A DNA stretch of 64,000 bases, from positions 10,726,001 to 10,790,000 of the forward strand of contig CP075493.1 of NCBI GenBank assembly GCA_021613535.1, in the 5' to 3' direction. This document shows, one piece after another, positions 1 to 64,000 of this stretch. A program made the translations under genes and the position numbers. Positions within the stretch are counted from its first letter, which is position 1. Each line of letters opens with the position of its first letter. Source of the DNA: Adineta vaga. Taxonomy: Eukaryota > Animalia > Rotifera. A model generated the notes under the pieces. That model had not been told where the DNA came from. It saw nothing but the letters and a program-made list of their open reading frames with translations, and did no database searches.

Positions 1-2379
1 ATGGATGAACCACTCGAATAACCCGTTGATGATGAACATGAAGATACTAAAATAGTAATTGTTAGAAAAGAAACACATATCAATGAAGATTTTCATTACT
101 ATATGAATGTGTTGGATGTTCATCAGAAGAGACGGATTTATTCGTTGATTGTAAAGATTTTAATTGTTGTTCAAGATCTATATTTGCTCGACGTTGATGA
201 ATTAATAATGAAAAAATAGTTCGACAAGTTTCAGTATCAGATACTTGGGATGGTGAATTTGATAATGAATGTTCTGTTGAACAAGGATAAGAATCAATTA
301 CATGTAATGCTTTATCTGAATCTGCCAAAGTATTATTGTTAGTTTCGGTGTCTAAAATAAAGGAGATTTCTTGATTTCTATTGACTTGATAGAAAGCTTA
401 TCGCGTATTTTTCCAATTTGTCTGCATTAGAATTATCTTTCTGATAATGTATATCAGCAAACAACAACAAAAAAGAACTTCCGTTGAAACTTTACATATT
501 AATCAACTAATCATTTGTGATTTAGAGTAATAATTTCTCTTCTCTACTTAATCTGTTTTTCGTGTTAGATTTCTTTTCTCATTTCTTATATCAATGCCAA
601 ACTAATCAGATAAACTATGAAAAATATACATAAATGTTGGCTTTTTTTTCTCCTGGCGAAGATTAATTGTAATTTAATAAAATAGATCATATCGATTGGC
701 ATGTAGTTTCTTTAGTAAGATTATCAGATGTACGTGTGTTGTTAAACGTTGACCTCGATGTTAATCAAAATGAAACGATTAAGTATTTGCCTTTTCTTTT
801 TTAAGATACGATCAGTAAAAACTCCTGTATTTTAGAAAATTTAATTATCTTTACCATCATTTGATGCATTCGGTTGTAATTGATCTGTAGTATTGCATGT
901 TATATTGGCATGAATAGGAACAGGTGTTATCAAATTTGTGACAGATGATGTTGTTTCACCGGATGGTTTTGTAATCGGTGAGAAACATTCGGTTAATTTC
1001 GGCATATTTGTACAAATCTAATGAAAAGATTTATAAATAGAAAGAAGTTTTGACGAAAACGGGAAAAAAACATAAGTACTTGTGCAAATGCTTGAAGTGG
1101 ATCGGGTGAAGGCGATGTTGATGATGTATTTCTTTGATTCGATTGTAGTCGCGCTGATCTTCGTACTTGTTCATTATTTTGTTCATTGATTTCTTTGGCT
1201 CGTATTTTATATTGTTGTTGTTGATCTTGTGTTAATGAATACCATTTTTCTCCGAGCATTTTCGATACATTCCGATTGTCATGATGTGGATTTTCAAGAT
1301 GAATTTTGCCTCGTTCTTCTTGAGAAAATAACATGAAAGCATTGATTGGACGTCGAGGAGACTTTTCTTTTGATGGTGTTTGTTCAGTTGAAAGTACCGG
1401 TGTTGTCGATGTTGAAGGAAGATTTGAATTTTGTTGTTTTTCTTTTAAAGATAAATGTCTTGAACAATAACTAAAACGTTGCGATTCTTTGGAACAATTT
1501 TTAAACGAACAAAGTCGTCGCCATTGTTTTCCATTGTATCGTTTTCGAACTTGCGAGTCCGTGACAATAATATCACCTTTACGATAAGATTTTTCTGTTG
1601 GTATATTCGTTGAAATGTTACTAAGTAAAGAATTTTTACCCGATAATGAATTTATAGAAGAATCTAGAAAAAGATAAGAATTCAATTTAATCAATAAGAT
1701 AATATTCGTACCATTTCGAGTATTTTGTGTAGGAAACAATCGTGTATGTTGCAGTACAGCATACCAATCAATTGAAAATTCTAAACATACGAGAAAGAAT
1801 ATGAAGAAGAAAATCTTGAAAATTTCAAAACAAACCATCATGCCATGGTGGTAGAAATAATCGAATCGCTTGTCTTGGTACACATAAACTTTCATTTTGA
1901 TCTGGAAATAAAATTTGAAATTTTCCTTCTTTTGTTTTTTCTGTTATAATTGCCATTTGATAAATCGGTGAATTTGATTGATTTTTACATAAAATATATT
2001 TTCCTTCCGTTAAATCTTGTATCGATGGTGCATTGTCAGATAAAATACCAAAAACATTGTCATAAACATTTATTTCAATAAATGTCTCATTAGTTTGAAC
2101 AGACAGACAACCATTAGAACCAATTTGATGAATTTTACCAGATATATATTCATTCGAATTTCTTTCGACAAGAACTGTTATTGTTTGCCAATCTTGAAAA
2201 TTATATTCACGCATCAGATGATTTAATTCGGAAGAGATTTTATTGGTATGATGATAATTATTTACTTGTTGTTGATCATCATGATGATGTGCTAGCCAGC
2301 GTTTTTTCAATGAAAATGTTTTTTGATCGTCTTCTATTGTTGTTGTTGTTGTTGTTGATGTTGATGATCGTCGTGACAT
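1..2379 (-). CDS. cic: Capicua-like HMG-box transcription factor (long-isoform type), 3' end off window
   Basis: Contains RLFLPPWHD, the N1-type motif [31 protein letters not shown] and the HMG box [42 protein letters not shown]. In-frame exons with GT-AG introns: 2379-1836, 1780-1712, 1663-1080, 1017-855, 351-100, 46-<1. Confidence 0.8.
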
Positions 2380-5300
2380 GATTAGATTTTGTTTATTTGA
2401 AAGAAATTTTCATCATATTGCAAATGAAAATAATACGATATATACCACCGGATTAAATAAAAAGTAAAAACGTGAATGATAGTTTGAAATAATGGAATGA
2501 TTTTCTTCGATAGTTGTCGTGTTATTGAAAAATGATTTAGAAGAAAAAAAATAAAATGTTTATCATCTAAAAATCAAATCGAATAGATCAAATGTTGCAT
2601 TTTCTTCCTTGTTCGCAATAATTAAACGAACATGATGAAACAAAACAAAAAAGAAAATAATAACAAGCATTTTTTTTCTTCTAACCATTTCGGAGACATA
2701 AACATCGACATTACACATTATTTTGACACTTGGCTAGATGGCGGCAAATGACGATACGTATTGTATGTGAGATTTTTCTTCCTATTTCTATTTCGAAATC
2801 TTATAGAAATAAAGAACACTCGAAATAAATTCATCACTCAATGTCAAGTAGTAAAAAAGAAGAAGAAGAAGAAAAAACGCGAGAGAATTCGATACTTTCG
2901 TTCTCATTATTTCCTACCTTTACTGGATATACTTCAAAGTTCGAAAAATCATTTTCTTTTCTGTACATCATATCAACAATTTTCAAAATTGAATTGAAAA
3001 GAAAGAAACGGAATTAACTTTAGGTTTCCTACTCGACATTAGTTTTTTTTTCATTTGAAAATTTTCAATCAGTTATCAAGTGATATTTATATTGAAATCT
3101 AAATCTATTTATAAAACACAAATCTTAAGTCCTATGTTAAATAGAGAGAGAGAGAGAGGGAGAAAGAGAGTTTGATCTTAAACACAAATAAATCGATCCG
3201 GTCGAACAGGGCAAACTTTTATAATCTAACCTCAATTTGAACCGAAAAAAAAAGAAACGTTTTCTTCTTTTTCTTTTTTTATTCAATCGGAAATCAAATG
3301 GAAATATTAATTACACAATCCCTCGAGGCTTTGTCTCGTGTGAAATAAAACACCTCTATCAATTTCATGAACATAACATCATCGAAATTAAATTCAGAGA
3401 TATTTGATTTTACAAATGTGAATAAAAGTTTTCTTCTCTTCTTCAATCAACGAAGTATATGTTTTGTTTCAAAGAAATGAAATTCTATTTCTTCCTAGGT
3501 GATAAAACTTACTTCTCATTTCTATGAAAAATGTGTTCATTTGATATACAGACACTCATTGATTGACTTAATGATATGCATGCATGTATACCATTACATT
3601 AACAACAAATAGAAATATTCAAACAAATTTTACAAAGAAAAAATGCCTTTAGGCAAACTATGTAAACTTTGTCAAATGTAAAAAAAAGCCGATGTATGTA
3701 CAAACACTTGACTAACTTTAAAATAAAATACAACATTTACTTACAAAATCCATATTTGTTTATGGTTAAATATCAAACAATCAGAGTTTTTTTCCTAGTT
3801 AGAATAGAATAATAATATACGTTGAAAGAACTAGATAATGGTTTGAACGTGACTAGAATAAAAACAATGCAGCAAAGACAGAAATGAAATGATATGAGAG
3901 TCATTTTAATTTCATCTGAACAATGGGATCAAAGAGTTTCTCTTCTATTTAAAATCTAGAAGTTTTTTTTTAATAAATAGATAAGATATGTCTATATATA
4001 TATATATATAAATAACTGTCGTCGTTTGACAGCTTTCATATATTTTATTGAAATATTCAACAACTAATTACCATAGATGTAAGCAAACTAAAAAAGAAAT
4101 ATTTCTTCTTCCATACTATCCAACAGATCGAAAATAAATCTTACCTCGATTTTCTTCTCATGTCTTTATATATCAACTATTCATGGTTATGTGAGACACG
4201 TCAGTCTCGTTTACTATTAATAGGCACTCCGTACATTTCATTCATTCATTCATTCGTTTCATCTCATCTCGGTAGTGGCAAAAGCACGACAGGCATCCAT
4301 CTCTCTTCTCTCTCTCTCTTTCTCTAATATATATTCCATTTGATTCCCCATACACCAATGCAAACGAAGGAGAAAAAAAGACGAAGAAGAAAGAAAGAAA
4401 GAAAAAGAGGTGAAATAACGTTCTTTTTTCATTCTTTCAATATGCCAAAAACTATTGATCATTGAGGAGCTCCTTCTCTGATCATTGATCCATTGGACAG
4501 TGGAGAAGAAAAAAACGAGCGAGAGACAGAGAAAAAAAAAGACAGGTCTGATGACAAATCGTTCTCAACAGACATCATACCCTTCATTGTCAATATATTT
4601 GAAAATGCATACGAACGTTTCCGGTCGAGATAGAATAAAATCAAAAAGAAATTGCCGGAATGAGAATATCACTAACGAGATGAAGAGATGTGTCTGCATA
4701 CATATACAGGAAAATGTGATAAAAGAAAACAGTTGGATTTCCGCAATTAGAATTATCAATTCTAATTGATTTTATCTTCAGTGAGAAAATAAATAATTCA
4801 CTCGGTTTTTAATATATATATGGTAAAAAGATTGCCTCGATTATACAATCAATCTCACGTTCTCTTACAATTGACTTTGCATCCCTGGATTTTCATCCGT
4901 AGATTGGAGTAAGGACAAAATCGAACACCTGAATCAATAAAGTAAATTTTCCCATATTTTCCCGATGTATGTTACATGAAATGTCAAATATATAATCAAA
5001 AAAAAAGAAGAAGAAGAAGAAAAAGAGAATTCGTTTTCTTTGTGTCATTTCTCTTTCTTTCTTTCTTTCTTTCTTACTAAAGAAAATGTGGTTCGAGGCA
5101 ATTATTCTAAAGAAGAAACTAGTTTAGAAAATAAGACTCATTTCTATTATGTCAATAGCTCTTCATACTGGAGAAATCTTCTTCATTGAACAAATTATAT
5201 TCTCAAGTATCAACATCGAGAGAGAGAATACATTTATAGGAAAAAGGAAAAGAAATCGGACTTTTTTCAATTAACTAATCAATGACTAAGCAAAGAAAAC

Positions 5301-7596
5301 TTTTACTTGCTTGCAATGATGATAAACTGATTGTTCCTCTTGATCATATAACTCCCACCCGTCTAGAGCAAATAGATTCTCAAAAGAAACGAAAGAATAT
5401 CTCTTATCATCAGTTTTTTTCTCAGTAGACTTTAACTGGCCTCAATAGATTTACTCGTTAACCTCAACAAACCGTACAAGTTTTCGAAATTTATGCGAAA
5501 GAAAAAGGGATTGCAATTAATTTAACGAAAAAGAAAGAAACGTTACTAGAGATTCTATGGTAATTTTACAAGTACAGTCATTACCAATGAAAGGACATTA
5601 CTTAATTTGACTTAAGAACAATTTGTCATAAAAATGTAATAATTTCTAGAAAATATTCATCATTAATTCTAGATATACGAAGAGAAAAAAATGTAATGAC
5701 CTTTAGTAAGTTTTTTTTCAGTAAAAAAACTGTAGAAGTTTTATACAATACATGATTTTTACGCATCGATCGTTGAAATATTGTAATTGATCGAACTAAT
5801 TTCTCGAGTCATCAAACGACAATAAATTACGTCCATGACAGACTCATATACACATGTACTTATTGTCTATCCTAGAAATAATCGAGAAAAAAAATATTAT
5901 CATTATATATAGTCAAGAACAAGTTTCTCATCATCATCATCATCATACAACATAAACTATCCTTGGCTACTCACATCAATGTACAAATATATATGTATGT
6001 GTGTATGTATGTAAAGTAGAGAAGGAAGATGAAGAGCAATAGAACGACAATACTGCGAATTCTTTTGACAATAACAAGTACATCGCATGAATGTCCTAGG
6101 ATAGAAGTATAATTAATAGCGACAATCTTCAAATAAAATAACAGACGATAATCTTCATTTTTCTTCCGAAGAAAGAAATTGTACAAATTTCATGTCATCT
6201 GAAATTATCTAATAACAAAAAAAAACAAATTGAGAAAGTCAATGTTTCTTACAGATAAATAATATTAAAAAATTGATTTCGATATTTGATAATGAAAAGT
6301 ACCGACCTGATGTATGTGCTCCATGAAATAATGATGATAAATATCTTTAATGATGAATAACATAGAATAATGTCAAGAAACAGGCTTTTACATTCATTTA
6401 TCGTTTTGCTTGTTTATCTTTGCCAAAATATAAAGTCTTTTTCCTCCTCTTCTGCCAGTGTATCAATTGGCAATATGTTAAGATAACGCCAATATGTGGA
6501 CATTTAGATATACGCATGTCTAGGCAATGAAGAACCATGTTTCAATATAATGATGTACATATGTATAAAGAAGAAAAGCAGAATGTATAGTACAGTAAGC
6601 ACATTCTGTAAGCATGATTGATTTTTCACTTTTCTATTTGTGTGCAAAATGTGCGCAAAACAGCATTTTCTCTCACGTTAAATGAGGTGAATATATATAT
6701 ATATATATGTATGTATATGCGTCTCTATGCCATGGGTGGTGTTTTCTTTCTTCTGTATATAAATATATGTGTATATGTATAGGGTGCATTTCTTCGGAGT
6801 AGATTGTGAAAATATGATAGAGTCAATAAGATCAACACAGCGTTATTCTCCGAATGATTGTTGTCAAATGTGCGGTTGTTTTGTAGAGAAGAAAAAAGAG
6901 TTTCCATATGGTTCTATAATATCATAGTTAAGCAAAGGATAGAGTGCAGTGCTTATAACATCGCAGAAGTCGATCGGTACAAAGCAGTTTGATCTTTCTT
7001 CTTTCATATTTTCTTCAAATAAAGACAATCAAATATGAACACGAAATATAGTAATTAACTCTGATGATGTCGCAGTGACCTGAAGAAGAAAAAAAGAAGA
7101 ATTTCGTCATCTATTTTAGATAAGAATTCTTTTATCCTAATATAAAAAAGACGAACAAGGACAAAGAGAGAAGTGTTTCTATATGTGTTTACATAAATGC
7201 ATATGTGACATGTATATATTGTTGATGAAATCTAGCAAATCATATCATCTAGTCGTATTCTATCGGTCAATGATGATAACAGAAAATGTCATTGGATGAT
7301 GTGTCAATGGAAAGTACAAAGACCTCAATGATAATTTACACATGTGTATAAGAAAAAAAGAAATGAAAAGAAAGAAAAAATCATCACATCATCATCTTCA
7401 TCGACTCTCAATTGTTTTATTTTGATTACGTACAGTCAATTTTTCTAATCAATTGAATTAATACCTTAAATATATTATGTGAAGAGAAAAAAAGTGTGCT
7501 GAAAAAGCTTCTTATCGAATATTAATATGATATTTTAATTAAGAGACTTTTGAAAAAGTTAAATTGAATTTCTTATTGTTTAATCGAAATCTTCTA

Positions 7597-7613
7597 TGAC
7601 CTGAATTTGACCT
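7597..7613 (-). promoter_or_regulatory. Perfect DR5 nuclear-receptor-type element (AGGTCA-n5-AGGTCA)
   Basis: Plus strand reads TGACCT gaatt TGACCT, in the long non-coding region upstream of cic. Function not shown. Confidence 0.35.
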
Positions 7614-8261
7614 CTAGTAAATTATTCTTTGTCTTTAATCAAATAGTGTACACTGTCTTCATCTTCTTCTAAAGCTAAGATTCAATTTCTATTAAAGATA
7701 AACATTTCATTTCCGCTTTATGAACTAATAATTAGTTCACGAGTTTTCTTTTCTTTCTATTTGAATGACTAATAAACTCTTAATCGATTTGTAAAAGTCA
7801 ATGAACATTTTCTTTGAAATGTTGTGAGACAAATCTTTATTTAACAAGCTTTTTCTTAATGATGGTTGAAAAATAAAGGAGAATAAAAATGACATTTAAA
7901 TACCGTTCTTGTTTGAAAAGCGAACCTTTGTAATTTAATCCCTTAGAATAGAAAAGCTCAACTTATTAAAAATAGCTTTGATATAAAGAAAAATCTCATT
8001 TAACAATCAATGATGATAATCGAATATCTATCTTTACTTTTGTTCTTCAAAAGAATCAACATAAAATATGTTAACTTGAGAAAACTTACCATCAATTTAA
8101 TTTTATCCGAGAATAATCTAGAATTTCTTCGTTTTTTTCAAGAAAACATATATATTTGATTTTAAGCTGAAAGAGAGAGAGAAGTGGTAGTTGTTGATGT
8201 CGACGCGTTTTGTAATAATGATGTTGTGTTGTATTGTAGTATATATTCGAATCACCACAAA

Positions 8262-8272
8262 GTACACACACT

Positions 8273-8308
<36 letters not shown>

Positions 8309-8405
8309 TGCACAAAGGCAAATCTTTTTTTAATAATGCATAAAGTTTAACTTGTATTATTCATGAAGAGAAAGAGGGAGAGAGAGAGAGAGAGAGAAGA
8401 GAGAA
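8262..8405. repeat. (CA)n and (GA)n microsatellites
   Basis: Imperfect CA run at ~8264-8308 and GA run at ~8366-8405. Confidence 0.85.
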
Positions 8406-9645
8406 AGGTAAATATCTTACACCACTATACACATTTGCCATCCAGCTGTTAGAAACGTTTCGTACATCAATACGACTTGATATGAGACACTTGATCGAGT
8501 TCAATTTGAGTTTTATGTCCAATATTCACTAAGTAAATCTGACATTGAAGTGTTGATATTATCATCAAAAGACAAGAATAGATTTGTGTATATATTCTAA
8601 TCAAAAAAAGAATATAAGAAAAAAAGACAAGATAAATCTTTCTTAATCGATTATTTGACATGGAAAGAAAAAAACAATATCGACATATATACCTCGAACT
8701 GACAAATTAATTCTTTTTTTTCTAGACCAACTTTTTCATGAGAAACTTCGTTTAAATAAGGTTTTTTTTTCATTTAATTTATTCGATTAATAATATATAC
8801 GTATACTTTCGTTAACAAATAACCTTATTTGAGAAGAGAATGTTTTCTTTCTTTTTTCAAGACATGTTTATTTCTCTCGCCTTCAAATAACTTTAATATT
8901 CGAAGCACTTGATTTTATTCATTCGCTTCTTTCTTTTAAAGATGAAAAGCCTTTAAAAACTTCTCATTTTTCTTCTCCCTATAGCACGTCTTTCTTCCCT
9001 TCTCTACTGAAATCTAATCATTCAATTTACTTCTCGTTGTTGTCAAAAGGTATAAAGAAGAAAAGAGAGACAAAATAAACGACCAACAAAGTTGACAATA
9101 TATGAATAGAATAGTAAGAAGAAGAAAAAAAGAACCCGAACAACACTTTACATATATACATCGAACAAATATTATTTTATTAGATCGATTCAATATAACA
9201 GCTCGACGATATTCATACCTTTTTTTATTCTCATTCCATGTCATTGATCCTTATACCAATATTCCTTCTCTCACTATTGCTCTGATTTTTCTTAGAAGCT
9301 TTTTTCGCATATTGACGTGCATGAATATATATATATATATGATCATGATCATCACCACCAACATTGATTCTAATCTTCAACTAAATCATTGATCCACAGA
9401 AAAAACGTCAAACTTACATATAAGAATAACTATACATACATACATACGTAGATACATACTTATACAAGAAGATATTCATACACAAACAACATCAAACAAT
9501 CGTCTTTTTTTATATCTTACGAAACAAAAAGAAAATGACTAGATTAGATTTGAATAGAAAATAAAGACTTTAGGACTATAAATGTGTATGATTGCCGTTT
9601 AGGGAATAAAATGTAAAACGAATTAATATCACTAGAAAATAGAAT

Positions 9646-12600
9646 TTAACGATAATTTCGATACATTGGATTTTCAATAGTTAATGGAATCGATGGTGTT
9701 GGTTCATTGGATCGACCGGGAAAGTTTGTATAACTGCCATTAGCCATACCAGCAAATGGATCATTTGTTTGATAACCAGTATTACTACCACTACCACCAC
9801 CATCTGTTACTGTTGATCCATAAGAAGTAGCGTGTTCATTACCATCTAATTAGTAGACAATATGAATACTGTTATACAATTCGAAAAAAAGATCATTTCA
9901 TACATTTATATGTTTCTTCTGTAGATGTTGGTTCTGCCCATGGTTGTTTTTCACCGGATGCAAATAAACCATAAAATATGACACCACCAAAATGTATTAA
10001 TGAAGCGATTAAAAATACGTGTGCCCATTCTTCACGAGTCTGAAAAAGTTAATACAAGAAAATATAGAACAAATAAGAAGATAAAAAAAAGTAGATAAAA
10101 TTTTACGCCATTTTTTGTCAAAAATTCTACTGTTACTGGACATAACATTCCAGCTAATGTACCAACACCATTGGAAATTCCCATAAGAATACTTGCATAA
10201 CGTGGAGCAATATCGAGATGATTGACATTGAATCCTAAGACAAACAGACATAAAGAAAGAATAAACAGAGATGATCTTTTATTATTTTGTTTTCTTATTA
10301 CCTGATATAGCAAAACCACTAAATCCTACGGCGATCGTTAAAGCAAAGATAGCTAATCGAGAAGTTTTTGCATAAGCAACAAGTAGAAGAAATACTGCTT
10401 CCATTCCAAAACCACCACAATTCATTATTTTTCGAACTGCTGTTGTTGATAGATAATTTGCTCGTAGATAATCAGCTAATTTTCCCGCAAATGGAACAAT
10501 ACAAGACATTGTCAAATGAGGTAATGCAGCCGAAAATGGATCCTAGATGATATATGAAAAAATATTTTTTGCTAAAAGAAAAACTCAATCGATATCAAAG
10601 TAAACAAACAAACCTTTCCAACTTTATAATCAAGTGCTTCGCGAAAATATTCGGCCTGAGAATTAATTAATAAATAAAATGACCATGAACGACAAAAATT
10701 AGCGACAATTATTGCCCATACTGGTTTTGAATGAAGAAATTCTCGCCAAGGTGGTTTAATCCAAGTCTAAAATTATTTAATCAAATTCATTATCTTTTAA
10801 TTTATGTTTGGATGTTGATGAAAGAGAAAAAACAAAAACTTATTTATGACACTCCTAGGAACTATAAATTGACTGAAGAATGTTCTGACATAAATCTTAG
10901 TAATATCCTTAAGTATCTTTGTAACCTTGATTCATATGGAAATACTAATGAGAAATGTTTTTCATTATTTTTGTGAATTTCGAGTTTAAATTTGACAGAT
11001 TCTACAGAGCACATCTATTTCTATATCTATATCTATCAATCTATCCTATATTCTCTTTATATTATATTTTCCGATATAAATTATTAATAAAATTTTCTAA
11101 GAAAACACGTTTTCTCTCATTAAATGTAGGGCACGAACATATTTTTGATGTTTTCTTATCCCTTTCGCAAAATAATGATAAATGAGTATCGTCTATTCAT
11201 AAATTCTAACAACAATAAATTACCTTATTAGCAATTGAACTTGCTTCGCCAATACTTTCTTCAATATAGATTCGTTCTTCTTCAGTAATCTTTGGATGAA
11301 TAGCAGGTCGTTCATAAGAATAATGCCACCAATATATTGACCAAATAATTCCAATCACCCCTAATGAATAAAACATAATTTTCTCAAAACAAAAACAAAT
11401 AGTTTTATTTTATCCAAATTTTTACCATAAAAATAGAAAGCCACCTGCCAATTCAAATATTCTGTTAGAATTCCAGAAAGTGGTATGCCAAGTACAGCTC
11501 CCGCATATGAACCTATATGAAGAAAAAGCACTCAAATATACGAATAAAAAACAATTAGTAATGATACAAACCAGTAAATGATATTGTCGCTAATGTGCTT
11601 CGTTCTAATGGTGGTGCCCACCATCTCCATATTCCATGTGCTGCTGGGTACGTTACACCCTAAGTAAAAAAGAAGAAATCCTTTTAACAAAATGAAACGT
11701 CAATATATATTCTTATACTTCAACAAGTCCCTGGAGTATTCGAAGAATCATCACTAAACCATAATGAACTTTGGCAGCCGATGGAATGAATAGATTGAGA
11801 AATGATGATATACCAAGTGCCAATCCAAATACACTAAATACGAACAAACAAAAATATAGGTTAATCATTTGAGAGAAAGAAGATTTTTCTTACTGATTTG
11901 CAGGAAATTTTGCTGCTAAATATCCACCGGGCACTTGAGTTATAAGATAGCCCCAAAAAAAAGAACTATCAACGATACCAATAATTCCTGGTGTCCAATC
12001 GAATTGAGCAAGCTATTGTAAAAGATTCTTATTTTATTAAATTTCAAATATGAATTCGCTTTTTTTCTTTTACTTTAATAAGTTTAACTGTTCCATTCGG
12101 TAATTTTTCTGTTTCATTATGTGTCATTGCTACAACACTAACACCCATATTACAACGAATACCGAATGATATAAGAAAACCTAAGGAACTAAGAAATGCA
12201 GTTTGATATCGTACAGGCATCGTTCTAATTGAATTAATAATTTTAAAACGGGATGGTACATATGAATTGTGTTTAGATGATGTTTCAAGAATTTTTTAGC
12301 ACGTCGACGAACATTTCCATCATCGTCATCAACTAATTCAGCATAGTCTGATTGTGCTTCAGGATTAGGACGTTGTAAAAACCTTTGAAAAAAATCTTCA
12401 TTTTTTATTATCATTTTGAATTGGCAAAGTAAGATAAGCATTGATTATTTTCAGTCATTATTTAAAGTAGTTTACCCAATCTCTCAAAAGTCAAATAAGC
12501 AGAAAGAAAAGAAATTGATTAAAATAATGTTTTTTTTTCCTCATTTTATTTATATCACACCAACCTTCTAGTCGTACGTAACTGACAAGCACAGAAATCA

Positions 12601-14236
12601 TGATATAGAAAATTTTTACACTTGACTTACTTGCAAACTGAAGAGTATTGCAAGAAAAAAATGCTAATAGTGTATTTATGACTTGAAGCTAGAGAACGAA
12701 CGAACTTCCGTCGATTCTATATTGCATATCTACAAGTCATTCATAAAAACTAGTGAATTCATTATTTTTTTTCGTGTTTCAAAGTACATGTTTTATAATT
12801 ATTGATTTCCCATCGAAAATGAATCTTCCTTTTACAAGAATCATTCATTTACAACCGGAAATATGAAATCTTTTTCTTTCTCTCTTGTATAATTCCAATC
12901 ACCTTTCCATTTTGATTTCCTTCCGACTATTAGCTATGTCAGATTCTAAGTAAAAACATGAGTTATCCATTAAATATTAAAAAACGGCAACAAGACTTTT
13001 CCATCGGCAATTCATTCTTCATATGAGAAGAGAATCTTTTCTCTGTATTACTAAGTTTTTTTCCTATCAACTGACCTACATTTATTTCAACTATAATTAC
13101 GATTAGTTTTTATTAGAGTTTTAATTAACTATTTGTTCTTTTCTTTTCTCTTCTCTTACACAAACACAAAAGATTCGAGGGAAAAAGTACTAAAAATCTA
13201 ATCTAAGATATAGATAGAACTCGAATTGATACGATTGAAAAACAATATGTTTCTTCTTTTCTATCATTGAATAACAAGAGATTAGAAAGATAAAACTCTA
13301 AAAAAAACACTGATGACTTCTATTCTTATGTTGATACAGGGAAAAACCAGATCGTTCTCAACATCATGGTATTCAAATATTGACAAAACATTCGCGATGT
13401 CTATTTCAAAGATAGAAAAGACAATCCTATAAAAATAAATTTTCATACCCATTGATTTTATCTAACACATTTTGTGTTGTATTTCGAGCAATATTTGTAA
13501 AATGAGAAATGTATTCCATAGTGATTTGTTGTTTAATACTAAAAAATACTAATCAATCACTTGTATTCAATACCATAATAATCGCGGCACATGTGCGTGT
13601 TATTATTTTCGTTGAATATCCATTGGAATTAAACAAATAATATTGAGATGATGATGAACGAGAAAAGTAACATTCTTCTTCTTCTTCTTCTTCTTCTTTT
13701 TTAATAATGTATTCACGCAGCTTGAGGAAAACGTTTTTTGTCGTAGAAAGAGAAAAAAAAAGGAATTTCTAACTAATTGATTTCGTCAAGTGACTTATAC
13801 GTGCACGTCTTCGACTTTATATTAATAATGTAGTTCTTCCAGTTGCACCGTTTCTAGAAACAGAAAACAACTGACAGTAATCCTAATCTTTCTTTATATT
13901 CATGTCTACCTGTAATTAACACTTAACTAAGCTCATATTGAAATCCACTGTTATTTGCTCAAGAGAGAAAAATGAAAAAAATTCATGGACAATATTCAAT
14001 GATAAAACTGGAGAGAAAGAGAGAGAGATTTCTTCTTTCTCTCTCTCTCCCTTCCTTCGCTCTTTCTCGGAATCCTTTTTTTTTTTCATTAATGAAATCC
14101 ACCAATAAACATCAACTAGAGTTTTGTGTTGAATGTCTATTAATCAATCATAGGAATATGTGAAAACTAGTACAGACAAGTTATTGAAACAACAATAACA
14201 ATAACAACTAAGATAGACTGAATGGTACCTGATCAT
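9646..14236 (-). CDS. VGLUT: Vesicular glutamate transporter (SLC17A6/7/8, eat-4-like)
   Basis: Spliced motifs [83 protein letters not shown]. Stop TAA at 9646. Core exons span 9646-~12383. The start exon (ATG ATC AG|gt, 14236-14229) is phase-compatible but tentative. Confidence 0.93.
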
Positions 14237-16567
14237 ATCGTTTTGTTTATCAATTAGAAAATTTTTCTGTTTTCTTTCATGATATTTTAACTAAGAAAAA
14301 TATTTCATCTCGAACAAGCTCTTGAGAATATTTCGGAAGTTCGCAATTTTTATTGATTACTATTTTATCTCCAATTATGTTGTAATTAAAAAAGTTTTCT
14401 TTTTAAAAGAACATACAACATTCTGTATCAATACTAATAATATCATTCTATATTTAACTTGTATATATTTTCTTCGACAAATGTCAACTGAAGATTTCAG
14501 CTATAACTTGTCAGATATTTCTATAATTAAAATAAAAATCCGTACCTGAATATAAGCAAAAAATCCGAATAGAATTGATGTATCTTTTCAAGTTAACAAT
14601 GATCTATTCTTTGAAAGACTTTTCTTTCTAATTTTATTTTCTTCAATAGAATTATGTCATTGTTGATTAAGATATTCTCTCTCGTCGTCTATTTCCGCTT
14701 GTTGTTATTTAGTCAATGAATACATGAACATAACAACAAAAAAGAGCTCTATGAAAAGTGACAAGCGTTACTAGCTATATTCATTATAAATAACAATAAT
14801 GCTTACTGAGTATTCCACTTAACAAGAAATCGAGATGATGTCTAACCATTGAAAGAACTTGAAAGGATAGTACACTGTTTTTTTGCTTGTTCTGATGATT
14901 GATTCGTACTGATGATTTTCTATTGAAATTTCATTGGAATAAAATAGTAGTTTGTTTTTCGATATATATATTTGATTGAGAGAGATTTTGATCAAGCAAC
15001 AAAACTCTTTACGGAAATGCCTATTTATTTTCGTAATGATGATATCCGTTTTTTGTATTTCTTTCCCAACTATAAACATAAAGTCTGACTTCAGTTCTTT
15101 TTCTTTCTTCTAAACAATGATTTTGACAATAACACTAGACAAAAAAATGCACAACCTTGAAACTAATGTTGATTTCAATGTGAAAATGTATTTAGTATTG
15201 AGAAAGAAATTTGCGTGTGTAAATGACATGATAACATAGAGCGAAATCAATTAGAATGTTGCATGTCTTCTTTGTGGTGGTTCTTACCTTTAGGGCTTCT
15301 TTTCCATTTGAGTTGACACATTAAAATCTTTCATACTGTTCAACATCAATCTAAAACATACCTTTCATATCGAATATGTCTAATCATACTAATTGGAAAA
15401 TGCATATTTACTAACAGGATATATACCCTTAGGCAAAACGTATTATTTCAGCTTCAATTACAAAGATCGGCAGGTGATTAGAAAAAAAGAACGTTGTTTT
15501 TACTAAATATACATTAGTTGATCGGTTTTTCTTAGTTTTGTTTACGATAGAAAAACATGGAAAATCTATTTGTACTTCATACTACTCAATCATTCTCATT
15601 TTTAATCAGATGACCTTTTGAATATGTACGAATAATCCATATATTTTATTGGCATAAAAAAAAGACCCACAGAGGTTTCTATTATTCAATTCATCGATTT
15701 GAGAAGATCAACAATCTAACAAATTTTTTATGGATATGTATAAAATTTGACGAAAAATAAACGATATACTATTGTTCTCTTGTTGTTGTTGTTATTATGT
15801 TATCGGCAATTGGTATATACAATATCGTTATCTGCTTATCTATTCTGGACTACAAACTTCTTGTATATACATAAAGTAGCAATTCGTCCACACCTCTCAT
15901 AATCGATTGTAGCTTGTAAGTTCGATCATTTTTTAGTAGGTTTTGTTTTGCAAAAGAGCAGCAAACCAATTATTATCCTTTGAATTAAATCGCAAATCAA
16001 TATGTATTTAAGATTACGATATAGTGTAAAATATCTAACAAGAATTATTTAATGATTATCAGTTAGTAGCGAACTATTTGTTTTTCTTAGATAATTATAG
16101 ACATGATTAGAAGATAGAACGAGAAAAAACTTGTACAGATCGACAATAAAAGACAAGCAAATTGGTTTCTGTACATGTTTATTGTACGTCGATATATGAG
16201 GACATCTGTACGAGAAGTTCGTATATGACACTAATTATATACAATTTTTCTACGCGATTCATGATTGTATCGAATTGTAAATAAATAAAAAATGAAAATT
16301 GTTTCATTCGAATTTTTGTAACTGTTTCAAGGTACCACCATAGATTCGTCCTTATGGATTGGCCTCCTTCGATTTCTCTTGAAGTTTCTCTAAGGACAAT
16401 ATTTACTTTTTTTTCCCTTTATTTCATTTGTTCGACGTAATTTTTTTTTTCATATAAGAACATCATCTTTTTTTCAGATATTGATTTATTTTTTCACACA
16501 AAAAAAAAGAAGAAATTCTAAAATTTCTCTCTAATTTGATCATCCATTTAAATCGAAATCGTTGAGA

Positions 16568-18483
16568 ATGCCTTCTGTTACTGATATTCAACAACAACAA
16601 CAACCATCAACAGCATCCAGTATACATGGAAAATCTACACCACCACCTTCAACAACAGCGGATCCAAACAATGCTGATCCGATCACACAAGCAATTCTTC
16701 TTCTTGAAAAGAAACAACGAAATTTAGGAAAACGAAAAGTACGAGTTTCTATTAGTTGAACAGAAGGACATCTTAAAATACATATTCATTTTCCAAGTTA
16801 TATAAATCATGACACTATTGAATAATATCTATTATTCTTTTTTTTTCAATGAGAATAATGCAGATTCGAAAGTATCTGATGAGTCATCCTATTTTTCCCA
16901 GTGAGACACCTTAGTGACAGATACCATAGAATGATGAAAGAAAGAAACTAGTCTATATATTTATTTTTTTGCTTATGTAGGAAAAATTGGAAGTATTTCA
17001 AAAGGATGAAAAAAGTGGTAAAGAACTTCATAAAGATCAAAAAGAAGCATTAGCAAAATATCCGGAAGTAATTGGTCAAATTGAATGTGTAAAAGAACTC
17101 AGCGAACAAATCAAAAAGATTCAAACTGAAGTAAATAAATCATTTGTTTTTCATTTTGATAGTTTTTCTTCAATCCATATAAATTCGTTTTAGTCAGCAA
17201 GAAATCAAAAACGTCTTTTAAAACAAGCAGCCGATGAGAAACGTCAATTAGTTTCTCAACGTCTTCGAGAATATGCACGTCTTCGATATCTTCTTGATCA
17301 TCGACCAACAACATTAAAATCTGAAGAATCAACATTATTAGATGAACTATCAGCAGTCATCAATCCAGCAGATAGTTCATTAAATTCAATATCTCGTTCG
17401 ATCGATACAGTTCTTTCGATTTATCAAAGTGGTTCACCAACAGCACTCGTTAAAAATCTTTCTGGAAAAACTGTCCAAGAAGTACGAGAAGTTCTTGAAC
17501 GTTTACTTCAAACTAGTGAACCTCAAGTATCATCATCATCGTCATCATCTGTCGAAGTCTTGGAACAAGTCCAGCCCAAACCATCCGAAGAAACAAATAA
17601 TAATAATAATACAAATACAAACAATATTAATTCAACTACAGACAATAATTTCAATGAATATCCATTTCAACTTGACACACGAACTCAAGCTGTTTCAGTC
17701 GAACAAATTATTCAAAATAGTCAGTTTCTTTCTAATGATTTAACAAATCCAAGTCAAGATATTGATGATGATGACGATGATCAAACACTCGATTCAAAAC
17801 AATATTCACAACCAATAGCTGGTATTAATTTAAGTGAGTCATTGAATTTTTTTCCATTAATTTTGTTGATTTATAAATAATTAATATATATTTAGATCAA
17901 CAAACGTCTTTAACATCATCCATGGATAATCAACAACAAGATAATACAACACATTTCGTCGATTCAAACGAACAACAAGGAGATGATCAATGGCAACAGC
18001 CGCGTGGAAATGCTCAACGTGGCGGACAATTTTCTAATGGAAGTGGAAATAGACCTTTTCATCGTGGTCGATCAAATAATTATCATCAACAATGGAGAGG
18101 AACACGTAAGAGCATCCGTTCAAAGATCTATTTCATATTAATCAAACGTCTTTTGTTTTCTTTCGTAAGGTGGTGGTAATGGTGGATACGATAACTCATA
18201 TGGTAGTGGTAATCAGCGATCCTATTATGAAAATAATCGTGGTCGAGGAGGATCAAACCAGAATTATCGAGGTAAAACAAAATGTTCATTGAATTCAATT
18301 GATTTTCATTCATTTATTACAGGAAATCGTGGCGGTGGTGGTAATTATCGTGGCGGTAATCGTGGCTATAATAATAATGGTGATGGATATCAAAAACCTG
18401 CTCAATATCAACAAAATAATAATCAACATCAACAAGTTCGTTCAGCACCTCCAACCTCAACTCAACAACCACAACAACAATGA
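16568..18483 (+). CDS. caprin: Caprin family RNA-granule protein
   Basis: N-terminal ILLLEKKQRNLGKRK|EKLEVFQKDEKSGKELHKDQKEALAKYPEV resembles caprin HR1. The C-terminus is RGG/N/Q-rich. Multi-exon; TGA at 18481-18483. Confidence 0.82.
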
Positions 18484-18891
18484 TTTAGTTATTAATGTTC
18501 GTTTTCTTTTTTTTTCTTTCTCTCTCTCTCTCTTTCTCTTTTTCTTCCCGTTAAATAACAATTTATCCACAATGATATTTTCTTGTTTGTTGTGTTTATC
18601 TCGTTACAAAAAAGGTTTCTATATCGGATGGTGAAATATCTTTGTTTGTTTTTTTTTCTACCATGTTTTTTTGGGTCATGTGTGTGATGTTCACGTTTGG
18701 ATGATTACAAAAAAAGAAACAAAACAAATTCATGCATTGTATTCTTCCTTTGCACACATATAAACAAATTCATTGACAACCTTTAAACAAAAACGAACTG
18801 ATTTTTATTGAAATAAAATCTTCTATTGTATAGAATTGTTTTGAAAGAAGTCGCCAGCGAAGGCACGGAAAAGAGAATGAAAAAAGGAATC

Positions 18892-18964
18892 TGCCCCGGG
18901 TGAGGATCGAACTCACGACCTTCAGATTATGAGACTGACGCTCTACCGACTGAGCCACCGCGGC
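18892..18964 (-). tRNA. trnM: tRNA-Met (CAT), elongator type
   Basis: GCCGCGGTGGCTCAGTCGGTAGAGCGTCAGTCTCATAATCTGAAGGTCGTGAGTTCGATCCTCACCCGGGGCA. 73-nt cloverleaf, CAT anticodon, GTTCGA T-loop, downstream oligo-T Pol III terminator. Confidence 0.96.
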
Positions 18965-19188
18965 GAAAGTCATTCCGATAAAAAAAGAAGTTATTCATTC
19001 ATAATGGATATTAGGATCAATAGATATATTAATTTTAATTATGTTTTCTACTGAATATAACTACGCCAGATATAAAAATTGCTCAGTTTTATTTTACAAA
19101 GAAGATTTTCATTATTGTCCAAACGTTGTTATCAACAATAAATCTCAATTTTACAAGATGAGAAAAAAATCTTGATTATGAACTATAA

Positions 19189-20946
19189 CTATAACTCTAA
19201 GTTGTAATGTTCATCAGTTAATTTGATTCGTTTATGATTAAGACTACTTTCATTTTTCCTTTGTCCAATCCATATCATACTACATCCATTGTGTCTGGAA
19301 GATGATGAACCAATTGTATTATCAGCAAACCATTGATTTACTTCTGTAGAAAACTTAAGACGTGATATATCGAATTGTACAAATGTTAAATCTGGACATC
19401 GATCTAGGATAATCTCAATCTGATTTAACTTATTAAGAGGTATTTGTAAATGTTTAATTTGACGCGGAATTCTTGTACATATATCGTTAAGCATTGGATA
19501 CATTACATATTTACAAAAACGATTATAAATGAGACATGATGACAATTTTGGGGATTTTTCTAATACTTCCATCAATTTACATAATGGAATTCGATCCTTT
19601 TCATTAAAATAGTACTTATTAATTTTTACTTCTGTTAATTGTGAAATATTGATGATTGAGTGTAACAAATCTATTGAACTCAACGCAAACTCTGAGCCAA
19701 AATCAATATGAAGTTTGGTAATTTGTGGAAATAATGGATTGAATCGCTCTAATACCTACAGACAGAAAAAGAGATGTTTAAATTACTTTTTAGTTCTATC
19801 ATATACTTTATCATGAAAATGAGATTTTCCTAATGTTTTCAGTGATAAATGAAGTTCATTGATATTTTCAATCACCATTTGAGAGGCGTACTCGAATATG
19901 GGAGATGTACAAACAAAAATGTTTTCTACATATGGATTATACTCAAGAGTAGATTTACAAATTGGTATTGTATATAGCAGAATATTAAATGAAGAACGAC
20001 TATCGATTTCACCGGCAACAAACCATTTTTTATGTTCTATCCAAAATGGAGTTCGAAATGAATCAAGAATCATTTCGAAATCATTGTGAGATCTTGATAT
20101 ATTAACCAAGAATTCAAATTTATTCAAACGAAGTAGATTGACATGAAGAAAATCTTCCAAATGGTTACCATCTGTTACAAAATGGCTTCCCATCAATTTT
20201 AAATACGTGAGTGAAGGCATTGACATAAGGAATCGTTCAATTTCATCATTTTCTAAATTTAATCTTTCGATTATCAATGAAGTTATTTGTGGAAAAGAAG
20301 ATTTCATTAGTGCATCATCGACTGTACTATATAGATCTTGCTTAAGAATTAGTGTATGAAGTTGAGGTGAACATAGAAGAAGTTCATACATTTTTCGGAA
20401 ACTAATTTTTCCATTGATAACTAATTGTTTGATATAACAAGTCGATGGACACAACAGACGATCATCATTTATATCTAATTCTAACCGATGTAAATGCTTT
20501 TGTGCTAAAATCGTTGAAATATAATGTGATGTCGTTTTTCTTCGTCTATTATCATACGTTTTTATCGTTAATGAAAATGAAGTTATTAAACTTAGATTAA
20601 TACGTTTTAAAATCATATCTAATTGAAGTTCATCAATTCCATGGAAAGTAATCGAATGAAGACGTGTCAATTGACGAAGACGAATTGATGAAAGAAATAA
20701 ACATATTTGATTAGGCATAAATTCATTGCCAACCAACGTTAATGAAGTTACATTTTGAGAAGGAATTAATCGACAAAAAAGATGAAAATTTGTTTTCGAA
20801 ATATTTTTAAAATCAAATGTATATCGATCATATGTATTAACAATTGCACGAAATAATCGACAAGTTGGTCGAATAGAAAATAAAATTGTTTCCGTATCAA
20901 GATGATCCAATATACGATGAAGTATTTCAACGGGTAACGTTTCCAT
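19189..20946 (-). CDS. F-box / LRR-like protein
   Basis: N-terminal F-box-like METLPVEILHRILDHLDTETILFSIRPTCRLFRAIV, followed by LxxLxL repeats. One phase-0 intron (19806-19756) joins the two ORFs in frame. Confidence 0.8.
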
Positions 20947-22625
20947 TGATGAATATATCTAATGGTATATTAACTCACGAAATGAGAAATATTTTATGTT
21001 GGACGTTTTTTACTTGAAATGTGTTTTTATCGACACCAACCCCCTTTTTCTTTTTATGCTTACATATATATATATACGCATTACAGAACGAAAGAAGATA
21101 GAAGAAAATAAATGAGTAATGTATACTTTGCACTATGAGTCATGAAGAAAGAAGAGTTTTCTCTCAGTAAAAGTTCCAAAAAATAATCATAGTTGTGTGC
21201 TATTTACATACATATTTATACCATTTTAATGGATGAACTTTTGACTCTTGAACGGCGAATGTTCCACTAAAAGTTTTATACATGGAAGATTTTCTCTGCT
21301 GATAACTAGAATGCTACTAGCAGAGAGTCTCGGTTTTGCTAGGAAAACTTTGATTTCGAAGATGGAAATATGAAATCTTTCATACTAACAACAAGAATAC
21401 CTTAAACAAACTGTAACAAATGGAAAAGTTCATCTTATCACATAGTTATTCTGTCTGTCCCAATGCCAATACCAACTACACCCACCCTTTTTCGACCATT
21501 ACCTGGGAGCTAAAATTATTCATTCTATGATTCTGAATTTATTGCCTCAGATATTATTTAGAAAGTGATGTATCCTTCATTGCCAAGGTTGACAAATTGT
21601 CATCAGTGCATTGTTACAGTTCATTTATTTTTGTCATTTATGTAAATAAAATTACTTGCCGATTTATCCTTCTAGTCATAGCTTTTTGTTATACTTGAAT
21701 GATTTCGTGGTAATTTCCAACATTCCTTCGAATTAATATTAAGAGTGGAATGAAACTTTTATGTTTTGATTCAAAACTATAGTTGTATAGTATTATGAAC
21801 ACTGTAAATAAATTTTTCCAGAGACATAGAATAGTTCCAATAGAAGTCATGAAATAATTAGATCGTTAGTCAAAGGATTTGTACTGACGCAGAACTTTCC
21901 GAAACAACATTCTAACACAAAGGTCGGATGAAAATCGTTCAGTAATGATTAGCAGGAGGAACGGCTAAATGCTATTTCAATGAAGATGATATGAGTTGTC
22001 TATAGATATAGTTAGTCAAAGTAAAAGAGAATAGTGCTTTGAGAAAATAATTCAAATAGATTCTAGTAAGATTTATAATGGTTTGGTCTCAAACTCAGGA
22101 TGAGAAACTTTTCATTTAATCATTTGTTCTGCAGTAACTTTTTATTATTTGACGATGATACGTAGGTGTTTGCTAGAGGACATCAAGAGCTATTTAATGG
22201 TATAATAATATCAACTGATCAGTGAATTAGCTTTATGAACAGTTTGAAGAAAATGTTTGTGGAAAAACGGTGTGACATAAGTTTCATCAAGTTCTAAAAC
22301 GTATTTGTTCCATACAGATCATGACTAATCCTAACTTGAAAAGTGACACCTTAGATGACTAAAAATCGCTTTAGTAAAAGATTATATAATGTTACTGAAT
22401 GCATCCACATTGGTCTCATCATTCACGTCTTGAAGCTTTTCTTTGTCGTCTACTACTTCGTATTTATTTGTATTTCTTCCACTAGTGGTTAGTACCAAAA
22501 CGTAATACATTATGACCAGGATTACCACTATCAATATCAGAATCAATGTTTGTTTCTTTCGTAACTAAGACAATCCGAATGATTGAATAAATTGCTATTG
22601 GCAAATAATAGCTACTGTGTATGAG

Positions 22626-22730
22626 TCAAGGGGGAAAAAGCGAGACTTCCGTACTTCGAATTATCGAGGAAGTATCATAGAAGTATGTGTGGAAGTAATG
22701 AAGTATAGAAGTGTCGCTTTTCCCCCTTGA
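22626..22730. mobile_element. 105-bp MITE-like fold-back element
   Basis: Left arm TCAAGGGGGAAAAAGCGAGACTTCCGTACTTC; reverse complement of right arm TCAAGGGGGAAAAGCGACACTTCTATACTTC. Internal GAAGTA repeats. No clear TSD. Confidence 0.55.
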
Positions 22731-23500
22731 TATAAGTACATTATAGAGCTGTAAAACTATCATAAATACTTACCGAGAAAATTAAAAAATCAAGATGAGA
22801 TAATGGACAGTTACATATAATCCTTTGGAGTAGCGTTAAGTGCAACTGGCAGTGGTCTCTATATTACCATACCAACAACACATAATAGCTTTGTTGTATT
22901 GCTTACGGAAAATGCGATAGAGCAAAAAACATTGAAACTGAAAAAAATCAAGTTTCATCCTGAATTTGACATCAAACCACTATAGTTTCGTCACTATTTT
23001 AATCGTTATTGTTTTTATTTATCATACTCTATCAAAAGAGATCACTATTCACATGAATACGCAACAAATATAAAGTTAATGAGGCGATAATTGGAAGTCT
23101 AGACCTTGAATTATTATAAAACAGAGATACGAGGATCAGAATCTGAAAAGAATACTCCAAGATCGAAAATAGCAAGTCACTTTCGAATCTATATCACTAG
23201 CTTGCATCACTTCATCCTCTTCCTCATAATTGATTATTGCGACTAAGTACCTGGCTACCATCTGTCCATCAAATCATAGCTGTTCGACATTGTAAATCTC
23301 TACCTATTTCTGCTAACTATATAAGCAAAAGTTGTTACGTTAAGATCAGAGCTGACAGGTTCCAGAGCCTTTAATAGATTTCGAAACGTTTTAGTGAAGA
23401 TTCTAAAAATTTCCACCCATCAGTTTCATAATACTGCAAAAACTGATACAGTATTCTCTTCGATGATTCTTTGTACTGATAGCAGACAAGACGCTGATCA

Positions 23501-23523
23501 ATATATATATATATATATATATA
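23501..23523. repeat. (AT)n microsatellite
   Basis: About 11 AT units. Confidence 0.9.
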
Positions 23524-25249
23524 GATTCGTTGTTTATTTTATTTTTAAAAAACATTGATCATGAAATCAACTTTTTACGAATATTTGTTTTGAAATATCC
23601 ATTACAATCTGTTATCATACCTTCTTGAAAGCACTTAAATTTCAAAAAAAACATCAAAATCGATGGGTTTTTTTCTTTTGTAACATGCTGCCGGTTTTTT
23701 CCCGTACAAAATATACTTTTTTTCATTCATGAATTATGCTTGCATTTTGCTTTCATCATAGATGCATAGGTAGTATTAAATATTCTTTTCATGTCAGTTA
23801 ATTTGTTTCGTTCTGCATTAACTATATTTGATACACTGATGAAGCACGTGACACGTCATAAAAAAATACTATATAAAGTAAAATCAATAGAAAAAGGTAG
23901 GGCTATTTTTTTTCATTCATATATTTATTGTGTTTACGTTAAAAAGAGATAGTATCATATCATTATACTCAGTAGTTATCACATTTGTCTGTAGATGTCG
24001 AGATCTTGATTGATAAAATTTTTATTTAATATGTATTTATTATTCGTTTGTCCAGAAAAATATTACTTAAAAATAAGAATCTTCTTTCAAACTTATTCTT
24101 TTTAAAATCGAATTTTAGTATGACTTTCCTTTATTTTCATTTTCTCTATGAACATTTTAAATTTTAGAAAAGAGTAATAACATTAAATTAATATAACAAA
24201 AGCATTCTTTTTATATTCAGGTTAATTGACATTCTATTATGAAAGCGATGCATGGTCGATTGAAACAAGTCATAAATAGAATAGAAAAAGCAAAATTTGA
24301 GTTGGAAATTCCCAATCTGAGCAAACCCTTTAAAAAAACATGACACGAGGCAATATATATATCATTTAAAATAAAAGGACGTTTCGTGCATCTTTTACAT
24401 GCAAGTAAGATACTTTTTACTGACTATTTCTTAATTTGTATTAAATATCATATTATTTTGTTTGTCACTTCCACATTCTTTTATTTTTTGTTGATGTTTG
24501 GATGAGTCATGTTTCAATGACCAATCATATTTTTGGAACACGCAACTATATTTTATAAAAGATATTTACCATGGCCACTTCGTTGATGCAATTACGTGCA
24601 ACAATTTTATTTGGAAAAATATTTTTTCTATTATTTTTGTGAATTTTACTGATTAGTATATTATAATCTGAGATAAATATATTCAGCGTGCTGTGTGTTG
24701 AGAAATACATAAATGCCGAAGTATCACGACATTTTAGTAAGATATAAAAGAATAATCTAGAATGTTTAGTCATAATTATAAACAATCGATTAAGGGAATT
24801 TTTATGACTCAATAGATGACTAAAGATAACATGGCAAGGTATACTTACGCAAGAATAGTGCACTAACGATTTTTGGAATCAAAAATCGCTGAAGAGTAAT
24901 GGTAGAAAGTTGTCGTTGTTTATTCATCTAGAGAAATACATTTCTCGATAGTAACAGATTCTAGTTTTTCAGTTAGAAAAGTCCTCTGAGGAAAAGATTA
25001 TACCGATATGAAGTTTATTTTTTTTTATTAAGAAGTACTTTCTTTTTGTAAATCGAGATTGATCTCATACAAAAAGTTTCTTTTCAATAGGATTACCTTC
25101 GATTCATTTCTAAAACTATAGCAACACATATGATATGAGTGTAGAACGTGATGAATCGATTTTAATTCAATCATATTATTACTATTCAATTCATTTATTC
25201 CGAAATAGAGAATAAATATTGTCATTTACTATTTCTCGTTTTAGATAAT

Positions 25250-26914
25250 ATGGATCCTTTGAGTTTTATTGATAAAATTCCCATATATTGGGTTGCGGAA
25301 CTTCTAGAAAATCTCACATGCGCACTATGTTTTTTCCTGCTCTTCCCTCCAATGCAATTGACCTGTTGCGGAAAACGTGTGTGTGCTGGTTGCGGTTCAA
25401 CTAAGTATTTTATCTTCTAGTATCATTGATATTAAAAATATTAACTATGAACTTTCAATTATAGATTGAAACAATATTCTCAGTGTCCGTTTTGTTCGGC
25501 GCCAGGAATACCAGAGGTAAGAATGAAACAAACCTGATCTTAATCTTGTTTTTATCATGAATTTAATGTTTAGGCAAAACCAGATAAAGGTTATGAGCGA
25601 GAACTGAAAAAACTAGAAGTTTGTTGTCCACGATGTAATGAGAAATGTCCGACTTATTTTCCAGACTTACATGTAAGACGAATTTTCTTAAGCTTTTGCA
25701 TTTTGAAAGATAAATCTAACCATTTTTTAGAAACATTTGGAAAACCATCGTGATCTTCAGTGTTCAAATTGTGAGGAAAGATTTATTTTCCCAAAAGAAT
25801 TAGAAAACCATCAACGTGAAACATGCAAAAATCGTGTGGTGGCTTGTCCACTTAATTTCATTGGCTGTTCAAAATCGGTATGAACTATAGTGAACAGGAA
25901 ATCTTTCAAGCTATTTTTCGAGACTTAGTGAAAAACGAAATGTATACTGAATATTTTTTTTTTATTTAGGTATCATTTGCTCAGTTAGGAAAACATACTT
26001 TGAGCAATGAGCATCAGCTCTCTATATTTGCATTCGTTAAAGCAATTACCTTACAATCGTCTGAACAGCAAGACATAATAACGTTTACAAAGCCTCTCGA
26101 GAACTCATATCAACATCTATTACTTCCTTATCAAGTAAAAATAGATGCTTTGAATGAAGAAACCGATCGAATCACGGAGAATTGTGATCAACTCGAATCA
26201 GAAAGAAAAATAAAGGAAACCAGCATAAATGAAGTACGTGCACAGTTTGCGAACATCAACAAATCATCGGAAAGTAATATACAACTTATCGCTGATATTC
26301 ATGGAATATTAATGGGAATGAGTAAAATTCTGGATGATATCAAATCTAAATCGTTGACTGGTCCTAAATTATTATCATGGGATGGTTTATTTATTTGGAA
26401 TATTAAATTTTCAGAGTTTAAGAATAATAGACAGTCAATACAATCGGAACCATTTCACAGTTCTCAAAGTGGCTACAAGCTAGCATTACGATGTGAAATA
26501 TATGAAGATAAACTGGAGAAGACGTCTTATATTTCAATCTCTTTCGTCATTCTATTGGGGGAGTATGACGCCATTTTGACCTGGCCGTTTGAATACCCAA
26601 TTACACTTTCTATCGTCGATCTATCAATACATAAAAAAGATATTTCATACGAAATCACCAATGAATCTCGTGCACTACCGTTTTCCAGACCTATCAATAA
26701 TATCAATTCACCATATCGAGTCGAGAAATTCTGTCCTCTGAATAAATTATCGAAAAGCAACAGTAATTATTTACAAAATGATACGATGTTCGTTCGAGCA
26801 TACATCGATTTTTCAAAACCAACTACAAATTCAGTTTCAAGTAAAGAACAAGTGAAAGTTACTACATCTAATCCTATCCACCATGATATTGTATCCAATA
26901 CGTTGGTCAATTAA
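25250..26914 (+). CDS. TRAF-like protein (RING, zinc fingers, coiled coil, MATH)
   Basis: Exon 1 has CALC...CCGKRVCAGC. Later come CPFC and TRAF-type fingers (HQRETCKNRVVACP..GC), then MATH motifs DGLFIWNI, SEPFHSSQSGYKL, GEYDAILTWPF, YLQNDTMFVR. Confidence 0.88.
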
Positions 26915-28238
26915 TGTCGTAAACAAAATTTTCTGATATGCCTACAACACTTTAGTTTGCCACTCATATAATACAACCCGAACTAGTTTTTACTATGTAG
27001 GTCCAGATATGAAAAATTCGTTGTGTGTTAAAATCATGTTTCACAAAAGTTTCAATATCTTAACATACATTTCCTGATGTATATATGTGAAGGAATTTTA
27101 AAACTAATATGACCATTTGTTCTAACGCCGTTTTTTTCTACGAATGCATATTTTTTTCTTAGGAAATAAAGTAAAATTTCGGAAATACAGTTGAATTTCA
27201 AACTATTAGCAAATTTGAAAAAGAAATATTGTCTATTGCTATAGAAACAAGAGGAAGTGTGCTCATGAGTCTGTGTACTTCAAAGGTAACTCAATGAATG
27301 TTAAGAACGGAAAAATCCAAGAAAGAAAAAAAATTGATTGTTTTATAAATTTTCTCTTCGCCCACTGAGGGCTTGAAGCGATAAGATTGTCATCATGAAT
27401 AAACAAAATGTATTACTAATGTTGTTCTAACTCAAGAATTTTGTTTAATTTTTCTATATGAAATATTGTAAACACTAAAATTTCTTACACTATAAAAACC
27501 TATGAGTATAATTGAGCGGAAGAACTGATGTTTTGCATCTTCTATCAATGAAGAATTAAAAAAGAAATCAATTTTTATTGATGCTTAAGTTCATCATTAT
27601 TATCTCTTATGTGAACTTACGTTAGTATTTCAAAAAGGTTACTGAAAATAAAGACGAAGAACATTTCGTAACTTTCTATGTTCATCGCTTGGCTCTCTAG
27701 ATGAATGTGTGTTAATAATGAAAGTCAAATTTTCTAAGTTTGTCACTGTTAATTGATATTTACGAGTAAAATCTGTAGACAAATAGACATATGAATATGT
27801 TTATCGTCAAGCGATTGTTATTGATTTTTGAAAAGCATAAATATCAAAGAAATGAAAGAAGACAGAAAACAATTACCAATGAAATTATCATATAGCAAGA
27901 TAAATGTAAAATAACGTGCGTGATTTTTCTCTCTGAATCTATTAAACTATGTCAATAGCAAACGTTAGAAATATTTGCACTGTTAGAAACGTATCGAATG
28001 GCTAAAATTTAGGATTTTGCATAAATAACATTTTAATTTTCATATACAAATTTTCCGGAGAAGACGTGACAAATGGTATTGACATTCCATCGTTGTTTCT
28101 ATTTGATCAAACAACAATCGTTAAAAGAAGAAAAATACCAGATTGAGTGAATAAAATAACTGTGAAATAAAAGTTCACAATGAATAAGAGTCTTTAACAG
28201 GAAAGAGAAGGTTACACATCGATCTTACGGATCAAATT

Positions 28239-28913
28239 ATGAGTAAACAAAAATATTCATCTAGTTATCCACTAACATCTTCATACGATATATTATTAGT
28301 ATGGTTGGATACACTTTCTCTATCACGATCCATTCGTAAATTAGAAACAGATTTTGCTGATGGAGTATTAGTTGCTGAAATCATTGCATATTTCTTTCCA
28401 GAATATGTTGATTTTGGACTGTTTCATGCAGCTCGAAATATGTCACAACGTGTAAAAAATTGGCTTTTATTAAATTCTAAAATATTACCAAAAATAGGTT
28501 TACATATACCCGGTACTGTTGTACACAATATTATCAACGAAGATTACCGTACAATCGAAGCATTCCTTCTACGTTTACGAGAAAAAATTGAAGATAATGC
28601 ACCTTATATGGGTAAACAATCACGTTTACAATGGGAAACATGGCGTTCATTAAATACTGAACGATATCGTTTACCACAAATATTATTTACACCACGACAA
28701 ACAGCTGCTGTCATGCCTAGTTATGGATCTCTCGTTCGTCATGGAAGAATGATAGATTCATATGTTGATGATAATGATGAAATATTGAAGAGCAAAGATG
28801 AAGAAATTGAAATTTTACGTGCTAAATTAACACGCTGTGAGAGAGTTATTCATACCCAAGATAAACGTATACAAGAATTAGAAGATAAAATTGAAAAATT
28901 AAGACCAAAATAA
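28239..28913 (+). CDS. SPEF1: SPEF1/CLAMP-like ciliary microtubule-associated CH-domain protein
   Basis: WLDTLSLSRSIRKLETDFADGVLVAEII CH-domain motif, NWLLLNSKILPK, and C-terminal coiled coil KDEEIEILRAKL. Single exon. Confidence 0.82.
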   Translation: MSKQKYSSSYPLTSSYDILLVWLDTLSLSRSIRKLETDFADGVLVAEIIAYFFPEYVDFGLFHAARNMSQRVKNWLLLNSKILPKIGLHIPGTVVHNIINEDYRTIEAFLLRLREKIEDNAPYMGKQSRLQWETWRSLNTERYRLPQILFTPRQTAAVMPSYGSLVRHGRMIDSYVDDNDEILKSKDEEIEILRAKLTRCERVIHTQDKRIQELEDKIEKLRPK

Positions 28914-29160
28914 GCATTTTTTTGTAAATCTTCTTTTTTAATCAATAAAAAAAGTCATTATCTAGCGAACAAGACTTATAGTCTTTTGTCTATATGAACA
29001 TAAAGAAAAGATAAATCAACTTGTCTCTCTCTCTCTTAGTTACAGTCTGCATTATCTTATCATCATGACCTGAACATACTTTTCGAACGTTCGAATGTAC
29101 ACTACATATATCTATAAATAGCCAATGAACACAAGGACAGTTTAAGCTGATAGAAAAAAA

Positions 29161-30934
29161 ATGAGCTTAATAGCGATTTTTCTCATCTGTATTGTACTAC
29201 TTCTTGTGTTTTATACAATTTATGAACGTTTTTGTTATTTTTCAAATCGTTCCATTCCATGTCCAAGACTGCCATCGATATTTCTTGGTCATTTATCTAC
29301 TCTTTGGTCAGTGATATCATATTCTGAACAACTTCGTCAATGGACTCAACAATATGGTTCTATCTATGGCCTTTTCGAAGGTATTCGACCGATGTATGTC
29401 GTATCAGATGTAACATTTATCGAAGAAGTCCTCATTAAACAATTTACCCGTTTTCCTACTCGACGACCAACATTAATAACTCGTTCAGTAGGTCAGAAAC
29501 TTTCCAATGTATTTTCGGCTTGTCTTCTATCTATATGGAAACGACAACGTAAAATACTTACACCAACATTTAGTGGAGCAAAAATGCGACGATTATTACC
29601 TACAGTTGAAACTTGTATTCATCTTTTTCTTGAAAAATTATCCATGACAAAAGATGGTACAATAATTAATATTTATGAGCTATACAAACGTTTGACAATG
29701 GATGTTATTTGTATGTTTTGTATTTGATTTTAATCTTGATAAATTCAATGATTTGATTTTGCATAGGTCGATGTGCATTTGGTATTGATACAGATATACA
29801 AAATGATATGGAGAAGAAGAATATTTATATGAAAAAAGTAGAAGAACTCTTTGCTAAAAATGCTGAATATACAGTTTTAGCTAAGATGCATCGGATAACA
29901 TCTCATACTATACTAGGAAGTATATGTGTAATCTTATTTCAATTGAAACGATTTTTTACAAAGAATGAATCATCAATTCAAGCAAATATTTGGTTAATGG
30001 AACACATGCATGATTTTATTCAACAAAGATTTATTGATATTAAATCACAGAAACCAACTGATGATCTTCTTCAACTAATGATCGATGCTGTTCATTCTGA
30101 TAAAGTTTGTTTTCTATATGTTTTCGAATCAATAAATTCCTTTTCGTATTTGAATATATAGGATCAATTAACATCAACAGAATTACTAAGTAATGTATTT
30201 ATTGTGTTGGCTGCTGGTTTTGAAACAACATCAACTGCATTGGGCTATTGCACTTATCGTCTTGCTCTACATCAAGATATTCAAGAAAAATTATACGCAG
30301 AACTTACCGAACATTGGGATCCTAATGATAATAAAACTTATGATATTATTTCATCAAAATTAACGTATATGGATTTATTTGTAAAAGAAGTTTTACGAAT
30401 GCATCCACCGGCTCCTCAAGTAGTTCATCGTCAATGTATGGAAGATACACATGTAGCTGGATATGAAATTCGAGAAGGTTTTTTTTCTATTGAAATAGTT
30501 AAGAAAAGAAAATTTGAACATCGAATATTTTGTTTTATTGATAGGTACATTGATTCAAATTGATGTACTTTCTGTACATTATGATCAAGAACTTTGGGGT
30601 CCTGAACCAGCAGATGAATTTCATCCAGAACGGCATGCACAAAAACGACATTCAGTTGCTTTTATGCCATTTGGTGCTGGACCAAGAATATGTCTGGGAA
30701 TGAGATTTGCATTAAGTAAGTTTGCTCGTATATGATGGGAAGATTATCTATTTTATTGGTACTTTGTATTTGATAGTGGAAACCAAATTATGTTTAGCTC
30801 AATTGATTAGTACATATCGTATTTTACCTTCGTCATCTGAAGATTATAAATTGAATATTAGCGAACAAATTGTGATGACGCCTGATAAAGTCTGTATCAA
30901 GTTGGAAAAGCGAATCAAATCTTCATTTCATTAA
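29161..30934 (+). CDS. Cytochrome P450, CYP3 clan
   Basis: N-terminal TM, WKRQR, AGFETT, EVLR, PERH and heme motif FGAGPRICLG. Five exons. TATAAA at ~29113. Confidence 0.95.
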
Positions 30935-31147
30935 TGGCAAAGTTCTGAATACTTTTTTTGAATATTAGAATAGAATTAGTTTCTTTTTTTTTGCAATTAT
31001 TTCATCTCTAAATAGGATAATATAATCACCAAGATATATTGCACACTAATAAATCATTGATATTTCTCTGTCATTTATTACACAAAATAAAAATTCATAT
31101 AATAATTAATATATTTTTAAAAAGTCTGTTATTTTTCAATGAATAGA

Positions 31148-32792
31148 TCAACGTTGACGAAGAACATTGATCAAACGTTTCTTACGTCCAATACTTTGAT
31201 CAGCTAGAATATATGGTCCTGCACGAACATTGTTCGTATCTTTTATATTCGCTACTAAATCACTCAGATCATATGTTGGTATATTGATTTTGTTCTTTGA
31301 GAATATGTTGCTAAAAAATGATTTCACTTTGTTGTAAGCAGATTTGACACTGTTCTTTATATCTGTAATGAAACTATCACTTTTCTTCAAACTTGCTTTG
31401 AGATACGGTGAAAAGAATCGAAATCGTTGTCCTTGAGCAACTGCATCCGATACTTGTTGTGCTATGGCTTCTGTTGGATGAACAATGAAGAGACGATCAA
31501 AATTATCATTTCCAATTTCTTGTCGAAGATCGTTTAGAAAACGTTCAGTTGCATTTATAGCAAATGAAACAGCTTGAAAACTAAACACACGAAAGTGGAA
31601 TGCCTACGATTATCTACAAAGAAAGACTTCGTCTTACTGAAGATTTGAATGTGGTGAAAAGATTAAACTATTCGAATCTTTATTGATTCCACCAATTGCT
31701 GGTACATGTGAGGACTCATCCATAACAGAACCATGAGAACATTTGCCAATGTTTGCTGGCTTACTAATAATTTCATTATTTTCAGTAGATTGATTGAATA
31801 AATATCCACTTGTGAGTATTTGTTGAGTGTTGATAGTTGATAGAATGTTGTTTGAACAATCATAATAAACAAGTGGACATTTTCTTATGGTGATTTTTTG
31901 CCAAAGATTCTAGAAAACATAGTATTATTAGTGTATGAGAAAGACAGAATATATATGTACTACTTACACAGTCTTGTGTTTTTTTCGTGCAACCAGTATC
32001 GGAACATGTGGCTTGATTAGGTGCAGCAACTTGTCCAATTGTTTCACTGTGTCCAATGAGAGTATTTATATCTATGTTACCCATTTCGACCCAATTCGAA
32101 TGTGAATAGAAATCTTGTAGTGTGTGAAGTGATTTTCCTGTCATTTGCCGTGCATCAGTTAAATCTTTATCAGGATTGCGTGAATCTTCCACAACTTAAA
32201 ATAGTATAAAAAACTAAATTATATTGATATAATCTTTTTCTATCATTTACTTTTTTGTCTAAGTTGCATAATACGACGACTACCATTGCTGAAAGCTTCA
32301 CTATCAAAATGTGCAGCAGATAATACTTTTGTATCTGGATCGAAATCAACCAAAGCATTATGTGTCATTACCAAATCGAGAGTAAATTTCAATGGATATG
32401 AGTAGAGTTCTACTTGCGCATCATTATATTCTGGATGTGCTAGTTTGTAGAGTTCGTCAATAGTATATTCCTTATCAAAATAGTCTTGCTCATTAACAGT
32501 ACCACCATTATTATTATTAGGAGCAATGCGTGTTTCATAGAAGAAACGAGCAAGACTACGAATGAACGCAAGTTCTGTAATGTCTGCATGTGTAATACCT
32601 GTATGAAAAGGAAAAAAAAAGAGATTATAGTTAATGAAGAAAAGATGGTATATAATGAAAAAACTGACTGTCACTAGTGAGACCACCCTCCGCAATCAAG
32701 GGATGTGGAACGAATGCATTGGTATATGATAAATAAATAGTAAAGTAAAATAACCAATATGTACAAGAAGTGAACATTGTGGATAAGTGCAT
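31148..32792 (-). CDS. Secreted VWA7 N-terminal-domain protein (no vWA domain)
   Basis: Signal peptide, then S|ITHADIT, AAHFDSE, and GKSLHTLQDFYSHSNWVEMG. Cys-rich middle. Multi-exon. Confidence 0.75.
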
Positions 32793-33603
32793 TTAAGTAT
32801 CGAAAAATAAGATTAATGAATATGTTATGCGATCTCTCTAAAATCATCTATATTTATATGGTAAATACAGTAATGACGTATATAAGTACTACAATAGAAT
32901 GACGTTATATAATATTTTTCGTATACTCTTTCACACGATCAAATTAATCGAACAAATTACAGGTGAAAGCGTTAATATATGCGTATGTGCTATGGTGTGT
33001 TATATTTTATTTTCGTACCGTATGCATAATATATACTATTATTAATACGGTACTTTAGGTTTGAAAAGATTCTTTATGTCCTTAGAAGTCAAATAAAATC
33101 TGACGACAAGCATTTATATTTTCAAAAATGAAAAAGAAATATCTTAAATTATACTCATTGAAAATTCCTATCGAATGAATTGTATTGAGAATACTGCATT
33201 CGTATATTTATATAGACATGATTCTTTTTAATTTAAAATAAAACACAAATATGTATAAGCAATTAGAAGCGATAGATGGCGTTATCAACTAATTACACGA
33301 ATATATTAATATTAATAACGGTAAGTATTAGATGATCTCATCATAAAATAAGATCACTATGAGCTATTTCGATGAATCTATTTTATCAAAAATTCCATTT
33401 GTAGTTCCTTACAAAAGATGCACAGTATATCTTAATCATTGGTCAAAACTTTCTCCGATAGTAATCGATTATGAATCATCTACTAGTACCAATACCAACC
33501 AAACTTGAAGAAGAAGAAAATCTTACTATTCTTGATTTCAAATGATTTATTTCGAAATAACATTCTTATCCTTATTATTTGTTTATTTAATTCTAGAAGA
33601 AAG

Positions 33604-36555
33604 ATGTCCGCGAACGATCGATTAACTCGAAGTTTACCTCATTTACAAAACTTAATCAAACGAGATTCAGATGCCTACCGAGAAGACGTAAAATAAGCAG
33701 ACGAAGCAAAATCATTCGAAATTAATTATATTTTTCTTCACACTTTAGTTTAAACTTCAATATCTACATTTTGAAAGTCAATTCACGGAATTAACAGCTA
33801 AACCAGATGCTTGGAATAAATCTCTAGCAGAAAATATTTCATTTGTTTCACAAGTATGTTGTATCTATAAAAACGGATCATGTAGAATAATATTTTCTCT
33901 TGAAATTTAGGTTGCTCATTGTTATCCCGAAGAATGTAAAGGATTATCACAAATGTTTATGGACGTTCTTCGACTATATTCATCTGTTCTTAATAATGAT
34001 ATTCGACTTGTATGAAACGATTGCTCTTCAACAAAAAAGAACCCATCATTATTTTTCTTTTCATCCATAGGTAATTGTTCGAGCATTGATTTTGATGCGT
34101 AATCGTGGTTTAATTGATTGCGTTCAATTATGTGAATTATTTTTTCTTCGTTTATTACAATGTCAAGATCGTCTTCTACGTGTTGTTATTCAAACGCATA
34201 TTATTAATGATATTAAAAAGCAAAATGAAAAACATAAAAATCATAAATTAAATAGTGTTGGTTTCTTCTTTTATACCAAACTGAAATATATATTCAATCT
34301 ATTTTTTAGACATTACAAAATTTCATGTGCACAATTATTAAAGAAAGTAATGCAACAGCTGTTAAAATGGCACTGGTAAGTATAGTCAATTGATCTTTTT
34401 TTTTTTAGAAATAATCAGATTAATCAAAAACGATACGATTCATTTAGGATATTATGATTGATTTATATCGAAAGAATATTTGGAATGATACAAAAGCAGT
34501 TAATATCATCGCTTCGACATGTTTCTCGAAAATTACCAAAGTTTGTTCGATTTAATTTCATTCCAGAACATTTTCAAATGAAGTTTCTATTTAGGTTCAA
34601 GTAGCAGCATTGAACTTTTTTCTTGGTAATAATCAACCGAAAGATGACGATAAAGATTCTGATTCAGATGATGTAAGTCAATAGGAAAGTTCGATTTGTT
34701 TTCTTAATGCAAAAATCTAAATGTTTAGGATAAAGTAACAAAAAAAGATATTCTACTTGGTCATCGTGTTGGAAAGAAATCTGCTAAACGAAAAAAGAAA
34801 ACTGAACGAGCATTAAAAGCACTTGAAGTTAGTTTTTGTTTTTAAAATCGAAAAGATAAAACAAAACTTTGATTTTCTCTTAGAAACAAAAGAAAAAGAA
34901 GAAAGTTGAAGTATTCGATTTCTCTGCTCTTCATCTTCTCTATGATGCACAAGGTAACTTAAACATAATAATATAAAGTGTCTCGTGAAATAAAGATTTT
35001 TGTAGATTATGTTGAACGTTTATTTCGTCAATTGGAATCATCGAATGAACGTTTTGAAGTGAAATTACTTCATCAAGATTTAATTTCACGTTTAATTGGT
35101 CTTCATCAGTTACTTCTATTAAATTTCTATCCATATTTACAACGATATCTTCAACCTCATCAACGTCAAGTGACAAAAATTCTTTTATTTGTTGCTCAAG
35201 CATCGCACGAATATGTTCCACCGGATATTTTACAAAGTATTTGTAAAACAGTTGCAAATAATTTCATTACAGAACGAAATTCCGGAGAAGTCATGGCTGT
35301 TGGGTTCGTTTTGAAAATAAATTAAACATATCTAGAGGCTTTCTTCTTCTTCTTCTTCATCTCTTTCAGTTTGAATACAATTCGTGAAATTTGTGCGAAA
35401 TGTTATTTAGCCATGGATGAAGATTTATTACATGATCTTTCCAAATATAAATCGTATCGAGATAAATCGGTGGCAGCATCAGCTCGATCATTAATTCAAG
35501 TCTTTCGTGAGAAAAATCCACACCTTCTTGAACGAAAAGATCGAGGCAAACCAACTGAATTTCAACGTGATCTTGTACCACTTGCTTATGGACAAACCAG
35601 TGCAAAATCGTATCTTGAAGGTGCAGAAACACTTCTAGATGATGCTCATGAACAAGATAAACAATCCAATGATGATGAGGAGGAGGAAGATGATGATGAA
35701 CAAAATGGTGAAGGAGAAGGTTGGGTAGATGTATCAAATTCAAGTGATGAGGAAGAGGAAGAAGAAGACGATGACGAAAACAAAAATAATCAGCAAGAAG
35801 ACAATGAAAATAAGGTATAGAATTGATTTTTATTTTGTATGTGCAATATTCTATCTAGATGGAAGTACCGATGACTGAAGAAGAACGTCGTGAACGTGCT
35901 ATATCTATCAGTACACAACGTATTTTAACACAACGTGACTTTGAACAATTGAAAATTCTTGAAATGAAAAGACGAATACAAGATCGACGACGAAATCGTT
36001 TAGAACACGCAATACCTACAAGTAAAAAACGGAAAACAATTGAAATTAATACTGATTCAGATTCGGATGGTGAAAATAACAAAGAAAAATCCGATCAAAA
36101 GTATGTTTTTATTTTTATTTTTTCATCCAAGAAAACTGAATTTTAATTATCAAATTCTTTAGTTCAAATTTAATATCCTTGAAAGATATCGAACGAGTAC
36201 ATAAGAAACGTGCTCATGATAAAGAATCTCGTTTAGAAACTGTTCTTGTAAGTATAGATATTTGTTTGTTGATGATTTATATGATCAATTTTTTAAGGCT
36301 GGTCGCGAAGGACGAGAAAAATTTGGTAAATGGAAAAAAGAAAAAGGTCATGCTGGTACAACAAATAAAGAAAAATTGAAAAATAAAAACTTTCAAATGC
36401 TTAAACCAAAACTACGTAAAAAACAAAAACGATCATTTCGTGATAAACAGGTTTGATGAAAATTAATACTTAATACGTAATCATATATACATCTTTCTCT
36501 TTCATTCTAGATTGCACTTCGAGATTCATTGTTAAAAGATAAACGTCTTCGATAA
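33604..36555 (+). CDS. SDAD1: Protein SDA1 homolog (60S biogenesis)
   Basis: [78 protein letters not shown]. About 13 short introns. Confidence 0.95.
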
Positions 36556-38758
36556 TTATTTGTTGTTTTTATCAAATAAAATAAATCATCGTTGACTATT
36601 AACAATTTAACCCTGTACTATCTTTTTCAATAATATGTATCATCATAAACGAAAAAAAAATAACTTGCCAATAAAATAGTATCATTGTTAATGTCAAAAA
36701 GAATAGATGTACTAATGATTTCTTTCTAGCTCTGCACATTTTCAAAGTAGCAAAACTTGACAAAGTCATATGTTTGTTATGTTTATATAGAATAATTTCA
36801 TGAAATAGAAAATATGCATCAGGTTACATTTAGTTGTTAATCACCATCAGATTTTATCGATCTGATCTGATTATTTCCATTCAAAGTAATCTTCTCATTT
36901 GGTGACAATTATAATGAACTTCCTTATTTTCTTTTTTGTGAAGTCATTAATAAAAATATTCATCTTATTTCCTGAAGACAATAATGTACTTAAATGAGAA
37001 TGCATGAGAAAACAAATCATATTTGTCTTTTAGCAACAAGTGTCCTTATCTTTCCTTCTTCTTCTTCTTCTTTTTTTCTTCTATCTTTACGATTACAAGT
37101 TGCACCTGTTTTTCTCGATTCGTCATTCAATCAAATGCAAGTCGAATATGTGTTTCCTTTATTAGAGAAGATTTCTTTTTATTGATGGGAAACACCAATC
37201 TTCAATGTTAATAAAAAAATGATTCTACGACGAAAAAGAACATTGCTGTTACTTGGATCTATTTTTGTTTTCACCTAAAGTCAGGTACTAATAAAAAGTA
37301 ATTAGACCCTATTTTTCTGTTAAACTCATTCATTTTGTTTTTTAAAAGCAATGAAAAAGAAGGAAATTAGATACTCGGTTTTTATAACTAAATACTACGT
37401 ATAAAAAGCGGATTTCTTTTTCTTTTTCTTTTTCTCTTGAAAATAATGAATTTGTGTTAGAAAAGATTATAGGGTATGCAAATAATCATATTTATTAAAT
37501 GGCGAACGTTCTTCGTTGAAAGCTTTTTTTTACTGATATACCGTGTTTTTCTCATATACTACGAACAATACTATAGGCAAGAACAAAAGAAACTTAAATA
37601 TAGACCAACCAAACGGATGGTAAGCATAGACAAAGGTTTTTATTTTTATTTTTGAATAAATATATTAGAAAAAAAAACTAGGTACTAGTTTTGACAGATG
37701 TCTTTCAATATTTTATTATGTAGTTGAAAATAGCAAGTAATGTCATTTGTTATTGAAAGTTTTCGTGTTAAATTGATTTATTTCGTCTAAATTATCTGTA
37801 AAATAATAAATTACGGATGATTTATCAAAAGATTAAAGGATGTATGTTATCATCATCGGAATATTTAGTAAACAACTAGAGAACAAAATGTCATTGTAGT
37901 CATTTGATATCGATCTCTTGAGAGGAAAAGAACTGACAGATTATTACATGAAAAGAAACAAACTGACAATTGTTTCCATTCATTCATAAAGTATATAGGA
38001 TGATGTCTAACTTAATTTCTCGAGATCTAAATTATCTAGAAGAATAATGAAATCTGACAAATTGCCTGACATAAACCAGTCGAAAATATATATAAATAAA
38101 TAATCTGATGCTTTACTATCGTTTTCATGAGCGAAGGAACATATTTTTTCTTCTTATTCTTAGTTCTATGTATAGAGATGACAAAGTATAAGAAACGGAG
38201 AAATCTATGACGAAGAGACAAGAATGGAATGCATCAGCTATCGTAGGTGGTAGAACTATCATAATAATCGTAACCTGTTTCTCATTAGAGAATCTAACAC
38301 ATTCAAGTTGCTTGACATACATTTTCACACATAGTAATCACACAAAAATCTCTTTTTCATATGACATTTTGATACTAGCATCGATTAGGCCCAGTTATGG
38401 ATGGAGAGATGAAATACATCGGTAAGTTGAACAAAGACATTATCTATTCACATGGGAAAAAAATTTATTCTTAGAAATTTAGCATAGGTCATTAATTATA
38501 TGAGAAAAGTAGGATATTAATACATTTTAAGTTATTCAACTTTGAATAAATGCATTCATAAAATGAGATAAGATAGAATAGTTGATTTGCGAAAGAGAAT
38601 ATATGGATTTTCTATCTAAAGTATGTCTGAAGAGAAATATGAAGAATGTCACCGAAGGCTAATCGAATGAAAACGAAGAAGATCTGTTTGTAATTATCAG
38701 AATTTGGTTGAAATCAATTCGTTTCTTTTTTTCTTCAGATAAACATACGTCGAATTAA

Positions 38759-40202
38759 ATGATGAATAAAAGTGAAAATGATCTGACTTTCTCCATGAAT
38801 ATTAATATGAATCATATTTTAACATTTTTATTTCTATTAATTGAACTTATTGGTATATTAGGAAATCTTCTGGTGATTATATCAGTCGAATTTGATGCAC
38901 GAATGAGACGATCATTAACCAATCAACTGATTGTTCGTGTTGCTTCTTGTGATTTTCTCATTCTTATATTTAATATCCCAGATATAATTCAATTTGTTTC
39001 ATCACCTACGGGAAATTGGGTTCTTAGTCAATTGTCTTGTAAACTTATTCGAACAATACTTGTTTTAGCACAATATGCGTCTGTATTAACAATGTGTGCA
39101 TTAACGACTGAAAGGTTGTCAATGAAATTCTTATTTTCTTTATTAATGAAAGCTTTTTCTCTAGATTTATTGGAATTGTTTATCCACTTCGTTCAAAACT
39201 ATTACGTGAAAAACAACATGTCATTTTTATTACATTTATCGTTTGGATCTTTTCATTCTTATGTGCCTCACCAAATTTATTCTATCTACTTGTACTCACT
39301 GATCCTTTATCGTCACGACGTGCATGTACACTTCAATATTCAACGAATAATACAATCGATAATCAACGTAGTTATATTATCCATAAATCCTTAGAATCAA
39401 TTATCTTTTATTTTCTTCCACTTTTATTACAAATCTATTGTTATACGAGAATTGCTCGACAATTATTTCATGTTGATGATGCACTTCAAGCATCATTTCG
39501 AACTGCTGTCAAATCATCTGTTCAACGAGCACAAGTTTGTTTAATTTTTTTTTAAAGACTCAGTTTGAATGTTCTTCTTCTTCTTTAAAGGGTGACATCG
39601 ATGATGAAGATGATTATACTGACAATGATGATAATTCTAGTACGAAATATACTGGAGTTGATTCCATTTGTCCTTCATCGATTCGTCGTGCAAAGCAAAC
39701 ATCACCAACCAATATGACTTATCTTAATCCACGTCAACCATTTAAAACGACCTATCCAATACATCGAACAACAGTTGCTTATAATGCATTAAAATCACGT
39801 CGAAATGTTATCAAAATGTTGTTTATTGTTGTCCTTATTTATTTCATTTCATTTAGTCCACAAGTTCTCATCTTTGTTTTATTTGAAACTAATCTCATTC
39901 AACATGTACCGGAATTTATTCAAACACCCTATTTTATTGCATTTACAATGCTTCTTGTTACGATTAGTTCGGCGTCAAATCCAATTGTTTATACAATTTT
40001 TTGTTCGAAATTTCGACAGAGTTTTTCAAAAGTTCTTCGAAGACTCTTTTGTTTTTGTCGAAAAAGCTTTGATTACCATTCAAAACGAAGACCCTTATCC
40101 TTACAACAAATGCAAGCATCGAATCAACGATTGAATGAAAGACTACATAGCAGTGGACGCATACATTCAAATACAAATGAAAAACATCGAATACCATCTT
40201 AA
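38759..40202 (+). CDS. Rhodopsin-class peptide GPCR
   Basis: GILGN (TM1), VASCD (TM2), TER|FIGIVYPL (TM3), RRNVIKML (TM6), SASNPIVY (TM7). Two introns. Confidence 0.9.
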
Positions 40203-40602
40203 ATATATACGTTTACGTCAAATAAAATGACTGATTCGTTTTTCTCAACTAATATACATTGTTCATTCGTGGAGAATTATAAATAAATTTCAAATATATG
40301 ATATTTCTTCTCTATTTTGCATGAATTGACTGCGTTTATATATGAGAGCTAATTCGTTTGTTATTTCTATCGATTGAATTACCTTTTATTCTTGATATTA
40401 TTAAAGGTAAAGAGACAGCGTGAAAGAAAAAAGGAAGTAGATATAAGATACTAACTTGTCAACGAAAAAGGTATCAATACTATTTCTTTCTCGAGTCGAT
40501 TTTTTTCTTCAAGGTCAATCCCTTGCTTAAATGTAAATGCAAAACAACAAATTTTAATCAATCATTTATTCATTATTTGAGGGTGGGTGATAAATCGTAA
40601 CA

Positions 40603-40887
40603 ATGAATGGTCAAGTAGATATCGACGATACCGATCAAAAAGACGCACAACAATCTAATATTCAAGGAATTTTTTCTGGTATTCAAAGATTGAATAATTT
40701 TATAACATGGACATTCGAACGGCCTTTTACAATTATAAATACTGCTGTTGAAAATGTTCAAAGTATTATTACTGGTAATGCAGCTAATTGTGCTCTATGT
40801 ATGTGTGTAACAATAAGTGTAACACTTTCTGTTACAAGTGTTGCTGTAGGAATTGGTGTAGGAGTAGGCGTTGGTTGTTCTTCATAA
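40603..40887 (+). CDS. Small single-pass membrane protein with Cys/Gly-rich C-terminal helix
   Basis: 94-aa ATG ORF ending CALCMCVTISVTLSVTSVAVGIGVGVGVGCSS. Resembles the convergent neighbour. Confidence 0.6.
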   Translation: MNGQVDIDDTDQKDAQQSNIQGIFSGIQRLNNFITWTFERPFTIINTAVENVQSIITGNAANCALCMCVTISVTLSVTSVAVGIGVGVGVGCSS

Positions 40888-40941
40888 TAAAAAAAACTAT
40901 TTTTCTAATGAATATATTATTTATTGATAAAATATTTTGTG

Positions 40942-41340
40942 TTAGTAATCTTCGGGCTCTAAAATGAGTGTGTAATTAGGTGAACCAGTAATAATGGAAC
41001 TACTTGAATTAGAAAAGGTAGAATTTGTACTATTAGTTATATATGATTTAGCGCATGATAATCCTACGCCAATTCCCACACCTAAACCGATTCCAGTTGA
41101 ACATACAACACCAGTAAGTGCACCGCAAACACAAACGGAAAATAATGGTGAACAAAAACTAGGAATTTGTATACCAATATAATTTAATATAGTTAATGGC
41201 AATTCAATAGCTATAAAAATTAGATGTTGTATAAGCTCCCATGTATCATTAAACATCGTCGAACAAGTCATTTCATTATCTTTTTCCTTGAGCTGTACGG
41301 TTCGCAATGGTGTTGGTGCTCGATAACGTATTGACGCCAT
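40942..41340 (-). CDS. Small single-pass membrane protein, paralog of 40603-40887
   Basis: Likely start MASIRY (41340). Contains FIAIELPLTILN and CVCGALTGVVCSTGIGLGVGIGVGLSC, then a Ser/Thr/Asn-rich tail. Confidence 0.6.
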   Translation of the reverse strand: MASIRYRAPTPLRTVQLKEKDNEMTCSTMFNDTWELIQHLIFIAIELPLTILNYIGIQIPSFCSPLFSVCVCGALTGVVCSTGIGLGVGIGVGLSCAKSYITNSTNSTFSNSSSSIITGSPNYTLILEPEDY

Positions 41341-41619
41341 TCTAAACATTCGAATTGTACATAAAGAAAAAAAGAAACGAACTACTTCCTTTTTTTTTCT
41401 AATACGCTTACCTATCTTATCCTTCAAAACAAAAGTATGCGAACGGTGTGACATGGATTGTAGGTTTTTATTTTATTTATTATATACGCAAAGTACAAGA
41501 AAATCGACATAAGACAACAAGCGAGATTTTATAGAAAAAGAGAAGAAAAAGACGAAGATGACAAAAATTATTTTAAAAAAAACGAAACAGTTCAGATCAT
41601 AGAAATGTACAAAGTACAA

Positions 41620-43618
41620 TTAATTAATAATTGCTGATGAACACATTAAATTTACACCACATGTTCCATCACCACGGTACAAACGATAATAACCCTATAA
41701 ATAAAATCATTGAAGAAGTCTTTTTTCTTGAAAACAAAATTAAAGTTTGTAATTTACTTTTTCACCCCAATGTGCACCCCAACTATTCTTTATAATCCAA
41801 TATGGAATTGATTTTGAACCTAAATTATATAAAGTAGAATATATTCAAAAAAGCTATAGATCTATATTAATCTCACCCTTTTTTTCAGCACCATAACCAA
41901 CTAATAAAACACCATGATTCAAACCTTGTGGATTACAGAAAGCACGTCGAGGATGAGCAACACCACGAAAATAAAACTAGAAACAAATGTTTAACAATCT
42001 ATGTATAATAAATTAATTCCATCACTTACTTGCATCATATTAGCATTCAATCCAATAGAAATAGGTGCATTTGTTGCTAACCATTCAGCCATTCCTATGA
42101 TAACAAACATAAATGAATATTTTATTCGTGAAAATTTCAGTTTTTTTTTCGTACCATTTTCATCCGATGTGATATTAACATAACTATCGATGTTAACTTT
42201 AATTTTAGATTTATCCAATAGGCATTGATTATGTTGTTTGCCTTCATATTTATAATCTTCTTCTGTCATTAATCCACCCATACTGATTATTTGTCCGTAA
42301 GCATCAGTCATATATCCACCATTACATCCTTCATCAACTTTATCACAATCGACCAATTCTATTTGATGGAGAAAAAAAGATTAAAATCTCTTTCTGGAAA
42401 TTAAATAAAAACGTTCTATTAACCTTGTTCAGACAACGAAATTAAATCGCCTTTTTTTGCTTTCCAAACACCTTCAATATTACCCGTGACACTGAATGCC
42501 CAACATGAACCACATTGACCTTGATTTTTAACATCAGTGACAGCACTCAGATTACGCCAATCAAATGCGTCTGGTGAAACTTTCAATGGATCTTTTGAAG
42601 ATCCTACAAATTGTTCAACAACATGTTTTGACAATGAAAGACGTTCATTTAAATAGTGTTGAGTATATTCTTCTTCTAGAAATATCAGACAAAGAAAAAT
42701 GTACATATGGTGCCAAATGAAAAAGATCAAAACAAACCATTAAGATCACTTAAATGTGTTATTCCATAAATAGCTGTGCCTTCTTCTTGTTCATTGAATT
42801 GTTCAATTCGATTTAAATTTTGTTTGAAAACTTGAAATCGTTTTTCTTTTTCTAAAAGAAAATAAAGCAACATATCAAATCAACGAAAGAAATAGTAATT
42901 CAATCATACCTTTATCATTAAGATAGAGTTTTTGATGTAGTCTTTGAAAGCGTTCAAATAAATGCGTATCATAATCATTGACTTCATCAATAGAAATATG
43001 TTCTACAGGAACTTTAGTTCCATACTACAGAATTTAAAAAAATCATAATTTGATCAAACAAACCGACAGTAAACTTACAAGAAATGGATAAGGAATTTTA
43101 TTTGCATTACGTTGAATATCTCCACCAATTAATTGTTGATTTTGTGAATCTTGTTCAAGTGATATACAAATTATTGCACGAACAAGTGCACGAATATGTC
43201 CAATAGGATCATCATAAACTGATACTGGACATTCCAATTTCTGAAAAACAAAAATCACAATGACATGAATTTGATAAATTTCATTCTTCTCGTTTATATT
43301 TACCATATTATTATCAGTTGAAGTAACTTGAAAATTAACTGTAAATATTTGACGACTATTTTTCAGATCAACCTAAAAGAAAATTTACTTTTCTAAAACT
43401 GACATAGTTGAAAGTCGAATTATACATACTGCAGTTTTTATTTGAAGAATATGCGATGCACGCATATGTTCTTCATTTCGAAAATGTTTTGCTAATGCTG
43501 AATTAGCAAAGGAAATTATTTCAGCATCTACTGTTGACAATTTTTGTTCATAAATCTTTCGTTCTGTTCCATTAATGGAAACAATGCACAAAACAAATAA
43601 CAAATACACTAAAAGCAT
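41620..43618 (-). CDS. CTSF: Cathepsin F-like papain-family protease
   Basis: Signal peptide, cystatin-like N-terminal region, I29 prodomain ([21 protein letters not shown]), [38 protein letters not shown]. Confidence 0.92.
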
Positions 43619-44129
43619 ATCGAAGATTTTCTTCAGTTTGACTGAATAAAATAACAAAACGAAGTTGAATTGAATGCGTGGGCTACTAAAAATTATTGAT
43701 CACCTGATGAGATGAAAATCAACTAGCAACCAATCAATGACGTGTCTCTAGACTATATACTGAAGATGTCACTCGATGACATATATTTCTGTTTTTGATA
43801 TGATACAGTATAATGACTTCTCGTCTCGAAATAAAACACACCTTCCGTTTTCTGTTCTCTCTCTCTCTTCTCTGTACAATGATGATATAGAAGGACGATT
43901 TCTTTTCTTTAAATAAACAATCTCGCACGCATCCATAACACCAATATTATATCGAAAAGTAAGAATATTCTTTATTAAAAAAGATGATGATAATGAATTA
44001 TTTTTATTCATTAGTGTCTTCATCAATACAAAACGTTTGTTCACAAACTGATTTTTGTGGCAAAAGCATCACACTATTCCCGCTAGTCCCAACAGAATAA
44101 CAACAGCTTCACATGTCAGAACAGTTCAC

Positions 44130-45421
44130 TTTGAATAATTGTCCGCGTGATGGCGTAATCGTGGTGCTGCCGATGATGTTGGGGATCGTTATAATCTCGA
44201 GGCCGTAGTCGAGGAAGCAGATGCTTTAAACAAATAAATATTTATTTGTCAAGAGTTTTTCTTTTTCACCCTTTTTTGTGTTTTGTCCCTTAAAAAAAAA
44301 CGAAAATATGTATATTAATTACCCTTTATTTATCTTTTCATAATGCGTGCAGCTAACGATTTGCTTTTGTTTATAAAAATTTCTGAGTATTATACTCGTT
44401 GCCGTTTCTTTCTCCACTGTTTAGATTTTGTCATAATTTCATGCAGAGTGAAATCTTCCATTAAATCTTATGGTGGATTAGTCTTTTCAAAACGAGACAA
44501 TCATGTAACATTATCATAAATGATGAGAATGTTTATGTGACTAGTAGAATACTTACAACTAGATCTATTCTCGCCATCAGTCACATTGAGTATCACATTT
44601 CAGGTGGTAAAGTTTTCAGTGTTTTGAGTTCGATGGATGCAGATTCCGGTACCTTTTTTTCTCGAAACTCACAACCTTCTCCACTGTTTAGATTTTGTCA
44701 TAATTTCATGGAGAGTGAAATCTTCCAATAAATCTTATGATGGATTAGTCTTCAGGACAGGACATCTATTAAACGTCTCTTTTTTTGAATACCGTTTTAC
44801 CCCGTGAAAAGTCTGCCATATTCCATAGTTGTTGTGTTCTTTTCAAACACGTTGCAGGACATGCATGTTCACGGTTTATGATAGACCATCGATAATCCGT
44901 AAACTTTTTATCGGGTGGATGATCTGCAATATCTTTCTCAAGTTCATTACAATAATGTCCAACGTCGGCAGTTGGAATATCGAACCTTCAAATATATGCT
45001 GCATCTAAGTCACTTCGATCCTTTCATTTCGGTGGATAAATGTGTGATATCAAAATCATGTGAGTTTACAAGCTTAGTTTTGTTAGCAAGCGAAAAAACG
45101 CTTAAGTCAATCCAGGATTTTCCTTGTCTACCTTTTCTAATAGCATGGAAATGTTTGAACTGCCATCTTGGACTGCTCGCGAATGTTCGTTGATTGGCAA
45201 CCACACATGAAACATTAGATGATGAAAGCTTTTACTTTCACGAAAGTTTCGCAAAGAATATGTCGAGTTTGTTTGTAAAGGTGTAGTCTTTGCCATTGCA
45301 CTTTTATATCATGAGTGCCATTGTCGATGATAGTTGCCCAATTTTTAATATCAGGATCAAGTTTATTATCGCAGTCAAATTCATTGTTCGGTGGTTTTTG
45401 TATGTTTGAGTTGGCAGCCAT
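44130..45421 (-). pseudogene. Decayed gene or element of unknown family with internal duplication
   Basis: GC above flanks and protein-like frames broken by stops and frameshifts (MAANSNIQ..., RFDIPTADVGHYCNELEKD...). A ~73-bp direct repeat at ~44411-44483 and ~44677-44752. Confidence 0.35.
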
Positions 45422-46357
45422 TGTTCCAAAAATTAACGAAAAACAGAATAAGTAGCAAACGGATGCTAAATTAAACGAAAAGTGAAAGAGATGCAGCAGA
45501 GTCTAAAGAAAGAAAAAGAACAATTTTCTTTATCTATCAACCGTCGGTCGACGTAGGAAATAATGACCACTAATTATTGTATCTGTACATCATTTTTTTC
45601 AAATAGTGGCTATAAGCTTTGATGAACAAGTCTTGTGTTATCGCATTGTTTTATTGTATTGCTCACACTGAAATGCATAACAAGATAATAATGTACGATA
45701 AAGTGGAATTTGATCTTTAACCGTGTGTTTATTGTGTGCTTTTCACGTTAAGCTTCATAGTTAAGAATATAGAGATGTGTGTTTTTAGCTATAATTTATA
45801 GCTTACAACTGGGGGAACTAGTATTTTTGTAAAACAATATTCTTACTGAGCAATATCATTGTTTTGAATTTTTATAAATACATGTTAAAGGATTAGTTTC
45901 AATTAAATTAAAAACGAAAATAGGTCATTATTTATATTTAGCATACTGATCAAATTTATAGAAAACTTATATTTCTCTCAAACCCAAACAATGCTTAAGT
46001 GTTTCGTAAATACTATATGATATCATAACTGTCGCTATTTATCATAATACATACCAATTTATTCCTAAAAGATTTAGTTTTTCGCGATATCATTGTATTT
46101 CATGTTTAATCCACATATAGATAATCGCAGTGTTTTATCTTATCTCAGAGTCATAAAAAAAACATGCATTTTCAATGAAAGTTTTTTCGCCATTGCTTTT
46201 GATGATATATATGAGAAAAGAAAAATATGTATGCTTTCCATGATATTAAAACTACTGTCACTGATAATGATAAGAATCTTCGCCGAAAAAGCCGATGTGA
46301 AAATTTCTCTATAAAAGAGCATGGTTTTTCAGCCATGAGAACATATATTGATTGCAG

Positions 46358-47586
46358 ATGAAAACAATGATCAACAGAATCGTCTTATTATGTTTTATTT
46401 CTATTTCTGGGTGTGTCGCAGGAGTAATTGATCAAGAACTCTCAATTGATAAGGTAGAAAATTGTCCTGCAGGATTTTTCTGCATTGCAAACGCCCTAAC
46501 ACGAAGTGTTACTCCTCAAGCCTGTCCACCTGGTACGTATAGCGGTGTTGGTGCTTCAGCGTGCACTCCTTGCGGACCTGGTTATTGGACTATTCGTCAT
46601 GGTTCAGCATACTGTGACATATGTCCGATCGCACACTACTGTAAAAATGCCAGTTCTGCACCAGAGCCATGTCCATTGGGAACGGCAAATCCTTCACTAG
46701 GTCAAACAGAATGTTTTGACTGTGAATCCGGTTTTTATACACCAAATCTTCAAAGTGCCTCTTGTACAATTTGTCCTCATGGCCACAGTTGTGATGATGC
46801 AGCTGTTCCACCAAAACCTTGTCCACCAGGTGAGTAGCATTTTCATGATCGTATGTATTGCTATACATTTATTTTACGATCAATAGGAACATTCAGTAGT
46901 GTCGGACAAACATCGTGTCAGGCTTGTGAATTTGGCCATTACAATACTCGTAATGGTTCATCGATATGTACAATATGTTCCCCAGGTCATTACTGCGCTG
47001 ATGCGCGAGTAGCACCTGTTCCCTGCCCGAAAGGAACAGCAGCTGCTGAACATGGTCAGGTAGTATGTACAAAATGCGGCGAGGGAAATTATACAGATAC
47101 GATTGGACAAGCACACTGTCTCGTTTGTTCGGCTGGATACCAATGCGACGATCCAGCTATTTCTCCTGTCAAATGTGAGGCTGGTCAATTTAGTGAAGCT
47201 GGTAAAAGCGTATGTACAAGCTGTGCACTTGGGTACCAAACTGTTCTGACTGGTTCCACTTACTGTAATATCTGTTCACCTGGTAAGTGTAGATGACTAT
47301 ACGTAGTTTTTTCTCTCATGTAAATAAATCTTTCTAAATAGGTCACTACTGTCCCGTTCCAAATGGTAAACCGATCCAATGTGACCCAGGAACTGCCCAG
47401 ATAAACATGGGCCAGGTTACTTGTGACCTTTGTCCACCAGGATCTTATGCTGACAAACCAGGAATGGCAAGATGTACGGTGTGTCCTGCCGGAATGATTT
47501 GTCCCAATACCCGTGCTTTACCACTACCATGTCCATCAAATCGATTGACCGGGGAAACAACATGTATGGAAAATTTAATTGGTTAG
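46358..47586 (+). CDS. Secreted cysteine-rich repeat protein (GCC2/GCC3, ephrin-receptor-like repeats)
   Basis: Signal peptide and tandem CPxGxY/F..C..C repeats in three near-modular exons (introns ~46830-46887 and ~47283-47341). TAG at 47584. No TM segment. Confidence 0.85.
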
Positions 47587-47676
47587 AAACGAGTAGAATT
47601 TTCTCTAGTTTTAAAGAATATCAACTGAAATGTCTATTTTCATTTTAAAATAAATTGATAAATCTGACATTCGCGG

Positions 47677-48359
47677 TAGAGATGGACACGGTCCAGATTT
47701 TTCAAAATCTAAACAGAATCGAAAAAGATATTTCATCAATTTCATTCCAGATAATTATAGCTATGCAATCTCTCTTTGAGTTGATTCATCTTTATTACAA
47801 AAATTATCATCTATTATATTTATTTTTGAACTAAATTTATATAAATCTAAACTATGATAGGTTTTTAGTGGAAGTAAAAAAATATTGGCAAAATCAGATT
47901 TTTTATGTTTCACATCAATAACAATCTCAATGCCTTTTTAAATGAGATCTCAAGTTCTGTTAATAATTTGCACACACAAAGATGAAGAAGATACATTCAA
48001 TCCTTCTTTCTTTTAATTGCATAAACATTCAGATCGCATTACTTCTTTGCTTTTAGATCTATCAAAAACCTTCAAATCAAATTTTTCTTTTCTAAACAAT
48101 CTTTTGTTTGAAAATAATGGAAACTAGTAGAATACAATAGAAAACGGGGGATCTTTTATTATGCGATGAGTCTAAACAAGGTGTATCAGTGATTTATTTA
48201 TTTAACATTCTTCTGATAAGAAATAGAAATATATATATATATATTTGGATTGCTATTTAGAAAATCTATAGGACGCTCACTTTCTTATGTATATGACTTT
48301 ACCGCATTTTTAATTGAATGAATTTAGCGAAAAATCGAACCGAATCGTGACCATCTCTA
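47677..48359. mobile_element. Non-autonomous hAT-like element (683 bp)
   Basis: Termini TAGAGATGGACACG and the reverse complement TAGAGATGGTCACG. Subterminal AATCGAA/CCGAA motifs. No ORF. 8-bp TSD not preserved. Confidence 0.55.
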
Positions 48360-48421
48360 GTTCAAAATAATTTGTAATATGAAAATTTTTTATTACTTAG
48401 AAAAAAAGAAAGAAACATTTT

Positions 48422-50489
48422 TTATTGATGAGTTTGAATATTTTCTAACTGTTGTTTCATTTGATCTATTTGATTTCGATGATTTCGAACAAAATTTTGC
48501 ATATTTTCCATTGATGTGTTCCCTAACTGATCTTGATTCTGATTAAATGAAATAAATTCTTGAATTTGTTCAATTTGTTTTCTTAAACAATCAATTTGCA
48601 CTTGATAACTTTCTAATTGTTGTTGCATTCGTATTTCTTCATCTGATAACACTGGTATACTTTGTTCAATAGTAGACAAAAGATCACTAACACGTGAGGA
48701 TAAACGTTTTCGCCGTAAACATTCCTAGATTTATTTCAAAGCATAAAAACGAAATAAAACATCTGTCTATTTTACCTGTTGATATTGTTTCGATAATGTT
48801 TGAAACTGATTTTGAATTTGTTGAAATCTATCATTTAATTGTTTATTTTCATTTAAATGTGTCTGATAAAACTCAGCTAAATAACGTTGTTTATTATCTA
48901 TTTCTTGACGAACTTTTTCTTGTTTTTGAATGTATTGTTCGGTAAAAATTTTAATATATTGAAGAACATTTTTTTCTAAATCAAAATCGGAAATATTTAT
49001 TGTTGATGATCGCAGTGTTACGAATGGAATTGTTTGATCACGAGCAAGTATTGAACGAAGACGAAGCAAAAATTCTGAAGACTTTGCTTCTGATACAATA
49101 ATTTCACTATTACTTATCGAATTTGATAATTGTGAACGAATAAGAATTAATTCCTAAAATGAAACTAATCATCGAATACAAGATATTAACTAACTATTGA
49201 AATTAACCTTCTCTTCAGTGGTTTGTGTCTTAACGATTACAGCTAAACAGTATCCATCGTTGTCAATCTGAATTGAACTAAGTTGTTCTATTTCATTCAT
49301 AATTTTATTATTTGAATTTTCTCCTTTAATTAAATGTTGAATTTTTGTTGATTGAAGTTGTTGTGATCCTTGTTGAATTTGATCAATCCATGAAATTTCT
49401 ATAACGTAAATATTTGCATTTGAATCTGTAATATAATATTTATTTGAAATAAATCGATCAGGAACAATTGATGTTATAATTTGTCCAGGTTGATTATTTG
49501 GAAAAGAGAGACAATCAATCGTAAATAAATGATGTTGATTTCTTGATGGAGATAAAATAATACATTGATGAAGTTGAATTCTATTTGGTGTAAATATTAC
49601 AAGAGGACAAGCTGACTTGGCTAAACAAACTAATGTTGATTGATTCTGACTTACACCATAATTATCAAATGTTGATGGAAGAATGGGAATAGGACCCCGA
49701 AATTCTCCGTCAATAAAATGATTATTTAAAAGTTGATTTTCATCAATTTCCATGAGAAATATATCACCGTCAGTTTTCATTGCAAATAAAAGAATTATTG
49801 CCGAATCTTTTGTTTGTCTTTTAGTCATATCTAATTTGATTATATCTGATGGTTGATGAAGCGATATTTTTTTACTTGGTGTATTAAATTGTGTATTTGA
49901 AGGTATTCCACCAACCGAAAACGTATGAAGATATTCAACACCATCTGATCTTGATGAACGAATAGAATAAAGATGACAATTAGAAGATGATGGAGCCGAA
50001 TAAACGATAATAAAATGATTTGATGTTAACCAAACAAAATCAATTAATGAGCAATTGATTGGTGTCGATGATGATAAAGGCGGAGGAACACGGAATATTG
50101 GACATAGGTGAGAACCTTAAAGTATAATGGAAATAGTATGAAACAATGAGTTTTTTTCTTAAAGAGAAAAAGTAACCTTTAGAAGGTGAATAATGATGTT
50201 TATCACTATTTGATTGTGGTAAATAAACCAAATAAACAGTTTTATCAGCTAACAATGCTAGACTTGTTTCATCTTCGTTGAGAATTAATTTTCGAATTGG
50301 CCATTTTGGCGATGATGAAAAATGAAGACAATCATGTGCAATATCGGTTGTATTAACAAATTGTATTGATGATTGAACAAATAGACAATGATTTGATGAA
50401 TCATAACCATAAAGAGACGATTTTCCAAAAGTAAATACATTGACATTTGGCCATCGAAATGGAATACGAATTGTATTTCCGTGTGACAT
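48422..50489 (-). CDS. NUP88: Nucleoporin Nup88
   Basis: IRKLILNEDETSLALLADKTVYLVYLP, LFAMKTDGDIFL and GPIPILPSTFDNYG resemble Nup88 propeller motifs. C-terminal coiled coil. Three introns. Confidence 0.72.
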
Positions 50490-50889
50490 TTTCTTTGCTA
50501 GTGAATTTCTATTTTTCAGAAAAAGAATAATAATTGAAATAATTCTTGATGGAGAGAAGAGAAAACCAACGAAAGTGAATGCTGATGAATAAGATTAATC
50601 TTATAAATAGATGTCGTACGTAACAATACTTTACCAGTAAAATTCGTTTCATACAAATATTTATTAAAGTGTAAAAAGAATAAGAAAAATATTGATGCTT
50701 TAATTATTCAAATTAAATATTCACATATTACGTTTCTATGAGGAGAAAAACGTGCAATTATTTTCTTTTTCAAAGTTATTCATGTAGATATGTGTTGAAT
50801 GTTATCATTGCTGTATTTGTAATTCTAACACTTCATTCTCTCGATGTATATACGATCCAATAAAACGAAAGCTTCCAATTAAAATTGAC

Positions 50890-51230
50890 ATTGTTCAAAC
50901 ATCAGTGGCAACATTTAAACGAGATGTTTATATTAATTATCATAAAAGTGTACAGATTGATCAGTATCGTGTTTCACCAACGTTACAATGAATATTAGAA
51001 AAACGTTATTCAAAATCCGATTATTGTGAAACAAAAGATATTGGTATTCGTGATGTTCGTTGTGATTCTCAACATATTTGTTAATCTGTGATGCAACAAA
51101 GTGATTTAAAATGGAGATTAGATATTATGTCACGCCATAAATGAGACAAGTTAGACGTGGAACTATTATGGATACTGGAGAAAATCAACATAAATTCTTT
51201 TCAATGCTTATTATACAACTTCATGATCAA
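50890..51230 (+). pseudogene. Fragment of a decayed beta-strand-rich protein gene
   Basis: Frame YINYHKSVQIDQYRVSPTLQ*ILEKRYSKSDYCETKDIGIRDVRCDSQHIC*SVMQQSDLKWRLDIMS continues after a frameshift as RRGTIMDTGENQHKFFSML. The stops fall where W/L codons would fit. Confidence 0.5.
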
Positions 51231-51496
51231 CGATGGTTATTTATCAATTGATATACAAATAAACTTTTGTAAGTCGATCGAGAAAAGGCAAAGTACAATT
51301 AATGAAACAATCTAGAATCAAAAATATTCAAAATACTTATATTTCTCCTAATGGTTGTTATTTAGCTCACCTCTTCGTCTGTGTAAAACTTCTTTTTCTA
51401 ACAAAAATAATCAAAATAACCTACCGATTTCCTTTATAACCAATTTGTTCACTACAATTATACAAACTACAATAAAATCCAGTTACTAGAGCTCAA

Positions 51497-51597
51497 TATT
51501 TAGATCAACAAACGTCTTTGCCATCATCCATTGATAAGCAACAACAAGATAATACAACGCATTTCGTCGATTCAACCGAACAACAAGGAGATTATCA
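51497..51597 (+). repeat. Dispersed ~100-bp copy of a caprin intron/exon junction (source ~17888-17988)
   Basis: ATATTTAGATCAACAAACGTCTTT...GAACAACAAGGAGAT is nearly identical at both sites, with about 7 substitutions. Confidence 0.9.
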
Positions 51598-51725
51598 TTT
51601 CTATTGTCCTACTGATCGAAATAAAATCTATTATTTTCAAAACTTTTCTTCTTTATTTTGTATGTTTATGCTTCACTTGTTTTCTGAATATAACGAAAGT
51701 GATAATGACCAAAAAAAGTTACTTT

Positions 51726-53270
51726 TTACTTCCTATACAAGAATCTATTCCATAGTCGTACCAAAACAAACAGACAAAACATAACAGTGAGAACGAGAAA
51801 ATAGATCGCTTGCAAATGATTGTGCACAAATGATTGAAAACTAAGTGACGTTCGTTTTATCGTATACTCTTTCCTTAAAGTCGCCCATTTCGGACAAGAC
51901 TCATTCAATGAACCTAGTTTCTTCGTTTTTGGTTGTAGTTTGATTTGTTTCATTTCGCGTTGTACCTCATTTGTCAACATCATCGTCAAGTTTGTTGCAA
52001 CTTCTCGAAACCATTTGATAACATTAGGATATTTAGAAAATTTCATGACATGCTCTTTGTTTTGTATAAGTTGTCTTTCTAAGATCACATGAGATAAGCT
52101 CTTGTTAATGATTGTTGTCCATTTAGCTAAAATGTAAATATATCGAGTTATCATTCCAACCATCAAATACCTACGTTCAGGTAGTTTATAGGTATTATCA
52201 GCAAGATTTTCCATAATCATACTTGCTGATTTGAAATCTTCTTGTGTTTGACATTGTTGAGCAAGACAAAGAAAATGTTGACGTAAAGAACGTCGTTCTT
52301 CTGACGATAGATAGATCTTGTTTTGATTGAAAGTGACAACTAACTTTTGTAGGCGACTTTCGATGGTTGTCGAATTGTCATGATTATTACAGACTGGTTT
52401 CAACTTAAACCATTGACGACTATTCTTTTTGAGATTTGAATTCATATTTCGTACTAACCGACGCCGCCAGTTTGTATGTGCAGTGAGATTTTTCACAGGA
52501 TGCCACCAATTATTTGCTTTCTTTTTTATATCTTCAAATGAATACCTCTGTTTCCAGCTCAATGTATCAAATTCTATAGGTGTTACCACTGTCATGTTTA
52601 AATGCATACTTAATGTTTGTAATAAGTATTCGTGAAATGTAGAAATGCCACGCCATCCAATAAAATCACGAATAGCGTCTAATAAACGTCGACTAAGGCC
52701 AACCCCATTGGTCATAGAGTTGAACCATGGGGGAGGAATCTTTTCATGTGCCATATACCAATGATCCCACGACTTCAATTCCCCCAACATGTTTGATTTC
52801 ATTCTTTTCACAACTAGATCACTTGTATGCCAATACAACTGATGAATCACACGAAATGCATCTACACTCGGAATAAATACATCATCTTCGATTAACCAAA
52901 CGAATGAATAGTTTGTATTTAGTTTACAAAAATACAACAGACTTTTGTCCCATGATGATATATTTATTGGTCGACTATTTATATACATTGTTTGTTGATA
53001 GCCGTCAGTAATACATTGTTGATTAGGAATCTGAAGAATGGTTACAATCGATGATTGGGAAGATTGAATTGTGTATGAGTTATCATCCACCATAACAAAA
53101 ACATCAATATCATAATGCAACCCATCAAGAGCTAATTCTTCAGCAAACAGGAGAGTTTCGGATGCAGGTCGAACAGTAAGAAAACAAACAGCAACAGTAG
53201 CTGTGTCGATTTTGTTTATTTGAAGCGATACTATTATATGAAACAAAATCCAAATGATTTCTAAGAACAT
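51726..53270 (-). CDS. DxD-type glycosyltransferase-like membrane protein, copy 1
   Basis: Intronless. First ATG gives MFLEIIWIL (signal/anchor). AVCFLTVRP, SSWDKSLLYFC, YSFVWLIEDDVFIP, NWWHPVK and a C-terminal TM. Family call is inferred from the hhhhEDD and HPxK motifs. Confidence 0.65.
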   Translation of the reverse strand: MFLEIIWILFHIIVSLQINKIDTATVAVCFLTVRPASETLLFAEELALDGLHYDIDVFVMVDDNSYTIQSSQSSIVTILQIPNQQCITDGYQQTMYINSRPINISSWDKSLLYFCKLNTNYSFVWLIEDDVFIPSVDAFRVIHQLYWHTSDLVVKRMKSNMLGELKSWDHWYMAHEKIPPPWFNSMTNGVGLSRRLLDAIRDFIGWRGISTFHEYLLQTLSMHLNMTVVTPIEFDTLSWKQRYSFEDIKKKANNWWHPVKNLTAHTNWRRRLVRNMNSNLKKNSRQWFKLKPVCNNHDNSTTIESRLQKLVVTFNQNKIYLSSEERRSLRQHFLCLAQQCQTQEDFKSASMIMENLADNTYKLPERRYLMVGMITRYIYILAKWTTIINKSLSHVILERQLIQNKEHVMKFSKYPNVIKWFREVATNLTMMLTNEVQREMKQIKLQPKTKKLGSLNESCPKWATLRKEYTIKRTSLSFQSFVHNHLQAIYFLVLTVMFCLFVLVRLWNRFLYRK

Positions 53271-53570
53271 GGGTGCATCATTAGATATGGATTTGATTCG
53301 GTTGAGAGTATTAATCTTTCTGCACGTAGCAGACGAAGAACGAATAAACGTAAAACAGTTCTCTTCTTTTACAAAGCGCACATTGTATGAAAGTTGTTCA
53401 CAAATTCAATAATAAATAGAAACAATAAAACTTTTTTTCTTTTTCCTTTTCTTTTTCTCTCTGTTCGTGATGCTGCGGGGAGCTTACAGAAGCAGTTTGA
53501 AAGGGTATAGAAACATACAAGAATACAATAAAACTTAATTATACATGAATAAACACAAATGCTTGAAGTT

Positions 53571-55109
53571 TTATTCATGTAACCGACAGAGCCGTAGGAA
53601 AACAAACAGACAAAACATAACAGTGAGAACGAGAAAATAGATCGCTTGCAAATGATTATACACAAACGATTGAAAACTAAGTGACGTTTGTTTTCTTGAA
53701 TACTCATCTTTCCTTAAAGTCGCCCATTTCGGACAAGACTCATTCAATGAACCTAGTTTCTTCGTTTTTGGTTGTAGTTTGATTTGTTTCATTTCGCGTT
53801 GTATCTCATTTGTCAACATCATCGTCAAGTTTGTTGCAACTTCTCGAAACCATTTTATTACATCGATATATTCGAAAAATTGAAATATATATTGTTTATT
53901 CTGCAAAAGTTCTTTTTCGATGATCAAATGAGATAAACTCTTGTTATTGATTGTTGTCCATTTAGCTAAAATGTAAATATATCGAGTTATCATTCCAACC
54001 ATCAAATACTTACGTTCAGGTAGTTTATAGGTATTATCAGCAAGATTTTCCATAATCATACTTGCTGATTTGAAATCTTCTTGTGTTTGACATTGTTGAG
54101 CAAGACAAAGAAAATGTTGACGTAAAGAACGTCGTTCTTCTGACGATAGATAGATCTTGTTTTGATTGAAAGTGACAACTAACTTGTGTAAGCGACTTTC
54201 GATGATTGTCGAATTGTCGTGATTATTACAGACTGGTTTCAACTGAAACCATTGACGACTATTCTTTTTGAGATTTGAATCCATGTTTCGTACTAATCGA
54301 CGACGCCAGGCTGTATGTGCAGTGAGATTTTTCACAGGATGCCACCAATTATTTGCTTTCTTTTTTATATCTTCCCAAGAATGAATGTATCCCCATACTA
54401 ATGTATCGAGTTCTATAGGTGAGACAACTGTCATATTTTGATTAAAACTTAGAGTTTGTAACAAATACTCATGATAAGTACCATCACCTCGCCAACGAAT
54501 ATAATCATTGACAGTCTCTAATAAACGTCGACTAAGGCCAACTGCATTAACCATTGATTTGAACCATGGTGGAACTAACTTTCCATATGCCAAATGCCAA
54601 TGTGCCCAACTCTCTCTCTCACCCGATAGGTTTGGATCAACATGTTTGACTACTAGATCACTTGTATGCCAATACAACTGATGAATCACACGAAATGCAT
54701 CTACACTCGGAATAAATACATCATCTTCGATTAACCAAACGAACGAATAGTTTGTATTTAGTTTACAAAAATAAAACAGACTTTTGTCCCATGATGATAC
54801 ATTTATTGGTCGACTATCTACATACATTAGTTGATGATATCCATTAGTAATACATTGTTGATTAGGAATTTGAAGAATGGTTACTATTGATGATTGGGAA
54901 GATTGAATTGTGTATGAGTTATCATCCACCATAACAAAAACATCAATATCATAATGCAATCCATCGAGAGCTAATTCTTCAGCAAACAGGAGAGTTTGGG
55001 ATGCAGGTCGAACAGTAAGAAAACAGACAGCTATACTAGCTGTGTCGATTGTGTTTATTTGAAGCCACGCTATTATATGAAAGACGATCCAAATGATTTC
55101 TAAGAACAT
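53571..55109 (-). CDS. DxD-type glycosyltransferase-like membrane protein, copy 2
   Basis: Tandem paralog of copy 1 (unit ~1.84 kb) with an intact ORF and the same motifs. Confidence 0.65.
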   Translation of the reverse strand: MFLEIIWIVFHIIAWLQINTIDTASIAVCFLTVRPASQTLLFAEELALDGLHYDIDVFVMVDDNSYTIQSSQSSIVTILQIPNQQCITNGYHQLMYVDSRPINVSSWDKSLFYFCKLNTNYSFVWLIEDDVFIPSVDAFRVIHQLYWHTSDLVVKHVDPNLSGERESWAHWHLAYGKLVPPWFKSMVNAVGLSRRLLETVNDYIRWRGDGTYHEYLLQTLSFNQNMTVVSPIELDTLVWGYIHSWEDIKKKANNWWHPVKNLTAHTAWRRRLVRNMDSNLKKNSRQWFQLKPVCNNHDNSTIIESRLHKLVVTFNQNKIYLSSEERRSLRQHFLCLAQQCQTQEDFKSASMIMENLADNTYKLPERKYLMVGMITRYIYILAKWTTINNKSLSHLIIEKELLQNKQYIFQFFEYIDVIKWFREVATNLTMMLTNEIQREMKQIKLQPKTKKLGSLNESCPKWATLRKDEYSRKQTSLSFQSFVYNHLQAIYFLVLTVMFCLFVFLRLCRLHE

Positions 55110-55397
55110 GGGTGCATCATCAGATATGGATTTGATTCGGTTGAGAGTATTAATCTTTCTGCACGTAGCAGACGAAGAACGAATAAACCTAAAACAGTTC
55201 TCTTCTTTTACAAAGTGCACATTGTATGAAAGTTGTTCACAAATTCAATAATAAATCGAAACAATAAAACTTTTTTCTTTTCTTTTTCTCTCCGTTCGTG
55301 ATGCTGCGGGAAGCTTGTAGAAGCATTTTGAAAGAGTATAGAAACATACAAGAATACAATAAAACTTGATTATACATGAATAAACACAAATGTTTGA

Positions 55398-56243
55398 TTT
55401 TTTTTTGACATACAAATTTTGTTGTTCGTTTAATTAAGGTTAACAATCTCTACAAGTTTTTAACAATTAAACGCATCAGGATATAGAAGATTAGAGTAGA
55501 AGAAAGAAAAGAAAAATATAAAGAGTTGCGCAGGTGAACAGTACAAAATTCAAGTTGATCCTAAGTCGTCGTTCCTTTACATAGTTATTCTAAATTATAA
55601 TAAATTCCTCTTACATTAAGGCAGGTCTGGTTGCATGAAATATTTAACTACATAGTACTCAATCATCCATGTAGCTTTTCTAAAGAAGCCATATTGATTT
55701 TTATGAACATCAGAAAAGGTTAGGAAATCCAAATAGGTATTCTTCGCTCTTTCAGTCAGTCTATCCGGGAAAAATCGATCTTCAACTAGATTGCAAGTTT
55801 CATAATAACTCTTTGTCGGAGATGTTGCTATTAGGTATGCTATCCATATCTTTCTAAAAGATGCTGCTTCTGCTGAAGTGTAAAGGTGCTTTGAAAACTT
55901 TATCCAGTATTTGTACAGTTAATTTCTTAGAGAGAATTCTCGAGTTAACACAAGTGTTACATAATCATCGTATCCCCATAAGGAGTATACTATCATTAAT
56001 CATGACATATAGACATGTTCGATATTTGCTCGTTGCATCTCTGTTAGAAAAAACCACGTACAAAACAACCACGAAAAGTGAGATAAAGAGAATGCGCAGA
56101 AGAGTTTTTTGCGTATTTTATTCCATGACGAGGTATAGCTCTAAATATTTTTCTTAGTGCACTATATGAATTTCTTACTTTCCTTAATCTGTTCAAATAT
56201 TTGTGCCCATACCTAGTTTTGTACCAATTTCTACCCCTAGATA
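55398..56243 (-). mobile_element. 5'-truncated non-LTR retrotransposon (LINE), degenerate
   Basis: Begins at the RT motif YLGVEIGTKLG. Then the thumb-like RKKLFCAFSLSHFSWLFCTW..IEHVY with stops/frameshifts, a 3' UTR and an A9 tail (T9 at 55398-55406). TSD ACAAATGTTTGA (55386-55397) / ACAAATTCTTGA (56244-56255). The empty site ACAAATGCTTGA is at 53555-53566. Confidence 0.85.
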
Positions 56244-56259
56244 ACAAATTCTTGAAGTT

Positions 56260-57033
56260 TTATTCGTATACCCGACAGAGCCGTAGGAAAACAAACAGAT
56301 AAAGCGTATCATTGAGTACGAGAAAAAAAATAGGTTCCAAATGATTGTGCACAAATAATTGAAAACTAAGTGACGTCTGTTTCTCGAATACTCTTTCCTT
56401 AAAGTCGCCCATTTCGGACAAGACTCATTCAATGAACCTAGTTTCTTCGTTTTTGGTTGTAGTTTGATTTGTTTCAATTCGCGTTGTACCTGATTTGTCA
56501 ACATCATTGTCAAGTTCGTTGCAACTTCTCGAAGCCATTTGATAACATTAGGATATTTAAAAAATTTCATGACATGCTCTTTGTTTTGTATAAGTTCTCG
56601 TTCTAAGATCACATGAGATGCTCTTGTTAATGATTGTTGTCCATTTAGCTAAAATGTAAATATATCGAGTTATCATTCCAATCATCAAATACTTACGTTC
56701 AGGTAGTTTATAGGTATTATCAGCAAGATTCTCCACAATCATACCATGATGATATATCTATTGGTCAACTATTTATATACATTGTTGATTAGGAATCTGA
56801 AGAATGGTTACCATTGATGATTGGGAAGATTGGATTGTGTATGAGTTATCATCAACCATAACAAAAACATCAATATCATAATGTAATCCATCGAGAGCTA
56901 ATTCTTCGGCAAACAGGAGAGTTTCGGATGCAGGTCGAATAAGAAAACAGACAGCTATACTAGCTGTGTCGATTGTGTTTATTTGAAGCCACACTATTAT
57001 ATGAAAGAAAATCCAAATGATTTTGAATCGCAT
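56260..57033 (-). pseudogene. Glycosyltransferase-like copy 3, internally deleted and frameshifted
   Basis: Matches the N- and C-termini of copies 1/2. Lacks ~730 bp including the EDD motif (junction ~56744), has a 28-bp deletion at ~56780 and further frameshifts. Confidence 0.88.
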
Positions 57034-57375
57034 GGTAATGGTAAAATTTTTTTGTTAGAAGCCGCAATAGCTTTTGTACTAAAACTATTTCTCTTTATCC
57101 TACAAAATGAAGTTGTTTGATTAGTAGACGAACGAGAAAATAGCAATATGTGTACGCCTATGAAGAGCATTTTTTTTCTTCTAATTACGATTTTTTGTTC
57201 ATAATAAAAGAACGTCAGTGTTTCGTTTTGTTCCTTTAATATTTGATTTGTGACAGTAGAGAGATGTCGTTGTGCGAAGGATCATTTTATTTCGTCATTT
57301 ATTGTTTGCCACGTATCGTCGTGTGTGTGTGTGCTTTATCGAAAAGAAAGAAAAATATACGTTTAAAGTATAACA

Positions 57376-57855
57376 ATGCCAGTTGAAGTCGGCCAACAAG
57401 CTCCTGATTTTACTCTTTATAATACAGAACAAAAAGAAATTTCATTAAAAGATTTAACATCCAAATCCAATGTTGTTCTTTTATTCTTTCCATTAGCATT
57501 CACAGGTGTTTGTACGAAAGAATTATGTTCTGCAAGAGATGATATTAGTAAGTATGAAAAATTAAATGCCACGATCGTTGGAATATCTGTTGATTCCTTA
57601 TTTTCATTGGGAAAATTTCGTGAAGAACAAAAACTTCCATTTGATTTATTATCCGACTTTAATAAAGATGTTGCAACACAATATGATTCACTTTATGAAC
57701 AATTTCCAAAATTTGGTTTAAAAGGTGTTACAAAACGAAGTGCATTTGTTATTGATAAACAAGGAATTATTAAATATGCTGAAATATTAGTTGATGCAAG
57801 CAAAGTCCCAGATTTTGATAAAATTAAACAAGCATTAGAAGATTGTGAGAAATGA
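57376..57855 (+). CDS. Bacterial-type peroxiredoxin (AhpE/BCP-like)
   Basis: VGQQAPDFTL, FFPLAFTGVCTKELC (PxxxTxxC with CxxxxC), GISVDS, LLSDFN, KRSAFVIDKQG. Intronless. Confidence 0.92.
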   Translation: MPVEVGQQAPDFTLYNTEQKEISLKDLTSKSNVVLLFFPLAFTGVCTKELCSARDDISKYEKLNATIVGISVDSLFSLGKFREEQKLPFDLLSDFNKDVATQYDSLYEQFPKFGLKGVTKRSAFVIDKQGIIKYAEILVDASKVPDFDKIKQALEDCEK

Positions 57856-58055
57856 ACTAAAACAAAACACCTTATTTTCATGCTATTTGATTGTTTTTAA
57901 ACTAAAATAAATCATTAGAGATTAATTTTCTACTCTATTTCTTATTCGCTTGACGTCATAATTATGACGATTGATGAGTAATATTTATTGCGATCAATAT
58001 ATATATATGAATGAAAATAACATCACCTTATTTATCGATCAAAACGTAGTCGTAA

Positions 58056-58460
58056 ATGTTTGTTTTTCATATTATTGGTATTCTAATTCTCATTGGATCA
58101 ATAGTATCTTCGGGAAAAGATTCTGATCCCATTCTTATTGAAAATACGTTCGTTACATGTTATTCCGACCGTTTAGTTATCCATTTTTATTATTTTCCAT
58201 TTGGTTCCAAGACAATAAAATATGAAAATATTCGTTCATGTGAATTACTTCAACATGATCAATTAAACATGTTTCAAACGAAATGTTGGGGAATGGCGTT
58301 CTCGCCAATTTGGTGGCATTTGGACATACAGCGGCAATGGCGAAAATATTATCTTGTATTAGATGGTACTCAATGGCCAAAAATTGGTATAACTATGGAT
58401 GATGATGATACGATTAAAGTTTACAACTTATTAATGAAACATTTTCTACACAATAAATAA
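58056..58460 (+). CDS. Small signal-peptide protein of microbial-type family, function unknown
   Basis: 134-aa intronless ORF with hydrophobic N-terminus and motifs YYFPFGSKTIKY and KCWGMAFSPIWWHLD. AATAAA at the 3' end. Confidence 0.7.
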   Translation: MFVFHIIGILILIGSIVSSGKDSDPILIENTFVTCYSDRLVIHFYYFPFGSKTIKYENIRSCELLQHDQLNMFQTKCWGMAFSPIWWHLDIQRQWRKYYLVLDGTQWPKIGITMDDDDTIKVYNLLMKHFLHNK

Positions 58461-58610
58461 ACTTGTTTTGTACTCATCAACTGAGTATCACGCCATAGAT
58501 CATCCAATATTCGTTCGTTTTTTTTATGTTATAAACAAAAGAGATAAGTTTATTTTTACTGATAAGCACTTTCGTCGTATGAAAACAAACAAACAAAAAG
58601 ATGAGGTGAT

Positions 58611-60263
58611 TTATGACACAAAGAATTTTTTTGTTAAATTCAATGAATTTAAAATTGAAGCTAAAAGAATTCGAAAAAAGAATTTCGGCCGAAGTAATGA
58701 ATAAGGTGTTTTCTCTTGAAAAACAACGTAAAAAAAAGCAGTTGTTAATTCTCCTGAATAAGCTGCACATTTAATTAGCCAATATGTATACCATTGTAAA
58801 AATTGCATAAATACAGGTGTTTTCGGTTGAGGATAATTCAATGTTGAATCATCACTTCGTTGATAGGTTGTTGTCCGACCGTTTTTATCCGTTTTAATTA
58901 ATTTTAAAGTTGGAACCGCCCAATCATTTGTAATTGAACCAAGCCAACATTCTTCACTGATGGCAGATGCTTGACGATTGTAGATATAAGAAATATCTTC
59001 CAAAGGATAATTTTTGTTGAAAATTTCATTTAATTGTCGTGCTTGTCGACATGCATGTGTCATTCCTTGACCATTTTTGGGATTAAAAACACACATTGAA
59101 TCTCCAACAAGAATGTAATTTCGAGGCCATTTTCGACCTAATTTTTCCACATACTTTCGATCATCGAAAGCACGTCGATATGGAAGTAATGGACTAAGAA
59201 GTTTTGTTGATTTTAAAATCAAATAATAATCATTTGGAAGATTGTCTTTCACCCATTCTAAAAGATTTTCATAACAATCATTCGGTGGATATTCTGAATT
59301 GACACAATATATAGCAAAATTTGATGCAAATCCTAAAGAATTAGGATCTGTTGTGTTCAATTGTCGTATTGGTATCGTAAGAAAACCTTTATTATGATTT
59401 GGAGCATGTGCAGCATTACCACCGACATAAATTGAATCTAATGTTGGATTTCCTGTTTTAAATCGTTCACCAACAAATGAAACATAACCCGTTCCAACAT
59501 GTAATTGTTCAGTTGGAATAATTAAATCAAAATTTTGTTTCAACCATTTTATCGATGAACTATGTCTTCCAGTACAATCAATAATAAAATCTCCATATAA
59601 TTCTTCGTGTTTATTAGAATTGATTTTCGATCGATATTGAACTCCATGAACTATATTTGTTGTTTGATCAACAATTAATTGATTGACTTTTGTATTACAC
59701 ATCCATTGAATTTGTTGTTGATCAAATTGTAAACATAATTCTCTTCGTAAAATGGTTTCTAATGTAAAACGATCAATACAAAACCATGAAAGATCTTCTG
59801 TCAGATTTTTATTTAATAAAACATTGCCAATAATAAAACGGAAATTGTTCTTTAATGAAACTATTTTTGCACCATGATCATTGATTAATCGATTTTTTAA
59901 ATTTGGAAATAAATCAAATAGAATCTTTCCACCTTCACCTTGTAAAACGTGTATTTGATAACTTTGACTAACACCTGATCGACCTAATGTATTGGCATTC
60001 TTCAAATTACAACGATAATCGAAAAGTTCTTCCGTTGTTGAATTCATTAATATTTCATTTAAAACATCATCCGGTTCAATAATTGTAATTCGTTTAAAAT
60101 ATTTCGATAAATATGCAGCTGTTGTCATACCAGCAATACTACCACCCATAATAATTGCATGTTCATATTTCTTATCTGAAGTATCATTGATAATGCGATT
60201 CTTTCGTTGTTTATAAAACCAACAAGTTACTCCTAAGAGAATGAATAAAACGATCCAAAACAT
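58611..60263 (-). CDS. Membrane-anchored FAD-dependent monooxygenase, MonCI/Lsd18-like putative epoxidase
   Basis: N-terminal TM (MFWIVLFILLGVTCWFY), HAIIMGGSIAG, RSGVSQSYQIHVL, DCTGRHS, GDSMCVFNPKNGQGMT. Intronless. First ATG at 60263. Confidence 0.85.
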   Translation of the reverse strand: MFWIVLFILLGVTCWFYKQRKNRIINDTSDKKYEHAIIMGGSIAGMTTAAYLSKYFKRITIIEPDDVLNEILMNSTTEELFDYRCNLKNANTLGRSGVSQSYQIHVLQGEGGKILFDLFPNLKNRLINDHGAKIVSLKNNFRFIIGNVLLNKNLTEDLSWFCIDRFTLETILRRELCLQFDQQQIQWMCNTKVNQLIVDQTTNIVHGVQYRSKINSNKHEELYGDFIIDCTGRHSSSIKWLKQNFDLIIPTEQLHVGTGYVSFVGERFKTGNPTLDSIYVGGNAAHAPNHNKGFLTIPIRQLNTTDPNSLGFASNFAIYCVNSEYPPNDCYENLLEWVKDNLPNDYYLILKSTKLLSPLLPYRRAFDDRKYVEKLGRKWPRNYILVGDSMCVFNPKNGQGMTHACRQARQLNEIFNKNYPLEDISYIYNRQASAISEECWLGSITNDWAVPTLKLIKTDKNGRTTTYQRSDDSTLNYPQPKTPVFMQFLQWYTYWLIKCAAYSGELTTAFFYVVFQEKTPYSLLRPKFFFRILLASILNSLNLTKKFFVS

Positions 60264-60375
60264 GATCACTAACAAATGAATATAATATATGAAGAAAAAA
60301 AATTCAGTTCTTTTTAATAAAACAAGATAAGGTCATTTTGTCAAAGATCTGATGATGTACGTGCGATGTGCACTG

Positions 60376-60413
60376 ATTGGATGCATTCTTTTCTACATAG
60401 AAGATCATGCCAT
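60376..60413 (-). promoter_or_regulatory. CCAAT box plus SRE-like motif upstream of the monooxygenase
   Basis: ATTGG at 60376-60380 and ATCATGCCAT at 60404-60413 (one mismatch to the motif upstream of the cyclase). Confidence 0.3.
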
Positions 60414-60498
60414 AAATGATATCTCTTAGTCATTTTTATTTATCTCAATAGAAAAGAGAACAGAAAAGAAACGAAAGCAAAAGAAAAATATAGGTTTA

Positions 60499-62667
60499 TC
60501 AATATGTATAGTTATGTTTCATAAATCTTCCGAGTGCCCAAATCGGAAAGATATTTCGATAATTTGTATAACTAATCATACAATTTCCATTGAAAACACC
60601 ACTAATGCCTTCTTGATCCCAATCTCCATTTGCTGCTTGTTTTTTCAGAAGAAAGTGAATACCTTGACGGATTACATTCGAATCAGCTTTTGCTGATATT
60701 AATGATAAAACTGCCCATGCTGTATTGATGACTTGTGAATGTTGATGTGGTACATAAGTTTTATGTACACAACTTAAATAAGATTCACCCCATCCACCAT
60801 CAGAATTTTGTTTTGAAAGTAGAAATTGTACTGCTTTTTGAATAGTTTTTGATTGTGGTGATTCACCAACAGTTATTAGAGCATCAATAGCAAACCATGT
60901 TCCGTAAGTAAAACATACCGCCCAACTTCCATACCAACTACCATCAGGTCGTTGTTTACCTTTAATAAATTCAATTCCACGTTGAATAGCAAGATCAATT
61001 TCTTTTCGTCGATGATTAGCAAAATATGTTTGTGAACGAAATTTCCATAAAGCTTGAATACAAGCTGATGTACATTCCGTATAAGAATAATCAACCATAA
61101 TTCCTTGAAAAACTTCAGCTGGATTTAACCATTCAACCCAAGATCCTGCCCGTTGAAGTTCATAGGATGCCCATCCACCATCTTTATTTTGTGTAGTTAA
61201 AATAAAATTAACTGCATCTTCTAAACGATCCGAAGTGATTCGATGTGGACTAATGTACATTTGTTCGTGTAATAGTAATGTCGCTTTCACACCTTCAGAT
61301 GTACAATCAGTTATTGGCCAACCATGATCACGAGTTGAAAATGGCCAACCACCTTTGGATATATGACGATAGAATTTCACATGATCTTTAACATCTTCTA
61401 AAACTTGACTAATATCTAAATAATAATAAGCAGAATTCAAACATTTCGGATATAAATGTCCTAATCCTGTTTCTAAAATAGCTTGAATTGAAAAAGCTGT
61501 ATCCCATAGTTGTGAACCATTATAACCTTGAATTTTCATTCCATCTTCACTTAACCATAAATAATCATCAACACGATTTAAATGCTGTTGAAATTGTTGA
61601 CTTTCTCGTCCCTTAGCATACCATATGGATAACATATTAATAAATTTATTCACTGGACCAATATTAATATAATTTGTATGTTCATCTTCTGCTTCAATAT
61701 AACTAATTAAAAATTCACTTGCCTTTTCACGTAATTGACGAATATGTATTGTTTCATATGTATTCGTACAAAAATTTAAGACTTTCAAAAGTGTCGTCTG
61801 TGGAGAATATAAATCCAATGAACTAATTGAATTTCGATGTTTTGTAAAATCAATATCTTCGTATTTCTCAACGTACAATTCATTTCGTAATTCCTTTATC
61901 AATGGTGTTATTTTACCAACAATTCTCTCGGCATAAACATAACTCATTGGCAAATAAACCATTCGACAATGACACCAATATCGTGATGGATGAACTGGTA
62001 TCCATTCAGGTAATAACCATAGTTCAGGAAAGAGAGAATTAACACCTTCCCACGGCATAACTCCTAGAACACATAACCAAAATTTTGCCCAACTTGGTGC
62101 ATATATTGCACCACCTTCGGATTGAATAAATTGATAAGCTTTTTGTAATCGTTCATTTGAAAAAGGAATATCTAGTAATCGTAAGGAAATATAATTCAAA
62201 ACCGTTCCAAACATAGTTGATTTATTTTCAATATGTGTTCCCCAACCACCATTTGGTAATTGATGATTGAATAAATATCGAATTAATTGATATTTTTGTT
62301 CGTCAGAAAATTGAAAGTTAGTTATATAAGATGTAATAACTGCACCAGGTAATAGAAACATAGGACCACCATAATCACCAGGCCAATGACCATCTTCAAC
62401 TTGTAATGATGAATAATAATTAATTGCATTCAACATACTTTTAACTATCGACGAAGAAAGTTCGTCTTTCAACGATGGAATTCGCATTTTTTCATATTGA
62501 TCTTCATTAACATTGACTGGTTTATAATTTTCTTGAAAAGCATTGTCTCGAAAGATTTTATCGGCTGAATTCGCATTTTCTTCATTGAAATTGACTAAAT
62601 TCGAAGATTCATTTTTAAAATATTTCCAAATTTGTTGTCCACGATCACAAATTAATCGCCAAGCCAT
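60499..62667 (-). CDS. 2,3-oxidosqualene cyclase with cycloartenol-synthase signature
   Basis: WRL..GQQIW, DGHWPGDYGGPMFLLPG, WCHCRMVYLPMSY, IGPVNK, QGYNGSQLWDTAF, DHGWPITDCTSEG, and QW repeats (QRPDGSWYGSW, QNSDGGWGE, QAANGDW). 722 aa, intronless. Confidence 0.97.
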   Translation of the reverse strand: MAWRLICDRGQQIWKYFKNESSNLVNFNEENANSADKIFRDNAFQENYKPVNVNEDQYEKMRIPSLKDELSSSIVKSMLNAINYYSSLQVEDGHWPGDYGGPMFLLPGAVITSYITNFQFSDEQKYQLIRYLFNHQLPNGGWGTHIENKSTMFGTVLNYISLRLLDIPFSNERLQKAYQFIQSEGGAIYAPSWAKFWLCVLGVMPWEGVNSLFPELWLLPEWIPVHPSRYWCHCRMVYLPMSYVYAERIVGKITPLIKELRNELYVEKYEDIDFTKHRNSISSLDLYSPQTTLLKVLNFCTNTYETIHIRQLREKASEFLISYIEAEDEHTNYINIGPVNKFINMLSIWYAKGRESQQFQQHLNRVDDYLWLSEDGMKIQGYNGSQLWDTAFSIQAILETGLGHLYPKCLNSAYYYLDISQVLEDVKDHVKFYRHISKGGWPFSTRDHGWPITDCTSEGVKATLLLHEQMYISPHRITSDRLEDAVNFILTTQNKDGGWASYELQRAGSWVEWLNPAEVFQGIMVDYSYTECTSACIQALWKFRSQTYFANHRRKEIDLAIQRGIEFIKGKQRPDGSWYGSWAVCFTYGTWFAIDALITVGESPQSKTIQKAVQFLLSKQNSDGGWGESYLSCVHKTYVPHQHSQVINTAWAVLSLISAKADSNVIRQGIHFLLKKQAANGDWDQEGISGVFNGNCMISYTNYRNIFPIWALGRFMKHNYTY

Positions 62668-62861
62668 AATCACCAATACAAAATGTATTATAAACTTTAA
62701 CGAACGAAAAAGGATAACGAAGTAAAAAAAAGAAATTCGTTCTCTTCTTTTTCAGATGATATATAACCTCTATGATGTAAGATAAGAACAGCAATATTGT
62801 ATTTTGTTTTATTTACACCTATAAGATTAGTTTATTTCTTGGTTAGAATGATGCAGATGTG

Positions 62862-62885
62862 ATCACGCCATTGTCAGTCGATTGG
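62862..62885 (-). promoter_or_regulatory. SRE-like element plus CCAAT box upstream of the cyclase
   Basis: ATCACGCCAT (62862-62871) fits the SREBP consensus ATCAC(C/G)CCA(C/T). ATTGG at 62881-62885. About 200 bp 5' of the ATG. Confidence 0.45.
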
Positions 62886-63016
62886 CAGAATAGAATGCAA
62901 ATATATTTTATACATCTAGTAAGTATTCTACTTATAGTTTTTAAAGGAAAACAATATAAATTAAAATTTAATGGATATTGTAATATATGTATTTTTTTTC
63001 AATGAGAGGAAATAGT

Positions 63017-64000
63017 CTATGTAATATTTAGAACTGTTTGCATGAGTGGTGCAATTTTATCGACAATATTCGATGTAATGAATTGTGTACGAAAAAAGGT
63101 TCGAACTCTATGTGACAGTTTTTGAATACGAAAGATAACAGCTAATACTTGAATAAAGTATTTATAAGCTTCATGTTCACCTTTTTTATTAACTATATAA
63201 TTCCAAAGGATTCTTGTGTAATGACTTTGAGCTCGACTCACAGCTATTGGATCGTTTAATGATCGTTGATTTTCGTCCATTGATAATCGATCAGTAAATA
63301 GAAGAATCGTCATGAGAATGGATAATACTGCTGGATCTTGTTCAGTTAATGCAACAAGTATCAATTTCATTTCAATAAAACCATCTAGAATATTACTTGA
63401 ATCACCGCATAATTTATAAAATTGACGATGTTTTTCTTCTTCTGCGGATGTACAATGATCAGCTGCTGTTTTATGAAGATAACATTTAAATATTGGAAAA
63501 ACAGATAAAAGATTATGTTTGATCAATAAAAGACGATCATCACTATAATCGAGATTTTCAAATTCATCGATATGACGAAAGAAAGTGATGAATGATAAAG
63601 CAATCTGATTGGTATTCTGTGACCATGAAACAAGAGCCGAAGTTTGATCAGATGTATCGAAAACAAATTGACATGGATGTAGATTTTGAAACATTGATAA
63701 GAATGATGATCGAACACTTTCAATAGTAAGCCAATCTTCAATCGATAATGTTCCAAATAGAAGATTTTCCATTCCAATTGAATCTTCATTTTTGGTTTGA
63801 TCGATATCTAATAATAACTAGACAAAGAGAACATTTCTCTATAAAACTGATTCTACAAACTTACACGATCAAAATCATCAATTGGTTCTATATTCGATAC
63901 GATTGATGATGTGAAAGATTGTTGTGCTGTCGCACTTCGATTTTCTTCAAGACGTTTTTTACGTCGTTGTTTTTCTTCTTCACTCAAAATGAAATCTTTT
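63017..64000 (-). CDS. Nuclear hormone receptor, NR1 type (HR96/DAF-12/NR1I-J-like); hinge and LBD only, DBD off window
   Basis: Post-DBD extension KDFILSEEEKQRRKKRLEENR, 47-nt intron 63864-63818, LBD signature ITFFRHIDEFENLDYSDDRLLLIK, terminal helix IAPLMQTVL. Confidence 0.85.

Follow-up and report, generated by a model that had tools for sequence, protein, structure and literature searches.

As far as we are aware, animals are taken to make sterols via lanosterol or not to make them at all, and cycloartenol is the entry point used by plants, algae and amoebae. Animal lanosterol synthase genes are intron-rich. The parkeol and lanostadienol synthases of sea cucumbers are known animal cyclases with products other than lanosterol, and both originated from the animals' own lanosterol synthase, which was duplicated and then diverged. 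The product-determining sites at which cycloartenol-type enzymes carry Tyr/His/Ile are Y410/H477/I481 of Arabidopsis CAS1, as defined in the mutagenesis literature, and positions 381/449/453 of the human enzyme. Residues Y/H/I at these sites bias the outcome of cyclization and do not fix the product. The window analyzed here, a 64,000-nt stretch of genomic DNA from Adineta vaga, a bdelloid rotifer, carries a gene that the original prediction described as an intronless, horizontally acquired cycloartenol synthase, giving the animal a non-animal route to sterols or triterpenes. A full-text literature search returned papers on bdelloid sterol methyltransferases, and no paper on a bdelloid cyclase or on cycloartenol in these animals.

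The cyclase coding sequence (60499..62667, minus strand) consists of one exon encoding 722 aa, with its stop codon at 60499–60501; in the ORF list, the locus is a single open frame (60499..62676, minus strand) whose first ATG lies at 62667. The window protein is an intact oxidosqualene cyclase of the two-domain class II terpene cyclase/mutase family. Its residues 84–719 match the Pfam domains SQHop_cyclase_N (PF13249, 2e-49) and SQHop_cyclase_C (PF13243, 6e-64), it scored 720 bits against the NCBIfam model for squalene/oxidosqualene cyclases (TIGR01787, cut-off 323), and it contains five QW-like repeats. The best solved-structure match obtained with phmmer was human lanosterol synthase (1W6K, 754 bits), and the alignment placed Y382 (codon 61522–61524; QGYNGSQ) opposite human T381 (QGTNGSQ); pairing of the cyclase DHGWPITDCTSE with the human DCGWIVSDCTAE placed H448 (codon 61324–61326) opposite C449, and I452 (codon 61312–61314) opposite V453. 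The catalytic D454 (codon 61306–61308), within the motif ITDCTSE, aligned with human D455, and a residue check equated H233, C455, Y502 and C532 with human H232, C456, Y503 and C533. The codons of the triad and of D454 lie where the original prediction had put them, and the Thr/Cys/Val triad of metazoan lanosterol synthase is absent from the window cyclase. The claimed contrast between T, C/Q and V in animals and fungi and Y/H/I in cycloartenol synthases was also borne out: T/C/V was present in 118 holozoan cyclase sequences, and T/Q/V in five of the 50%-identity representatives including all three labelled as fungal (Melampsora, Trichoderma and Coniochaeta), while among the top 114 full-length relatives of the cyclase, 112 carried Y/H/I. 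On the basis of the three residues, the product is predicted to be cycloartenol.

RNA-like contigs from three runs covered positions 60417–62675 without a joint and spliced out a 47-nt GT..AG intron (63818–63864) of the next gene, the runs having been classed as RNA-like by an automatic guess with this spliced neighbor intron as the only further support; the splice joint was seen in X4 and X17. The 3′ untranslated region (60417..60498, minus strand) contains a eukaryotic polyadenylation signal, AATAAA, at 60436–60441, and the RNA-like contigs of two runs (X4 record 21 and X18 record 18) stop at 60417, approximately 20 nt past this signal. A minimal 5′ untranslated region (62668..62675, minus strand) was defined by one cDNA-like contig (X17) ending at 62675. 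Beyond this position, the X17 contig carries 23 letters unlike the genome; a spliced leader was considered and rejected, and these letters were read as adaptor in view of their high G+C content and of the lack of an AG acceptor ahead of the junction. The cyclase gene is therefore transcribed and unspliced, as indicated by RNA-like contigs that span the whole ORF and end after AATAAA, in agreement with the predicted lack of introns over 2.2 kb.

The accompanying claim that the neighboring genes are intron-dense held only in part. Upstream of the cyclase lies a spliced nuclear-receptor gene (63017..63990, minus strand) with a ligand-binding-domain exon (63017–63772) and the intron described above; its Pfam Hormone_recep match was weak, and a zf-C4 domain was found upstream of the cyclase in two loci (L012 and L111). 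Downstream, however, a FAD-dependent monooxygenase assigned with Pfam (hereafter flavoprotein; 58611..60275, minus strand; one exon, 551–554 aa), a peroxiredoxin (57376–57855) and, further away, two 550-aa ORFs (51726–55220) are also single ORFs. Kinship of the flavoprotein with the two tandem 550-aa ORFs was rejected, as they proved unrelated on comparison. In all bdelloid loci that were inspected, the flavoprotein is next to the cyclase; MonCI and Lsd18/LasC (E 6.5e-14), both polyether epoxidases, were its only significant PDB matches.

The explanation that we favor, and regard as probable, is that the gene encodes a functional, expressed cyclase of the cycloartenol type, the only one of its genome, which the common ancestor of Adineta and Rotaria acquired horizontally from a microbial eukaryote and which has since been kept at one site under purifying selection. 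The gene content of the genome bears on the use of its product. Squalene synthase, four sterol methyltransferase loci, ERG4/24 sterol reductases, an ERG2-like gene and a 3β-HSD are present, together with an intronless CYP51 that scored 457 bits against obtusifoliol 14α-demethylase versus 330 bits against the human enzyme and has its B′ helix in common with the former. Searches of the genome detected neither a canonical squalene epoxidase (PF08491) nor EBP. The genome yielded 19 matches to PF04116, among which an alternative squalene epoxidase of the fatty-acid-hydroxylase type might be sought. The obtusifoliol-type CYP51 and the methyltransferases, both named in the original prediction as targets of a genome search, accompany the cyclase, in line with the non-animal route to sterols that it proposed. 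That the sole cyclase is of the plant/amoeba type suggests that bdelloids begin sterol synthesis by such a route, in which its predicted product would flow into sterols.

Family analogy suggests that D454, which C455 and C532 hold, would protonate the epoxide of (3S)-2,3-oxidosqualene, for which the adjacent MonCI-like flavoprotein is the candidate supplier, and a chair-boat-chair fold would lead to the protosteryl cation. Y382, H448 and I452, lining the site, would then direct removal of the C-19 proton and closure of the 9β,19-cyclopropane ring of cycloartenol, whereas in lanosterol synthase the proton is taken from C-8/C-9. From gene content, cycloartenol could enter a plant- or amoeba-style route consisting of C-24 methylation by the products of the four methyltransferase loci, 14-demethylation by the obtusifoliol-type CYP51, and subsequent steps by ERG24/DHCR7-type reductases, an ERG26-like dehydrogenase and an ERG2-like isomerase. 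We tentatively suggest, as a possibility short of an even chance, that bdelloids in this way make their own cycloartenol-route sterols with mostly non-animal genes (a protist-derived cycloartenol synthase, an obtusifoliol-type CYP51 and C-24 methyltransferases), a MonCI/Lsd18-like epoxidase having replaced the canonical one.

Alternatively, a cyclase of the same origin may perform other chemistry, yielding either another product derived from the protosteryl cation (parkeol, lanosterol or several products together) or a triterpene that is not a sterol and serves in defense or signaling, with membrane sterols being taken from food. Product specificity hangs on only three residues, one orthologue has the substitution I452V, and the flavoprotein resembles epoxidases of secondary metabolism; the failure to find a canonical squalene epoxidase or EBP points in the same direction. 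Bdelloids are also reported to turn acquired biosynthetic genes against pathogens (PMC11258130). This alternative nevertheless appears unlikely, given that almost every orthologue retains the full triad and the catalytic residues under purifying selection, and that CYP51, methyltransferases, reductases and ERG2/ERG26-like genes make sense only after a sterol-forming cyclase.

The origin of the gene was examined in maximum-likelihood trees (LG+C20+F+G4; 77 and 45 rows) with supports from quick-search SH-aLRT and an uncertain root; the trees were built without spiralian (mollusc or annelid) lanosterol synthases, and P0019, from the two-exon cyclase gene of L094, was entered without its first exon. 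In these trees, the window cyclase branched with cycloartenol-type cyclases, outside the lanosterol synthases. The bdelloid clade was nested (98–100% SH-aLRT) among cycloartenol-type cyclases from eukaryotic metagenome contigs, and the fungal and holozoan lanosterol synthases formed a separate clade (96–100%). The closest uncultured-eukaryote relatives share 56–64% identity with the window protein and lie on contigs with RasGEF, TPPP, IML1, Erg28 and ACBP-ankyrin genes. The flanks of these sister contigs, which come from metagenomes, contained one fungal-type Zn2Cys6 domain and no animal-specific domain, and it is by gene content that the contigs are judged non-animal. The D-Tyr-tRNA deacylase of L094 had no match in the rotifer genome, a result that speaks in neither direction, and a search with the DUF285 neighbor gave only weak matches (0.81). 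A microbial eukaryote is accordingly the likely donor within the explanation that we favor. Joint transfer of cyclase and methyltransferase was not supported: the L094 methyltransferase and the four A. vaga loci share only approximately 36–50% identity, and no bdelloid protein was among the best 120 matches of the former.

A bacterial donor, from Bacteroidota or a relative, might be proposed instead of a eukaryote because the gene is intronless and because the best organism-labelled matches were Bacteroidota and Chitinophagales enzymes, 49–55% identical and bearing the same Y/H/I triad. However, bacteria fell outside the clade of bdelloid and uncultured-eukaryote cyclases (96–98% support) in both trees, the closer relatives are on contigs with eukaryotic genes, and the L094 cyclase gene is itself interrupted by an intron; since the nearest relatives are intron-bearing genes of uncultured eukaryotes, the lack of introns is no evidence for a bacterial source, which we consider decidedly improbable. 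The original expectation of cycloartenol-type, non-animal relatives, with bacteria among them, stood as to type and is refined as to the nearest kin, which are uncultured eukaryotes and not bacteria.

Vertical descent would require that an ancestral eukaryotic cyclase of the cycloartenol type survived alongside lanosterol synthase as far as the rotifer stem, the former being lost in all other sampled animals and the latter then in bdelloids. The uncertain root of the cyclase tree and the derivation of the sister sequences from metagenome contigs without an organism label leave some room for it, and a vertical origin has been advocated for the sterol methyltransferases of animals, the rotifers joining the others only after gene-tree/species-tree reconciliation (PMC10692144). 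Even so, Capsaspora, Trichoplax, echinoderms, hemichordates and chordates all have T/C/V enzymes that form one clade with those of fungi, the bdelloid clade is nested within, and not sister to, non-animal-looking eukaryote sequences, and two paralogues would have had to coexist over hundreds of millions of years with many independent losses. No labelled non-bdelloid animal with Y/H/I was among the best 120 matches, a set that did not directly cover monogonont and other spiralian genomes. On balance, vertical descent is very unlikely.

Convergence of an animal lanosterol synthase on Y/H/I after intron loss is scarcely credible. The identity of the bdelloid cyclase to animal enzymes (49%) is like that to bacterial ones, and the human enzyme is its best structural match, an argument that is weak because few cyclases are in the PDB. 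In contrast, Y/H/I is the triad of 112 of its 114 best relatives, and forcing the bdelloids to group with Holozoa was rejected (delta lnL 155.2; p-AU 2.3e-7). Descent from animal lanosterol synthase is thus rejected by the AU test, and the nesting within metazoan enzymes that the original prediction had named as evidence against itself was not observed.

The cyclase is a genuine integrated host gene. Its locus was the only match of the PF13243 profile, and of a starfish lanosterol synthase protein, in the 100.8-Mb genome (6 contigs), so that the proposed search for a lanosterol synthase found no cyclase other than the Y/H/I locus. It lies well inside a contig of chromosome scale (at 10.79 of 18.1 Mb), and the flanks of the cyclase carry nuclear-receptor, Nup88, ephrin-receptor-like and GPCR genes. 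Orthologues in Adineta and Rotaria are 77–85% identical. The gene order nuclear receptor, cyclase, flavoprotein, (peroxiredoxin), Nup88 was repeated in Rotaria socialis, and the same order from nuclear receptor to Nup88 was seen in two further bdelloid-like contigs (30–50% G+C); in total, four loci of at least two genera have the cyclase flanked by a nuclear-receptor gene and Nup88. A DNA contig from a separate study (X1 record 5) spans 60253–63717 across the junction of the cyclase and nuclear-receptor genes, an RNA-like contig links the cyclase to its spliced neighbor, and the cyclase stretch was present, whole or in part, in 20 runs from 10 studies among those listed. The GC3 of the cyclase (0.154) is close to that of host neighbors (0.13–0.17), and its codon composition is host-like. 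Compared with the Rotaria gene, dN was 0.13 and dS 0.68 (dN/dS approximately 0.19), and the Y/H/I triad was kept in 15 of the 16 bdelloid-clade sequences, P0015 having V at the third site (I452V); the gene is under purifying selection across bdelloids. Contamination or a chimeric assembly, foreseen in the original prediction as a possible undoing, has a negligible probability, because the gene is in the interior of a chromosome-scale contig, DNA contigs of other studies cross the junction to an intron-bearing neighbor, gene order is repeated in other genera and codon usage is that of the host. As a whole, these results support the proposed horizontal acquisition of a cycloartenol-type cyclase that falls outside animal lanosterol synthases and is integrated and expressed.

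If the cycloartenol-route reading is correct, cyclization of oxidosqualene to cycloartenol would be known in an animal for the first time. The lanosterol-only rule for animals would be broken by a bdelloid whose sole cyclase is of the cycloartenol type and which also has sterol methyltransferases and an obtusifoliol-type CYP51. The locus would then provide a directly testable example of an animal that reconstructed a lipid pathway of several steps out of genes that it acquired. The neighboring flavoprotein is a candidate for a squalene epoxidase of non-canonical type and would, if our reading of it is true, represent a new kind of this enzyme. Monogononts have reportedly been limited on sterol-poor bacterial food in earlier studies, and a pathway of this kind might help to explain the growth of bdelloids on such food. 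The finding also bears on the currently disputed ancestry of sterol methyltransferases, and hence on the reading of C28/C29 steranes as biomarkers: the rotifer and annelid enzymes have been argued to be ancestral animal genes (PMC10692144), and if the rotifer cyclase and CYP51 are foreign, vertical descent of the rotifer methyltransferases becomes less plausible.

Among known systems, cycloartenol synthases from Amoebozoa and other protists (Acanthamoeba castellanii CAS and a homologue in Stenamoeba stenopodia) and from plants (Arabidopsis CAS1) belong to the same two-domain family, have the same triad, share the (I/V)xDCT(A/S)E motif and are 50–54% identical to the bdelloid cyclase, which differs from them in having an animal host, in being intronless and in being the sole cyclase of its genome; it also adjoins a MonCI-like flavoprotein instead of belonging to a genome with a canonical squalene epoxidase. 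The nearest relatives are the uncultured-eukaryote cyclases P0019 (L094), P0022 (L095), P0021/P0429 (L114), P0020 and P0117 (L113), with 54–64% identity and a nearly identical N-terminus (MAWRL..DRGQQ.W). In three contigs, the uncultured-eukaryote gene is head-to-head with a sterol methyltransferase, to which the bdelloid methyltransferases are not close, whereas the bdelloid neighbors are a nuclear receptor and the flavoprotein. Bacterial cycloartenol-type cyclases (Bacteroidota and Myxococcota) are likewise Y/H/I enzymes encoded by single ORFs, with 47–55% identity to the bdelloid enzyme, but they fall outside its clade and neighbor a polyprenyl synthase and an amine-oxidase-like FAD protein. 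Human lanosterol synthase (1W6K) has the same fold and catalytic Asp, Cys, His and Tyr residues and differs by T381/C449/V453 and by belonging to a separate clade. Sea cucumbers, finally, are likewise animals with a non-lanosterol cyclase, from which the bdelloid cyclase differs by its probable foreign descent.

The cyclase is encoded on the reverse strand by a long ORF (60499–62676), whose first ATG at 62667 gives a protein of 722 residues. This protein matched the Pfam domains SQHop_cyclase_N (2e-49) and SQHop_cyclase_C (6e-64) and the family TIGR01787 (720 bits), and a residue-by-residue alignment with human lanosterol synthase (LSS; 1W6K) scored 754 bits. In the alignment, Y382 (codon 61522–61524), H448 (61324–61326) and I452 (61312–61314), all on the reverse strand, corresponded to the human product-determining residues T381, C449 and V453, and D454 (61306–61308, reverse strand) corresponded to D455. 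H233, C455, Y502 and C532 aligned with human H232, C456, Y503 and C533; the catalytic motif is ITDCTSE, and five QW-like repeats are present. The alignment thus bore out, in residues and positions alike, the Y/H/I signature and DCTSE motif of the original prediction. By every sequence criterion available the cyclase is of the cycloartenol-synthase type, and its predicted product is cycloartenol itself. In an orthologue (P0015), found at 10001–12166 of L012, a contig of a bdelloid-like genome with 50% G+C, the third product-determining site is occupied by Val and not Ile, giving Y/H/V; this might shift the product mixture.

Among the 120 best matches to the cyclase, 112 of the 114 full-length proteins carried Y/H/I, and the sole T/C/V protein was a fish enzyme. 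Phylogenetic analysis included holozoan LSS (Capsaspora, Trichoplax, echinoderms, hemichordates, amphioxus and vertebrates), fungal, heterolobosean, diatom and amoebozoan sequences, and 80 organism-named bacterial loci. A FastTree of 375 sequences and two maximum-likelihood (ML) trees under LG+C20+F+G4 (77 and 45 rows) agreed on the main points, in a sampling without spiralian LSS or monogonont sequences; supports are SH-aLRT values from quick searches. Fungal and holozoan LSS formed one clade (96–100%). The bdelloid cyclases formed another (99%), whose sister was P0019 (100%), a related cyclase represented in the alignment by a sequence lacking exon 1; P0022/P0021/P0030 and then P0020, P0032, P0117 and P0025 followed, all within a clade supported at 96–98%, outside which lay Bacteroidota, Methylococcales and Myxococcota. 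Nesting within metazoan LSS had been named in the original prediction as a result that would speak against horizontal acquisition. Forcing the bdelloid and holozoan synthases into one clade cost 155.2 log-likelihood units (p-AU 2.3e-7), so this placement was rejected, and the cyclase is not a member of the animal LSS clade.

A PF13243 profile search of the whole genome (G000, a 100.8-Mb assembly of six contigs, in which the window is C1:10726001–10790000) matched only the cyclase locus, and a starfish LSS query found the same locus alone, at 49% identity. No canonical intron-rich LSS was detected in the genome with these two queries; the cycloartenol-type enzyme is the sole cyclase of the genome. 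Its best named protein matches, at 85% and 83% in Adineta ricciae and A. steineri and at 77–80% in species of Rotaria, identify the animal as a bdelloid of the genus Adineta; public records label these orthologues only as “terpene cyclase/mutase family member”.

The genes of the window run nuclear receptor–cyclase–flavoprotein–(peroxiredoxin)–Nup88. This arrangement is shared by Rotaria socialis (L109, L110) and by a pair of bdelloid-like contigs from metagenomes (L111, L012), which additionally hold GPCR and ephrin-receptor-like genes in their flanks. All or part of the cyclase stretch was found in public runs (twenty listed, from ten studies), and a DNA contig from a 2015 study spans 60253–63717 and so connects the cyclase with the gene next to it. 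Contigs from two runs, X4 and X17, were identified as RNA because a 47-nt GT..AG intron of the nuclear-receptor gene (63818–63864) was spliced out; the RNA status of the runs is a software guess, supported by this spliced neighbour, to which one X4 contig links the cyclase. Together with contigs of X18, which unlike the other two show no nuclear-receptor splice joint, they cover the cyclase from 60417 to 62675 without any joint, in agreement with the earlier claim that the gene lacks introns; they show the presence of the transcript rather than its level of expression. Contigs of two runs stop at 60417, ~20 nt past an AATAAA at 60436–60441. A cDNA-like X17 contig leaves the genomic sequence at 62675, 8 nt 5′ of the ATG, and extends into 23 G+C-rich non-genomic letters, which we read as library adaptor, setting aside a spliced leader. 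Third-position G+C of the cyclase was 0.154, against 0.13–0.17 for its neighbours, and 0.57 in the orthologue on the 50% G+C contig L012, indicating that the gene has adopted the composition of each host. Comparison with the Rotaria orthologue gave dN 0.13 and dS 0.68; the resulting dN/dS of 0.19 is an upper bound, because dS is probably underestimated. A contaminant or chimeric join, which the original prediction had allowed for, is spoken against by the spanning DNA contig and the syntenic loci and, with transcription, composition and selection also considered, is excluded for practical purposes.

The contigs carrying the closest relatives were also compared. In L094 the P0019 cyclase has a ~130-nt intron after codon ~95 and is flanked by SNF2, RasGEF and a DUF285 protein. 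L095 (P0022) pairs its cyclase with a sterol methyltransferase, as in L094, and holds a TPPP gene; the pairing is seen again in L114 (P0429), beside an ACBP-ankyrin gene and Erg28, and the flanks of L113 (P0117) hold IML1 and a fungal-type Zn2Cys6 protein. These four contigs, from uncultured organisms, are eukaryotic, and no animal-specific domains were found in their flanks, whereas the bdelloid-like contigs carry nuclear receptors and GPCRs. As Stenamoeba, an amoebozoan, is moreover the closest of the eukaryotes with a name, we infer that the donor was a microbial eukaryote, an amoebozoan or a holomycotan being the best guesses. The intronless state of the rotifer gene, set against the intron in its closest relative, fits processed-copy transfer or later intron loss and does not point to bacteria. 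The methyltransferase, a sterol C-24 methyltransferase, lies head-to-head with the cyclase in all three contigs (L094, 7993–11875; L095, 7842–12019; L114, 1–4262), and Erg28 lies 2 kb from the pair in L114; these pairs look like a small sterol gene cluster of a protist or fungus-like lineage.

Downstream of the cyclase, on the same strand, lies a single-exon FAD monooxygenase of 551–554 aa (58611–60275), the flavoprotein whose position is kept in all bdelloid loci examined (Rotaria and the two bdelloid-like contigs). In the PDB it had significant matches only to MonCI and Lsd18/LasC (E 6.5e-14 to 3e-10), polyether epoxidases that use flavin to introduce epoxides at the unactivated double bonds in linear polyenes. 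Because the canonical squalene epoxidase domain (PF08491) was not found in the genome, the flavoprotein is the obvious candidate for making 2,3-oxidosqualene in its place. Its nearest clusters in an Atlas placement were Basidiomycota, which we take as a lead only. A single-exon AhpC/TSA peroxiredoxin (57376–57855, forward strand; 159 aa; 2e-37) is shared with L111 and absent from the Rotaria locus. Between it and Nup88, two tandem single-exon ORFs on the reverse strand (51726–53381, 551 aa; 53571–55220, 549 aa) share 85% identity and have no Pfam or NCBIfam matches; the loci of Rotaria and L111 have nothing at this position.

Elsewhere in the genome, we found a squalene synthase ORF (323 bits against the human enzyme), one strong 3β-HSD match (206 bits), nineteen FA_hydroxylase family matches and, among the genes that the original prediction had proposed to seek, four sterol methyltransferase loci with the C-terminal domain. 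Sterol methyltransferases have already been reported from bdelloids (PMC10692144; bioRxiv 10.1101/2022.04.22.489198). ERG4/ERG24-type reductases gave 15 matches in about ten places, several being single long ORFs. Those at C4:4236692–4237822 (L004), C5:6765532–6766575 (L006) and C1:10353409–10354524 of assembly G000 are intronless and others have several exons; the reductases may be of mixed origin. One ERG2/sigma-1-type gene matched strongly (292 bits; single ORF at G000:C1:2502943–2503608, L115) and EBP (PF05241) was not found in the genome; the animal may use a fungal-type step for Δ8-Δ7 isomerisation.

CYP51, also proposed as a target, was located with a back-translated helix-I motif, which gave one genome match (reversed control, zero): an intronless P450 gene of 494 aa on the reverse strand (L096:943–2427; G000:C6, about 8798137–8799621). 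Its best solved relative was “obtusifoliol 14α-demethylase” 6q2c, which we take to be the Acanthamoeba enzyme, at 457 bits versus 330 bits for human CYP51. Its B′ helix, Y-T-F-T-I-P-V-F-G, aligned gap-free with 6q2c. A Phe here is characteristic of enzymes that prefer obtusifoliol; human CYP51 has a one-residue insertion and Leu, whereas the rotifer protein has Y-T-F with no insertion, as in the protist/plant type, and may represent a second foreign sterol gene. In full-text literature searches, neither a cyclase nor cycloartenol came up for bdelloids, in which horizontal gene acquisition is otherwise well known.
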